Shown here: piece after piece, positions 1 through 44,843 of the stretch | How positions within the stretch are numbered: the first letter of the stretch is position 1 | How the letters are laid out: every line of letters starts with the position of its first letter | NCBI GenBank assembly: GCA_038255685.1 | Contig: JBBSLC010000002.1 | Location: forward strand, 1-44,843 | Reading direction: 5' to 3' | DNA length: 44,843 bases | From: Acidimicrobiales bacterium | GTDB lineage: Bacteria > Actinomycetota > Acidimicrobiia > Acidimicrobiales > CADCSY01 | Program-made: the position numbers and the translations under genes | Notes under the pieces: generated by a model | Seen by the model: the letters and a program-made list of their open reading frames with translations, nothing else | Told to the model about the DNA's origin: nothing | Database searches by the model: none

Positions 1-60
1 CCCTGGCACGCCGAGCGCCCAGGCGGCGAGGGCGCCGACGAGGACCAGGGGGAGGAGCAT
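1..60 (-). CDS. 5' end of a hypothetical membrane/secreted protein (partial, runs off the window)
   Basis: ATG (complement of 58-60) lies 13 nt after the ABC gene stop. It reads MLLPLVLVGALAAWALGVPG with almost all G/C third positions and a hydrophobic N-terminus. Confidence 0.35.
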   Translation of the reverse strand, partial: MLLPLVLVGALAAWALGVPG

Positions 61-73
61 GACGGGCACGGCG

Positions 74-1492
74 CTAGGAACCCCCTGCGACGTCGCGACG
101 AGAGAACGCTGCTGTCGCTGCACCGGCGACGACGAGTGCGTCGACGACGAGGACCACGCCGGCTTCGACGGGCGCACGCGAGAACGACACGCCCTCCAGG
201 GTGCGACCGGTGGAGGACGCCGCCGCGTTCTCACCGACGAGCCAGCCGGCGCGCCCGGGCCACCACGCACGCATGGTGGGTTCGATGAAGAGCAGGTACG
301 CCAGCACGGCGACGAGTGCAGCGGTGCTGCTGCGGCCGAGCGAGGCGATGGCGGCACCGAGCACCGCGCTGAGCCCGGTCAGCAGCACCCCCCGGCCGAC
401 CGCGCCGAGCGTCGCCAACGTCCACGCCAGGTCCGCCCCCTCCGTCGTCCCCTTCACGAGGATGCCGGGGAGGAGCACGACGACGAGGAGCGCGGCGAGG
501 GCGGCGCCGATGGTCGTGGCCAGCACGCCGCAGGCCATGAACCTGGCGGCGATCGCCCGACCGCGGCGGGGCTCCCAGGTGAGCACGGTCGTGACCGTGC
601 CCGCCTTCCACTCCCCGCCGACGACGAGGGCGCCACCGATCAGCGCACCCATTCCGAGCAGCACCACACCGATGCCGAAGACCGAGTCCTCCTCTGGGTG
701 CCACAGGTCGACCAGCCTGATCGGTGTCGGCTCCGAGCTGGCGAGGTCGCTGACAGGGACCGTCGCGAAGCTCACGACCCCGACGACCACGATCATGAGC
801 ACGCCGAACCCGACGAGCACCCGCACGGCGCGGCGGGCCAGGCACCGGCGCACCTCGGTGCCGAGGAGGGTGGCGACCTGATCACAGGTCTGCGCGACCT
901 CGCTGAGGAGGTGGCTGGAGACCAGCACGGTGCGCCCCTCGTCGGCAAGAGCCCGGAGGAGCAGGCGGATCTCCCGGATGCCGGCGGGGTCCATCCCGTT
1001 GGCGGGCTCGTCGAGGATCAGCAGCGCGGGGTCCTTGAGGAACGCCGCGGCCAGGCCGAGGCGCTGGCGCATCCCGAGGCTGTAGCCCTTCACCAGGTCG
1101 TCGGCCCGCTCGGTGAGGCCCACCCGATCCAGGGCGACCGACACCGCGCTCGCGCCGTGGCCATCGAGCCGGCCCAGGAGGGCGAGGTTGCGCCGCCCGG
1201 TCATGGTCGGGAACAGCTGGGGCGTCTCGATGATCGACCCGACACGTCCGATCACCGTGGGGAGGGCGTCGGGGACGACCGCCCCGAGGACCGCGACCCT
1301 GCCCGCGCTCGGGCGGACGAGGCCGAGGATGCACCGGATGGTGGTCGTCTTCCCCGAACCGTTCGGCCCGAGGAAGCCGAACACGCAGCCCTCGGGCACG
1401 CTGAGGTCGAGCCCGTCGACCGCTACCCGATCGGGCCGTCGCACCCGCCGGTACACCTTGCACAGGCCGGCGACCTCGATCGCCGGGGTCAT
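74..1492 (-). CDS. ABC transporter: ATP-binding domain fused in frame to an ABC-2-type permease (472 aa)
   Basis: Walker A GPNGSGKT, signature YSLGMRQRL, Walker B LLILDEP and H-loop SSH are present. About 13 aa after the H-loop the frame continues without a stop into a multi-TM hydrophobic region. The ATG at 1492 overlaps the upstream stop (ATGA). Confidence 0.85.
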   Translation of the reverse strand: MTPAIEVAGLCKVYRRVRRPDRVAVDGLDLSVPEGCVFGFLGPNGSGKTTTIRCILGLVRPSAGRVAVLGAVVPDALPTVIGRVGSIIETPQLFPTMTGRRNLALLGRLDGHGASAVSVALDRVGLTERADDLVKGYSLGMRQRLGLAAAFLKDPALLILDEPANGMDPAGIREIRLLLRALADEGRTVLVSSHLLSEVAQTCDQVATLLGTEVRRCLARRAVRVLVGFGVLMIVVVGVVSFATVPVSDLASSEPTPIRLVDLWHPEEDSVFGIGVVLLGMGALIGGALVVGGEWKAGTVTTVLTWEPRRGRAIAARFMACGVLATTIGAALAALLVVVLLPGILVKGTTEGADLAWTLATLGAVGRGVLLTGLSAVLGAAIASLGRSSTAALVAVLAYLLFIEPTMRAWWPGRAGWLVGENAAASSTGRTLEGVSFSRAPVEAGVVLVVDALVVAGAATAAFSRRDVAGGS

Positions 1493-2139
1493 CGCACGGT
1501 CCCGGTCGGATCGGCAGGGTCGGCGAACGGCCGTTGCGGGCCGACCTGCTCGTCGAGCTGGCGGTTCAGCGTGAGGATGCGCCCGATCACCGGCAGCGAC
1601 AACAGGTTGACGCCGTGCAGCAGGCCGATGATGAGGACGATCCCCGCCACCCGCGAGACCTCGGACTTCAGCTGCGCACCGTTCACCACCGTGTCCCAGC
1701 TCCGTGGGAGCTCGAAGGTGATCGTGAACAGGATGTAGGCGAGGAAGATCAGGTAGTAGGCGAAGTCGGTCAGGACGATGAAGCTCTTGCCGGTCCGAGG
1801 GTTGGCCCGGAACACATCGGCTGCATAGGCCCTCCCGAAGCGCTTGATGAACGGTCCGAGCCACAGGGCCACACCCACGAGGAACGCCGTGGTGAGCAGC
1901 TCCAAGATCCACCAGTCCATGAGGACCTCTCCTTCTCTGACGTCGATGACGGCGGTCACGACGGCGCCGACGGCGCCGACGATGCTGGCGAGGACCGCAG
2001 CGGCGCGACGGCGCTGGCTGCGCCGCACGCGGTCCTCCTCGATGCTGCGGACGACCCGCGAGAACAGGTCCGGGCTGGCGTGCACCTGGGCGACACCGTC
2101 GCCGAGGGCGTCGCGGAGGAGGTGCTCGACGGTGCTCAC
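1489..2139 (-). CDS. 4-TM membrane protein, possible non-canonical anti-sigma partner
   Basis: The GTG start overlaps the sigma-factor stop (GTGA at 2136-2139) and the stop overlaps the ABC start. It has a short cytoplasmic N-terminus, then four hydrophobic helices, and contains no Cys and no HxxxCxxC motif. Confidence 0.7.
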   Translation of the reverse strand: MSTVEHLLRDALGDGVAQVHASPDLFSRVVRSIEEDRVRRSQRRRAAAVLASIVGAVGAVVTAVIDVREGEVLMDWWILELLTTAFLVGVALWLGPFIKRFGRAYAADVFRANPRTGKSFIVLTDFAYYLIFLAYILFTITFELPRSWDTVVNGAQLKSEVSRVAGIVLIIGLLHGVNLLSLPVIGRILTLNRQLDEQVGPQRPFADPADPTGTVR

Positions 2140-2711
2140 CGGTCGACCTCACCGAGGAGGCGCTCGAGCGACGCCATGCCCCGCTTGAGGTGCGTCTTCA
2201 CCGAGTTCTGGGAGATGCCGAGCGACGACGCGATGTCGGCGATGCCGGTCTCGCCCAGGTGGCGGAGCACCACGCAGTCCCGCTGGCGGTGGGGCAGGGC
2301 GCGCAGCGCCTCCAGCACCCGACGCTGGTCCTCCCGCAGCACCACCTCGTCCTCCGCGGTCGCGAGGTCAACGTCAGCGGGTTGCTGGTGGCGGAGCGAG
2401 ACGAGCCCTCGGCGGTTGTGGTCGCGCGCCAGGTTGAGCACGATCGAGCGCAGGTAGGCGGCAGCACGGTCGGGGTCCTGGATGCGGGCGGCACTGCGAG
2501 CGAGGCGGATGAAGGCCTCCTGCACCAGGTCCTCGGCGGCGTTGCGGTCGTCGACGAACAGGCGGGCCAGCTGCACCAGGCGCTGGCCCTCCTCGTGGAA
2601 GAGGCGGACGACGAGGGCGTCGACGTCGACGACCGCCGCACCGGGGACCACCACCGTCGGCGCCGCGTCGAACGATCCGACGGAGGAGGCGAGCAGGAGA
2701 CCGGTGGCCAT
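2136..2711 (-). CDS. ECF-type RNA polymerase sigma-70 family factor (191 aa)
   Basis: Region 2 reads DLVQEAFIRL and region 4 HTH reads IADIASSLGISQNSVKTHLKRG. I took the start at the ATG (complement of 2709-2711). The upstream part of the 330-aa track ORF is Arg/Pro-rich and non-protein-like. Confidence 0.85.
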   Translation of the reverse strand: MATGLLLASSVGSFDAAPTVVVPGAAVVDVDALVVRLFHEEGQRLVQLARLFVDDRNAAEDLVQEAFIRLARSAARIQDPDRAAAYLRSIVLNLARDHNRRGLVSLRHQQPADVDLATAEDEVVLREDQRRVLEALRALPHRQRDCVVLRHLGETGIADIASSLGISQNSVKTHLKRGMASLERLLGEVDR

Positions 2712-2835
2712 CACCTCGACTGACGGGCACGAGGGCCCGCTCGGGTGACACCACGTGGCGATGAGGTCGCGCACCCGGGAACCCACGTCCACCGGCACCA
2801 CGAGCCACGGGCCCACGAACGAATCGTGACAGGTC

Positions 2836-2851
2836 GGGTGACGTGTCACCC
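2836..2851. promoter_or_regulatory. Inverted repeat GGGTGAC-N2-GTCACCC (candidate operator)
   Basis: The 7-bp arms are perfect. It sits in the divergent sigma / small secreted protein intergenic region. A third GGGTGAC half-site lies at 2743-2749, next to the palindrome CCACGTGG (2751-2758). Confidence 0.3.
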
Positions 2852-2918
2852 GCGATCTGTCCCCGTCCGTCTGTCGAGGTGAGAGCAGCGGGCCACGGCC
2901 CCGACGAGAGGAAGCGAC

Positions 2919-3197
2919 ATGGACAGCAAGCGCAAGATCGCAGTGGGGATCGCCACCACGGCAGTGGGGTTCCTCGCCATGGGTGGGACGGCCTCGGCTG
3001 CCCACACGCACTGCATGGGCCTGCCGAACGGCAACGTCATCGAGGTGGCCGAGGGCTCGACCTCGCAGGCGACGGGAGGGGCTTTCCACAAGTTCCACTT
3101 CAACGTCCACTTCGGGGCGACCAACCACACGGGCTACCTCGGCGACGGCAGCTCCCCGGTGTCGCTCTACAAGGTCGGGACCGCAGACTGCACCTGA
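2919..3197 (+). CDS. Small secreted protein, His-rich, two Cys (92 aa precursor)
   Basis: Signal peptide with a TASA-AH cleavage-like site. The mature part is about 65 aa with Cys near each end and six His (HTHC, HKFHFNVHF, NH). G/C third positions are high and a hairpin follows the stop. Confidence 0.65.
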   Translation: MDSKRKIAVGIATTAVGFLAMGGTASAAHTHCMGLPNGNVIEVAEGSTSQATGGAFHKFHFNVHFGATNHTGYLGDGSSPVSLYKVGTADCT

Positions 3198-3210
3198 CGA
3201 GCCATCCCGT

Positions 3211-3230
3211 CCCCGGGTGGGAACCCGGGG
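3211..3230 (+). terminator. Stem-loop CCCCGGGT-GGGA-ACCCGGGG
   Basis: A perfect 8-bp GC-rich stem with a 4-nt loop lies 14 nt after the stop at 3197. There is no U-tract, which is common in high-GC actinobacteria. Confidence 0.4.
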
Positions 3231-3255
3231 GCGGGGGCGGTCCTAGAGTCTGGGC

Positions 3256-4434
3256 ATGGCCGTCACCGAGGAAGCGCCGGCACCCAAGCGAGAGCGCTGG
3301 ACCGCGCAGTGGCTCGAGCTCTACGACGAGGTGATCACGTCGGGGCTGTGCACCGGGTGCGCGGGCTGCGTGATCGCCTGCCCGCACGACGTCATCGGCT
3401 ACGACCACGCCTCGGGGGGCTACAAGCCGTTCCACCTCGAGGAGGAGCTCGGGCCCGACGACTGCATCCACGGCCAGAAGGGGTGCACGAGCTGCACCCG
3501 GGCGTGCCCTCGCTTCCGGACGTGGGAGGCCGAGGCCGACACGCTGCTGTTCGGGCGTGAGCGCACCCCGGCGGAGGTCTCCGGCATCGGCAAGGACATC
3601 GTCCTCGCCCGGGCCACCGACCCCGCGGTGCACGAGGCCGGCCAGGACGGCGGGCTCGTCTCGGCCATCCTCCTGTGGTCGATGGAGCACGACTACATCG
3701 ACGCCGCGCTGGTGTCGTACCTCGAGGGCGACGGCACGACCTGGAAGGCGAGGCCCGGCGTGGCGCGCACGCCCGACGACATCCGGGCCTCGGCCGGCAG
3801 CCGCTACACGTACTCGGCCAACACCCTCGCCTACGACGAGGCGGTCGAGGGGGGCGCCGAGAAGATCTGCCTCGTGGGCATGGGCTGCCAGTCGAGCTCG
3901 CCGCCGGTGATGAAGGCCCGCAAGATCGGCAAGCTCGCCCGGCGCATCACGCTCAACATCGGTCTCCTGTGCTCGAAGACGTTCGACGACGCCATCTTCG
4001 AGGAGCTCTTCGAGGCGAAGTACGGCTTGAAGAAGCAGGACATGGTCAAGATGAACATCAAGGGCGTCTTCCAGATCTGGATGCGCAACGGCGACTACCA
4101 CGAGGTCCCGCTGAAGGAGTGCCACGCCTGGACCCGAGAGGGCTGCAACAGCTGTCCCGACTTCGCCGCCGAGCACGCCGACATCTCCACAGGCGGCATC
4201 GGCGCGTTCGGTGACTGGACGCTGACGATCGTCCGCACCGACATCGGCCGGGAGATCGTGGACGGCATGCTGCGCGACGGCGTGATCGAGACCCGCCCCG
4301 GCGACGACGACCCCGGCGCCATCCGCCTCATGCAGCAGCTCTCGATCAAGAGCCGCAAGCGCTGGCCGGCCACCGCTGTCGCTGCCCCCGGCCTGGTGCC
4401 ACCCCAGGTGCCCAAGGAAGCCGCACCCGCCTGA
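3256..4434 (+). CDS. Coenzyme F420 hydrogenase/dehydrogenase beta-subunit (FrhB/FdhB) family protein with N-terminal 4Fe-4S ferredoxin motifs
   Basis: Cys clusters CTGCAGCVIACP and CTSCTRACP, followed by FrhB-like N and C regions (GGLVSAILLW, GMGCQ, CNSCPDFAAEHADIS). Confidence 0.75.
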   Translation: MAVTEEAPAPKRERWTAQWLELYDEVITSGLCTGCAGCVIACPHDVIGYDHASGGYKPFHLEEELGPDDCIHGQKGCTSCTRACPRFRTWEAEADTLLFGRERTPAEVSGIGKDIVLARATDPAVHEAGQDGGLVSAILLWSMEHDYIDAALVSYLEGDGTTWKARPGVARTPDDIRASAGSRYTYSANTLAYDEAVEGGAEKICLVGMGCQSSSPPVMKARKIGKLARRITLNIGLLCSKTFDDAIFEELFEAKYGLKKQDMVKMNIKGVFQIWMRNGDYHEVPLKECHAWTREGCNSCPDFAAEHADISTGGIGAFGDWTLTIVRTDIGREIVDGMLRDGVIETRPGDDDPGAIRLMQQLSIKSRKRWPATAVAAPGLVPPQVPKEAAPA

Positions 4435-4480
4435 GGCGCGCCCGAGGCCGTGGCGACGCGTCGGCTCTTATGCTGCCGCC

Positions 4481-5419
4481 ATGCCGGTCGATCCACAGGT
4501 CCAGGTGCTGCTCGACGCGATCGCTGCGTCACCGGCGCCAGCACTCCACGAGCTCGCCCCCGAGGAGGCGCGTGCCCAGTACGACGCCCTGGCGCTCGCC
4601 CGCACGGGCCCCGGTGACGTCGCCACCACGGAGGACCACGTGGTCCCCACGCCCGACGGCGACGTCGTCGTCCGCTCCTACCGTCCCGTCGGAGACGGCA
4701 CCCCGCCGGTCTGCGTCTTCTTCCACGGCGGCGGCTGGGTCATCGGCAACATCGCGAGCCACGACGCCTTGTGCACGGCCCTCGCTGCGCGGTCCGGCGT
4801 CGTCGTCGTCTCCGTCGAGTACCGGCTCGCACCCGAGGCATCCTTCCCGGCCCCGCTCGACGACTGCCTCGCCGCGACCCGCTGGGTCGTCGACCACGCA
4901 GACGAGCTGGGGGTCGACGCCAGCCGCCTCGCCGTCGCCGGCGACTCCGCCGGTGGCAACCTCGCCGCTGCCGTCGCCCTGCGGGCGAGGGACGAGGGCG
5001 GGCCGGCGATCGCCTTCCAGCTGCTCCTCTACCCGGTCGTCGACCACTCCTTCAGCCAGGACAGCTACGACGAGAACGCCACCGGCTACTTCTTGACGGC
5101 GGATGCGATGCGCTGGTTCAGCGCGCACTACCTCGGCGGCGAGGCGCCCGACCACCCCCTCGCTGCGCCACTGCACGCAGACCTCCACGGACTCCCCCCG
5201 GCGCTGGTCCTGACCGCCGAGTACGACCCGCTGCGCGATGAGGGCGAGGCGTACGCAGCACGCCTCATCGACGCCGGCGGCGACGCACGTGCGCACCGCT
5301 ACGACGGCATGGTGCACGGGTTCGTGAGCATGTTCTCGCTGCTCGACCAGGGACAGGTGGCGGTCGACGAGAGCGCCGCCGCCCTCACCGCCGCGCTCTC
5401 GGCGGAGGCCCCGTCGTGA
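4481..5419 (+). CDS. Alpha/beta hydrolase, hormone-sensitive-lipase-type esterase
   Basis: HGGGW oxyanion motif, GDSAGGNLA nucleophile elbow, DPLRDEG and HGF near the C-terminus. Confidence 0.85.
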   Translation: MPVDPQVQVLLDAIAASPAPALHELAPEEARAQYDALALARTGPGDVATTEDHVVPTPDGDVVVRSYRPVGDGTPPVCVFFHGGGWVIGNIASHDALCTALAARSGVVVVSVEYRLAPEASFPAPLDDCLAATRWVVDHADELGVDASRLAVAGDSAGGNLAAAVALRARDEGGPAIAFQLLLYPVVDHSFSQDSYDENATGYFLTADAMRWFSAHYLGGEAPDHPLAAPLHADLHGLPPALVLTAEYDPLRDEGEAYAARLIDAGGDARAHRYDGMVHGFVSMFSLLDQGQVAVDESAAALTAALSAEAPS

Positions 5420-5504
5420 GCACACGACGGAGACGTGACGATGAGACGATCTTGCACTCGTTGTCTCGCTATGGTGTGACAGACCACATCGAGGGGATGA
5501 GCAC

Positions 5505-6737
5505 GTGACAACCACAGAACCGACCACGCCGACGAGCTGGGCCGACGACTACGACATCTTCGACAAGGGCTACGTCGCCGACCCGTTCCCCATCTGGGAC
5601 GACCTCCGGGGCTCGTGCCCGATCTCCCACACGGAGCGGTGGGGAGGATCGTGGCTGCCGACGCGCTACGAGGACGTCTCCGCCATCGCCCACGACACGG
5701 TGCACTTCTCCTCCAAGGAGGTCCTCGTGACCCCCGCTCCCGTGCCCGAGGACGGCCAGGAGCAGGAGATGATCATCCAGCTCGGCGGTGAGGTCGCGGC
5801 CCCGCCCATCACCTCGGACCCGCCCGAGCACCAGTGGGCCCGCCGGCTCATCCTGCCGATGTTCGCCCCCAGGGCAGTCGAGAAGTACGAGCCCATCACG
5901 CGCGAGCTGTGCCGTGAGCTCGTCGCCGAGCTCGTCGCCGCCGGCAAGGGCGACGCCGCCGTCGGGTACTCCCAGCAGATCCCGGTGCGCATCATCGCCA
6001 AGATGCTCGGCATCCCCGAGACGATGTCCGAGACCTTCACCCAGTGGGTGCGGGGTGCGCTCGAGCTCGGTGCCACCGACCCCGAGATCCGCCAGGAGTC
6101 GTTCAAGGAGATCGTCACCTACCTGTTCGAGGAGGTGACGAAGCGCAAGGAGCACCCGGGCGACGACATCCTGTCCGAGCTCCTCGCCGCCGAGGTCGAC
6201 GGCGCACCCGTCCCCGACTTCCACGTGATCGGCACCGGCGTGCTCATCCTCGTCGCCGGCATCGACACGACCTGGTCGGCCATCGGCTCGGCCCTGTGGC
6301 ACCTCGCCACCCACCCCGAGGACCGGCGGCGCCTGGTGGCCGAGCCCGAGATCATGCCCCTCGCCGTCGAGGAGCTGCTGCGGGCCTACTCCCCCGTCAC
6401 CATGGCCCGCCTGGTGAAGGAGGACGTCGAGGTGCAGGGCTGCCCCATGAGGGAGGGTGACCGGGTGCTGCTCAACTTCCCGGCTGCCAACCGTGACCCC
6501 GAAGTGTTCGAGCGCCCCGACGAGGTCATCCTCGACCGGGCCAAGAACCGCCACATCGCCTTCGGCGCCGGCATCCACCGCTGCGCAGGGTCGAACCTCG
6601 CCCGCATGGAGCTCCGCGTCGCCATCGAGGAGTTCCTCGCCGCCGCCCCCGAGTTCTCCCTGGAAGAGGGCGCCGAGGTCACCTGGGCCGGTGGCCAGGT
6701 CCGCGGTCCTCGCTGCCTCCCGGTGGTGTTCGGATGA
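5505..6737 (+). CDS. Cytochrome P450
   Basis: I-helix AGIDTT, EELLR (ExxR) and heme loop FGAGIHRCAGSNLA. GTG start with GAGGGGA upstream. Confidence 0.9.
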   Translation: MTTTEPTTPTSWADDYDIFDKGYVADPFPIWDDLRGSCPISHTERWGGSWLPTRYEDVSAIAHDTVHFSSKEVLVTPAPVPEDGQEQEMIIQLGGEVAAPPITSDPPEHQWARRLILPMFAPRAVEKYEPITRELCRELVAELVAAGKGDAAVGYSQQIPVRIIAKMLGIPETMSETFTQWVRGALELGATDPEIRQESFKEIVTYLFEEVTKRKEHPGDDILSELLAAEVDGAPVPDFHVIGTGVLILVAGIDTTWSAIGSALWHLATHPEDRRRLVAEPEIMPLAVEELLRAYSPVTMARLVKEDVEVQGCPMREGDRVLLNFPAANRDPEVFERPDEVILDRAKNRHIAFGAGIHRCAGSNLARMELRVAIEEFLAAAPEFSLEEGAEVTWAGGQVRGPRCLPVVFG

Positions 6738-6931
6738 AGGTGCGCGTGATCGACGAGAAGTGCCAGGGCCACGGCCGCTGCTATGCCCTCGCTCCCGAGC
6801 TGTTCGAGAGCGACGACCTCGGCAACGCCGTCGTGTGCGGGGACGGCACCGTCGCCCCCGGCCAGGAGGACGACGCCCGCCTGGCGGCCGACAACTGCCC
6901 CGAGTTCGCCATCGAGATCCTCGAGAGCTGA
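6734..6931 (+). CDS. Small ferredoxin (P450 redox partner type)
   Basis: 65 aa with CQGHGRC...CP cluster ligands. Its ATG overlaps the P450 stop (ATGA). Confidence 0.8.
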   Translation: MKVRVIDEKCQGHGRCYALAPELFESDDLGNAVVCGDGTVAPGQEDDARLAADNCPEFAIEILES

Positions 6932-6942
6932 GAGACAGCGTC

Positions 6943-7674
6943 GTGATCGAGCGCCAGATCGAGGTCACGACGCCCGACGGTGAGATGACGACGTTCGTCT
7001 TCTCCCCCGAGCAGGACGGCCCGCACCCCGTGGTGCTCTACCTGATGGACGCACCCGGGATCCGTCCGGCCCTGCGGGACATGGCGTCTCGGCTGGCGAC
7101 CGCCGGCTACTACGTGCTGCTGCCCAACCTGTTCTACCGGGGCGGCCCGTTCCGCGAGCTCGGGAAGAGCGACGAGGACATGCACGCACGCCGCGAGCTC
7201 ATGGGGGTGATCACCCCGACGAACATCGTCCCCGACGCCGAGGCCCTGCTCGCCGTGGCCGCCGAGGACCCAGCCGCTCGCGACGGTGACGTCGGTGCGG
7301 TCGGCTTCTGCATGAGCGGCGGCCTGGTGATCGCGCTCGGACGCGCCCTCCCCGAGCGGGTGGCAGCGGTGGCCTCGATCCACGGCGCGTGGCTTGTGCG
7401 TGACACGCCCGACTCACCCCACGTCGGGCTCGACACGGTGCGCGCCGAGGTGCACCTCGCGTGGGTCGACGGCGATCCCACCGCGCCACCCGAGACCATC
7501 GCGCCGATGCGCGACGCCCTCGACGCGGCCGGCGTGGTCCACACCTTCGACCTCGTCACCGACGCGCAGCACGGCTTCGCTCCGGCGGGCGAGCGCTACG
7601 ACCGCACCGCCTCGGAGCGCCACTGGGAGCGCGTCCACTCGCTGCTCCGCCGCAACCTCCTCACCACCGCCTGA
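6943..7674 (+). CDS. Dienelactone hydrolase family protein
   Basis: GFCMSGG nucleophile motif and alpha/beta hydrolase layout. I took the start at the in-frame GTG at 6943; the upstream part of the 405-aa track ORF overlaps the P450 and ferredoxin genes. Confidence 0.75.
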   Translation: MIERQIEVTTPDGEMTTFVFSPEQDGPHPVVLYLMDAPGIRPALRDMASRLATAGYYVLLPNLFYRGGPFRELGKSDEDMHARRELMGVITPTNIVPDAEALLAVAAEDPAARDGDVGAVGFCMSGGLVIALGRALPERVAAVASIHGAWLVRDTPDSPHVGLDTVRAEVHLAWVDGDPTAPPETIAPMRDALDAAGVVHTFDLVTDAQHGFAPAGERYDRTASERHWERVHSLLRRNLLTTA

Positions 7675-7680
7675 CCAGGG

Positions 7681-10650
7681 TCAGTCGGCGATGCGCAGGG
7701 CGACGGCGGGGCGGATCTTCGACGCCTGCTGTGCGGGGCTGGCCGTGGCGGCCAGCGTGGCGAGGAACGCCAGCGTGATGATCACCGCGAGCTGCACGTA
7801 GGGCACGCCGAACTCGAGGCCGTCACCGAAGGCGCCGCTCGTGAGCAGGCGCCAGGTCGAGATCAGGGCCAGGCCGGTGCCGAGGAAGATCCCCTCGAGG
7901 GCGACGAAGCTCGACTCGGCCACGAAGGCGCGTCGCACCTGCTTGGTCCCGAAGCCGAGCGACCGCAGCACCCCGACCTCGCGCCGGCGCTCGCGCACGG
8001 CCCGCACCATCACCACGCCGATCCCGGCCACGCTGACCACGAGCCCGAGCGACAGGTAGCCCTGCATCAGCCGGAAGAACTGCAGCTGCTGGGCGAGGCC
8101 GTCTCCAACCAGTGTCCGGAACGACGTCGCCGACATCCCGTTCTCGACGAACTGCCCGTCCAACCGCTCCGCCACGACCTGGGCATCGACCCCCGGCTCG
8201 ACCGTGAAGCGCAAGAGGTTCGTGACCGCACGCTCCCCCACGAGCGAGCGGAGCCCTTCGATGCCCATGTAGGCAGGGGCCTGGCCGAAGCTGGCGTCGG
8301 CGAGGGCAGCCACTCGGGCGATCCTCGTCATCCCTGTGACGGGATCCCGCACGGTGAGCTCGTCCCCGATCGACAGCGTGGCCGTCGGCGGACCGCCACC
8401 CTGCTGCAGGAAGAACTCGTCGATGATGATCAGCGAGGGGTCGCTGAGCAGCGCACGCCACGCTCCCTCCTCAGACCCGAGCTCGGGGAGGAACGCTTGG
8501 AGCGAGGGCGGCCCACCGTCCACGAACGATGCGTCGTAGCCGCCAAGGGGCCAGCCCTCGAACTGCGCGACATCGGCTTCGTCGCGCAGCGAGACGACGT
8601 CGAACTGCGCGCCGACCGTCGCCAGCGGGGCCACGGCGGCGACACCTTCCGTGGCGGCGACCGCATCGACCGGGACCGGGTTGCTCGCGTTGGAGAAGGC
8701 CTGGCCGTCGAAGCCGCCGGCGATGTCGGCGGTGAAGTCGTCGACCTGCTGGCCGAACACGCCGCTGAAGAGCGTGATCGACACGAGCGTGAACATCACC
8801 AACGTGAAGGTGGACAGGATCAGCGACGTCCGGAACGACTTGGCCAGCGGGTACGCGAGACCGAGCCGGAGGGACATGTTCTTGCTCCCGCCTCCAGCCC
8901 GGCGCACCACGCCGCCGATGACGGCCTGGTGGCGGCTCACGAGCACGACCCCGGCGACGCTGAGCACGACCCCGTCGAGCACGAACAGCGAGATGTCTGG
9001 GTTGGTGAACACGTCCCCGGCGACGTCGAAGCAGAACGTGGCCCACACCAGGCTGACGATCGCAGCCACGGAGTCGACCAGCTTCTTGGGCGCCCACCTC
9101 CGCAGCACGATCGCTGCGCCCATGGCGAGCAGGGGTGGCCCGATCAGCAGGGGCGCAGGCGAGCGCTCGGCCAGACCGGTGCTCGTGAGGAGCCCGCCGG
9201 CGGCGGCGACGAACGCACCTGCGACGACCGTGCGGTTCCGCTGGCGCACGACGGTCGGCTCGGGGAGGTCCCGGATGGCGCGGATGACGTTGAGGCGGGA
9301 GATCCAGAGCGAGGTGGCAAGGACGGTGAGCAGGGAGAACACGAAGCCGATGAGGAAGCCCTGCTGGATGCTGGCCGCGCTGGCAGTGAACTCCAGCTCG
9401 AGGGCGAACTGGCCGTCGCCTCCGAAGATGCCGGCGGTGACGGCGACGATGGCGCGCCCGACGCCGATGCCGGCGATCGTGCCCAGGGCAGCAGCGCCGA
9501 GGGAGTACATCCACCCTTCGAGCGAGAACGTGCCGACCAGCCCCGAGCGCTTGAGGCCGACGGCTCGGAGCATGCCGAGCTCGGTCTTCCGCTCCTCGGC
9601 GAGCATGATGAAGATCGAGATCAGCAGCAGGATCCCTGCGAGGGCGCTGAAGGTCCCGAGGGCGGTGAAGAGCTGGGTGAACGAGGCGCCCTGGGCGTCG
9701 GCGGCCTCGAGGAGGTCCTGCTTGACCGGTGAGGTCTGGCCGGTCACACCCGCAGCGGCCAGCGCGGGCTCGAGCACGTCGACGGTCACGGCCGCCGATC
9801 GGGCTGCGCCCTCGATGACGTCGCCTCGGTTCGAGACGGCGACGAACGAACCCGGAGGGGAGCCGGCGCCCGGGTCGGCACCAGCGAGCTCGGTGATCGT
9901 CCCTGGCGTCACGAAGAGGTTGCGCGACTGGCTCCCGAAGCCGAGATCGAAGCCGGCGACACCGCGGCGTGGCACGACCCGGTCGATGGTGAAGGTGCGG
10001 ATGCCGCCGTAGGCAAAGACCTCGACCGCGTCGCCCGGCTCGACCTCGAGGGTGCGCGCGAGGTCGGCGCCGATCACCGCGGTCCCGGGTCCGGGGGTGG
10101 CGCCGGAGATGCCGGTCGCCTCAGGATCGTCGCCAAAGGCGCGCGCCGCTGCGAAGTCGACCTCGAGCAAGGTGGCGTTGGGCTCCGCCCGTCGCTCGGC
10201 CCCCTCGACCGAGGTGGCGATGCTGGCGGCGATCGAGGCGATGGCGAGCACCCCGTCGACGTCGTCTCCCGGCGCCTGCTCGATGGCCGCGACCACCGCG
10301 GCACGATCACCGAGGGCGCTCGTCCCGATGACCTCGTCGACGGGGCCGAGCTTGGAGAACGCACCCTGGCGGATGGAGCTGCCGAGGGTGTCGCCGACCG
10401 TCGCCGAGCCGGTGATGATCGCCGTGCCGAGCAGTGCGCCGAGCAGGATCAGCGCCGTCTCCCGCGGCCGGCGGGAGGCGTTGCGGAGCGCCAGCCTGCG
10501 CAGCACCGGCTTGCGGGCGGCGACCACGAGGAACGGGATCGAGAGGACGATGACGGGGATCGGCAGGAAGCCGATGGCGACGAGCCCGACCGTGAGCACC
10601 AGCCCGATCGTCCCTGCCACGAGTCGTCCGAGACGGTTGGACAGGTGCAT
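7681..10650 (-). CDS. ABC transporter permease, duplicated FtsX/MacB type (989 aa)
   Basis: Two FtsX-like helix bundles are separated by large extracytoplasmic regions. The start ATG shares a base with the stop of the upstream ATPase gene. Confidence 0.85.
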   Translation of the reverse strand: MHLSNRLGRLVAGTIGLVLTVGLVAIGFLPIPVIVLSIPFLVVAARKPVLRRLALRNASRRPRETALILLGALLGTAIITGSATVGDTLGSSIRQGAFSKLGPVDEVIGTSALGDRAAVVAAIEQAPGDDVDGVLAIASIAASIATSVEGAERRAEPNATLLEVDFAAARAFGDDPEATGISGATPGPGTAVIGADLARTLEVEPGDAVEVFAYGGIRTFTIDRVVPRRGVAGFDLGFGSQSRNLFVTPGTITELAGADPGAGSPPGSFVAVSNRGDVIEGAARSAAVTVDVLEPALAAAGVTGQTSPVKQDLLEAADAQGASFTQLFTALGTFSALAGILLLISIFIMLAEERKTELGMLRAVGLKRSGLVGTFSLEGWMYSLGAAALGTIAGIGVGRAIVAVTAGIFGGDGQFALELEFTASAASIQQGFLIGFVFSLLTVLATSLWISRLNVIRAIRDLPEPTVVRQRNRTVVAGAFVAAAGGLLTSTGLAERSPAPLLIGPPLLAMGAAIVLRRWAPKKLVDSVAAIVSLVWATFCFDVAGDVFTNPDISLFVLDGVVLSVAGVVLVSRHQAVIGGVVRRAGGGSKNMSLRLGLAYPLAKSFRTSLILSTFTLVMFTLVSITLFSGVFGQQVDDFTADIAGGFDGQAFSNASNPVPVDAVAATEGVAAVAPLATVGAQFDVVSLRDEADVAQFEGWPLGGYDASFVDGGPPSLQAFLPELGSEEGAWRALLSDPSLIIIDEFFLQQGGGPPTATLSIGDELTVRDPVTGMTRIARVAALADASFGQAPAYMGIEGLRSLVGERAVTNLLRFTVEPGVDAQVVAERLDGQFVENGMSATSFRTLVGDGLAQQLQFFRLMQGYLSLGLVVSVAGIGVVMVRAVRERRREVGVLRSLGFGTKQVRRAFVAESSFVALEGIFLGTGLALISTWRLLTSGAFGDGLEFGVPYVQLAVIITLAFLATLAATASPAQQASKIRPAVALRIAD

Positions 10651-11411
10651 CAGCGAAGGCGTTCGTCGCGGACGATCACGCCGTCGCGCATGGCGATCCG
10701 CCGTTCGGCGGACGCACCGATGCCCTCGTCGTGGGTCACGAGGATGAGCGTGAGCCCGTCGCGGTGGAGCTCGTCGAGCAGTCCCATCACCGCGTCGGCG
10801 GTGTCGGAGTCGAGGTTTCCCGTGGGCTCGTCGGCCCAGACGATCGAAGGTCGACCGGCGAGGGCCCGGGCGATCGTGACCCGCTGCTGCTCACCACCGG
10901 AGAGCTCGGTCGGGCGGTGGTTCAGGCGGTGTCCGAGGTTCACCCGCTCGAGCGTCTCGATGGCCGCCTGGCGCGCCTCCCGGGCCGGCGAGCCGGCGAG
11001 GAGCAGCGGGAGCTCGACGTTCTCGGTGGCGGTGAACACTGGGATGAGGTTGAACGCCTGGAAGATGAAGCCCATCGTCGACGCTCGGTGCTTCGTGCGG
11101 CGGGCATCGCTCATGGCGTGGATGTCCTCGCCGTCGATGAGGACCGATCCCCCGTCGATGTCGTCGAGACCCGAGAGGCAGTTGAGCAACGTCGTCTTGC
11201 CTGAGCCCGAGGTCCCCATCACGGCGAGGAACTCACCCGCGCCGACCGTGAGGTCCACCGCCTTCAGGGCGTCGACGCTCTCGGCGCCCGTGCGGTACAC
11301 CTTGGTGACGCCGGTGGCGGCGAGGAGCGGCGAGCCGGGCGGACGCTCCGTGTCGAGGGGCGCATCCGAGAGGGCGGTCATGGGCCGAAAGGTACCCGAC
11401 CTCTCCGTCAC
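10650..11411 (-). CDS. ABC transporter ATP-binding protein (MacB/LolD-like)
   Basis: Walker A GTSGSGKTT, signature LSGGEQQRV, Walker B IVWADEPTGNLD. The start could instead be the second Met, at 11381. Confidence 0.9.
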   Translation of the reverse strand: MTERSGTFRPMTALSDAPLDTERPPGSPLLAATGVTKVYRTGAESVDALKAVDLTVGAGEFLAVMGTSGSGKTTLLNCLSGLDDIDGGSVLIDGEDIHAMSDARRTKHRASTMGFIFQAFNLIPVFTATENVELPLLLAGSPAREARQAAIETLERVNLGHRLNHRPTELSGGEQQRVTIARALAGRPSIVWADEPTGNLDSDTADAVMGLLDELHRDGLTLILVTHDEGIGASAERRIAMRDGVIVRDERLR

Positions 11412-11424
11412 GCTGGGTGAGATA

Positions 11425-11458
11425 TGACCGATGTCACCCGACCTGACCGATGGTCAGG
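11425..11458. promoter_or_regulatory. Paired operator-like sites sharing TGACCGATG
   Basis: TGAC-CGAT-GTCA (11425-11436) and the perfect 7-bp-arm palindrome CCTGACC-GAT-GGTCAGG (11442-11458). They lie between the divergent ABC ATPase and thiolase genes. Confidence 0.3.
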
Positions 11459-11540
11459 ATTACCGGCCGGACGAGGCCGTCGCTACGCTCGGCGCGCGCC
11501 ACGACAGCCGTGGCAGCGCTATCGAGGGGGAGCCACCACC

Positions 11541-12701
11541 ATGGCTGAAGCCGTCATCGTCGCCACTGCCCGCACGCCGATCGGCCGGGCCTTCAAGGGT
11601 TCGCTGGCCGAGGCCCGGCCCGACGACATGGGGGGCTTCATCATCGACACCCTCATGAACAAGGTGCCCGAGGTCGACCGCGCCTCGGTCGAGGACGTCA
11701 TGATCGGCTGCGCCAACGGCGCCGGCGAGCAGAGCATGAACGTCGCCCGCAACATCGCGCTGCTGGCCGGCCTGCCCGACACCGTGCCCGGCACCACCGT
11801 CAACCGGTTCTGCGCCTCGTCCCTCCAGACGATCCGCATGGCGTACCACGCCATCAAGGCCGACGAGGGCGACACGTACGTGGCCGGTGGTGTCGAGTCG
11901 GTCAGCCGCACCGGGGGCCGTGGCTTCCAGAAGGAGGACATGAACCCTCGCTTCACCAAGGGCAGCAACGACTTCATCAACAACGTGTACATCCCGATGG
12001 GCATGACCGCCGAGAACGTGGCTGCGCAGTACGGCGTCACCCGTGAGCGCCTCGACGAGTTCGCCAAGCTCAGCCAGGACCGCGCCACCGCCGCCCAAGA
12101 GAACGGCTTCTTCGACCGGGAGCTCACCCCGTACACGCTGCCCAACGGCGACGTCGTCTCGAAGGACGACTGCCCCCGCGCCGGGACCACCCTCGAGAAG
12201 CTCGCGTCGCTCCCGCCCGCGTTCAAGGAGGACGGCGTCGTCACCGCCGGCAACGCCTGCCCCCTCAACGACGGTGCTGCGGCCGTGCTCGTGATGAGCG
12301 AGGAGAAGGCCAAGAGCCTCGGCCTCAAGCCCCTCGCCCGCATCCTCGGCAGCTCGGTGTCTGGCCTCGCTCCCGAGATCATGGGCGTCGGCCCGATCGT
12401 CGCCATCCAGAAGCTGCTCGCCCTCACCGGCAAGAAGATCTCCGACGTCGACGTCGTCGAGCTCAACGAGGCCTTCGCCGCCCAGGTGCTGCCGATCTGC
12501 GACGAGATCGGCATCAGCATCGAGGACCAGCTGAACCCCCACGGCGGTGCCATCGCCCTCGGCCACCCCTTCGGCCAGACCGGTGCCCGCATCATGACGA
12601 CGCTCATCAACGACCTGCAGACCCTCGACGGGACCATCGGCATCGAGACGATGTGCGTCGGTGGCGGCCAGGGCATGGCGATGATGATCGAGCGCCTCTA
12701 G
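11541..12701 (+). CDS. Acetyl-CoA acetyltransferase (thiolase)
   Basis: NRFCASSLQ active-site Cys, GHPFGQTGAR, CVGGGQG. ATG at 11541 with GAGGGGGA upstream. The N-terminal 39 aa of the track ORF are not thiolase-like. Confidence 0.9.
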   Translation: MAEAVIVATARTPIGRAFKGSLAEARPDDMGGFIIDTLMNKVPEVDRASVEDVMIGCANGAGEQSMNVARNIALLAGLPDTVPGTTVNRFCASSLQTIRMAYHAIKADEGDTYVAGGVESVSRTGGRGFQKEDMNPRFTKGSNDFINNVYIPMGMTAENVAAQYGVTRERLDEFAKLSQDRATAAQENGFFDRELTPYTLPNGDVVSKDDCPRAGTTLEKLASLPPAFKEDGVVTAGNACPLNDGAAAVLVMSEEKAKSLGLKPLARILGSSVSGLAPEIMGVGPIVAIQKLLALTGKKISDVDVVELNEAFAAQVLPICDEIGISIEDQLNPHGGAIALGHPFGQTGARIMTTLINDLQTLDGTIGIETMCVGGGQGMAMMIERL

Positions 12702-12798
12702 CGACCGACTGCTCGGCACGCATCGCGGCCGCTCGTTTGCGGAGCGCGGCCATCGGGGACGGCTCAGGTCCAAATCACCGAGCAGCCCAGGAGCAACT

Positions 12799-12876
12799 GT
12801 GGACACCCGAGCAATCGCCGTCATCGCACTCGTCATCGCCGTCATCGTCCTGCTGATCGTGACGGGCGTCCTCTAG
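12799..12876 (+). CDS. 25-aa hydrophobic micro-protein (single TM helix)
   Basis: GTG start 6 nt after AGGAG. It reads (M)DTRAIAVIALVIAVIVLLIVTGVL then stop, with G/C at nearly all third positions. It is below the 60-aa cutoff of the ORF track. Confidence 0.4.
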   Translation: MDTRAIAVIALVIAVIVLLIVTGVL

Positions 12877-12919
12877 ACCGGACGCTCGTCCGCAAGGACG
12901 GGTACCCGCCTGACCGGGT

Positions 12920-12956
12920 CGTCGTGCTGCGGTGGACGACACCACCCAGCACGACG
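12920..12956 (+). other. Long RNA stem-loop between the micro-ORF and tauE-like gene
   Basis: CGTCGTGCTG-c-GGTGG / loop ACGACA / CCACC-CAGCACGACG, giving 15 bp with one bulge. It ends 13 nt before the TauE ATG and just before its GGAGGG Shine-Dalgarno sequence. Confidence 0.5.
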
Positions 12957-12969
12957 AACCGGAGGGCAG

Positions 12970-13800
12970 ATGGATCCAGGACCGCTGCGCGACGTCCTGA
13001 CGGCGTTGGCGGGCCTCTTCACCGGCGCCCTCTCGGGCGCCTTTGGCGTCGGTGGTGCCGTCATCTCCACACCGGCGATCCGGGCCCTCGGGGTCCCGGC
13101 CAGCATCGCCATCGGCACCACCCTCCCCTCGATCTTCCCGAGCGCCGCCGCCGGTGCACTCCGCTACCGGCGTGAGCGCCTGATCGACCGCGACGCCGTC
13201 CTCCTCACCGTGCCCGTCGGCCTCGTCGCTGCGGTGATCGGGGCCCTGCTCGCGGACGTGGCGCCGGGTGACGGCCACGTCCTGATGCTGCTCACCGCAG
13301 CCCTGCTCGGCTTCACGGCGTACCGGATGGGACGGGGGATCCCTCCCAAGGAGTCGGCGCCGCTTCCCCCCGAGGTCGGGGACCCGACCCCAGAGGCCCC
13401 GACCACGGGAGCGCCGGTCCCGACCCGGTCCAAGACGGCGTTCGCCCTCGTCGGCGGGGTCGCCGGCCTGCTGTCGGGGCTGCTCGGCATCGGCGGTGGC
13501 ATCGTGATGGTCCCCGGCTTCACCCAGCTGGCCGGTCTGTCGATCAAGTCCGCCATCGCGACCTCGCTCGTGTGCGTGGCTGCCTTTGCCGTGCCCGGCA
13601 CGATCACCCACGCTGCGCTCGGCAACATCGACTGGCGGGTCGCCGCTTTCCTCACCCTCACCGTCATCCCCGGTTCGCGACTCGGAGCCGCGGCCACGAT
13701 GCGGGCGAGCGATCGGACGCTGCGCCAGGTGGTCGCCGGCTTCCTCGCCGTCGTCGCCGTGCTCTACGCCGCCGGCGAGCTCGTCGCCCTCGTCGGCTGA
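12970..13800 (+). CDS. TauE/SafE (DUF81) family anion exporter
   Basis: Polytopic membrane protein with the duplicated G-x-GGG-x3-P-type helices typical of the family. Confidence 0.75.
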   Translation: MDPGPLRDVLTALAGLFTGALSGAFGVGGAVISTPAIRALGVPASIAIGTTLPSIFPSAAAGALRYRRERLIDRDAVLLTVPVGLVAAVIGALLADVAPGDGHVLMLLTAALLGFTAYRMGRGIPPKESAPLPPEVGDPTPEAPTTGAPVPTRSKTAFALVGGVAGLLSGLLGIGGGIVMVPGFTQLAGLSIKSAIATSLVCVAAFAVPGTITHAALGNIDWRVAAFLTLTVIPGSRLGAAATMRASDRTLRQVVAGFLAVVAVLYAAGELVALVG

Positions 13801-13812
13801 GCCCGAGCGGGG

Positions 13813-14574
13813 TCAGGCGCCGAGCGCTCGTGCCCGGGCGAACACGGCGTCGAACATGGGCTCGGTGAGCGTGCCGGTGAAGGTGTTCTGCTGGCTCGGG
13901 TGGTACGAGCTGAGCAGCGTGCGGCCGTCGGGGAGCGCGACCTCGGCGAGGTGGCCGAACCGGGGCCGGGGACGGAGGCCGAGGGTGCCGGCCACGACCT
14001 GGTGGGCGAAGGAGCCGAGCACCACGATGACGGCCACCTCGGTGAGCAGCGCCAGCTCCCGTCGTAGGTACGGGAGGCAGGCGTCGCGCTCGGCCGGCGT
14101 GGGCTTGTTGGCGGGAGGAGCGCAGCGCACGGCGGCGTTGACCCACGCCCCGGTCAGCGCCAGGCCGTCGTCCCTCGTCACGCTCTCGGCCTGGTTGGCG
14201 TAGCCCGCCCTGTGCATCGCCCGGAACAGCCAGTCAGCGCTGCGGTCGCCGGTGAAGACCCGTCCGGTGCGGTTGCCACCGTGGGCGGCGGGGGCGAGGC
14301 CGACGACGAGCAGGCGTGCGCCAGGGTCACCGAAGCCGGCGAGGGGCCGACCCCAGTACTCCTCGCTGGCGAACGACGCACGCTTCTCGGTGGCCGTGGT
14401 CGCTCGCCACTCGACGAGTCGGGGACAGGCGAAGCAGGTCTCGATCTCCGCGCCGACGTTGTCGAGCGTGTCCCTCTCGACGTCCACCTCCGGGGGCATG
14501 ACGTGGTCACCGGGGAGCGCGCCGAAGGTCCAGATCGGGGTGCGCGCACCACGAGGGCGGTGCGTCGAAGCCAT
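13813..14574 (-). CDS. udgB: Uracil-DNA glycosylase, family 5 (UdgB-like)
   Basis: GLAPAAHGGNRTGR motif A and HPSQQN motif B, with Cys ligands CFACPRL. I chose the start at the Met at 14574; 14628 is also possible. Confidence 0.75.
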   Translation of the reverse strand: MASTHRPRGARTPIWTFGALPGDHVMPPEVDVERDTLDNVGAEIETCFACPRLVEWRATTATEKRASFASEEYWGRPLAGFGDPGARLLVVGLAPAAHGGNRTGRVFTGDRSADWLFRAMHRAGYANQAESVTRDDGLALTGAWVNAAVRCAPPANKPTPAERDACLPYLRRELALLTEVAVIVVLGSFAHQVVAGTLGLRPRPRFGHLAEVALPDGRTLLSSYHPSQQNTFTGTLTEPMFDAVFARARALGA

Positions 14575-14642
14575 GGGGGCCACGGTAGGTTGGCTCGATC
14601 GCCCCCCGAACGACACGACCCAAGCCACCCCCGTCCACCCTC

Positions 14643-15254
14643 GTGCTGCTCGTCCGCCATGGCCAGACGCCGACGACGGGCAAGACGCTGCCGGGCCGCG
14701 CGCCGGGGCTCCACCTCGCTGACACCGGCGTCGCCCAGGCCGAGGCCGTGGCCGAGCGGATCGCTGCGCTGAAGCAGGTCGATGCGATCTACGCGTCGCC
14801 GCTCGAGCGCACCCGCGAGACGGCCAAGCCCATCGGCAAGGCGCGCGACCTGAAGGTCACCATCGACCGTGGGCTGCTCGAGTGCGACTTCGGCGAGTGG
14901 ACCGGGTCCGAGCTCAAGGAGCTGTCGAAGCTCCCCGCGTGGACGACCGTCCAGCGCTACCCGAGCGGCTTCCGCTTTCCGGGGGGCGAGTCCTTCGCCG
15001 AGATGCAGACCCGCATCACCGGTGCCGTGGCCACCCTCGTCGAACGCCATCCCGGAGGCGTCGTCGTCGCCGTCTCCCACGCCGACCCGATCAAGGCAGC
15101 GGTCGCCTCCGCCCTCGGGACCCACCTCGACCTCTTCCAGCGCATCGTCGTGTCGCCGTGCTCGGTCACAGCCATCAGCTATGGCGCCGCTGGGCCGATC
15201 GTGCTCACGGTGAACTCGATGACCGGCCCCCTCTCCGAGCTGGCGCCGTCATGA
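14643..15254 (+). CDS. Histidine-phosphatase superfamily protein, MSMEG_4193-type putative phosphomutase
   Basis: N-terminal LVRHG catalytic motif and SHADPIK. It is immediately followed by DUF3090 and a PI-kinase-like gene, which is the conserved trio. Confidence 0.75.
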   Translation: MLLVRHGQTPTTGKTLPGRAPGLHLADTGVAQAEAVAERIAALKQVDAIYASPLERTRETAKPIGKARDLKVTIDRGLLECDFGEWTGSELKELSKLPAWTTVQRYPSGFRFPGGESFAEMQTRITGAVATLVERHPGGVVVAVSHADPIKAAVASALGTHLDLFQRIVVSPCSVTAISYGAAGPIVLTVNSMTGPLSELAPS

Positions 15255-15313
15255 GCGAGCACAGCGAGCGTGGCCCGAGCGGCCCGGCCGCAGGCCGAGA
15301 GCGGATGACATGA
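15251..15313 (+). repeat. MIRU-like intercistronic repeat, copy A (20-codon mini-ORF MSEHSERGPSGPAAGRERMT)
   Basis: 60/63 nt identical to the reverse complement of 28241-28303. Its ATG overlaps the phosphomutase stop (ATGA, 15251-15254) and its TGA overlaps the DUF3090 ATG (ATGA, 15310-15313). Confidence 0.9.
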
Positions 15314-15831
15314 GCAGCTCGTTCGAGATGCCCGACGTCGACCGGTTCACCGCCGGCACGGTGGGTGAGCCCGGGGCCCGCGTCTTCTACATCCAGGCGG
15401 TCGCCGGTGCCCAGGTCGTGACGCTGCGCCTCGAGAAGGGCCAGGTCGCCGCGATGGCGCAGCACCTCGCCGAGATGCTCGTCGACCTCCCGGCACCGAC
15501 GCCGGACGAGATCCCCGACGACCTCGACCTCATCGAGCCCGCCATCGCCGAGTGGGTCGTCGGCCAGCTCGGCGTGGTCTTCGACACCGAGCGCGACCGG
15601 TTGCTCCTGCAGGCGGAGGAGGTCGGCGAGCTCGACGAGGAGGGCGAGCTCCTCCCGAACCCCGACGCCGGGTCCGCCCGCCTCGCGCTCACCCGCGGCC
15701 AGGTGGCTGGCTTCATCGTGCGCGCTGCCACCCTCGTGGCCTCGGGCCGCCCGCCCTGTCCTCTCTGCAACCGCCCGCTCGACCCCGAAGGGCACGTGTG
15801 CATCAAGACGAACGGGCACAAGCCGCACTGA
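15310..15831 (+). CDS. DUF3090 family protein
   Basis: Characteristic N-terminus FTAGTVGEPGARVFYIQA and C-terminal CPLCNRPLDPEGHVCIKTNGH. Confidence 0.8.
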   Translation: MSSSFEMPDVDRFTAGTVGEPGARVFYIQAVAGAQVVTLRLEKGQVAAMAQHLAEMLVDLPAPTPDEIPDDLDLIEPAIAEWVVGQLGVVFDTERDRLLLQAEEVGELDEEGELLPNPDAGSARLALTRGQVAGFIVRAATLVASGRPPCPLCNRPLDPEGHVCIKTNGHKPH

Positions 15832-16514
15832 CCCTGCTCCACGACGGCGAGCTCGAGATCAAGGGCCGCATGCCGTGGAGCTCGAACGGCACCTACCTGG
15901 TCGAGGCGACCCTCGGTGACGAGGCGGGCCTCGCCGTCTACAAACCTGGCCGGGGCGAGCGCCCGCTCTGGGACTTCCCCCGGGGCCTGTACCGGCGTGA
16001 GGCGGCGGCGTGGGTCCTCTCCGAGCTGCTCGGGTGGGGCCTCGTCCCCGAGACGATCGTGCGCGACGGACCCCTCGGCGAGGGCTCGGTGCAGCGCTTC
16101 GTCGAGGCCGACTTCGAGCAGCACTACTTCACGCTGTACGAGGACGAGGCGAACCACCCGACCTTCCGGGCCATGGCGGCCTTCGACGTGGTCGCCAACA
16201 ACACGGACCGCAAGTCCGGCCACTGCCTGCGCTCCACTGCTGACGGCCGCATCTACGGCATCGACAACGGGCTCTGCTTCCACCCGGAGCCCAAGGTGCG
16301 CACGGTGATCTGGGAGTTCGGCGGCGAGCCCCTGTCCGAGGAGCTGCTCGCCGACCTGTGCGCCCTGCCCGCGCTCCTGCCGGGAGGGCTCGCCGCCTTG
16401 CTCGACGAGGAGGAGCTGGAGGGTGTCGCCGACCGGGCGGCGTGGCTCGTCGAGACCGGCGAGCTCCCCGAGCCCGACCCCTACGGCCGCTGCTACCCCT
16501 GGCCCCTCGTGTGA
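15798..16514 (+). CDS. SCO1664-family protein (PI3/PI4-kinase-like fold)
   Basis: NNTDRKSGH and IDNGLCF catalytic-loop-like motifs. The start is uncertain: GTG at 15798 (overlaps DUF3090 by 34 nt) or ATG at 15870. Confidence 0.7.
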   Translation: MHQDERAQAALTLLHDGELEIKGRMPWSSNGTYLVEATLGDEAGLAVYKPGRGERPLWDFPRGLYRREAAAWVLSELLGWGLVPETIVRDGPLGEGSVQRFVEADFEQHYFTLYEDEANHPTFRAMAAFDVVANNTDRKSGHCLRSTADGRIYGIDNGLCFHPEPKVRTVIWEFGGEPLSEELLADLCALPALLPGGLAALLDEEELEGVADRAAWLVETGELPEPDPYGRCYPWPLV

Positions 16515-16530
16515 CCTGCGACCGAGGGGC

Positions 16531-17853
16531 TCAGAGCGGGCCGAGGACCCGGTCGGTGTAGGTGTTGGCAAAGGTGCCCTCGGGGTCGAGGCGGCGGCGG
16601 ACGGCCTGCGCCTCGTCCCAGCGGGGGTAGAGCGGCGCGAGCGTCTCCGCCGTCTGGAAGTGCATCTTCCCCCAGTGGGGACGACCGCCGACCGAGCGCA
16701 TGATGTCTTCGACGGCGGAGAAGTACTGCACGTGCTCGCTCCCCCGGTACATGTGCACGGCCACGTAGCAGGTGTCGCGGCCGGAGGACGGGCTGAGCGG
16801 GATGTCGTCGGCGGCGACGAAGCGGACCTCGACGGGGAAGCTCACGTAGAGCCCGGTGCGGGCGACCATCGCCTTCACCTCACGGACCACGTGGGCGGCC
16901 GCCTCACGGGGCACGGCGTACTCCATCTCGTAGAACTTCACGTAGCGGGGGCTGGCGAAGACCCGGTCGCTGCGGTCGACGTACTCGGACCGCCCAGACG
17001 AGGGGATGGCCCGGGTGAGCCGGGGGATGGCTTTCGGGCGGATGCGGCCCAGGCGGCACGCTGCGCCGAAGGCGACGTTCGCCAGCAGCACGTCGTCGCG
17101 GAAGGCGTGCCACCGCGAGCGCGGCGCCCGGGGCAGCTCCGTGCGGTTGTTCGTCTTCGTGAGCGCCCAGCCGGTGTGCGGCACCCAGTAGAGCTCGAAG
17201 TGGTCGGCACCGTCGACGTGGTCGTCGAGCGCCTCGAGCACGGCGTCGAGCCGGAGCGCCTCCTCGACGACGTGGAGGTCGAAGGCGGGCACGGTCTGCA
17301 AGGTGACCGTGGAGATGAGGCCCAGGGCGCCCACGCCCACACGGGCGGCGGCGAACACCTCGGGCTCGTCGTCGGCCGAGCACTCGATGATCGACCCGTC
17401 CCCGGTGACGAGGCGCATCCCCCGGATCTGGGTGGCGAGGTTGCCGAGCGTGGCCCCCGTGCCGTGGGTGGCGGTGCTGATGGCGCCGGCGACGGTCTGG
17501 TAGGCGATGTCACCCAGGTTCGGCAGGGCGAGTCCGGCGGTGGCCAGGCTGGCGTTGAGAGCGGAGAGGGTCATGCCCGCCTGCACGGTGACGAGCCCGG
17601 AGGCCCGATCGATGCGCACGACCCGTCCGTAGCGGGTCGGTCGCACGAGGTGGCCGTCGGTGAGCGCGGTGCCGGTGAAGCTGTGGCCCGACCCGGTCAT
17701 CTTCACCCGCTCGCCAGCGGCGGCCGCCTCCTTCACGAGCGCCGCGAGCTCGTCCTCAGACGCCGGCTCGTGCACGTGGGCGGGTGCGCACGCCTGGTTC
17801 CCGGCCCAGTTCTGCCACCGTTCGCCGGCCACTGATCGCTTGGGGCTCGCCAT
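16531..17853 (-). CDS. FAD-linked oxidoreductase, D-arabinono-1,4-lactone / L-gulonolactone oxidase family
   Basis: N-terminal NWAGNQ...GSGHSFT FAD-binding PCMH motif and an ALO-type C-terminal domain (HWGK). Confidence 0.8.
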
Positions 17854-17891
17854 GCCCGCAGGTTAGGGCCGGGAGGGGCACTCGGGACGAC

Positions 17892-17921
17892 GACGACCCC
17901 CGGCCGGAGCCGGGGGTCGTC
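17892..17921 (-). terminator. Perfect 13-bp GC-rich hairpin downstream of etfA
   Basis: GACGACCCCCGGC-CGGA-GCCGGGGGTCGTC, 34 nt after the etfA stop, in the gap before the next gene start. Confidence 0.55.
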
Positions 17922-17954
17922 TCGACGAGCGGGACGGGGTGAGCCGTCCGGGGA

Positions 17955-18908
17955 TCAGCGGGCCTGGAGGGCCTCGATGAGCTTGGGCATCACCTTGTGC
18001 ACGTCGCCGATGATGCCGAGGTCGGCGATGCCGAAGATCGGGGCCTCGGGGTCCTTGTTGATGGCGATGATCGTCTTGGAGCCCTTCATGCCCACCATGT
18101 GCTGGGTGGCGCCGGAGATGCCGACGGCGATGTAGACGTTGGGCTTGACGACCTTGCCGGTCTGGCCGACCTGGTAGCTGTAGGGCACCCAGCCAGCGTC
18201 GACGATGGCACGGCTCGCGCCGGGCGCGCCCTTCAACAGCTTGGCGAGCGTCTCGACCAGCTCGAACTTCTCGGCCTCGCCGAGGCCGCGGCCGCCGGAC
18301 ACGACGAGGGAGGCCTCGTCGAGGATCGGACCCGAGTGCTCCTCCACGTGGCGCTCGTGCACCGTGACCTTGCCCTGCTCCGTCGGCTCGGCGGCGACCA
18401 CCTCAGCGGTCGTCTCACCCCCGGGCTCGGCGGCGAAGGACTTCGGGCGGAAGCTCGCCAGGTGCGGCGTCTCGCAGCGGAACGCAGTCGTGAGGTTGGT
18501 CGCGCCACCGAAGATCGACGTGGTCACCCGGACCTCGTCACCCTCGACGGCGATGTCGTTGTTGTTCGTCAGCACGGGGCGGTCGAGCGCGACCGACAGG
18601 CGTGCGAGCACGTCGCGACCGTCGTAGGTGGAGCCGAACATGATGAGGTCGGGGGCGTTGCCGCCCTCGATCTGCGCGACCATCGCCGAGGCGACCGGGA
18701 TGCCCTGGAGGCCCTCGGTGGCGACGGTGTAGACCTTGCTGACGCCGTACTTGCCGAGCTCGGCGGCGACGGCCTCGGCGTTGTCGCCTGCGTAGAACGC
18801 CTCGACCTTGTCGGCGAGGGCACGGGCCTTGGTGATGATCTCGAGGGTGATCGACGACGGCTTGTCGCCCCCCACCTCTGCGTGGACCCAGATCGTGTTG
18901 AGAGCCAT
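17955..18908 (-). CDS. etfA: Electron transfer flavoprotein alpha subunit
   Basis: C-terminal FAD motif [12 protein letters not shown]. It starts immediately after the etfB stop. Confidence 0.9.
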
Positions 18909-19688
18909 CTAGAGCACCTTCTGGGACTCGAGGAACTGGACGATCTTGAGGTGCGACTCGCCGTCGTCCTCGATGATCTCGCCGGCCTGGCGCTCCTCGG
19001 CGGCGACCACCGAGACGATCTCCTGGCGGGCGCCTGCAGCGCCGACCTGGTCGGCAGCGAGGCCGAGGTCGGCGACGGTGATGGTGTCGACCGGCTTGGA
19101 CTTCGCCGCCATGATCCCCTTGAACGAGGGGTAGCGGGGCTCGACGACGCCAGCGGTCACCGAGATCAGAGCGGGGAGCGGGGCGGAGACCTCGTCGTAG
19201 CCGGCCTCGGTCTGGCGGTCGACCTTGGCCACGCCGTCGGCGATCACGATGCTCTTGGCGAAGGTGATCGACGGGAAGCCGAGGATGGCGGCGATCTGCT
19301 CGGGCACGGTGCCGGTGTAGCCGTCGCTCGACTCGGTGGCGGCGATCACGAGCTCGGGCTCGGCCCGCTTGATCGCTGCTGCGAGGACCTTGGCGGTGCC
19401 GAGGGCGTCGGAGCCGGCGAGGCTCGGGTCGCTCACGAGGATCGCCTTGGCCGCGCCCATCGCCAAGCCGGTGCGCAGACCCGACGTCTCGTCGTTGGGA
19501 GCCATCGAGACGAGGGTGACCTCACCGCCTCCGGCGTTGGTGACCAGCTGGAGCGCCATCTCCACGCCGTAGGCGTCGGAGTCGTCGAGGATGAGCTTGC
19601 CATCCCGCTTCAGGTAGTTGGTCGAGGGATCCAGGGCACCCGGTGACGCCGGGTCAGGGATCTGCTTCACGCAGACGACGACGTTCAT
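18909..19688 (-). CDS. etfB: Electron transfer flavoprotein beta subunit
   Basis: MNVVVCVKQIPD N-terminus, 259 aa. The longer 573-aa track ORF is an unlikely upstream extension that overlaps the opposite-strand kinase gene. Confidence 0.9.
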   Translation of the reverse strand: MNVVVCVKQIPDPASPGALDPSTNYLKRDGKLILDDSDAYGVEMALQLVTNAGGGEVTLVSMAPNDETSGLRTGLAMGAAKAILVSDPSLAGSDALGTAKVLAAAIKRAEPELVIAATESSDGYTGTVPEQIAAILGFPSITFAKSIVIADGVAKVDRQTEAGYDEVSAPLPALISVTAGVVEPRYPSFKGIMAAKSKPVDTITVADLGLAADQVGAAGARQEIVSVVAAEERQAGEIIEDDGESHLKIVQFLESQKVL

Positions 19689-19748
19689 CTCGCCATCCTC
19701 GCCCCCGGGGCGGGGCTTGCCAAATCCAGGCTGGTATCGTCCCTCGCC

Positions 19749-20663
19749 TTGCGGGTGCTGCTCCTCGTCAACGCATCGGCCTCGTCGGTCACGGCCCGAG
19801 GTCGGGTGGTCATCCAGAAGGCGCTCGCCGCCGACCACGACGTCACCCTCGCCGAGACCTCGAGGCGCGGCCACGCGACCCGACTCGCCCAGGGAGCGGC
19901 GAACGTGGGCGTCGAGGTGGTCGTGGTCCTCGGTGGCGACGGCACCTTGAACGAGGCCGCCAACGGTCTCGCCGGCACCGAGACGGCCCTCGCCGTGCTG
20001 CCCGGCGGTTCGACCAACGTCTTCGCCCGCACGATGGGCCTCCCCAACGACCCCATCGAGGCGACCGCCGAGCTCCTCGAGGCGCTCGGGCGCGGCGCCA
20101 TCGAGCAGGTCGGTCTCGGCTCGGTGAACGGCCGCTACTTCCTCTTCCACGTCGGCCTCGGCTTCGACGCCGAGGTGGTGCGCCAGGTCGAGCGCCGCTC
20201 GGCCCTGAAGCGCTACGCCGGCCACCCGCTGTTCGTCTACGCCGGCTTCACGACGTGGTTCCGCCACTACGACCGCAGCCGGCCCCGCTTCAGCGTCCAC
20301 CACGACGACGGCTCGGTGGTCGAGGACGGCTGCTTCGCGCTCGTGCTCAACACGAACCCGTACACCTACCTGGGGAACCGCCCGCTCAACGTCGCCCCCG
20401 AGGCGACCCTCGAGCGTGGTCTCGCCAACCTGACCCTGCGCACGCTCTCGTTCCCTGCGTTCTCGTCGGTGATCGCCTCGGTGCTCGGCAGCGGCACCGT
20501 CGCCCGCAGCCACCGCAAGGTGGACTACCGGACCGACCTCGGCGGCCTCCGCGTCGTCGGCCACGGACCGTTCCCCTACCAGGTCGACGGCGACTTCCTC
20601 GGTGAGGTCACCGAGCTGACCTTCCGCCACGAGCCCGGCGTCTTGCGCCTCGTGAGGCCGTAG
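19749..20663 (+). CDS. Diacylglycerol/lipid kinase family protein (YegS/BmrU type)
   Basis: GGDGTLNEA catalytic-domain motif. Start is TTG at 19749 or GTG at 19755. Confidence 0.8.
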   Translation: MRVLLLVNASASSVTARGRVVIQKALAADHDVTLAETSRRGHATRLAQGAANVGVEVVVVLGGDGTLNEAANGLAGTETALAVLPGGSTNVFARTMGLPNDPIEATAELLEALGRGAIEQVGLGSVNGRYFLFHVGLGFDAEVVRQVERRSALKRYAGHPLFVYAGFTTWFRHYDRSRPRFSVHHDDGSVVEDGCFALVLNTNPYTYLGNRPLNVAPEATLERGLANLTLRTLSFPAFSSVIASVLGSGTVARSHRKVDYRTDLGGLRVVGHGPFPYQVDGDFLGEVTELTFRHEPGVLRLVRP

Positions 20664-20669
20664 GTCCGG

Positions 20670-21356
20670 TCAGCGGCCCAGGGCGCGGAGGGCGACGTCG
20701 GGGACGTTGGTGACGATGCCGTCCACGCCGAGCGCAGCGAGGTCACGGATGCGATCGGGTTCGTCGACCGTCCAGGTGTTCACGGCGAGGCCTGCGGCGT
20801 GGGCGAGGCCGACGAGGTGGGCCGTCACCGCCCCGTGGTGGGGGTGCACGGCGGCGTGGCCCCGGCGGCGGGCTCGGTCGACGAAGCGGCCAGCGAGGTC
20901 GGCGTCGAGGCCGAACATGGCGAGCGTGCCGGTGGGGATCGACGGGTCGATCTCGCGCACCCGATCGACGTCGGCGATGTTGAACGACGACACGATGACC
21001 CGATCCCCCATCGGGGCGACGATCGCCGCCACCGCCGTCGCCACCGCGAGCGTCGGATCGTGGTCCGGATCGCGCGGCCAGTTCTTCACCTCGACGTTCA
21101 CCACCAGGTCGGCGCATGCGCCGAGCGCCTCCTCGAGCGAGGGCACGTCGGACGGGAGGCCGGCGGCTGCCACCTCGCACAGGAGCCGCCCATCGGGCAG
21201 GTGAGCGTCGTGGTGCACCGCCAGCGAGCCGTCCGCCGTCCGGCGCACGTCGAGCTCGACGCCGTCGGCGCCCATCGCCGCAGCGCCGGCGAAGGCCGCC
21301 AGGGTGTTCTCCCGGAACGCCGCCGAGGCGCCACGGTGAGCGAAGACCGAGGTCAC
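20670..21356 (-). CDS. Glycerophosphodiester phosphodiesterase
   Basis: HRG...ENT...GADGVELDV...HHD motifs. Confidence 0.85.
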   Translation of the reverse strand: MTSVFAHRGASAAFRENTLAAFAGAAAMGADGVELDVRRTADGSLAVHHDAHLPDGRLLCEVAAAGLPSDVPSLEEALGACADLVVNVEVKNWPRDPDHDPTLAVATAVAAIVAPMGDRVIVSSFNIADVDRVREIDPSIPTGTLAMFGLDADLAGRFVDRARRRGHAAVHPHHGAVTAHLVGLAHAAGLAVNTWTVDEPDRIRDLAALGVDGIVTNVPDVALRALGR

Positions 21357-21477
21357 TGCGCTCCTCCAGATGTCCGAGAGATGAAGAAATCATGAAGAGA
21401 CCCTTGTCGCCCGCCCGGCAGGGAAGTACGGTCTTCAGGTCGAAAGACTTCGTGCGGGCGAGGTTTCCGTCCAGCAT

Positions 21478-21493
21478 TGTGAACGAAGTCACA
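21478..21493. promoter_or_regulatory. CRP/FNR-type box TGTGA-N6-TCACA upstream of whiB1
   Basis: Perfect TGTGAacgaagTCACA, 22 nt before the first candidate start codon, inside the only AT-richer stretch of the region (21357-21514). Confidence 0.65.
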
Positions 21494-21514
21494 TTTCCCT
21501 CGAAAGGCGCCACC

Positions 21515-21820
21515 GTGGCACTCGCCCTGACCTCTGACGTGTCCGATCACGCCGCCGAGTGGCGAGACCGCGCCGCCTGCCGCAGCACCGACCCCGACCT
21601 GTTCTTCCCGGTCGGCACCACCGGCCCGGCCATCTCCCAGATCGAGGCGGCCAAGGCCGTCTGCCGCACCTGTCCTTCGCTGGAGCCGTGCCTCGAGTTC
21701 GCCCTCTCCACGAACCAGGACTCCGGTGTGTGGGGCGCCACCTCCGAGGAGGAGCGTCGCAAGCTGCGCCGCCAGTGGCTGGCCCGTCGACGCCAGGCCG
21801 TCGCCGCCGCCACGGCCTAG
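21515..21820 (+). CDS. whiB1: WhiB-family Fe-S transcription factor (WhiB1-like)
   Basis: Four Cys (C-x29-C-x2-C-x5-C), a GVWG turn and a basic tail. It is convergent with a pdtaS ortholog, as in mycobacteria. Start is GTG at 21515 (AAAGG upstream) or GTG at 21539. Confidence 0.85.
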   Translation: MALALTSDVSDHAAEWRDRAACRSTDPDLFFPVGTTGPAISQIEAAKAVCRTCPSLEPCLEFALSTNQDSGVWGATSEEERRKLRRQWLARRRQAVAAATA

Positions 21821-21846
21821 CCGCCTGCCGCTGGACCGGGGCGCGC

Positions 21847-23346
21847 TCACGCCCGGGCGCCGATCAGCGGCACCCTGATCTCGATCTCGGTGCCCGGCCC
21901 CCCGAACGCCGGCGCGTCGCCGTCGGGTCGGCTCCGCATCTCGATCGAGCCCTCGATCTGCGACGTCACGAGGCTGCGGACGATCGACAGCCCGAGCCCC
22001 TTCGAGGCCGACACCGAGAACCCGTCGGGAAGGCCGACGCCGTCGTCGACGACGCGCACGACGAGTGCGCCGCCGTCGTTCGACAGGTGGACCTCGACGT
22101 GGCCGTCCTCCATCCCCCTCGGCTCGGGGAAGGCGTGGTCGACGGTGTTCTGGAGCAGCTCGTTGAGCACGACCGCGAGCGGCGTGGCGATCCGGGCGGG
22201 GAGCTTGCCGGCGTCGCCGCTGACGGTGATGGCGATGCGGTGCTCGGGCGAGAGGAGGCCCTCCTCGACCATCCGCACGAGTGGCCGGACGATCTCGCTG
22301 AACGGGACGTCGTCGCCGACCTCTCGCGAGAGCGTCTCGTGCACGAGCGCGATGGCGCGGATGCGCCGGACTGACTCCTCGATCGCCGTCTTGGCCTCAG
22401 GCGACTCCAGCCGGCGACCTTGCAGTCGCAGCAGGGACGAGATCGTCTGGAGGTTGTTCTTCACCCGATGGTGGATCTCCCGGATCGTGGCGTCCATGGA
22501 GATGAGGAGCCGGTCTCGCCGCCGGAGCTCGGAGATGTCCCGCAGCAGCACGAGGGCACCGGTGACCTCACCGCTCACCAGGAGCGGGAGGCAGCGCACG
22601 AGGACGGTGACCTCTGGTCCCCGCTCGATCTCCTCGGTGACCGGTGCGCCGATGGCGAAGCTGGTCCGGACGGCGACCTCCTCGAGGCCGAGCTCGCTCA
22701 GCTTCATCCCCTCGGCGTTGGCGTGGACGCCGATGCGGTGGAGCGCCGAGACGGCGTTCGGCGAGGCGTACTCGACCCGGCCGTCGGCGTCGAGCACGAC
22801 GGCACCGTCGCCCACCCGCGGCGCCTCCTCCGATTCGGCGTCCTCGGTGGCGAAGGGGAACTCGCCGGTCCGCAACATCTCTGCGAACCGGTGGAACACC
22901 TCCACGTACATCGCTTCGAGCTCACCCGGCCGGCGCCCGATCGTCGGGACGGACTCCCGGGAGAGCACGGCGATGACCTCGTCGCCGAGGCAGACGGGGA
23001 CGCACAGCATCGAGACGCGCTCGTGCAGGGCGGACAGGTTGATCTCGCCCTCGACGATCTCGCCGGTGCGCAGCGCTCGTCCCACGAGCGGGCGGTCGGC
23101 GTCGTCGATGAGCGTCCCGACGTAGTCGCTGCGGTACAGCGTCTGGTTCGTCGTCGGCCGGACCTGGCCGGCCACCACGTACCGCCGCGCGTCGCCCGGA
23201 TCGGTGCGGGTGGGCACGAGGAGCAGGAGGTCGGCGAAGCAGAGGTCGGCGAGCGGGCCCCACGACGCGACGAGGCGCTGGAGGTGGCCGAGCCGCTGCT
23301 CGTCGAGGTCGGCGTGCTGGCGGACCAGCTCGGCGAGCGTCGCCAT
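21847..23346 (-). CDS. pdtaS: Soluble GAF-PAS sensor histidine kinase PdtaS
   Basis: HisKA_2 motif HHRVKNNLQTISSLLRLQ and a HATPase C-terminus. No TM segments, 499 aa, and a PdtaS-like N-terminus (LADLCFADLLLLV). Confidence 0.8.
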   Translation of the reverse strand: MATLAELVRQHADLDEQRLGHLQRLVASWGPLADLCFADLLLLVPTRTDPGDARRYVVAGQVRPTTNQTLYRSDYVGTLIDDADRPLVGRALRTGEIVEGEINLSALHERVSMLCVPVCLGDEVIAVLSRESVPTIGRRPGELEAMYVEVFHRFAEMLRTGEFPFATEDAESEEAPRVGDGAVVLDADGRVEYASPNAVSALHRIGVHANAEGMKLSELGLEEVAVRTSFAIGAPVTEEIERGPEVTVLVRCLPLLVSGEVTGALVLLRDISELRRRDRLLISMDATIREIHHRVKNNLQTISSLLRLQGRRLESPEAKTAIEESVRRIRAIALVHETLSREVGDDVPFSEIVRPLVRMVEEGLLSPEHRIAITVSGDAGKLPARIATPLAVVLNELLQNTVDHAFPEPRGMEDGHVEVHLSNDGGALVVRVVDDGVGLPDGFSVSASKGLGLSIVRSLVTSQIEGSIEMRSRPDGDAPAFGGPGTEIEIRVPLIGARA

Positions 23347-24233
23347 CAGGCCGGGGTCGGGGCGACCGCGATGGCGACCGGGCGGCGCTCGCGCCCTCGG
23401 TAGGCGGCGAGCTCGTCGTAGCCGGCGTCAGCGAGGAGCCGGGCGACGTCACCGCGGCGCTCCCCGACCCTGTCGCACCGGTGGGCATCGGTGGCGGTCG
23501 TCACCGGGACGCCGGCAGCGTGGAACCTGGCCAGCAGATCGGGAGCGGGGTACGCCTCGGCCGCCGGCTTCCGCCAGCCGTTGCTGTTGATCTCCGCCGA
23601 CATGCCGCTGCGCGCCGCAGCCTCGGCCATGCGGGCGTACCACTCGTCGGGGACCGCTGGCCTGCGCCCGGCGACCTTGCAGAGGTCGGGGTGGGCCAGC
23701 ACGTCGCACACCCCGGAGTCGGCCAGCTCGTCGAGGCAGTCGGCGTAGGCGTCCCACACGTCCTCGACGGCCCGGGCGTCCCACTCGGCCATGACGGCGT
23801 CGTCGCCGACGTTGTCGAAGCCCCACGCCCCGATCCAGTGCACCGACCCGAGCAAGACGTCGAAGGGGTAGCCCTCGAGCAGCTCGGCGACCTCGTGCAT
23901 GCGTCCGCGGTGGAAGTCGACCTCGAGGCCGAGCACGACGGGAAGGCCGGCGTCCTTGGCCGCCAGCACCACCTCGACGTAGTGGTCGAGGTCGGCACCG
24001 ACCTCGCTGTCCCAGAAGGTCGCCATCGCGTCGCGCACCGGGCTCGGCGGCTCCACCTCCCACCAACCGCCGAACACGGCGTCGGCCTGTCGGAACCGGT
24101 GCAGGTGCTCGGTCAGGGCGATCTCGACGACGCCTTGCGCCCGGGCCGCATCGCAGTACGCAGCGACCTGCTCGAGGGTGGCGTCGAGCGGTCGGGGCCC
24201 GTGCTCCCAGAGGTGCAGGTGGTAGTCGAGCAC
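23346..24233 (-). CDS. PHP-domain phosphoesterase (histidinol-phosphatase HisJ/HisK family)
   Basis: YHLHLW, TEHLH, GSVHW, AHPD and TATDAH metal-ligand motifs. Its stop shares a base with the pdtaS ATG. Confidence 0.75.
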   Translation of the reverse strand: MLDYHLHLWEHGPRPLDATLEQVAAYCDAARAQGVVEIALTEHLHRFRQADAVFGGWWEVEPPSPVRDAMATFWDSEVGADLDHYVEVVLAAKDAGLPVVLGLEVDFHRGRMHEVAELLEGYPFDVLLGSVHWIGAWGFDNVGDDAVMAEWDARAVEDVWDAYADCLDELADSGVCDVLAHPDLCKVAGRRPAVPDEWYARMAEAAARSGMSAEINSNGWRKPAAEAYPAPDLLARFHAAGVPVTTATDAHRCDRVGERRGDVARLLADAGYDELAAYRGRERRPVAIAVAPTPA

Positions 24234-24294
24234 CCGGTCAACCTACCGGCGTGCTGCCACGACCTCGTTCGCTCCCCTCACCAGGTGAGCGCGG

Positions 24295-25479
24295 TCAACC
24301 GTCCCCTTGCCAGTCGAGGCAGAGGAGGGTCGCGTCGTCGAGGAGCTCGGCACCACGGTGCACGCAGACGGCCCTGATGATGCGCCGCACGAGCTCGTGC
24401 GGCCGGGCGCCGCGGTGCGCCGCGACCAGCTCGCCGAAGCGCGCGTACCCCAGGGTGTCGTCACGGTTGGGCCCCGCCTCGACGATGCCGTCGGTGAGCA
24501 GCACGAGGCGGTCGCCACGTTCGAGCTGCACCGGCTGGTGGCGGTACCTGGTGTCCGCGAAGAGGCCGAGGGGTCGGTCCGGGTCGAAGACCAGCGGTCC
24601 CGCTGCCGAGGCGCCCTGCAGCCACGGTGGCGGGTGGCCTGCGTTCACCGCCGTGCCCCGCCCGGTCGCCAGGTCGATCTCGATCACGAGTGCGGTCACG
24701 TAGGCGTCGTCCCGGAACTGCTCGCACAGGACCTGGTTCGCCACCTGCACCTGCTCGACGATGCTCTCGCCGGCGCGGCGGGCGTTGCGCATGGCGGTGA
24801 CGACGAGCGTGGCGCACAGTGCCGAGCGAAGACCGTGACCCATCGCATCGGAGATGGAGAGGGTCAGCTGGTCCCCGTCGACGGCGTAGTCGAACGTGTC
24901 GCCGCCGACGTCGTAGGCGGGCTCGAGCGAGCCGGCGAGGCTGAACGTGGACGATGCATAGCCGAGGACCGGCAGGAGCTCCCACTGCATCTCGGCGGCG
25001 AGCGCCAGGTTGCGCCGTCGGCGGACCCGCTCGAAGACGTCGGTGTAGCGCTGGGCGGCAGCGACGACGTACCCGAGCGCGCTGGCGACCTCTCGGGAGA
25101 TCTCCTTGGCCCGCTCGGCTGGCTCTGCGGCGACGTCGACCTCCAAGACGCCGAAGCGCTCCGAGCGGACCGTGACCGGGGCGAGGATGCTCCACCGGTC
25201 CCCGTCGTGCTCGACGAGGACCTCCTGGCGCTGGTAGCACGCACCGTGCGCCGTCGATTCCACCGGCAGCGACGAACGGTCATCCCGGTCGACGTCCCTC
25301 GTCCGCTCTGGCTCGAAGCGCTCGAGGGTCGCCTCGGCGTAGTCGGCGAGAAGCAGCACGACGTCGCTCGCGCCGATCGTCTCCTGCAGCGCCCGGCGGA
25401 CGACGGGGAGGATCTCCTCGGGCGGCACGTCATCGAGCGCCCGGAAGAGCTGTTCGACGGGGTTCGGCTGGGGGAGCAC
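24295..25479 (-). CDS. PP2C/SpoIIE-family serine phosphatase with N-terminal GAF-like domain
   Basis: DVGGDTFD, DAMGHG and LLTDGIVEA motifs. I chose the start at GTG 25479, preceded by GAGGGAGGA. The 683-aa track ORF extension overlaps the desaturase gene. Confidence 0.8.
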   Translation of the reverse strand: MLPQPNPVEQLFRALDDVPPEEILPVVRRALQETIGASDVVLLLADYAEATLERFEPERTRDVDRDDRSSLPVESTAHGACYQRQEVLVEHDGDRWSILAPVTVRSERFGVLEVDVAAEPAERAKEISREVASALGYVVAAAQRYTDVFERVRRRRNLALAAEMQWELLPVLGYASSTFSLAGSLEPAYDVGGDTFDYAVDGDQLTLSISDAMGHGLRSALCATLVVTAMRNARRAGESIVEQVQVANQVLCEQFRDDAYVTALVIEIDLATGRGTAVNAGHPPPWLQGASAAGPLVFDPDRPLGLFADTRYRHQPVQLERGDRLVLLTDGIVEAGPNRDDTLGYARFGELVAAHRGARPHELVRRIIRAVCVHRGAELLDDATLLCLDWQGDG

Positions 25480-25544
25480 GTTGCCATCCTCCCTCACCTG
25501 GTCGGCATCGACCGCAACCCCTCGGTGCGCCGGTGTGCGTGGCG

Positions 25545-26528
25545 TCAGGCCCCGCCGCTCCGCAAGGCCCGCCAGAGGGCGTGGTAGCTGGGCCAGGTGA
25601 TGGCGTCGGTGACCCACCCGGCCACGTCGAGCTCCCGCTGGAGGGCCGGGAGGTTGCGCCACGGGACGCCCATGTCGACGTGGTGCGCGAGGTGCCAGCC
25701 GATGTTGCACGGCACCAGCCAGAACCGGGCGAGCCAGGTCTGGCGGACGTGGTGGGTGGTGCGACGACGGTCCTTCGACCGCGTCATCCCGCCGTGCTCT
25801 GCGATCGCCCGGAGCCGGTTGATCACCCGCCACACCGTCATCCACGGCGCCAGCCACAGGAGGGGCCACAGCCACCAGCGGCCGACGAGCACCGCCACCG
25901 CCACGAGCGGCAGCTGGGCGACCGTGATGCGCAGCACCACGGGGCGGGCGGCGGGGATGGTGAAGCCCCGCACGAGGCTCTTGAGGTTCTTCCAGCCGCT
26001 CGGACCGAGCGCGTCCCGTCGCATCTTCCGCCAGAACGACGCCGGCACGATCGGGTAGCCGTCGTAGAGGTTGCGATCGGGCTCGTTGGGCCCGAACTCG
26101 TCCTTGTGGTGGGCGAAGTGCGCGCGCCGGTACCCGTCGAAGGCGAAGAACGACGGGTAGGCGAGCACCCACCGACCGACGACGTCGTTCCACCGCTTGT
26201 CGGTGAACAGCAGCTTGTGGGCCGCTTCGTGGCCGAGGCTGGCGAAGCGGGCGTGGACCGGACCCATGAGGACGAAGGCGACGGCGTACGCCAGCGGGTG
26301 GTCGAGCCACACCGCCGACCACACGGTGGCGATGGCCTGACCCCACGTGAGGGCCACGCTGCCGACGTTGCGGAACGAGGCGATGCGCCGGAGCTCGGCT
26401 CGCACCTCGGGGACGGGCATGCCCGTCGCCGCCAGCCGCTCGGTCGGCAGCACCTCGGGGAGCTGCTCGGTCTCGGGCACCATCGTCGTGCGCGCGATCG
26501 TGGCGTCGACGGCGACCATATCGCCCAT
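25545..26528 (-). CDS. Membrane fatty-acid desaturase family protein
   Basis: His boxes HEAAHK, HFAHHK and HLAHH. Its ATG lies 1 nt after the upstream stop. Confidence 0.8.
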   Translation of the reverse strand: MGDMVAVDATIARTTMVPETEQLPEVLPTERLAATGMPVPEVRAELRRIASFRNVGSVALTWGQAIATVWSAVWLDHPLAYAVAFVLMGPVHARFASLGHEAAHKLLFTDKRWNDVVGRWVLAYPSFFAFDGYRRAHFAHHKDEFGPNEPDRNLYDGYPIVPASFWRKMRRDALGPSGWKNLKSLVRGFTIPAARPVVLRITVAQLPLVAVAVLVGRWWLWPLLWLAPWMTVWRVINRLRAIAEHGGMTRSKDRRRTTHHVRQTWLARFWLVPCNIGWHLAHHVDMGVPWRNLPALQRELDVAGWVTDAITWPSYHALWRALRSGGA

Positions 26529-26529
26529 C

Positions 26530-27081
26530 CTAGGACCTGCGCCGGCGAGCGCTCCTGCGCTTCGAGACCCACAGACCGAGCGCGCCGCCGACGATGCCGA
26601 AGACGGCAGCGACGAGCAGGTTTGTCGTGTCGGATCCACCCTCGGCGCCGCCCGCCTCGGGCTCGTCCAGCGCTGCGGTGAGCGAGGTCGGCGTGCTCGG
26701 GTCGGTGACGGGGACCTCGATGGGGATCTCGGTCGTGCCCGGCGGGAAGGACGAGGAGACCTGGAGCGTCCACGGTCCGGACGAGTCGAGGTCGAGCGTC
26801 ACGGCGTACGCACCGGGCTCCCCTTGGCGCTCAGCGGGCGCGGCAGGGACCACCTCCCCGTCCGGACCCGTCGCCGCCACCTCGACGATCGCACCCTCAG
26901 CCGGATCGCCGTCGGCCTCGTGGGTGATGCGGATCCGGAGCACCACCCCACCCGGCGTCGTCTCGGTCACCTCCAACACCTCGAACACCGCCCCCCCGCC
27001 GTGGGCGCCGGCCGGACCGACAGGCCCACCGACCGCCACCACCACGGCCAGAACCACGAGGAGCAGCCGGAGCCGGCTCAC
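26530..27081 (-). CDS. Secreted Ig-like (FixH/YtkA-like) protein with C-terminal TM anchor and Arg-rich tail
   Basis: Signal peptide ending AGA-HGG, a beta-rich core (GAYAVTLDLDSSGPWTLQV), and a C-terminal LLVAAVFGIVGGALGLWV helix followed by SKRRSARRRRS. The GTG start overlaps the ArsA-like stop (GTGA). Confidence 0.6.
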   Translation of the reverse strand: MSRLRLLLVVLAVVVAVGGPVGPAGAHGGGAVFEVLEVTETTPGGVVLRIRITHEADGDPAEGAIVEVAATGPDGEVVPAAPAERQGEPGAYAVTLDLDSSGPWTLQVSSSFPPGTTEIPIEVPVTDPSTPTSLTAALDEPEAGGAEGGSDTTNLLVAAVFGIVGGALGLWVSKRRSARRRRS

Positions 27082-28244
27082 CGCCAGAGCTCCTCGCCCA
27101 TCCGCACCAGGCCGGCGAGGTCGAAGATGTCGCTCTCGAAGTACGGGACCGAGGCGATCACGTCCGGGGCGGCGGCGAGCTCCGATCGCTGCGTCCGCTC
27201 CCGCTTCGCTGCCACCTGGAAGTTGAGGAAGCTCTCCCCGACCTCCTGGAGGACCCGTGCGACCATGACCGGCTCCCCGATCGCGTCGGGGATGGCCGTG
27301 GCCAGGTCCTCGGCCTCGACGGTGAGGCGCGTGGCGGTGCTCGCAGCGCCCTCGTCGAGCAGGTACGACGGGAGCACCTTGTTCAGCACGAGCGCCCCGA
27401 GGTGCAGGCGCTTGGCGGCGAGGGCGCCGATGAAGAAGTCCGCCTCGTGCGCGGGGCCGGACTCGAGGGTGCTCACGACCACGAAGGTGGTCCGGCGGTC
27501 CTCGAGGACGCGCTCGACCGCTCTCGCCCGCTCGACGAACCCGTCGTACATGGACTGGAAGAGGATGAAGAACTCGGCGATGTCCTGGAGGAACGCCGAG
27601 CCGAGGATGCGATCGGCCACCTGGTAGAACGGCCGCGAGGCCGCGTTGACCAGCCGGCTCCGATACGGCACAAGCAGCCATCGCAGCAGCCGGCTGGAGA
27701 AGAACTCGGCCATGCGCTCGGGCGCCTCGAGGAAGTCGATGGCGTTGCGGGTGGGTGGCGTGTCGACGATGATCAGGTCGTAGGTGCCGCTCGCGTGCAG
27801 CTCGTAGAGCCGCTCCATGGCGATGTAGTCGTGGCTCTGGACGAACTTCCCGGTGACGTTCTGGTAGAGCGGGTTGGCGAGGATCGCGTCGCGCGTCTTC
27901 GCATCGGGTGCGTGCCTGCGGACGAGGTCGTCCCAGCTCTGCTTGGTGTCGAGCATCGCCGCCCAGAGCTCGCCCCGTGGCTCGAGGCCGGCTCCGGCGA
28001 ATGCCTCGTTGGGGACCCGCACCTCGACGTTGCCGAACTGCTCGAGGCCCATGGCGGTGGCCAGGCGCCGTGCCGGATCGACGGTGAGGACGAGCACCTT
28101 GCCCCCGAGGTGCACGGCCGCCATGGCACCGAGCGCCGCCGCCGTCGTCGTCTTGCCCACCCCACCCGAGCCACAGGTGACCACGATCTCCTTCGCCGCG
28201 AGCAGCTGCTCCAGCGTCGTCGGCGACGGGCCACGCTCGCTCAT
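27078..28244 (-). CDS. ArsA/Get3-family P-loop ATPase (second of pair)
   Basis: Deviant Walker A GSGGVGKTT and the ArsA-type fold. It is paired with a paralog, as for the Rv3679/Rv3680-type genes of actinobacteria. Confidence 0.85.
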   Translation of the reverse strand: MSERGPSPTTLEQLLAAKEIVVTCGSGGVGKTTTAAALGAMAAVHLGGKVLVLTVDPARRLATAMGLEQFGNVEVRVPNEAFAGAGLEPRGELWAAMLDTKQSWDDLVRRHAPDAKTRDAILANPLYQNVTGKFVQSHDYIAMERLYELHASGTYDLIIVDTPPTRNAIDFLEAPERMAEFFSSRLLRWLLVPYRSRLVNAASRPFYQVADRILGSAFLQDIAEFFILFQSMYDGFVERARAVERVLEDRRTTFVVVSTLESGPAHEADFFIGALAAKRLHLGALVLNKVLPSYLLDEGAASTATRLTVEAEDLATAIPDAIGEPVMVARVLQEVGESFLNFQVAAKRERTQRSELAAAPDVIASVPYFESDIFDLAGLVRMGEELWR

Positions 28245-28303
28245 GTCGTCCGCTCTCGGCCTGCGGCCGGGCCGCTCTGGCCACGCTCGCTGCGCTCGCT
28301 CAT
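28241..28303 (-). repeat. MIRU-like intercistronic repeat, copy B (20-codon mini-ORF MSERSERGQSGPAAGRERTT)
   Basis: 60/63 nt identical to 15251-15313. Its ATG overlaps the ArsA-1 stop (ATGA, 28300-28303) and its TGA overlaps the ArsA-2 ATG (ATGA, 28241-28244). Confidence 0.9.
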
Positions 28304-29247
28304 GTCAGCTCGCCAGCGAGGGCGTCGGCGATCTGGCGGGTGGCACGCAGGCCGTGGGTGCGGTTGAAGAGCTCGGGCACGTAGACGACGTCGAGGCCGT
28401 CGGGCACGCCCTCTCGGAGACGGGCGAGGTGGCCTGCTCGCGTCCGCCGCAGCGTGACCGCCAGGCGCGCGCCTTCGAGGACCGGTCCGATGCCTGCTCC
28501 GAGCGGGCCCTCCAGCTCCCCCGCTGCGTGGGCGTCGCGGAGCCGCTCGTAGGTCTCCTCCTCGCCCCGGCCGAACAGCTCGGGCAGCACGCGGTTCACG
28601 ATCACGGCGGCGACGTCGACCTTCGTCTCCTCAAGTCGCTCGATGAGCTCGAGCGACTCGGTGACGGGCATCTCCTCGGGCGCAGCGACGATCACCACGC
28701 CGGTGGTGGCCGGGTCCCGCAGGATCTCGAGGATCCAGCCGGTCTGCTCACGGATGAGGCCGACCGACACGAGATCGTTGATGGCCTGCGGTGCGTTGAG
28801 CTGGCCGACGATGTGGCCTGACGCCGGAGCGTCGACGATCACCAGGTCGTAGTGGCGCTCTCGCACCTCCCAGGCGAACTTGCCGACGATGACGATCTCC
28901 TTGACGCCCGGGGCGGCGTTGGCGATGAAGTCGAACGTGCGCGCCAGCGGCCCGATGCGGGCGAGGAAGGGGATGCGCACCTGCAGCCGCAGGTACTCCC
29001 GCAGCGACGCCTCGGTGTCCATCGACATGGCGAAGACGCCTGGCTGCACCTCCCGCTCCTCGAAGGAGGTGGGACCCGTCTCGAGGACGTCAGCAAGGTT
29101 GCCCTTGGCGTCGACCTCGCACACGAGCACGCGCTTGCCCTGCTGCGCTGCGAGGACGGCGAGGGCGGCAGCCATCGTCGTCTTGCCGACGCCTCCCTTG
29201 CCCGTGACGAAGAGGAGGCGTCGCTCGAGCAGCGGCACGCCGGCCAT
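28300..29247 (-). CDS. ArsA/Get3-family P-loop ATPase (first of pair)
   Basis: Walker A GKGGVGKTT and the ArsA-type fold. Confidence 0.85.
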   Translation of the reverse strand: MAGVPLLERRLLFVTGKGGVGKTTMAAALAVLAAQQGKRVLVCEVDAKGNLADVLETGPTSFEEREVQPGVFAMSMDTEASLREYLRLQVRIPFLARIGPLARTFDFIANAAPGVKEIVIVGKFAWEVRERHYDLVIVDAPASGHIVGQLNAPQAINDLVSVGLIREQTGWILEILRDPATTGVVIVAAPEEMPVTESLELIERLEETKVDVAAVIVNRVLPELFGRGEEETYERLRDAHAAGELEGPLGAGIGPVLEGARLAVTLRRTRAGHLARLREGVPDGLDVVYVPELFNRTHGLRATRQIADALAGELT

Positions 29248-29254
29248 GGAGCGG

Positions 29255-29491
29255 CTACGCGCTGCCGAAGCCGATGCGGCGCTCGTCGCGAGGGCTGCCG
29301 ATCTCGACGTACGCGACCTTCGCGACGGGGATCGCGACCTGGCGACCCTTGCGATCCGTGAACCACAGGACCCCCGTGTCCGATCCGAGGGCGGTCTCCA
29401 CGTCAGCCCGCACCTTGGCGGGGTCCGCCTCGTCTCCGAGCTCGACGTCGATCTCCTTGGCCGTGTAGGTCACACCGATGCGAACGTCCAC
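29255..29491 (-). CDS. DUF3107 family protein
   Basis: VDVRIGVTYTAKEIDVEL...WFTDRKGRQVAIPVAKVAYVEIG pattern. GTG at 29491 is preceded by GAGGAGA. Confidence 0.7.
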   Translation of the reverse strand: MDVRIGVTYTAKEIDVELGDEADPAKVRADVETALGSDTGVLWFTDRKGRQVAIPVAKVAYVEIGSPRDERRIGFGSA

Positions 29492-29614
29492 GCGCTGGTC
29501 TCCTCGAGGGGGTGGTCTGGTTGAACCGACCGCCATCGTACGCGTCCCACGGTGCGGTTCCCGCCGGCCGTCGGTCGGCGACGCCGGGGCGACGCGCTGC
29601 TAGGTTGCGCGTGC

Positions 29615-30181
29615 GTGCGCCCGGCCCTCCTGCTCCTCGCCGGCGATCCGCAGGGAGCCGACGTCGACGTCCCCGCTGACCACGCCGCGAGCGATGAGCT
29701 CCTCGATGCGGCCCTCGGCCTGGCCCGCTCCACCGGCGGCGTCGGTCGCGTCCTGCTCTTCCACCCCGTCGAGGCCGAGGCGGCGCTCACCGCCCGTGCG
29801 CTCGGCTTCCGGCTGTGGCCGGCAGAGGGTGAGACGAGGGGAGCGCGGTGGGCGAACGCCTTCAGGCAGGCGGGTGACCTCGGCTACGAGGGTGCGATCA
29901 CGATCGGTCTCGACGCCGCTGGGCTGGCGACCGCTCGCCTCGACGAGGTCGTCGAGCTGCTCGCGTCGCATCCCGTCGTCCTCATCCCCGATGCTGGTGG
30001 CGGCATCGTCCTGCTCGCCCTCCAGCGCCACGAACCGACCCTGGTCCCCCCCTCGCCGGACGTCCCGGACGTCGACACGCTGCAGCGACGCGCCCGCCAG
30101 CTCCGCATCCCCCTCCTCATGCTCGACCCGCACCTGGGCGAGCGGGCGCCGTCGTCGGTCGACGGCACGAAGGGGCACTGA
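29615..30181 (+). CDS. DUF2064-like (nucleotidyl/glycosyl-transferase fold) protein
   Basis: The central segment RWANAFRQAGDLGYEGAITIGLDAAGL...VVLIPDAGGGIVLLAL matches the DUF2064 pattern. I chose GTG at 29615, 9 nt after a TAGGTT -10-like hexamer, so the mRNA may be leaderless. GTG at 29552 is also open. Confidence 0.55.
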   Translation: MRPALLLLAGDPQGADVDVPADHAASDELLDAALGLARSTGGVGRVLLFHPVEAEAALTARALGFRLWPAEGETRGARWANAFRQAGDLGYEGAITIGLDAAGLATARLDEVVELLASHPVVLIPDAGGGIVLLALQRHEPTLVPPSPDVPDVDTLQRRARQLRIPLLMLDPHLGERAPSSVDGTKGH

Positions 30182-30193
30182 CGAGCGTCCACG

Positions 30194-30943
30194 GTGACGG
30201 CGGTGCCAGGGTGCGCGGCCCACTACGGTTCGGCCATGGGGGAAGGGGACGTGCAGGTCGACCGCGCCACCGGCCTGCCGGTGTCATCGGTGGACCTGCT
30301 CCGCCGACGCATCATCAACGTCGTCGGCCACGAGCTGCGGACGCCGGTGACGACGGTCCGCGGGCTCGCCGAGGCGCTCGCTGCGGACGATGCTGACGAC
30401 GACGAGCGGCGCGCCTTGCTGGCCGCACTCGTGCGCGCCACGACGAGGCTGGAGTCGCTCGTCGACGAGGTGCTCCTCGCCTCGTCCATCGGCACGGCCA
30501 TGCCGGTCGGCGCCGTCTCGTCCGTGGACCTCGTCGCAGCAGCACGCGCCGCGTGGGCGGAGGTCGGCGTCACCGACGACCTCGACGTCGCGGGCGCGGC
30601 GATCGCCCTGGCACAGCCGGCCGTCGTGCACCGGGTGCTCGCGCAGGTCCTCGCCAACGCTGCGAGCCACGGTGCCGCCCCGTACGGGGCCGTGGCCACC
30701 TCCTCCCCGGCGCTCGCCTGCATCGCCATCTCGAGCGGGGGCGACGTGCTGCGCCCGGACGAGCTTGCGCTTGCGACCGAAGCCTTCTTCCGAGGTGAAG
30801 CAGCGGTGACCAACGCACCTGGCCTCGGACTCGGCCTCGCCGTCGCTCGCACCCTGGTCGAGGGCAGTGGAGGGACGATCGGCGTCGAGGGCGCCGAGGG
30901 TGGCGGGATGGTGGTCACCATCACGCTGCCGGTCGCGACGTGA
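30194..30943 (+). CDS. Soluble histidine kinase core (DHp + CA only, no sensor domain)
   Basis: H-box VGHELRTPVTTV, N-box-like LANAASHG and G2 box GLGLGLAVA. The G1 box reads ISSGGDV instead of DxGxG. An alternative start is the ATG at 30236. Confidence 0.7.
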   Translation: MTAVPGCAAHYGSAMGEGDVQVDRATGLPVSSVDLLRRRIINVVGHELRTPVTTVRGLAEALAADDADDDERRALLAALVRATTRLESLVDEVLLASSIGTAMPVGAVSSVDLVAAARAAWAEVGVTDDLDVAGAAIALAQPAVVHRVLAQVLANAASHGAAPYGAVATSSPALACIAISSGGDVLRPDELALATEAFFRGEAAVTNAPGLGLGLAVARTLVEGSGGTIGVEGAEGGGMVVTITLPVAT

Positions 30944-31317
30944 GCACCGGCACGCCGCTTCGCATCGTCGTCGTCGACGACGAGCCCGATGTGCGGCTCC
31001 TCCTCGGCTTCCAGCTCCGCATCGCCGGGATGGAGGTGGTGGGTGAGGCCGGCGACGGCGCCACGGCCATCGACGTGTGCGCCGAGGTCAAGCCGGATGC
31101 CGTCGTGTTCGACCTGCTCATGCCGGGCATGAGCGGCTTCGCTGCCATCCCCGCCCTGCTCGAGGCGCAGCCGGGCATCGGCGTGGTCGCCTACACCGCG
31201 GTCGCCGGCGACTTCGTCCGCGCCGAGATGGGTCGCCTCGGCGTCGCCCTCGTCCTCAAGTCAGGTGATCCCTCTCCGCTGGTCGACGCCATCAAGGGCT
31301 GCGTCAGCCAGGTGTGA
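30940..31317 (+). CDS. Stand-alone receiver-domain response regulator
   Basis: DD pair (VVVDDE), acceptor Asp in VVFDLLMPGMSG, Thr (AYTA) and Lys (LKSG). The GTG overlaps the kinase stop (GTGA). Confidence 0.85.
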   Translation: MSTGTPLRIVVVDDEPDVRLLLGFQLRIAGMEVVGEAGDGATAIDVCAEVKPDAVVFDLLMPGMSGFAAIPALLEAQPGIGVVAYTAVAGDFVRAEMGRLGVALVLKSGDPSPLVDAIKGCVSQV

Positions 31318-32734
31318 CGACCGGCTCGGGGCGAGTCACCGGACGAGCGAGCGCACCGAGCTGACCCGACGTGGGCTCTGCACAGCAGAACCACGCCTCG
31401 GTGAGCCGGGGGCGAGCGCCCCTCCACGAGTCCACCGCCACAGGTGCCCGACCGGCTGCGGCGTAGATCGCGCTGGCCACCGCCGAGAACGTCTCGCCCG
31501 GCTCCGTGCCCGCCGCCTCGTGGGCCTCGACAAGCGCCGCGAGCGCGGCTTGGAGCGAGTCGACGGCGGGGTCCGCCGCTCGCCAGCGGTGGCCGAGAGC
31601 AGCGATGTCGTAGTCACCGAGGTGGGGAGCGAGCTCGGGGTGGGCGAGGAGCAGCGACCCCTCTGGCAGCAGCAGGCGGATCGTCCAGTGCACCGGCTCG
31701 ATGTTCGGCGCGAGGTCGTGCGCGATCGCGAAGTCGACGAGATCGGCCATGTCCTCGACCGTGGTCCACGGTGTGAACGGCAGGAGGGACGGTCGCAGCT
31801 CGATGCCGTGCGTCCGGAGGAGCGCGACGGCACCGGCTGCGTCAGCGGCCGTGTGCCCCTTGTCCAGCCTGGCGAGGATCTCGTCGTTGACGCACTCGAC
31901 GGCTGAGGTGACGAACAGCAGGCCCTGTGCTGCGAGCTCGGCCCAGATGTCGGTGTGGCGCAGCACGAGCTCGACCTTCGTGGTGATGTCGAAGGTGAGC
32001 TCCGGGTGACGCTCGTGCACGGCGCGCACGACGCGCAGTGAGTGCTGCAGGCCGTTGAGGAAGTCGGGATCGCCGAACGTCAGATGGCGGGCACCGGCAG
32101 CCACCAGCACGTCGACGTCGGCGAGGAGGACCTCGAGCTCCACGATGCGGATGCGTCCGTCGTAGACCGTCGGCACCGGGCAGTGGCGGCAGCGGAAAGT
32201 GCACCCGTGGCTCGCCTCGACGTACCCGGCCAGGCGCTCCTCGCCTCCGACGCTGAGCTTGGCGTACTGCTCGAGGGGCGGCAGGAGGTGGCGGGCAGGC
32301 AGTCGGAAGCCACCCCTCCCGAGGTGGACGCTCACTGCTCCCTCCTCGCCGAGGGGCACGGCGGCACCCGATGCGAGGTCGTCGACCCACGCCACCAGCG
32401 CCTGCTCGTACTCACCCGCGATCACGCGGTCGGCCAACCGGCCGGCCGTCGCGTCGCGCCCCACGGGGGCGTAGAGGCCGTAGAAGCAGATGGGCAGGTC
32501 GGGGCGACGAGCCCGCGCACCCGTGGCGACGGAGACAGCGAGGCGCATGGCGGTGTGCATGGGGACGGAGAGCGCGAGCACGTCGACGTCGTCGAGCAGG
32601 GCCTCGTCCCACGGCTCGACCGACAGGTCGTGGCACCGGACGTCGTGTCCGGCGGCGAGCAGCGCGGCCGCCGGCGACGCCACGTGCAGCGGCTGGTGCC
32701 CGAGCTCGTAGGTGGAGACGAGCAGGGCGCGCAC
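31304..32734 (-). CDS. B12-binding-domain radical SAM protein with C-terminal CCAEP tail
   Basis: N-terminal cobalamin-binding-like domain, radical SAM motif CTFRCRHC (CX3CX2C), and the tail WFCCAEPT at 31373-31387 (complement). Confidence 0.85.
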   Translation of the reverse strand: MRALLVSTYELGHQPLHVASPAAALLAAGHDVRCHDLSVEPWDEALLDDVDVLALSVPMHTAMRLAVSVATGARARRPDLPICFYGLYAPVGRDATAGRLADRVIAGEYEQALVAWVDDLASGAAVPLGEEGAVSVHLGRGGFRLPARHLLPPLEQYAKLSVGGEERLAGYVEASHGCTFRCRHCPVPTVYDGRIRIVELEVLLADVDVLVAAGARHLTFGDPDFLNGLQHSLRVVRAVHERHPELTFDITTKVELVLRHTDIWAELAAQGLLFVTSAVECVNDEILARLDKGHTAADAAGAVALLRTHGIELRPSLLPFTPWTTVEDMADLVDFAIAHDLAPNIEPVHWTIRLLLPEGSLLLAHPELAPHLGDYDIAALGHRWRAADPAVDSLQAALAALVEAHEAAGTEPGETFSAVASAIYAAAGRAPVAVDSWRGARPRLTEAWFCCAEPTSGQLGALARPVTRPEPVVTPG

Positions 32735-32785
32735 GGGGGCGAGGCTACCGACGACGCACCGGGCAGGGGCCGACGTCGGCGATCG

Positions 32786-34009
32786 TCACGATGGGGCGAT
32801 GACCACGTCAAGGCTCGCCTGCGCGGCCCGGAGCGAGGCCTCGACCTCCGACGGGCCGTCGCCACGGGCGAAGACGAAGCCGAGGTAGCGGTCCCCTTCG
32901 GGCAGGGCGCGGACCGGACGACCGGCGAGGACGGTGATCTCGAGGCCGACGACCCCGGGCACCGAGCGGGCAGCCTCGATGCCGTCGATCCGCTCGAGGG
33001 TCCCGGTGCGCGGGATCGGGATCATGAGCACACCGGCAGCGGCGCGCTCTCGGTCGAGATCGTCGAGGGGGAGGTCGAGGGCGTGGCGGAGGATCACCTC
33101 TTCGAGGCTGATGCCGGCCCCGAAGCGCAACGTGCGCGCGCACAGCCCGCCGATGGAGCGCGCTGCCACCTCGAGGACGACGACGTCGCCGTCGGGGGTG
33201 AGGCGGGCCTCGGCGTGGACCGGGCCGTCGACGAGCCCGATCGCCGCAGCGGCTTCGGCGACGGCCTCGTGGAGCCGCTCGAGCAGCGCCGAGGGATGGC
33301 GGGACGGCGTGACGTAGAGCGTCTCCTCGAAGTAGGGGCCGTCGAGGGGGTCGGGCTTGTCGAAGGTGGCGAGCACGTGCAGCGCGCCATCGCGCAGGAG
33401 TGCCTCGACCGCGACCTCGACCCCGGCGACGAAGGCCTCGACGACGACGGGAGCCTCGGGTCGGGCACCGGCGCTGGTCGCGATGGCTCGGACCCGATCG
33501 GCGACGGTGACGGCCTCATCGGCGGTGTCGGCCCTGATGACGCCCCTGCTCCCCGAGAGCGAGGTCGCCTTCACGACGCACGGGAGCCCGACTGCGGCGG
33601 CGAGCGCAGCGACGTCGTCGCCGGGTCTGGCCAGCCGGTGTGGGGGTTGGACCAGCCCGGCGTCGCCCATGAGCCGTCGCATGGCGTCCTTGTCACGGGT
33701 GGCGGCGACGGCGGCCGTCGGGTTGTGGCGCAGGCCGAGGCGCGCCGAGGCGGTGGCGGCAGCGACCACACCCTGCTCGTCGACGGCGACGATGGCGGCG
33801 ACGGGCGCCCGACGGTGGAGGGCCTCGATGGCGTCGGCCGCTGCGGCCGGGTCGGCGAGGGGGACGACGAGCGCTCGGTCACCCATGGCCGCGGCCATCG
33901 CCTGCGCCTCCTCCGAGCCGACGACGACCTCCACACCGAGGGCCGAGGCGGCGTCGACGAAGTCGGGCGCTCGGTACGTCGCCGTCGGGAGCAGCAGGAG
34001 GACGCGCAC
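32786..34009 (-). CDS. ATP-grasp enzyme, L-amino-acid-ligase-like (407 aa)
   Basis: Pre-ATP-grasp domain, an ATP-grasp core (VVKATSLSGSRGV, VVVEAFVAG) and a ligase-type C-terminal domain. GTG at 34009 gives the typical VRVLLLLP N-terminus. Confidence 0.75.
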   Translation of the reverse strand: MRVLLLLPTATYRAPDFVDAASALGVEVVVGSEEAQAMAAAMGDRALVVPLADPAAAADAIEALHRRAPVAAIVAVDEQGVVAAATASARLGLRHNPTAAVAATRDKDAMRRLMGDAGLVQPPHRLARPGDDVAALAAAVGLPCVVKATSLSGSRGVIRADTADEAVTVADRVRAIATSAGARPEAPVVVEAFVAGVEVAVEALLRDGALHVLATFDKPDPLDGPYFEETLYVTPSRHPSALLERLHEAVAEAAAAIGLVDGPVHAEARLTPDGDVVVLEVAARSIGGLCARTLRFGAGISLEEVILRHALDLPLDDLDRERAAAGVLMIPIPRTGTLERIDGIEAARSVPGVVGLEITVLAGRPVRALPEGDRYLGFVFARGDGPSEVEASLRAAQASLDVVIAPS

Positions 34010-34064
34010 CGGGCCAGTGTGGCTGAGCCGCACGCACTCGGGGTCGTGGTCGTAGGCTCCACGT

Positions 34065-34724
34065 GTGGACGACGCACCTGCACCTTCCCTCCTCACCATC
34101 ACGCCGCCAGCGTTCAAGAAGGTCATGGAGATCCGCGCCGGCGAACCGGACGGCGACGCGCTCGCGCTCTGGCTCGAGGTCTCCGGAGCGGCGAAGGGCG
34201 AGTACACCTACGACGTCTACTTCGACGTCGTCGACGCGGCAGCGGCGGAGGACGCCGTGCTCCACCACGACGACCTCACGATCGTCATCCCCGTCGGCAG
34301 CGTCGAGCGGCTCACCGGCGCCACCCTCGGCATGTCCCGTGACCTGCTGAACCCGGGGCTCTCGGTCACGAACCCCAACCGACCGCCTGCACCCCCGTCC
34401 CCGAGCCCGGCCGTCGGCGCGGCCGCCATGCCCGTCGGTGACCTCAGCGGTGACGTCGCCCAGCGGATCCTCCAGGTGCTCGAGAACCAGATCAACCCCA
34501 GCATCGCCAGCCACGGCGGGCGGGCCGACCTCGTCGCCGTCGAGGAGGAGACCGCCTACCTGCGGCTCTCCGGGGGGTGCCAGGGGTGCGGCATGGCGTC
34601 GGTGACGCTCGGCCAGGGCATCGAGGTCGCGATCAAGGACCAGATCCCCGAGATCACCAACGTGGTGGATGTGACGGATCACGCCGAGGGCGCGAACCCC
34701 TACTACGAGGCTGCGAAGAAGTAG
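34065..34724 (+). CDS. NfuA-like Fe-S biogenesis protein (degenerate A-type domain + NifU C-terminal domain)
   Basis: C-terminal NifU motif GGCQGCGMA. The N-terminal HesB/IscA-like domain lacks the cluster Cys residues. Confidence 0.75.
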   Translation: MDDAPAPSLLTITPPAFKKVMEIRAGEPDGDALALWLEVSGAAKGEYTYDVYFDVVDAAAAEDAVLHHDDLTIVIPVGSVERLTGATLGMSRDLLNPGLSVTNPNRPPAPPSPSPAVGAAAMPVGDLSGDVAQRILQVLENQINPSIASHGGRADLVAVEEETAYLRLSGGCQGCGMASVTLGQGIEVAIKDQIPEITNVVDVTDHAEGANPYYEAAKK

Positions 34725-34771
34725 CGAGCACGACTGGCGGCAACCGTCGAGCGTCGTGCAAGGATCGCTGG

Positions 34772-35503
34772 GTGACCTCCTCTGACTGGGGCGCCCTCGG
34801 TGCCGCCCTCACCGCCGCGCTGCACCCGACTGCGCCCCCCATCGCCATCACCTTCGGCGTCGAGGCGCCGACGGGCGTCCCCGCCCACGACGCCCCGATG
34901 CCGCCGCCGCTGGCGGACGGGCGCACCGGGCGCGTGCCTGCCGGCTGCGCCTTCTGGATGCAGGCCGTCGACACCACGTTCACGACCGTCGCCGCCGACC
35001 ACGGGAACTGCAGCGTGGGCTCGATGACCCACGGCTTCGCCACGCTCGACGAGGTCGCCGGCAACGACGACGTCGCCGCCCTCCTCGGATCAGGCTGGGT
35101 GACGATGGAGGACGTGCCGAACATCCCGGTGGTCACCGAGCGCCCTGGCGTGGTGACCTACGGCCCGCTGCGCGAGACGCCGGTGGACCCCGACGTGGTG
35201 CTCGTGCGCCTCACGGCGAAGTCGCTCATGGTGCTCTCCGATGCCCTCCCCGGGCTGCGCGTCGAGGGCAAGCCGCAGTGCCACATCGTGGCGGTGGCCA
35301 AGGAGCAGGGTGAGGTGGCGGCCAGCGTCGGCTGCATGCTCAGCCGGGTGCGCACCGGCATGCCGAGCACCGAGACCACGTGCGCGATCCCGGCAGCCAA
35401 GCTGGCCGAGGTCGTCGCTGCGGTGGAGCGGACCGCAGCGATCGACGCCCAGGTCGCCGCCTACGCCGCCGAGGACGCCCGCCGCTTCGACGTGAGGACC
35501 TGA
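34772..35503 (+). CDS. DUF169 family protein
   Basis: AGCAFW...HGNCSVG pattern and about 243 aa. In-frame GTG at 34772. Confidence 0.6.
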   Translation: MTSSDWGALGAALTAALHPTAPPIAITFGVEAPTGVPAHDAPMPPPLADGRTGRVPAGCAFWMQAVDTTFTTVAADHGNCSVGSMTHGFATLDEVAGNDDVAALLGSGWVTMEDVPNIPVVTERPGVVTYGPLRETPVDPDVVLVRLTAKSLMVLSDALPGLRVEGKPQCHIVAVAKEQGEVAASVGCMLSRVRTGMPSTETTCAIPAAKLAEVVAAVERTAAIDAQVAAYAAEDARRFDVRT

Positions 35504-35505
35504 CC

Positions 35506-35964
35506 GTGGCCGAGAGGGTCGAGATCTCCCGCGACATCGCTGCCCCACCCGAAGCCGTCTACGCCGCCATCTCGGACGTGACCCGCATGGGCGAGTGGTC
35601 GGAGGAGTGCCACGCCTGCCAGTGGCACGACGGTGTCGACGGCCCGGCCGTCGGCGCCACGTTCGACGGCCACAACCGCAACGGCGAACACGAGTGGACC
35701 ACCCAGGGCAAGGTCGTCGAGGCCGACCCAGGGCGGGCGTTCACCTTCGAGTGCTCGATGTTCGACTTCCACTACGCGACCTGGGGCTACCGCATCGAGG
35801 CGACGGAGGCCGGGTCCCGGGTGACCGAGTGGAGCGAGGACCTGCGACCTCCGTCCGCCCTCGAGATGAGCAAGCAGCTCTCCGGTGTGGATGACCGCGC
35901 CGCTCGCAACCGCCAGACCATCAGCCGCACCCTCGAGCGCCTCGCCACCGCCGTCGAGGGCTGA
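35506..35964 (+). CDS. SRPBCC (START/polyketide cyclase-like) family protein
   Basis: Typical N-terminus VEISRDIAAPPEAVYAAISDVTRMGEWS. The GTG lies 2 nt after the upstream stop. Confidence 0.7.
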   Translation: MAERVEISRDIAAPPEAVYAAISDVTRMGEWSEECHACQWHDGVDGPAVGATFDGHNRNGEHEWTTQGKVVEADPGRAFTFECSMFDFHYATWGYRIEATEAGSRVTEWSEDLRPPSALEMSKQLSGVDDRAARNRQTISRTLERLATAVEG

Positions 35965-35979
35965 CGACCGGAAGGGCGC

Positions 35980-37143
35980 TCAGCAGACCGGAGCGGGCGC
36001 GACGGTGGTGGCGGTCGTCTCCGGCGCCGTCGGCACCTCGACGTCCTCGTCACCGTCCGCCGGCTCGGACGGGGCCGGCGGTCGGGGGGCGACACCACGG
36101 AAGACGTCGAGGACCGCGTCGGCCTCGGCGGGCAGCAGCTCGAGGACCTGCGCGCCGGCGGCCGTGACGAGGTCGCTGACGGGCAGGGCGTAGTCGGTGA
36201 ACGCCTCGGGCGAGATGCGCCGGACGTCCATCGCCAGGGCTGCGATGGCGTCGGCATCGAGGTCGTCGCTGATGGTCACGCTCTGGTCGGCGACGTCGAG
36301 CAGGTCGAGGACCCGTCGGGGGTCGAGCAGCCCGTCGGAGAGGGCCTTTGCCAGGACCTGGCGGAGGAACTGCTGCTGGCGCTCGCTCCGGCCGAAGTCG
36401 TTGCGGCCGTCAGGCACCCACACGTCGTCGACGAGCTGCTCGAAGTGGCGGCTGCGGACGTAGGCGAGCGCCTCGTCGCCGTCGAAGGTGATGCAGCCGG
36501 GCACCGGGATGTCGAGGCCGCTCTCGTTGCGACCGGTGGCCCGGTTGAAGTCGCGCGCCGGCAGCTCGATGGCGAGGGTGATGCCGTCGACGGCGTCCAC
36601 CAGCTCGCGGAAGCCGTCGAAGTCGAGCCCCACGTAGTGGTTGACCGCCACGCCGAGCTGGTCGCGGATCGTCTCGATCAGGAGCCGGGCACCACCACGC
36701 TCGTACGCCGTGTTGATGCGATCCCGCCCGCTGCCGTCCGAGAGCGCGACCCACAGGTCGCGAGGTATCGGCAGGGTCGCAGCCGTCCCTGTCGAAGGGT
36801 CCACCCTGACGAGGACGATGCTGTCGGAGCCGCGACCCTCCGCCTCGCCGAAGGACTCGAGGTCCTCGTCGCTGTCGACGAACTCCCGGCTGCTGTCACC
36901 CACGAGCAGCACGTTGAACGGCCCGCCGACCGGTGGCGGCTCGGGCTCACCCGGTTCGGCAGGCATGTCCGCCACCTCGGGAGGGCGCGGTTCGAGCACC
37001 TCGCGAACCGGCTCCGTGGGGATGTTCTCGAGCCGGTAGACGCCGTAGGCCAAGGTGGACGTGGCGAACGTGCCTCCCATCGCGAGCAGCGCGCTCAGGA
37101 CCACCAGCGCGCGCTGCACGAGGCTGCGCCCGCCGCTCGACAC
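35980..37143 (-). CDS. LytR-CpsA-Psr (LCP) family cell-envelope phosphotransferase
   Basis: N-terminal TM anchor and LCP core (NVLLVGDS, DSIVLVRVD, IPRDLWV, INTAY). The GTG start lies 2 nt after the Mrp-like stop. Confidence 0.8.
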   Translation of the reverse strand: MSSGGRSLVQRALVVLSALLAMGGTFATSTLAYGVYRLENIPTEPVREVLEPRPPEVADMPAEPGEPEPPPVGGPFNVLLVGDSSREFVDSDEDLESFGEAEGRGSDSIVLVRVDPSTGTAATLPIPRDLWVALSDGSGRDRINTAYERGGARLLIETIRDQLGVAVNHYVGLDFDGFRELVDAVDGITLAIELPARDFNRATGRNESGLDIPVPGCITFDGDEALAYVRSRHFEQLVDDVWVPDGRNDFGRSERQQQFLRQVLAKALSDGLLDPRRVLDLLDVADQSVTISDDLDADAIAALAMDVRRISPEAFTDYALPVSDLVTAAGAQVLELLPAEADAVLDVFRGVAPRPPAPSEPADGDEDVEVPTAPETTATTVAPAPVC

Positions 37144-37145
37144 CC

Positions 37146-38294
37146 TCAGACGATCTTCAGCTCGCGATGGCGCCGACGGGTCGGCGCCAGGTCGTCGTCG
37201 ATGCGGCGTGCGATCTCGTCGAAGGCCGATGCCGCCTCACCCTTGGGGTCGGAGACCTTGATGGGGACGCCGATGTCTCCGCCCTCCCGCAGCGCGGGCA
37301 CGAGCGGCACCCGGCCGATGAGCGGCGCGCCGAGGCGCTCGGCGAGCACGTCGCCCCCGCCTGCGCCGAACAGGTCGTAGCGCTGCCCGTCGTCGCCGGT
37401 GAACCAGCTCATGTTCTCGATGACACCGTGGACCGGGATCTTCACCTGCGGGCTCTGGAACATCAGACCGGCTCGCTGGGCGACGCGCTGCGCAGCGGGT
37501 TGGGGCGTCGTCACGATGTAGGCCTCCGATCGCGGCAGGAAGCCAGCGAGCGAGAGCGAGATGTCGCCCGTCCCCGGCGGCAGATCGACGACGAGGTAGT
37601 CGGGTTCGCCCCAGTAGAAGTCGGTGAGGAACTGCTCGAGCGCCTTGTGCAGCATGGGCCCACGCCACACGACGGGCTGATCGTCCCGGACGAAGAAGCC
37701 GATCGAGGCGAGGGTGACGCCGTGGGCCTCGGGCGGGATGATCATCGAGTCGTCGAGGATCGAGGGCGGGCGGGTGATGCCGAGCATCGCCGGGATCGAG
37801 AAGCCCCAGACGTCCGCGTCGACGACAGCGACGCGCCGGCCCCGCTCGGCGAGCGCGATCGCCACGTTCACCGTCACCGACGACTTGCCCACGCCACCCT
37901 TTCCCGATGCGATCAGCAGGACCCGGGTCCGCGAGCCAGGGTCGGCGAACGACACGGCCCGACCCTCGGCGTGGCCCTGGGCGGGCGCCGAGCCTGCGGT
38001 CGAGCCGGGGTCCCCGTGCAGGCGGAGGCGGATCGCCCTGCGCTCGTCGTCGTCCAGGTCGTCGAGCTCGACCCGGACGTCCTCCACCCCGGGCACGGCG
38101 AGGAGGCGCTCGCGGAGGCGTCCCTCGAGCTGCTCGCCGGGCGAGTCGGGGAGGAGCCGGGAGACGACGACCTCCACCCGCCTCCGCTTGATCGACAGCC
38201 GCCGCACGAGCCCCAGCTCGACGATGCTGCGGTGCAGCTGGGGGTCCTCGACTGCTGCGAGGGCCGCTCGAACCTGGTTCTCATCCACGGACAT
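37146..38294 (-). CDS. Mrp/NBP35/ApbC-family P-loop ATPase with N-terminal DUF59-like domain, cysteine-free
   Basis: Walker A SGKGGVGKSS and the ENMS motif are present, but the CxxC site reads ENMSWFTGDDGQRYDLFG. There is no Cys anywhere in the 382 aa. Confidence 0.8.
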   Translation of the reverse strand: MSVDENQVRAALAAVEDPQLHRSIVELGLVRRLSIKRRRVEVVVSRLLPDSPGEQLEGRLRERLLAVPGVEDVRVELDDLDDDERRAIRLRLHGDPGSTAGSAPAQGHAEGRAVSFADPGSRTRVLLIASGKGGVGKSSVTVNVAIALAERGRRVAVVDADVWGFSIPAMLGITRPPSILDDSMIIPPEAHGVTLASIGFFVRDDQPVVWRGPMLHKALEQFLTDFYWGEPDYLVVDLPPGTGDISLSLAGFLPRSEAYIVTTPQPAAQRVAQRAGLMFQSPQVKIPVHGVIENMSWFTGDDGQRYDLFGAGGGDVLAERLGAPLIGRVPLVPALREGGDIGVPIKVSDPKGEAASAFDEIARRIDDDLAPTRRRHRELKIV

Positions 38295-38428
38295 CGGGGA
38301 CTGTCGCCTCGTTGCTCTCGCTCGCTGGGGTGCGCGTCGCCGGCACCCGGGGGGGTCACCTGCGTGGGGGTCCTGCGCAGGCACCGGAGCACAGGAGCCC
38401 GACGGAGGACCCCCGGTACACTACCGAC

Positions 38429-39208
38429 GTGGCTGGCGTTCACCTCTCCCCCGTGCTCGACGGCCACGCCGAGCCGACGCGCGAGCACCTGTCGGCCGAG
38501 GCGTTCTCCTCCGCCGTCTCCGCAGTGACCTCTGCGTTCGGTGATCCCACCCGCCGGCGCATCTACCTCGAGGCCCACGAGCACCCCGACGGCGTCACCG
38601 CCTCCGAGGTCGCCGAGCGCTTCGCGCTCCACGCCAACGTGGCCCGCCACCACCTCGACAAGCTGGCCGCTGGCGGCTACCTCGAGGTGCGCACCGGTCG
38701 GGGTGTCGCCGGTGCCGGCGCTGGTCGACCCTCGAAGCGCTACATCGCCACCGGTCGCGAGGTCGACCTCGAGTTCCCGGTCCGCCACGACGACCTCGTG
38801 ATGACGCTCCTCGCACGGGCACTCGAGCTGTTGCCGGTCGAGCAAGCCGAGGCCATGGCCGAGCAGGTGGGCGTCGAGTACGGCACCACCATGGCGCAGT
38901 CGCTCGGGCCCGGCGGAGAGGGTCAGCGCTCGTTCCGCTCCGCGCTCCACGCCGTCGCCGACGCGCTCACCGCGCACGGCTTCGCCGCCCACGCCGAGGG
39001 TCGCGGCGATGCGCTCTCCATCGTCTCCGACCACTGCCCGTTCGGTGGGCCGGCGGTGGCGTCGCCGGTGATCTGTGCCGTCGACCGCGGCATGGTCAAG
39101 GGGATGCTCGCTGCCCTCTACGGCGACACCGACCCGGCGACGACGAGCTCGCGGGCGCTCGGCGACGCCACGTGCGTCACGAACGTCGCCGTGGCGCTCA
39201 GCTCGTAG
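38429..39208 (+). CDS. Winged-helix (ArsR/SufR-like) transcriptional regulator
   Basis: wHTH (GDPTRRRIYLEA...VARHHLDKLAAGGYLEV...GRPSKRY) and a C-terminal domain with Cys in DHCPF, VICAVD and DATCV. The start is uncertain (GTG 38429). Confidence 0.65.
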   Translation: MAGVHLSPVLDGHAEPTREHLSAEAFSSAVSAVTSAFGDPTRRRIYLEAHEHPDGVTASEVAERFALHANVARHHLDKLAAGGYLEVRTGRGVAGAGAGRPSKRYIATGREVDLEFPVRHDDLVMTLLARALELLPVEQAEAMAEQVGVEYGTTMAQSLGPGGEGQRSFRSALHAVADALTAHGFAAHAEGRGDALSIVSDHCPFGGPAVASPVICAVDRGMVKGMLAALYGDTDPATTSSRALGDATCVTNVAVALSS

Positions 39209-39239
39209 GCCCCGCCCTGACCACCTCACGAGGTGCGAG

Positions 39240-40364
39240 GTGAGCCGGCACTACCTCGATCACGCGTCGACGTCGCCCACCCGCCCGGAGGCGGTTGCAG
39301 CGATGCTCCCGTGGTTCGCTACCGCCGCCGACCCCGGCCGGGTCCACAGCGAGGGCCACGCCGCCCGGGTGGCGGTCGAGGTGGCTCGCGAGCAGGTGGC
39401 CCAGCTGCTCGGGGCACGCCCTCGCGAGGTGGTCTTCACGAGCGGCGCGACCGAGTCCGTCATCACCGCCACGTGGATGGCGGCCGAGCGGGGCGATCAC
39501 GTGGTGCTCCCTGCCGTCGAGCACTCCTGTGTGCGGGAGGCGGCCGCTCGTCACCGCACGACGGTGGTCGGCGTGGACCGCACCGGGCGCGTCGAGCCCG
39601 CAGCGCTCCTTGCCGCCGTCCAGCCGGACACCGCCCTCGTGCACCTGCAGTGGGCCAACCACGAGGTCGGCACGCTCCAGCCCGTCGCCGAGGTGGTGGC
39701 GGCGTGTCGCGAGCGGGGCGTGCTCGTGCACGTCGACGCCGCCCAGGCCGCCGGTCACGTCGCCGTCGCCTTCGACGAGCTCGGGGCCGACCTGCTGAGC
39801 GTGAGCGCCCACAAGCTCGGCGGACCTCCCGGCGTCGGCGCGCTGCTCGTGCGACGGGGGCTGCGCCTCCGTCCGCTCATGGTCGGTGGCGACCAGGAGC
39901 GCGCCCGGCGCGCCGGCTACGAGAACGTGCCCGGCATCGTCGGCTTCGGGGCGGCGGCAGCCGAGCTGCACGGCGACCGGCTCGGAGGAGAGGCCGCAGC
40001 GGCCGCTGCCCAGGTCGCTCGGGTGGTCGACGCAGCCGGAGCAGGGGCGCTCGGGCCCGACGTCGCGCTGTTGGGTGTCCCTGACGCTCGCGGCCGGCTC
40101 CCCCAGCTCGCCTGTCTCGCCGTCGAGGGCGTTGAAGCGGAGCCGGTGCTGCTCGGGCTCGACCAGGCCGGCGTCGCCGTGCACTCGGGCTCGTCGTGCT
40201 CGTCCGAGGCGCTCGAGCCGTCCCCGGTGCTCGAGGCCATGGGGGTCGACGCCGAGCGCTCCTTGCGGGTGAGCGTCGGATGGAGCACCACCGATGCAGA
40301 CGTCGACGCCTTCCTCACCGCCATGCCCGACGTCGTCGCCCGCCTGCGCGCGCTGCGCAGCTGA
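39240..40364 (+). CDS. Class I cysteine desulfurase (IscS/NifS-like)
   Basis: PLP lysine in SAHKLGGPPGVG and catalytic loop HSGSSCSSE. In-frame GTG at 39240. Confidence 0.85.
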   Translation: MSRHYLDHASTSPTRPEAVAAMLPWFATAADPGRVHSEGHAARVAVEVAREQVAQLLGARPREVVFTSGATESVITATWMAAERGDHVVLPAVEHSCVREAAARHRTTVVGVDRTGRVEPAALLAAVQPDTALVHLQWANHEVGTLQPVAEVVAACRERGVLVHVDAAQAAGHVAVAFDELGADLLSVSAHKLGGPPGVGALLVRRGLRLRPLMVGGDQERARRAGYENVPGIVGFGAAAAELHGDRLGGEAAAAAAQVARVVDAAGAGALGPDVALLGVPDARGRLPQLACLAVEGVEAEPVLLGLDQAGVAVHSGSSCSSEALEPSPVLEAMGVDAERSLRVSVGWSTTDADVDAFLTAMPDVVARLRALRS

Positions 40365-40441
40365 ACCGGCCGAGCACCGGAAGCCGCCGAGCAGTAGGTT
40401 CGGCGCCGGTCGGCGGACCTTCTCTCGTCAAGGAGCTGCTC

Positions 40442-41377
40442 ATGGCCATCCGCTACCGCAACCTCGTCTACGACAGCAGCCGTTGGGACGGCTTCGAGCT
40501 CCGCGACGACGACATCATCATCAGCACGCCCCCGAAGTGCGGCACCACGTGGACCCAGATGCTGTGCGCCATGCTCGTGTTCGACGCCACGACGTTCGAT
40601 CGGCCGCTGGCCCACATCTCGCCATGGCTCGACATGCAGACCCGCAGCCTCGAGAGCGTCCGGGCAGAGCTCGATGCCCAGACCCACCGCCGCTTCATCA
40701 AGACCCACACGCCGCTCGACGGGCTGCCGTGGGACGACCGCGTGACGTACCTCTGCGTCGGCCGGGACCCTCGCGACGTGGCCATCTCCTGGGACCACCA
40801 CTGGGAGAACATGGACGCAGACGCCCTCATGGCCATCCGAGCGCAGGCTGTGGGCCTCGACGACCTGGCCGAGCTGGGCCCGCCACCGCCGCCGCCGTCC
40901 GACGACCCCCTCGAGCGCTTCTGGCAGTGGGCCGAGCAAGCAGAGGGCTTCGGACCCTCCCTCGAGCGGATCCTGGACCACTTCCGGACGTTCTGGGAGC
41001 AGCGAGACCAGCCCAACGTCGCGCTGTTCCACTACAGCGACCTCTCGGCCGACCTGCCGGGACAGCTTGCTCGCCTCGCCGACGTGCTGTCGATCCCGAT
41101 GGCGCCCGAGCGCATCGACGAGCTGGCAGCGGCGGCCACCTTCGCCAACATGAAGGGTCGGGCGACCGAGCTCGCGCCGAACTCCGACCAGGGCTTCTGG
41201 CGGAGCACCGAGGGCTTCTTCCACAGGGGTGCAAGCGGCCAGTGGCGCGACCTCCTCGACGAGGCAGGGCTGCAGCGCTACGGCGACCGGGTCGCCGAGC
41301 TGGCTGCCCCCGACCTCGCGGCGTGGGCCCACGACGGGTGGCTCGGCACGGCGCCCACCCCTTCGGCGCCGACCTGA
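40442..41377 (+). CDS. PAPS-dependent sulfotransferase domain protein
   Basis: 5'-PSB motif PKCGTTW and 3'-PB motif RDPRDVAIS. The ATG is preceded by AAGGAG. Confidence 0.8.
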   Translation: MAIRYRNLVYDSSRWDGFELRDDDIIISTPPKCGTTWTQMLCAMLVFDATTFDRPLAHISPWLDMQTRSLESVRAELDAQTHRRFIKTHTPLDGLPWDDRVTYLCVGRDPRDVAISWDHHWENMDADALMAIRAQAVGLDDLAELGPPPPPPSDDPLERFWQWAEQAEGFGPSLERILDHFRTFWEQRDQPNVALFHYSDLSADLPGQLARLADVLSIPMAPERIDELAAAATFANMKGRATELAPNSDQGFWRSTEGFFHRGASGQWRDLLDEAGLQRYGDRVAELAAPDLAAWAHDGWLGTAPTPSAPT

Positions 41378-41389
41378 CAGCTGGCGGCC

Positions 41390-42382
41390 TCAGCCCGGCG
41401 TGAGGCCCTGCCAGGGACCGGCGGCGGAGCGGCCGTCGGCGGTCACGGTGAGCAGCTCTGAGCCGTCGTCTGTGACGACGATGGTGTGCTCGAACTGCGC
41501 GCTGCGGGAGCCGTCGACGGTGACCGCCGTCCAGCCGTCGTCCCAGATGAGGTGGTTCGGGTTGCCGATCGTGAGCATCGGCTCGATCGTGAACGTCATG
41601 CCGGGCTCGAGGATCGTGGTGGCCGACGGCTCGTAGCCGTGGGGGATCTGGAGACCGGTGTGGAACGCCTCGCCGATGCCGTGGCCGATGAAGGCACGGA
41701 CCACCCCGAGCCCGTGGGCCTTGGCGTGGTCCTCGATGGCCCGCCCGATGACGTTGACCGGCCGGCCGGGGGCGACGGCGTCGATCCCCAGGAACATGGA
41801 CTCCCGGGTCACCTGGACGAGACGGCGAGATGCCTCGTCGACCTCACCGACGGACCACATGCACGACGTGTCGCCGTGCACGCCGTCGAGGAACACGGTG
41901 ACGTCGATGTTGACGATGTCACCGTCGGCGAGGGGCCGATCGTCGGGGATGCCGTGGCAGATGACCTCGTTGATCGACGTGCACAGCGACTTCGGGTACC
42001 CGTTGTAGTTGAGCGTGCTCGGGTACGAGCCGCGTGCGATCGCCGCCTCGTGACCGATGCGGTCGAGCTCGTCGGTCGTCACGCCGACCGCCACCGCGGC
42101 ACCGACCTCAAGCAGCACCTCGGCAGCGGCTGCGCCTGCGGCTCGCATGCGCACGAGCTGCTCGGGCGTCTTGACCTCGCGGTCGCTGCGGCGCGGTCCG
42201 GGGGAACCGGTGGCTGCGTAGGGCGGCCGCCCGATCTCCGTCGGCACCCTGCGCCAGGGGCTGAGGTTGCCTGCCTTGATGCGGCGCGCTGCGGGGGGTC
42301 GCTCGACCGACTTGTGGCAGCGCTTGTACTTCTTGCCGCTCCCGCACCAGCACACGTCGTTCGACTTCAGCACCGACGTCAT
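41390..42382 (-). CDS. map: Type I methionine aminopeptidase with N-terminal SEC-C zinc motif
   Basis: CWCGSGKKYKRCH followed by the MetAP core (metal ligands DIVNID, HGIG, FTIEP, EHT). Confidence 0.9.
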   Translation of the reverse strand: MTSVLKSNDVCWCGSGKKYKRCHKSVERPPAARRIKAGNLSPWRRVPTEIGRPPYAATGSPGPRRSDREVKTPEQLVRMRAAGAAAAEVLLEVGAAVAVGVTTDELDRIGHEAAIARGSYPSTLNYNGYPKSLCTSINEVICHGIPDDRPLADGDIVNIDVTVFLDGVHGDTSCMWSVGEVDEASRRLVQVTRESMFLGIDAVAPGRPVNVIGRAIEDHAKAHGLGVVRAFIGHGIGEAFHTGLQIPHGYEPSATTILEPGMTFTIEPMLTIGNPNHLIWDDGWTAVTVDGSRSAQFEHTIVVTDDGSELLTVTADGRSAAGPWQGLTPG

Positions 42383-43002
42383 GGTCGTCCCTCCCAGTAC
42401 CGCTGCTCACGCCACGGGTCGCCGTACATGTGGTAGCCGTTCCGCTCCCAGAAGCCGGGTTGGTCGGCGGTGAGCACCTCGAGGCCCCGCAGCCACTTCG
42501 CCGACTTCCAGAAGTAGAGGCGGGGCACGATGAGACGGGCGGGGTAGCCGTGCTCAGGCGCGAGCGGCTCTCCCTCGAAGCGATGGGCGACGATCGCCTC
42601 GTCGAGGAGCACGTCCTCGAGCGGGACGTTGGCGGTGTAGCCGTACTCGGCGTGAGCGAGCAGGTGCGAGCCTCCGGTCGCCACACCCCCGGCTCGCTCG
42701 AGCAGGTCGGCCACTCGGACACCCCGCCAGCCGGTGTCGAACTTCGACCACTTGGTGACGCAGTGGATGTCGAGCGTGATGTCGACCTGGGGCATGGCCT
42801 GGAGCTCGTCCCAAGAGAGCGTGACCGGCTCGGCGACGGCCCCCGTGATCGCCAGCGTCCACGTCGACAGGTCGTCGTAGCTGGGCACGTCGCCCGCGTG
42901 GAGCACGGGGAACCGCTCGGTGAGGTACTGCCCTGCGGGCAGGCGGGCCGGGTCGTAGCCCAGCTTCTCGAGGTTGCGGCGGTTGCGGTCGAAGAACCCC
43001 AT
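42379..43002 (-). CDS. Sulfite-oxidase-like molybdopterin oxidoreductase (small, YedY/MsrP-related)
   Basis: HCVTKWS molybdenum-Cys motif and GYPARLIVPRLYFWKSAKW. Its stop overlaps the map start (ATGA). Confidence 0.75.
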   Translation of the reverse strand: MGFFDRNRRNLEKLGYDPARLPAGQYLTERFPVLHAGDVPSYDDLSTWTLAITGAVAEPVTLSWDELQAMPQVDITLDIHCVTKWSKFDTGWRGVRVADLLERAGGVATGGSHLLAHAEYGYTANVPLEDVLLDEAIVAHRFEGEPLAPEHGYPARLIVPRLYFWKSAKWLRGLEVLTADQPGFWERNGYHMYGDPWREQRYWEGRP

Positions 43003-43091
43003 CGCCCCCGACTCTACGGTCGGGTGGCCCACACGGCCCAGGCGGGTACGGCTGTGCTGCGCACCCGGTCCGGCCCTACGATCGTCGCTCG

Positions 43092-43559
43092 ATGGCCGTG
43101 CACCTCGTCCGCCACGCCGACGCCGGCGCCCGCGACAGCTGGCAGGGGCCAGACGAGGAGCGTCCCCTCAGCGTCACGGGACAGCGACGAGCCCACGCCC
43201 TCGTCGATGAGCTCGCGGCGACGCCGCTCCGCCGCATCCTGACGAGCCCGCTCACGCGCTGCGTCGAGACGGTCCAGCCCCTCGCCGTCGCACGAGGCTT
43301 GGAGATCGAGCGTCACCCGGCGCTCGCCGAGGGCGCCGACCTCAACGTGACGTGGGCTCTCCTCGAGTCCCTGACTGGCGACGGTGGCGTCGTGCTGTGC
43401 AGCCACGGTGACGTCATCCCGCCGATCCTCGAGCGGATGGAGCGTCGCGGCGTTCCCGTCGGAGGCGACGGACGCAGCGTGGCGAAGGGGTCGGTGTGGT
43501 CGATCGAAGCCGGCCCGGACGGGCGGATCACGACCGCCAGGCTCGCCTCCGCCCCGTGA
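43092..43559 (+). CDS. SixA-like histidine phosphatase family protein
   Basis: LVRHADAG catalytic motif, SHGD, 155 aa. Confidence 0.7.
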   Translation: MAVHLVRHADAGARDSWQGPDEERPLSVTGQRRAHALVDELAATPLRRILTSPLTRCVETVQPLAVARGLEIERHPALAEGADLNVTWALLESLTGDGGVVLCSHGDVIPPILERMERRGVPVGGDGRSVAKGSVWSIEAGPDGRITTARLASAP

Positions 43560-43604
43560 GCGCAGGTCCGGGACCTCGGAGCGGGTTCGCAGATGCCGCG
43601 ATCG

Positions 43605-43632
43605 GGAACGGGTTGGTGTGCCCATCGTGTCG
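43605..43632 (+). promoter_or_regulatory. ECF-sigma-type promoter candidate GGGAAC-N16-CGTGTC
   Basis: The spacing and motifs fit the GGAAC...CGT class. It ends 24 nt before the ATG at 43657, and GGAGGA lies in between. Confidence 0.3.
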
Positions 43633-43656
43633 ACAACTGGTCGGAGGACCCAGACG

Positions 43657-44115
43657 ATGAGGATCACCTACTCCCTTGACCTTCCCGCGGAAGCGCAGAC
43701 GGTGCCCGTCGTGCGGGCGATCGTCCGCTCGACGATGACCGAGCTCGGTGTTGACCCCGACTGCGTCGACGACCTCGCCCTTGCCCTGACCGAGGCGTGC
43801 GCCAACGTCGTGGCCCACGCCACCGCAGACGGCGCGATCGCCGGAGCCGCTGGCTACACGGTCGAGATCTGCTTCGACCGCGAGGTCTGCGAGATCCAGG
43901 TCACCGACCAGGGCGGGGGCTTCGACGCCTCGCACCTGCGGATCGACATGCCAGGCGGCGACGCCGAGCGAGGGCGGGGGCTCGCCATCATCGAGACGCT
44001 CATGGACAGCGTCGCCTTCGCCTCGGAGCCAGGCGGCGGCACGGTCGTGACGTTCGAGAAGAAGCTCGTCCTCACACCCGAGTCGAAGCTTCGCCCCTTC
44101 GCCCCTCCTGCCTGA
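43657..44115 (+). CDS. RsbW-type anti-sigma factor / serine kinase (HATPase_c_2)
   Basis: LALTEACANVVAH (N-box), DQGGGFD (G1) and RGRGLAIIETLMD (G2). About 152 aa. Confidence 0.75.
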   Translation: MRITYSLDLPAEAQTVPVVRAIVRSTMTELGVDPDCVDDLALALTEACANVVAHATADGAIAGAAGYTVEICFDREVCEIQVTDQGGGFDASHLRIDMPGGDAERGRGLAIIETLMDSVAFASEPGGGTVVTFEKKLVLTPESKLRPFAPPA

Positions 44116-44644
44116 GCCGACCCGCCAGGTTCGCGAGACGTCCTGTCCGGCTGGTGACCCCCACCCTGGACCTGTTCGGCGTGGCCGCGCTGACGACTGG
44201 TGCGGGTGAGACCGAGGCTCATCGCCTCGCACACTTGGAACATGGCGCACCACGGCCACGCTTCAGCGAAGCGTTCGTCGTCGTGGTGCGAGGCGTCAAC
44301 CGCAGGGATCCGGGGTGTTCACCCTGACGCTGGGCGATAGGGACCGATGGGTGGACCCGAGCTCGAGACGAAACGAGGGATCGTCGTCCTCGATGACGGA
44401 GCCCGCCGCTGCGACCGGCATCCAGCAGGCAAGTCGACCTCGTCACGCTCGCTGGGGAGGTCCGCGAGGAGGCGAAGGAGCGCGAGCAGGAGGCTGAGGC
44501 TCGGGTCCGCATCTCGGGATGTGGGCGGAGGTGGCCGAGATCGGCGACCTCACCGTCGAGACGCTCGACCGCGCCGTTCCCCACGAGCTGCGGGGTGGGA
44601 CCAGGCGAGGGCTCGATGTCACACCCTCGGCGTAGGTTCTTCTC

Positions 44645-44843
44645 ATGGGCGAACACACGTTCGGGGACATCGACGAGGCGGCCACCTCCTTGGAGTCGAT
44701 CGTCAACGGCGTCGATGTCGCCACCCTGACCGGGCCTGGCGCCACCCGGCTGGCGCAACGCCTCGTCACCGCCGAACGAGTCCTCGCTGCGTGCCGGGCC
44801 CGGGCGCTGCGACGGGCGACCGAAGCGAACCAGTGGCGCCAAG
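44645..44843 (+). CDS. 5' end of a DUF222 / HNH-endonuclease (REP13E12-like) protein, partial
   Basis: ATG at 44645 and open to the window end. It reads MGEHTFGDIDEAATSLESIVNGVDVATLTGPGATRLAQRLVTAERVLAACRARALRRATEANQWRQ, with high G/C third positions. The N-terminus resembles DUF222 proteins. Confidence 0.5.
   Translation, partial: MGEHTFGDIDEAATSLESIVNGVDVATLTGPGATRLAQRLVTAERVLAACRARALRRATEANQWRQ

What the first reader, a model, noticed from the sequence alone, without database searches (positions are those of the whole stretch)
15251..15313. MIRU-like 63-nt intercistronic mini-ORF element present in two unrelated operons (copy A)
The sequence ATGAGCGAGCACAGCGAGCGTGGCCCGAGCGGCCCGGCCGCAGGCCGAGAGCGGATGACATGA fills the gap between the phosphomutase and DUF3090 genes exactly. 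Its ATG overlaps the upstream TGA (ATGA) and its TGA overlaps the downstream ATG (ATGA). It therefore forms a 20-codon relay ORF (MSEHSERGPSGPAAGRERMT). The reverse complement of 28241-28303, between two ArsA-like genes 13 kb away on the other strand, is 60/63 identical and has the same double-ATGA architecture. All three differences are non-synonymous (H/R, P/Q, M/T), which points to a nucleotide-level element rather than a selected peptide. The element starts with a 9-nt tandem (AGCGAGCRC AGCGAGCGT) and contains a CGGCC-GCA-GGCCG hairpin. As far as I recall, this design defines mycobacterial interspersed repetitive units: an intra-operon repeat carrying a small ORF whose ends overlap the flanking genes. 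I am not aware of it being described for genomes of this type.
Basis: partly seen in the sequence, partly recalled or inferred. Interest (0 to 1): 0.85.

Follow-up and report, generated by a model that had tools for sequence, protein, structure and literature searches.

The report
Relay mini-ORF repeat between operon genes
The 63-base sequence is a real member of a large, apparently undescribed family of short repeats in Acidimicrobiia bacteria that sit exactly on stop/start overlaps between operon genes, each with a phased mini reading frame that probably keeps the genes translationally linked, much like mycobacterial MIRUs.

Summary
The two 63-mers (15251-15313 +, 28241-28303 -) are 60/63 identical. 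Each runs ATGA...ATGA between co-directional genes (His_Phos_1 to DUF3090; ArsA to ArsA) and encodes a 20-codon ORF.

They belong to a large family. I found 187 copies in 137 sequences, almost all from Acidimicrobiia MAGs or metagenomes. Each unit has this layout: NTGAGCGAGCG, an optional hairpin, an invariant 24-mer (AGCGAGCGKGGCCCGAGCGGCCCG), a perfect hairpin with a GNA triloop that changes by compensatory substitutions, a purine-rich RRGAG 8-9 nt before an NTG(A) start.

- Unit length is 3n+2 in 79 of 103 units, across 15 length classes.
- The invariant core is translated in all three frames in different subfamilies, so the DNA is conserved, not the peptide.
- The ORF only has to stay open and in phase.
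- Orientation always follows the flanking genes.
- Orthologous junctions in relatives carry 0, 1 or 2 units, and empty sites are plain NTGA overlaps.

The best reading is a MIRU-analogous, probably mobile, relay element that preserves translational coupling. It is not a MIRU by sequence, it has dyad symmetry, and its host is different. It matches no Rfam family, and my literature searches found no description of it. Translation of the mini-ORF and the copying mechanism are untested.

The parts
15251..15313 (+). Copy A: one 59-nt unit plus the terminal ATGA. It encodes a 20-codon relay ORF (MSEHSERGPSGPAAGRERMT).
15251..15254 (+). 5' ATGA. The TGA is the stop of His_Phos_1 (14643-15254) and the ATG is the start of the mini-ORF.
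   Evidence: an empty orthologous site (L137) has a single GTGA here
15263..15286 (+). Family-invariant 24-nt core AGCGAGCGTGGCCCGAGCGGCCCG. It contains the possible GGCC/GGCC helix H2.
15285..15297 (+). Hairpin H3: CGGCC-GCA-GGCCG, a perfect stem with a GNA triloop closed by a C-G pair.
   Evidence: 63 distinct compensated stems across the family
15297..15301 (+). Purine-rich GAGAG, a Shine-Dalgarno-like motif 8 nt before the DUF3090 ATG.
   Evidence: RRGAG lies 8-9 nt before the start in 78 of 103 units; its function is inferred
15310..15313 (+). 3' ATGA. The TGA is the stop of the mini-ORF and the ATG is the start of DUF3090 (15310-15831).
28241..28303 (-). Copy B: one 59-nt unit plus the terminal ATGA, between the two ArsA-like genes. 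It encodes the relay ORF MSERSERGQSGPAAGRERTT. Core at 28291-28268; hairpin at 28269-28257.
28227..28244 (-). The first 18 nt of the downstream ArsA gene (ATGAGCGAGCGTGGCCCG) are identical to the start of a 50-nt unit. This is probably a partial unit fused in frame, giving the N-terminus MSERGP.
   Evidence: orthologues begin MTRAGTTP or MARTGSG
14643..15254 (+). Upstream gene of copy A (His_Phos_1, phosphomutase family).
15310..15831 (+). Downstream gene of copy A (DUF3090).
28300..29247 (-). Upstream gene of copy B (ArsA_ATPase family).
27078..28244 (-). Downstream gene of copy B (ArsA_ATPase family).

Best explanation
Both 63-mers are minimal members of a family of short (50-104 nt), interspersed and often tandem intercistronic repeats in Acidimicrobiia. 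Each unit works as a portable stop-start junction.

1. Its first four bases, NTGA, coincide with the TGA stop of the upstream gene and provide an overlapping start codon.
2. The unit stays open in that frame for about 16-35 codons.
3. Near its 3' end, a purine-rich RRGAG lies 8-9 nt before a second NTGA. There the mini-ORF's stop overlaps the start of the next unit or of the downstream gene.

Inferred mechanism: a ribosome that finishes the upstream gene reinitiates on the mini-ORF. It translates through the unit, melting its hairpin, and terminates on top of the downstream start, where it reinitiates again. An insertion into a 4-nt stop/start overlap therefore leaves operon translation coupled and is tolerated.

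The nucleotide sequence is conserved for a non-coding reason. This applies to the invariant 24-mer and to the perfect hairpins capped by a C-GNA-G triloop. The most likely reason is recognition by whatever copies the element to new NTGA(GC) junctions and expands it in tandem. That machinery is unknown.

Shown: family membership, architecture, phasing, orientation, hairpin covariation, insertion and copy-number polymorphism, and nucleotide-level constraint. Inferred: translation of the mini-ORF, coupling, mobility, and the mobilising factor.
For: - Family size: an exact 23-mer scan of species-representative genomes gave 16 loci, 13 of them from Acidimicrobiia or Acidimicrobiales MAGs.
- Phasing: 103 motif-defined units have length mod 3 = 2 in 79 cases, 0 in 19 and 1 in 5. 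There are 15 different 3n+2 length classes from 59 to 104 nt. After collapsing to unique locus-length pairs the counts are 67:18:5, chi-square p = 3e-16. Units with length 3n sit in arrays whose total restores phase, for example L008 (60+59) and L095 (87+89).
- Ends: the 3' end is NTGA in 84 of 103 units, and the 5' N makes a start codon in 92 of 103.
- Relay chains: in 69 of 104 arrays with an identifiable upstream gene, an unbroken chain of -4 or -1 overlaps reaches the downstream gene.
- Orientation: 110 of 148 arrays have co-oriented genes on both sides, and none is antisense to both.
- Not a peptide: the invariant core is translated as SERGPSGP, ASGARAARR or QRAWPERPG in different subfamilies.
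- Hairpin: there are 63 distinct stems. 79% are perfect over at least 5 bp, against 7.8% of shuffles, and 82% have GNA triloops. On alignment A1 there are 16 double-change cells, and 0 of 500 shuffles reach the observed score.
- Polymorphism at orthologous junctions, locus A: empty NTGA overlap (P0004, L137), one 50-nt unit (L138), one 59-nt unit (window), two units (L008).
- Polymorphism at orthologous junctions, locus B: empty in four relatives, including the MAG that has two units at locus A.
- Constraint: element copies are 90-95% identical between the window and L008. The flanking genes are 83-84% identical, and 72% at third codon positions.
- Junction bias: downstream genes begin NTGAGC in 70% of cases, against 27% at 166 element-free NTGA junctions (p = 1e-8).
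Against: - No expression data exist. Translation of the mini-ORF and reinitiation are inferred from sequence only.
- 27 of 104 arrays break the chain. Many have CTGA at the 5' end, so there is no overlapping start. The relay is therefore frequent but not obligatory.
- RRGAG is a weak Shine-Dalgarno match in the commonest form, GAGAG.
- No transposase or other mobilising gene was identified, and there are no terminal inverted repeats.
- Copies from one genome are not independent, so the raw counts overstate the sample size.
- Both collection scans used exact words, so the core and one hairpin variant were partly selected by the search itself.
- Single-copy folding energies are not exceptional.
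Confidence: 0.72

Rival explanations
1. A host-recruited cis-acting RNA element, for example an intercistronic mRNA processing or stability site, or a structure that makes the downstream start depend on upstream translation. On this view it is kept because it regulates the operons, not because it is a tolerated selfish repeat.
For: - The core is more conserved than synonymous sites of the flanking genes.
- The hairpin is maintained by compensatory changes on the transcribed sense strand.
- Its orientation is fixed with respect to transcription.
- The hairpin abuts the RRGAG motif.
Against: - Unit number at the same junction varies (0, 1 or 2) among relatives whose proteins are 78-88% identical.
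- The element occurs in functionally unrelated operons.
- Tandem expansion is hard to explain as regulation.
- G-U pairs are almost absent from 63 distinct stems, which is unusual for selected RNA helices.
- No Rfam family matches.
Confidence: 0.15
2. A non-autonomous derivative of a single-strand DNA transposon system (IS200/IS605-type PATE or REP/RAYT-like). The hairpin would be recognised as single-stranded DNA and the element inserted next to a specific tetranucleotide (NTGA). The relay ORF would then be only a filter on which insertions survive.
For: - The stems are perfect Watson-Crick palindromes capped by C-GNA-G triloops. From my own knowledge, not tested here, this motif forms unusually stable DNA mini-hairpins.
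- There are no terminal inverted repeats.
- The boundaries lie at a fixed tetranucleotide, with an extended NTGAGC(GA) bias.
- Copies within one contig are homogeneous while hairpins differ between lineages.
Against: - There is no GTAG-type REP head.
- Minimal units have only one hairpin, and H1 and H3 differ in sequence.
- The element is never found in inverted pairs or in the opposite orientation.
- No Y1 transposase was seen, though I did not search for one systematically.
- None was found in phages, viral contigs or plasmids.
Confidence: 0.1
3. Purely local minisatellites generated by replication slippage at each locus, with no dispersal between loci.
For: - Tandem arrays of 2-4 units occur, with near-identical neighbours (u1-u2 in L008 are 95% identical).
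- Units are bounded by direct repeats (NTGAGCG).
Against: - Near-identical units lie at unrelated junctions 13 kb apart on opposite strands in the window.
- Copies occur at well over 100 different gene junctions.
- Locus B is filled only in the window lineage.
Confidence: 0.02
4. A conserved small protein or peptide gene, or a chance or assembly artefact.
For: An open 20-codon frame with start and stop codons is present.
Against: - All differences between the two copies are non-synonymous.
- The core is read in three frames across the family.
- Zero chance matches are expected.
- The element is present in independent assemblies from many projects.
Confidence: 0.01

Closest known systems
Mycobacterial interspersed repetitive units (MIRUs; Supply et al. 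1997, as summarised in PMC4473831, PMC12548453, PMC4213456, PMC6286618)
   Same: - Units of 40-100 bp lie in intergenic regions between co-directional genes.
- Orientation matches the flanking genes.
- A small ORF has ends that overlap the stop and start of the flanking ORFs, giving -4 coupling.
- Unit lengths are 3n+2 (53 and 77 bp in MIRUs; 50, 59, 71, 77, 83, 86, 89 nt and more here).
- Units occur in tandem with variable copy number.
- They are thought to be mobile and to insert at start codons.
- MIRU motif A also has AGGAGCGG-N5-ATG, like the AGGAGCGG variants here.
   Different: - Whole-unit similarity to two published MIRU sequences is not above shuffles (p = 0.3-0.7; local alignments p = 0.04-0.5).
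- MIRUs are described as lacking dyad symmetry. This family has one or two covarying perfect hairpins and an invariant 24-mer.
- The host is Acidimicrobiia, not Mycobacterium.
REP/BIME and REPIN elements (mobilised by RAYT)
   Same: They are short, abundant, extragenic palindromic repeats. Their stems differ between lineages but keep pairing. They are often located inside operons.
   Different: REPs have a conserved GTAG head, occur in both orientations and as inverted pairs, and carry no phased ORF or stop/start overlaps. None of those REP features is seen here.
Rickettsia palindromic elements (RPEs)
   Same: They are selfish palindromic repeats that survive because the insertion stays translatable.
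   Different: RPEs insert in frame inside protein-coding genes and become part of the protein. These units sit between genes as separate, phase-shifted mini-ORFs.
Synthetic bicistronic design (leader ORF with an embedded SD and stop/start overlap; mentioned in PMC12548453)
   Same: A short leader ORF carries the ribosome-binding site of the downstream gene near its 3' end and terminates on the downstream start.
   Different: This is an engineered part, not a natural repeat family. The comparison concerns mechanism only.

Membership tests
MIRU | Unit of about 40-100 bp in the intergenic region between co-directional genes of an operon | tested here: met
   Units are 50-104 nt. 110 of 148 arrays have co-oriented ORFs on both sides. 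Both window copies fit.
MIRU | Small ORF in the same direction as the neighbours, with ends that overlap their stop and start codons | tested here: met
   Both window copies run ATGA...ATGA. 69 of 104 arrays have unbroken overlap chains, and 79 of 103 units are 3n+2.
MIRU | Tandem repetition with copy number that varies between relatives | tested here: met
   Locus A carries 0 units (P0004, L137), 1 (L138, window) or 2 (L008). Arrays of up to 4 units occur. This was tested between species-level relatives, not between strains.
MIRU | No dyad symmetry (PMC4473831) | tested here: not met
   A perfect hairpin with a GNA triloop is present in 79% of copies, and there are 63 compensated variants.
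MIRU | Sequence similarity to MIRU motifs A/B or to MIRU292 | tested here: not met
   Global alignment against dinucleotide shuffles gives p = 0.29-0.73. Local alignment gives p = 0.04-0.56. Only two published MIRU sequences were available.
MIRU | Host in the genus Mycobacterium | tested here: not met
   Named loci and flanking-protein homologues are from Acidimicrobiia or Acidimicrobiales.
REP/BIME (RAYT-associated) | Imperfect palindrome preceded by a conserved GTAG-type tetranucleotide; found in both orientations or as inverted pairs | tested here: not met
   A palindrome is present, but there is no GTAG head and there is a single orientation relative to genes.
REP/BIME (RAYT-associated) | Cognate RAYT (Y1 transposase) gene in the genome | not testable with these tools
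   Only a 44.8-kb contig and locus fragments were available, and no complete carrier genome could be scanned.
MITE (DDE-type) | Terminal inverted repeats plus a fixed-length target-site duplication | tested here: not met
   The ends TGAGCGAGCG and GAGAGCGGR-N are not inverted repeats. The NTGA(GC) duplication is of variable length.
Rfam families (any) | Match to a curated covariance model | tested here: not met
   There was no match for the element in the window or in 16 copy-rich loci at gathering threshold, and none at E<=1 in L130 or E<=10 around copy A.

The most novel reading that the evidence does not exclude
A previously unrecognised class of non-autonomous mobile element, found in Acidimicrobiia MAGs and metagenomes, that targets the 4-nt stop/start overlaps (NTGA) of operons. 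It carries its own stop, phased open frame, ribosome-binding site and start, so that insertion is translationally silent. It would be recognised by an unknown dedicated factor through an invariant 24-nt core and a hairpin capped by a C-GNA-G triloop, possibly in single-stranded DNA. This would make it an independent, convergent counterpart of mycobacterial MIRUs, with enough copies to reveal how such elements move.
Probability: 0.4. Interest if true: 0.85.

Novelty: new variant of a known kind. Interest (0 to 1): 0.72.

Why it matters
How MIRUs spread, and whether their mini-ORFs really relay ribosomes, has been open since 1997. Study has been limited to a few dozen loci in mycobacteria.

This family offers a second, independent system with the same design. 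It has hundreds of copies and many length classes, and it shows clear signatures of selection:
- 3n+2 phasing;
- all three frames of one invariant core in use;
- compensated hairpins;
- filled and empty orthologous sites.

That makes two hypotheses directly testable: that the insertion is translationally neutral, and that the element targets NTGA overlaps.

It also has two practical consequences. Gene callers fuse these units onto the N-termini of unrelated proteins, which creates annotation errors. Copy number at such loci could serve as a typing marker for uncultured Acidimicrobiia.

Tried and rejected
- Folding energy: single-sequence folds of both copies and of a long unit are not better than shuffles. 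I rejected energy as evidence and used covariation instead.
- RNA versus DNA function from wobble pairs: apart from a constant C.A at the flanks, only five mismatches occur in the stems, one of them G.T. That is too few to decide.
- Rfam: four searches found nothing for the element.
- Homology to MIRUs: local and global alignments to MIRU292, to motifs A+B, and to two other M. avium subsp. paratuberculosis (MAP) tandem repeats are not convincingly above shuffles. One p = 0.003 among 24 tests was disregarded.
- Carriers on mobile DNA: there were no matches in viral contigs or phages, and only one marginal Streptomyces plasmid hit (E = 3e-3), which I treated as noise.
- Exact-protein lookup of the window's DUF3090: not on record.
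- Taxonomic breadth from a concatenated relay-peptide probe: 38 weak hits, almost without organism names. These were uninformative for taxonomy.
- More copies in the window: nhmmer found only the two. A third hit at 9127-9160 has E = 9.3 and was rejected.
- Window-wide checks: tRNA and tandem-repeat scans showed nothing related.
- Literature: searches for Acidimicrobiia repeats, 'MIRU-like', and intercistronic repeats with translational coupling found no description of this family.
Full report
**1. The observation**

The 63-mer ATGAGCGAGCACAGCGAGCGTGGCCCGAGCGGCCCGGCCGCAGGCCGAGAGCGGATGACATGA lies at 15251-15313 (+). Allowing up to three mismatches, its only other occurrence in the 44,843-nt window is 28241-28303 (-), with three mismatches. 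Dinucleotide shuffles give no chance matches. The repeat finder reports the pair as the longest inverted repeat in the window (71 nt, 93%).

Copy A fills the gap between ORF 14643-15254 and ORF 15310-15831. Pfam identifies these as His_Phos_1 (E = 8e-50) and DUF3090 (E = 3e-42). Copy B fills the gap between two ArsA_ATPase genes, 28300-29247 and 27078-28244, on the minus strand.

In both copies the first ATGA joins the upstream TGA stop to an ATG, and the last ATGA joins the mini-ORF's TGA to the downstream ATG. The two 20-codon products are MSEHSERGPSGPAAGRERMT and MSERSERGQSGPAAGRERTT, so all three nucleotide differences are non-synonymous.

Folding energies of either copy with flanks are no better than shuffles (z = +0.87 and -0.09). 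The window has 71.4% G+C. It is recorded as a whole 44,843-nt contig in the protein collection.

**2. It belongs to a large family**

- Thirteen are from Acidimicrobiia or Acidimicrobiales MAGs.
- Two are from one 'uncultured Actinomycetes' MAG.
- One is on a 2.6-kb contig binned as Caldimonas.
- One alphaproteobacterial locus shares only the 23-mer.

An nhmmer profile of the core then found 187 copies in all 137 sequences. They form 148 arrays: 120 single, 18 double, 9 triple and 1 quadruple. The window holds only the two copies.

Homologues of the flanking proteins that carry organism names are from Acidimicrobiales or other Actinomycetota.

**3. Anatomy of a unit**

Reading 5' to 3' on the strand of the flanking genes, a unit consists of:
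1. NTGAGCGAGCG.
2. An optional variable segment. In most longer units it is a hairpin (H1), for example GCCGGG-TAT-CCCGGC or CCC-GAA-GGG.
3. The invariant core AGCGAGCGKGGCCCGAGCGGCCCG.
4. A variable perfect hairpin (H3).
5. RRGAGCGGR: GAGAG in 50 units, AGGAG in 23 and AAGAG in 21.
6. A short spacer.
7. An NTG start, followed by A in 84 of 103 units.

The RRGAG motif ends 8-9 nt before the start codon in 78 of 103 units. That is normal Shine-Dalgarno spacing, although the commonest form, GAGAG, is a weak match.

The window copies are the minimal form, without H1. A 50-nt form also exists (L014 unit 2, L138).

**4. The reading frame is under selection; the peptide is not**

I defined 103 units purely by motifs, from the 5' NTGA to the first start codon after the 3' motif.
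- Length mod 3 is 2 in 79 units, 0 in 19 and 1 in 5.
- The 3n+2 units fall into 15 different length classes: 59, 62, 65, 68, 71, 77, 80, 83, 86, 89, 92, 95, 98, 101 and 104 nt.
- After collapsing to unique locus-length pairs the counts are 67:18:5 (chi-square p = 3e-16).

A length of 3n+2 is exactly what makes the ATG of one NTGA read into the TGA of the next. Units of length 3n occur in arrays whose total restores phase. Examples are L008 (60+59, one 40-codon ORF), L049 (40+40 codons) and L095 (87+89, 59 codons).

I then followed ORFs from the stop of a long, high-GC3 upstream ORF. Of 104 arrays with such an upstream gene, 69 reach a long, high-GC3 downstream ORF through an unbroken chain of -4 (NTGA) or -1 overlaps. 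In 57 of these the chain has one to four mini-ORFs, and in 12 it reads straight through. Another 27 arrays break the chain, often because the 5' end is CTGA and so has no overlapping start.

The invariant core is translated as SERGPSGP, ASGARAARR or QRAWPERPG in different subfamilies. All three frames are therefore in use. Conservation acts on the DNA or RNA, and the ORF only has to be open and phased.

**5. Orientation**

Of 148 arrays, 110 have co-oriented coding frames on both sides. Thirty have one co-oriented frame, with the other side undetermined (mostly contig ends). Three have an opposite-strand gene on one side. The remaining five could not be scored on either side. None is antisense to both neighbours.

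**6. The hairpin is real**

In 149 copies the segment after the core forms 63 distinct hairpins.
- 79% have a perfect stem of at least 5 bp, against 7.8% of shuffled segments.
- 82% of loops are GNA triloops (GCA 67, GAA 39, GGA 9, GTA 7), and in the listed hairpins these are closed by a C-G pair.

On an ungapped alignment of 13 long units (A1) I tested a structure with H1, H2 and H3. It is 96.6% paired and has 16 double-change cells. No shuffle out of 500 reaches the observed covariation score, and sliding the partners by 1-3 columns drops pairing to 24-49%. H2 (GGCC/GGCC, inside the invariant core) never varies, so it cannot be judged.

Apart from a constant C.A at the flanks, only five mismatches occur in the stems, one of them G.T. 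This fits a DNA-level palindrome or recently propagated master copies better than an old RNA helix, but it does not decide the question.

**7. Insertion and copy-number polymorphism**

*Locus A (His_Phos_1 to DUF3090)* in relatives whose DUF3090 is 73-83% identical:

| Relative | State at the junction |
|---|---|
| P0004 (82%), L137 (78%) | plain 4-nt overlap (L137: ...gccctcGTGAgcacg) |
| L138 (79%) | one 50-nt unit |
| window | one 59-nt unit |
| L008 | two units (60+59) |
| L139-L142 (73%) | a 29-nt spacer that is itself a 10-codon relay ORF with a small hairpin |

*Locus B (ArsA to ArsA)*:

| Relative | State at the junction |
|---|---|
| L143 (88%) | plain GTGA overlap |
| L144 (same MAG as L008) | 10-nt spacer |
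| L145 | 19-nt spacer |
| Actinospongicola halichondriae | 1-nt overlap |
| window | the only one with a unit |

Between the window and L008 the flanking genes are 83-84% identical, and 72% at third codon positions. The units are 90-93% identical across the two genomes and 95% identical within each. The sequence is therefore either constrained or recently spread.

Downstream genes that follow an element begin NTGAGC in 70% of cases and NTGAGCGA in 30%. At 166 element-free NTGA junctions in the same loci the figures are 27% and 6% (p = 1e-8 and 1e-5). Three readings fit this bias: the element prefers or duplicates a longer target; it enters by microhomology; or it donates the start and first codons of the downstream gene. 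The window's second ArsA gene begins with 18 nt identical to a unit start, whereas its orthologues begin differently.

**8. How it most likely works**

Shown by the data:
- the family exists;
- units sit on former NTGA overlaps;
- they are phased, co-oriented and open;
- they carry a purine-rich motif at Shine-Dalgarno distance from the next start;
- their non-coding sequence and hairpin are conserved;
- presence and copy number differ between relatives.

Inferred: ribosomes terminating on the upstream TGA reinitiate at the overlapping NTG. They translate the unit and terminate on the next start, which keeps translational coupling intact. This is the explanation proposed for MIRUs (PMC12548453). 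On this view the element is a tolerated, probably mobile or duplicative repeat. Its core and hairpin would serve its propagation.

The rivals are a host-recruited RNA element, a derivative of a single-strand DNA transposon, and slippage alone. They are weighed in the report sections.

**9. Comparison with known systems**

Published definitions describe MIRUs as follows (PMC4473831, PMC12548453, PMC4213456):
- intergenic and co-oriented with the flanking genes;
- containing small ORFs whose ends overlap the neighbouring ORFs;
- lacking dyad symmetry;
- 53 and 77 bp in the classical locus;
- confined to mycobacteria.

This family meets the design criteria. It fails on dyad symmetry, host and sequence. 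Alignments to MIRU292 (PMC7977185) and to motifs A+B (PMC6286618) are not above shuffles. One resemblance remains: MIRU motif A carries AGGAGCGG-N5-ATG, as do the AGGAGCGG variants here.

The element matches no Rfam family. It is absent from viral contigs and phages, with one marginal plasmid hit. Full-text searches found no description of it.

**10. Verdict**

The element is best filed as a new, sequence-unrelated and structured variant of the MIRU kind of element, found in Acidimicrobiia.

Four limits apply:
- There are no expression data.
- The mobiliser is unknown.
- Both collection scans used exact words and were capped, which partly selects for the core and gives lower bounds on abundance.
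- Many copies come from the same genomes and are not independent.

Noticed in passing
window 28227-28244 (-): The downstream ArsA-like gene begins ATGAGCGAGCGTGGCCCG (MSERGP), identical to the start of a 50-nt unit. Orthologues 86-88% identical begin MTRAGTTP, MARTGSG or MTARRAS. The N-terminus looks element-derived, as if a partial unit were fused in frame.
   Followed up: partly
L145 about 4001-4030: An orthologue of that ArsA gene starts GTGGTGAGCGAGCGGGG (MVSERG) although no complete unit is present. This could be a remnant or footprint of an element, or a target-like sequence.
   Followed up: no
L139-L142, 1472-1504: At the orthologous His_Phos_1/DUF3090 junction there is a 29-nt spacer, GTGAGGGGGCCCGTCACGGGGACGCCCGC|ATGA. 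It is itself a 10-codon relay ORF with a CCCG-TCA-CGGG hairpin. It may be a deletion derivative or a different mini-element.
   Followed up: no
proteins P0241-P0278: Database proteins from many unrelated Pfam families carry segments matching the element-derived peptides used as probe (e.g. SERGPSGP). Examples are LmbE, NuoK, shikimate kinase and SDR. Gene callers probably start these genes inside or upstream of a unit, producing spurious or real N-terminal extensions.
   Followed up: no
L004 (2.6-kb contig binned as Caldimonas) and L012 (Alphaproteobacteria MAG): L004 carries a complete unit, but the contig is binned to a betaproteobacterium, so it is probably mis-binned. L012 shares only the 23-nt hairpin word and none of the family's other modules, so it is not a member.
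   Followed up: partly
L108 4906-4991 (-): A c-di-GMP-II-GAG riboswitch (52 bits against a gathering score of 40) lies on a contig that also carries two element arrays. It is unrelated to the element.
   Followed up: no
Literature: PMC7977185 Table 1 (MAPK_TR_3, 57 bp): A M. avium subsp. paratuberculosis tandem repeat contains GCGAGCG followed by a CGGGC-GAA-GCCCG hairpin and GTGAAGCGGG. This superficially resembles the core, GNA hairpin and 3' motif seen here. The similarity was not significant in alignment tests.
   Followed up: partly
L049 (13.4 kb of JAABUN010000089.1) and other JAABUN01 loci (L023, L061, L063, L070, L085, L086): One metagenome-assembled organism is very densely loaded, with 11 units in 4 arrays within 13 kb. 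All are the minimal GGCC-GCA-GGCC type. Other contigs (L007, L108, L114, L133) mix subfamilies with different hairpins.
   Followed up: partly

Follow-up and report, generated by a model that had tools for sequence, protein, structure and literature searches.

A conserved actinobacterial module of a CCAEP-tail radical SAM protein and an L-amino-acid-ligase-type ATP-grasp protein, with a possible link to ArsL-type chemistry

What might two adjacent genes make together when one encodes an ATP-grasp enzyme and the other a radical SAM enzyme with two neighbouring Cys residues in its tail? This question is raised by a stretch of 44,843 nt from an Acidimicrobiales bacterium (assembly GCA_038255685.1, contig JBBSLC010000002.1, positions 1 to 44,843), referred to here as a whole as the window. 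The radical SAM ORF (31304-32734, minus strand) encodes a protein of 476 aa that matches NF040546 and Pfam Radical_SAM, and which is built from a Rossmann-like domain at the N-terminus, the radical SAM core and a tail at the C-terminus. The CxxxCxxC motif of the core, CTFRCRHC (32180-32203, minus strand; residues 178-185), is present as read in an original prediction for this locus, and its Cys residues (C178, C182 and C185) are invariant (alignments A1, A2 and A5) and are the predicted ligands of the SAM-binding [4Fe-4S] cluster. The tail motif WFCCAEPT (31370-31393, minus strand; residues 448-455) likewise stands, with Cys codons at both positions: TGC for C450 (31385-31387, minus strand) and TGT for C451 (31382-31384, minus strand), the latter being selenocysteine in many homologues. 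This motif had been put forward as defining a radical SAM family, for which an HMM search was proposed. The family exists as NF040546 (CUAEP/CCAEP-tail radical SAM (seleno)protein), and the window protein scored 552.9 bits against this NCBIfam model (cutoff 500 bits; E = 5.5e-166), far past chance level and nearly end to end, with residues 4-460 covering model positions 2-467 of 468. It is thus a full-length Cys-Cys member of an uncharacterised family and, at the level of annotation, its gene is an ordinary member of a curated family. NF040546-type members form thousands of 90%-identity clusters, originating from Acidimicrobiia, Thermoleophilia, Chloroflexota and low-GC marine contigs. The sole mention of NF040546 found in the literature calls the family uncharacterised and does not report the neighbourhood described here.

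By sequence comparison, the sole close characterised relative of the CUAEP/CCAEP family is ArsL, the enzyme responsible for the carbon-arsenic bond in the antibiotic arsinothricin. The ArsL model (NF040542, cutoff 450 bits) gave 280.4 bits over residues 4-400 of the window protein, while the next NCBIfam family reached 43 bits; reciprocally, genuine ArsL proteins scored 284-345 bits on NF040546 and 490-656 bits on their own model. This ranking indicates that the two tail families group together as a single clade, isolated from the rest. Alignment showed 32-34% identity between the window protein and ArsL over their full length, both sharing a Rossmann-like N-domain, a CxxxCxxC core and Cys-Cys in the C-terminal tail. 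In the alignment the CC of the ArsL tail (RCCLKC) falls on C450-C451, whereas the third Cys of ArsL is replaced by Pro in CCAEP; the CCxxC tail of ArsL binds As(III) with three Cys, while CCAEP/CUAEP offers two soft ligands. Further differences from ArsL are an insertion of approximately 45 residues before the tail, the use of selenocysteine by many members and the gene partners, these being ArsM and ars-operon genes for ArsL, and an ATP-grasp ligase, NfuA and DUF169 for the CUAEP/CCAEP family. The possibility that the window protein is ArsL itself was rejected, as its score lies below the cutoff and it has neither a CCxxC tail nor arsM/ars-operon neighbours; no arsM or other ars-operon resistance genes were identified among the window neighbours or in the recurrent neighbour clusters of 160 loci. 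Two ArsA_ATPase-type genes lie at 27078-29247 and recur in one of 80 related loci. ArsL splits SAM into methylthioadenosine (MTA) and a 3-amino-3-carboxypropyl (ACP) fragment; removal or mutation of its tail abolishes arsenic binding and product formation while SAM cleavage is kept, and its reconstitution used no cobalamin (10.1101/2024.02.01.577332; 10.64898/2026.04.29.721666). The tail of ArsL binds no cluster (10.1101/2024.02.01.577332). The original prediction had not noticed that the protein is homologous to ArsL, nor that the Cys-Cys pairs of the two align.

The gene 51 nt upstream, co-directional with that of the radical SAM protein, encodes an L-amino-acid-ligase (LAL)-type ATP-grasp enzyme of 407 aa (32786-34009, minus strand) with predicted ligase activity. 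Its GTG start at 34009 fits the lengths of its homologues (405-413 aa); the ORF can be extended to 34207, and a similar form of 437 aa is on record (P0271), but these longer forms are not preferred because they overlap the start of nfuA. The three-domain layout of carboxylate-amine or dipeptide ligases that had been proposed for it is borne out by Pfam matches above cutoffs to ATP-grasp_4 (90.9 bits), LAL_C2 (64.7 bits) and ATPgrasp_N (41.4 bits), and its nearest solved structures are LALs, namely BL00235 (PDB accession no. 3VOT, E = 1.8e-31) and BacD. This layout with LAL_C2 is common to BL00235, BacD/YwfE, RizA and DdaF, several of which build dipeptide antimetabolites, although similarity of the window ligase to these enzymes is low (113 bits to 3VOT) and no NCBIfam equivalog was matched. 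BL00235 yields Met-Gly and Met-Met with Met as donor, and thus already accepts an amino acid of the ACP type in the donor position.

The two genes had been described as a single cassette, and they form part of a conserved unit. The ATP-grasp gene is adjacent to and co-directional with the radical SAM gene in 55 of the 64 loci with at least 1400 nt upstream, so the pairing extends well beyond this genome. A co-occurrence analysis, as had been suggested, covered the 61 related genome loci with sufficient flanking sequence, and at 56 of them ATP-grasp and divergent NfuA genes lie beside that of the radical SAM protein. NfuA itself, earlier named as an Fe-S donor partner, is adjacent and divergent in 53/61 loci, and is linked also in the shuffled gene orders seen in distant lineages. 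In the operon order seen most often, the ATP-grasp gene leads. ATP-grasp and radical SAM parts also occur naturally fused in one protein, whose gene has a divergent NifU gene (single sequence, single contig). Among loci of a clade 40-49% identical to the window radical SAM protein, only 3/11 have any partner within 6 kb, implying that the ligase is either not needed everywhere or is encoded elsewhere. Neighbour clusters of 160 loci contained no ars, mer or selenium-metabolism genes conserved beside the module. The genes are functionally linked across lineages as a biosynthetic module, in which nfuA followed by the DUF169 gene diverges from the ATP-grasp gene followed by the radical SAM gene, and this module is conserved across soil actinobacteria.

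The NfuA-type Fe-S cluster carrier of the window (34065-34724, plus strand; Pfam NifU 74.6 bits, domain at residues 136-201) possesses a Cys-free A-type N-domain and an Nfu domain that bears CQGC. LipA and MiaB sacrifice clusters that NfuA is known to replace, and the window protein matches the NfuA architecture of a degenerate A-type domain with an Nfu CxxC while being encoded beside a putative radical SAM client. It scored 101.9 bits against the NfuA equivalog (TIGR03341, cutoff 269), and its synteny suggests a dedicated, non-housekeeping role. The divergent intergenic region between the ATP-grasp gene and nfuA (34010-34064) is 55 nt long, the equivalent spacer ranging from 33 to 346 nt in 53 loci. 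It presumably holds both promoters; a sigma-70 consensus scan of this region gave no match. DUF169, overlooked by the original prediction, is a recurrent fourth member of the module and is present in the window as a protein of 243 aa (34772-35503, plus strand; GTG start at 34772; Pfam DUF169), its gene being on the same strand as nfuA and 47 nt downstream. The same 243-aa protein was found in the protein collection, Cys 59, 80, 170 and 188 are invariant in the alignment, and DUF169 is linked to the radical SAM gene in 10/80 genome and 9/80 metagenome loci, in several orders. The layout given earlier for a kinase without a sensor domain (HisKA and HATPase_c, Pfam) and a receiver (Response_reg, 30940-31317, plus strand) holds, the receiver gene sharing 14 nt (31304-31317) with the radical SAM gene at the latter's 3' end. 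The pair had been regarded as suggestive, as had a DUF2064 gene that is also present in the window (Pfam), but of 80 related loci none contains the kinase, 3 contain the receiver and 1 contains DUF2064, and all three are incidental neighbours.

A C-[C/U]-A-E-P tail is kept in 78/80 genome loci, the remaining two having no readable tail, and C450 is invariant. The second codon of the pair is TGA (selenocysteine) in 43 of these 78, and a check for SECIS elements, proposed at the outset, found that the TGA-bearing homologues carry a covarying SECIS-like hairpin. In the AF2 model (mean pLDDT 89.2) confidence in the tail is moderate, with pLDDT of 83 for residues 441-450 and 61 for residues 451-460. 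One genuine family member (623 bits on NF040546) is fused to a MerB organomercurial-lyase domain (single sequence, single contig). MerA carries a vicinal soft-ligand Cys-Cys pair on a flexible C-terminal segment, and thioredoxin reductase a redox-active Cys-Sec pair (GCUG) on a flexible C-terminal tail. Like CCAEP, these and Cys98-Cys99 of ArsI are adjacent soft-ligand pairs; they capture a thiophilic substrate or shuttle electrons, although their folds are unrelated to that of the radical SAM protein and the likeness is one of analogy, not homology. Trivalent organoarsenicals are ligands of two-Cys sites, one of them being the adjacent pair of ArsI (PMC6138428). Selenocysteine at the second tail position, the SECIS-like hairpin, the two-Cys precedents and the MerB fusion may be read together as a soft-ligand signature supporting a thiophilic acceptor.

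The reading tentatively favoured is that ACP is transferred in ArsL-like fashion to a thiophilic acceptor and that the resulting amino acid is then ligated to give a dipeptide. As in ArsL, the [4Fe-4S] cluster of the radical SAM enzyme would split the C-gamma-S bond of SAM, freeing methylthioadenosine and the ACP fragment, which would be attached to a soft acceptor bound by the Cys-Cys (or Cys-Sec) pair of the flexible C-terminal tail. Candidate acceptors are a trivalent organoarsenical (e.g. methylarsenite), Sb(III), Hg(II), or sulfur, selenium or tellurium species; with two tail ligands against the three of ArsL, plain arsenite is probably not the acceptor. This would yield a gamma-substituted 2-aminobutyrate resembling methionine or arsinothricin, which the ATP-grasp ligase would couple to a second amino acid. 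NfuA would install or repair the radical SAM cluster, and DUF169, with its four invariant Cys, may pass the acceptor on. No sequence determinant of C-gamma-S versus C5'-S cleavage of SAM is reported in the literature, so that the ACP chemistry is predicted from homology alone. As the module is widely distributed and contains no gene for export or self-resistance, a housekeeping role suits it better than antibiotic production.

A canonical 5'-deoxyadenosyl radical (5'-dA) enzyme would reverse the order of events: the ligase would first make a dipeptide or conjugate, in agreement with the leading position of its gene, and the radical SAM enzyme would then abstract hydrogen to epimerise, dehydrate or rearrange it, with the tail as donor of a hydrogen atom or electron. 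The overwhelming majority of PF04055 enzymes form 5'-dA radicals, Cys serves as hydrogen-atom donor in known radical SAM epimerases, and the Cys-Sec pair has the arrangement of thioredoxin reductase. Furthermore, the best PDB match to the model by Foldseek is AprD4 (6FD2, TM 0.66-0.68, 18% identity), a 5'-dA-dependent radical SAM diol dehydratase. AprD4 lacks a Cys-Cys tail, however, and ArsL is far closer to the window protein, with 280 against 21 bits on the respective NCBIfam models (AprD4 cutoff 500). As the Cys-Cys pair also occupies the position of the arsenic-binding Cys-Cys of ArsL, this alternative appears rather unlikely.

A LipA-, MiaB- or RimO-like insertion of sulfur or selenium is quite improbable. 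In such a scheme a tail persulfide or selenosulfide, or a sacrificed cluster, would deliver the chalcogen into the substrate or product of the ligase, and NfuA would rebuild the cluster. This would account for NfuA being the most persistent association of the radical SAM gene, and MiaB and RimO are among the Foldseek matches (TM 0.50-0.54). A DsrE/TusD-like gene also converges on the radical SAM gene in approximately 20/80 genome loci, but its DsrE match (21.8) falls just below the Pfam cutoff of 22.7 and the gene is not found in the window. The alignment with distant members showed that the family lacks three further conserved Cys that could bind an auxiliary cluster, C83 not being kept in these members, and the cluster-free tail of ArsL likewise argues against this scheme.

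ATP-grasp and radical SAM pairs are also known from RiPP pathways, and the two enzymes might act on a protein or peptide, be it NfuA or DUF169, both encoded close by, the radical SAM tail or a precursor peptide whose gene lies at another site. The prediction that no precursor-peptide ORF lies in the 51- and 55-nt gaps was upheld, and no small ORF is conserved in or beside the module in 160 loci, so that a small-molecule product stays the better guess. As the ligase moreover ends in a domain specific to LALs and is structurally nearest to ligases of free amino acids, a protein or peptide substrate is distinctly doubtful.

The N-domain had been described as of cobalamin-binding type, a description that needs qualifying: the Pfam B12-binding match (PF02310, residues 5-115), at 31.5 bits, lies just below the gathering score of 32.1. 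AprD4 has a similar Rossmann-like domain that does not bind cobalamin, and a 2026 review places ArsL homologues with AprD4 as non-binders (PMC12931638). Judging from the model, B12-dependent methylation is unlikely because the N-domain resembles that of the cobalamin-free AprD4. The cobalamin-dependent class B enzyme first proposed, which would methylate or rearrange a ligated amino acid, is thus highly improbable: OxsB, TsrM, MgmA, CysS and TokK are among the Foldseek matches, but AprD4 ranks above them, NCBIfam class B models (HpnR, PhpK, TsrM-type and others) reach 17-43 bits against cutoffs of 360-650, ArsL, the nearest family, functions without cobalamin, and an Rfam scan of the window found no cobalamin riboswitch or other Rfam family.

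Under the ArsL-like reading, the module marks a candidate branch of ArsL/arsinothricin-type chemistry, in a common family that is the closest relative of ArsL. Were this chemistry to operate with another acceptor, it would widen the carbon-heteroatom bond formation carried out by radical SAM enzymes, explain a rare Cys-Sec selenoprotein and predict a new non-proteinogenic amino acid together with a dipeptide made from it. The radical SAM gene and its conserved partners (ligase, NfuA and DUF169) provide a defined four-gene set for expression and assay. A bolder and unlikely extension is that the CUAEP/CCAEP family forms a second, much larger branch of this chemistry, transferring ACP to a non-arsenite acceptor (methylarsenite, antimony, mercury or selenium) held on the tail, with the ligase making an organometal(loid) or organochalcogen dipeptide. 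If true, this would represent a previously unseen class of natural products or a route of detoxification, with a wide distribution among soil Actinomycetota.

The radical SAM gene of the window lies on the minus strand (31304-32734) and its ORF encodes a protein of 476 aa, whose closest relatives occur in Acidimicrobiales metagenome-assembled genomes (80-82% protein identity); the G+C content of the window is approximately 71%. The translation contains the motif CTFRCRHC at residues 178-185 and the tail WFCCAEPT at residues 448-455 (codons TGG TTC TGC TGT GCA GAG CCC ACG), as the original prediction had described. The tail family named there is a real one: an NCBIfam profile search aligned the protein end to end with NF040546, the model of the CUAEP/CCAEP-tail radical SAM (seleno)proteins, at 552.9 bits (curated cutoff 500). 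Both as annotation and by sequence, the window protein belongs to this curated family without any peculiarity, and the family has explicitly been called uncharacterised (Haft). Also found were the co-directional arrangement with an ATP-grasp gene at a spacing of 51 nt, the 55 nt to a divergent nfuA, the receiver gene whose 3' end reaches 14 nt into that of the radical SAM gene, and, with Pfam and NCBIfam, every domain that had been named. The earlier observation is confirmed and its interpretation is partly supported. Scans of the window for promoters, terminators, Rfam families and tRNAs found nothing.

The second-best NCBIfam model for this protein was NF040542 (280 bits over residues 4-400), which represents ArsL, the enzyme forming the C-As bond in arsinothricin biosynthesis; the third-best reached 43 bits. 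Conversely, proteins passing the ArsL cutoff scored 284-345 bits on NF040546. The two 'tail' families therefore constitute an isolated pair, with ArsL the nearest characterised relative of the window enzyme. Joint alignment shows 32-34% identity over the whole length and places C450-C451 at a homologous position to the Cys-Cys of the ArsL tail (RCCLKC), whereas the third ArsL cysteine is matched by Pro in CCAEP and the CUAEP family possesses an extra segment of approximately 45 residues before the tail. C83 was considered as a third soft ligand in place of that cysteine and was rejected, being kept in close relatives and not in distant members. In vitro, ArsL cuts the C-gamma-S bond of SAM to give methylthioadenosine and a 3-amino-3-carboxypropyl (ACP) species that ends on arsenic; no cobalamin is involved, the arsenic is held by all three tail cysteines, and deletion or mutation of the tail abolishes arsenic binding and product formation with SAM cleavage being kept (10.1101/2024.02.01.577332; 10.64898/2026.04.29.721666). 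Of the defining ArsL features that can be tested (score cutoff, three-Cys tail and ars context), the window gene shows none and so should not be named ArsL, although the enzyme may well act in the same way.

The second Cys codon of the tail is TGA in 43 of 78 genome loci, with the frame running on into a conserved AEPT..Q..L peptide. A search for a SECIS element in such homologues had been proposed, and a covarying hairpin was indeed identified after the UGA (L003, L009-L018 and other Sec-type loci; for example L003 9372-9440). It consists of 7 bp (GAGGRCC-AGUUN-GGYCCUC), located about 12 nt after the in-frame stop codon. Changes on both sides occur at five of the seven pairs, 92% of cells are paired, the covariation score was reached by none of 500 shuffles and the signal was destroyed when partner columns were slid. 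This hairpin is a SECIS-like element, and it is lost in the window copy, which is of the Cys form (TGT). That selenocysteine can be used here speaks for a redox centre or a soft ligand that is reactive, and not for a structural cysteine.

Vicinal cysteine pairs in MerA and MerT capture Hg(II). ArsM methylates methylarsenite with only two of its four cysteines needed. Sites of two cysteines, among them the neighbouring Cys98-Cys99 of ArsI, are ligands for trivalent organoarsenicals (PMC6138428). The Cys-Sec motif is listed as rare, its other occurrences being linked with mercury and with organometallic proteins (Haft). A MerB (alkylmercury lyase) domain was identified C-terminal to the CCAEP tail of a metagenome protein (P0154; JGI sample 3300047160, 8.3-kb contig) that belongs to NF040546 (623 bits), with a second, stand-alone merB-like gene on the same contig. 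This fusion is a singleton, and a search with its MerB domain gave no match among the 160 related loci or in the window; MerB was rejected as a general partner, the fusion amounting to an isolated hint with no trend behind it. A sulfotransferase gene of the window (40196-41377), another of which lies beside the MerB fusion gene, recurs in no locus and was regarded as coincidence.

Relatives were sought in one genome per species, which returned more than 580; neighbourhood counts refer to the best 80 of these. An ATP-grasp gene is located directly upstream of, and co-directional with, the radical SAM gene in 55 of the 64 loci having at least 1400 nt upstream (gaps of 12-143 nt). The NfuA-like neighbour noted in the window is likewise recurrent, with nfuA divergent from the ATP-grasp gene in 53 of 61 loci. 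Counted jointly, both partners are present at 56 of 61 loci, and the two tail forms behave alike (Cys form 25/26, Sec form 30/34). Unsupervised clustering of neighbouring ORFs in the genome loci showed no further widely conserved family; DUF169 is a weaker recurrent partner (10/80 genome and 9/80 metagenome loci). More distant relatives from metagenomes (30-63% identity with the window protein) have these genes in shuffled orders: DUF169 > ATP-grasp > radical SAM > NfuA, radical SAM > NfuA > DUF169, radical SAM > NfuA > ATP-grasp, and NfuA > radical SAM > ATP-grasp (convergent). In addition, a fusion of ATP-grasp and radical SAM enzyme, 850 aa long and represented by one sequence in the collection, was identified (L161 6001-8553; GCA_004366215.1, contig SIRY01000078.1). 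Its radical SAM half is a divergent tail-family enzyme (tail WFCCAAPTS, 318 bits on NF040546), and a divergent NifU gene lies directly upstream. Taken together, conserved adjacency, shuffled order and fusion demonstrate functional coupling, and the two-gene unit proposed for the window is therefore not confined to this genome. Most of the close relatives, and several distant lineages as well, share a module of ligase and NfuA, which DUF169 joins less consistently. There are exceptions to the coupling: in a clade at 40-49% identity, any partner was present within 6 kb in only 3 of 11 well-flanked loci.

Other genes adjoin the radical SAM gene in certain groups of loci. A flavin-reductase-like gene (HpaC/StyB-type) follows it at some loci with no ATP-grasp or NfuA gene nearby, situated just downstream in L110 and in L094, L100, L130 and L131 (32-34% G+C, marine); in L082, L098 and L111 a gene of this family is found on the opposite strand, 1.5-2 kb downstream. 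The product could serve as an electron donor. A 70% G+C clade (L107, L115, L138, L140 and related loci; tail TESQLGSVEREA) has the radical SAM gene between an enoyl-CoA-hydratase-like gene and a downstream three-gene RND efflux set, the permease of which scored similarly on multidrug and CusA/CzcA models, below cutoff on both, making it uninformative as a metal clue. At about 20 genome loci, the radical SAM gene faces at its 3' end a convergent gene for a 121-aa DsrE/TusD-like protein (PF02635, 21.8 bits, cutoff 22.7; e.g. L076 9444-9809, minus strand), which hints at sulfur or selenium trafficking; this gene is absent from the window.

The ATP-grasp gene of the window (32786-34009, minus strand) is taken to start at the GTG at 34009, giving 407 aa; this form is preferred because homologues measure 405-413 aa and because of the start points of tblastn alignments. 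Longer forms (a 473-aa mechanical ORF, 32786-34207, minus strand, and a 437-aa form in the protein collection) reach into the nfuA start and were not preferred. As had been proposed, the protein is a three-domain, ligase-type enzyme, with an ATP-grasp_4 core flanked by LAL-specific N- and C-terminal domains (Pfam). Its closest solved relatives are ligases of free amino acids, BL00235 (3VOT, E = 1.8e-31) and then BacD. The protein matched no NCBIfam equivalog, and public naming goes no further than 'ATP-grasp domain-containing protein' or 'biotin carboxylase'. Products of BL00235 include Met-Gly and Met-Met, so its donor is a gamma-substituted 2-aminobutyrate, by analogy a weak but pleasing fit to an ACP-type amino acid. 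The NfuA-type protein of the window has the E. coli-type layout, namely a Cys-free A-type domain and an Nfu domain with CQGC. The DUF169 gene (34772-35503, plus strand) directly follows nfuA and encodes a protein with invariant cysteines at 59, 80, 170 and 188. Its AlphaFold2 model is confident (pLDDT 87.5), but no PDB structure resembles it significantly (best E = 0.13, TM at most 0.24) and it gave no functional clue; no PDB sequence match was found either. A figure in a 2019 preprint places DUF169 beside hgcAB and merR of Nitrospina (10.1101/648329).

Several further genes of the window were set aside as incidental. The kinase/receiver pair (30194-31317, plus strand), which had been thought suggestive, comprises a histidine kinase of 249 aa, which consists of HisKA and HATPase_c and has no sensor domain, and a stand-alone receiver of 125 aa, with genes overlapping by 4 nt; these occur at 0/80 and 3/80 related genome loci, respectively. 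DUF2064, also thought suggestive, occurs at 1/80 and matches TIGR04282 ('arsenosugar glycosyltransferase') weakly (43.5 bits vs cutoff 134). Two tandem ArsA/Get3-type ATPases and DUF3107 (27078-29536, minus strand) resemble a housekeeping actinobacterial block; each was found at 1/80 loci, and despite the ArsA name the ATPases show no linkage with the radical SAM gene elsewhere. An Mrp/ApbC-type Fe-S carrier ATPase (FeS_assembly_P and NUBPL/ParA; 37146-38384, minus strand) is a second Fe-S delivery gene, 2.4 kb from nfuA, yet is not conserved with the module (1/80). The window also encodes a PdtaS-type histidine kinase (GAF_PdtaS, PAS, HisKA_2 and HATPase_c; 21847-23346, minus strand), adjoined by a PHP-domain gene (23346-24233).

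Beyond homology and synteny, all statements on mechanism are what we infer. The radical SAM enzyme would, in the manner of ArsL, transfer ACP from SAM to a thiophilic acceptor bound by the tail; this acceptor is probably not plain arsenite, as the tail offers two ligands instead of three. The ligase would join the amino acid so formed to another, NfuA would supply the radical SAM cluster or mend it, and DUF169 might hand over the acceptor. As a whole, this scheme is tentative, and we place it somewhat short of an even chance. The main rival, in which ordinary 5'-deoxyadenosyl chemistry acts on a dipeptide made by the ligase and the Cys-Cys or Cys-Sec tail is a hydrogen-atom or electron donor, appears unlikely. 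Lesser alternatives are a protein or peptide substrate and the insertion of sulfur or selenium, in which NfuA would reload the cluster. The B12-binding enzyme that methylates or rearranges, as in the original prediction, is also a lesser reading and is not accepted: the B12 enzymes OxsB and TsrM do match the AlphaFold2 model (mean pLDDT 89.2, pTM 0.89, confidence dropping through the tail), but only after AprD4, its best PDB match; the Pfam B12-binding match falls slightly under cutoff; and within this sequence neighbourhood AprD4 and the homologues of ArsL are named in a 2026 review as not binding cobalamin (PMC12931638).

Full-text literature searches found no functional study of the CUAEP or CCAEP family, and in the searchable papers neither the ligase/NfuA/DUF169 neighbourhood nor the fusions nor the SECIS element was found described. 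Compared with the known ArsL/ArsM system, the NF040546 module differs in its tail chemistry, its optional selenocysteine and its partners. NF040546 is a common enzyme family, readily open to testing, and its neighbour catalyses a radical SAM reaction that ranks among the most unusual known.
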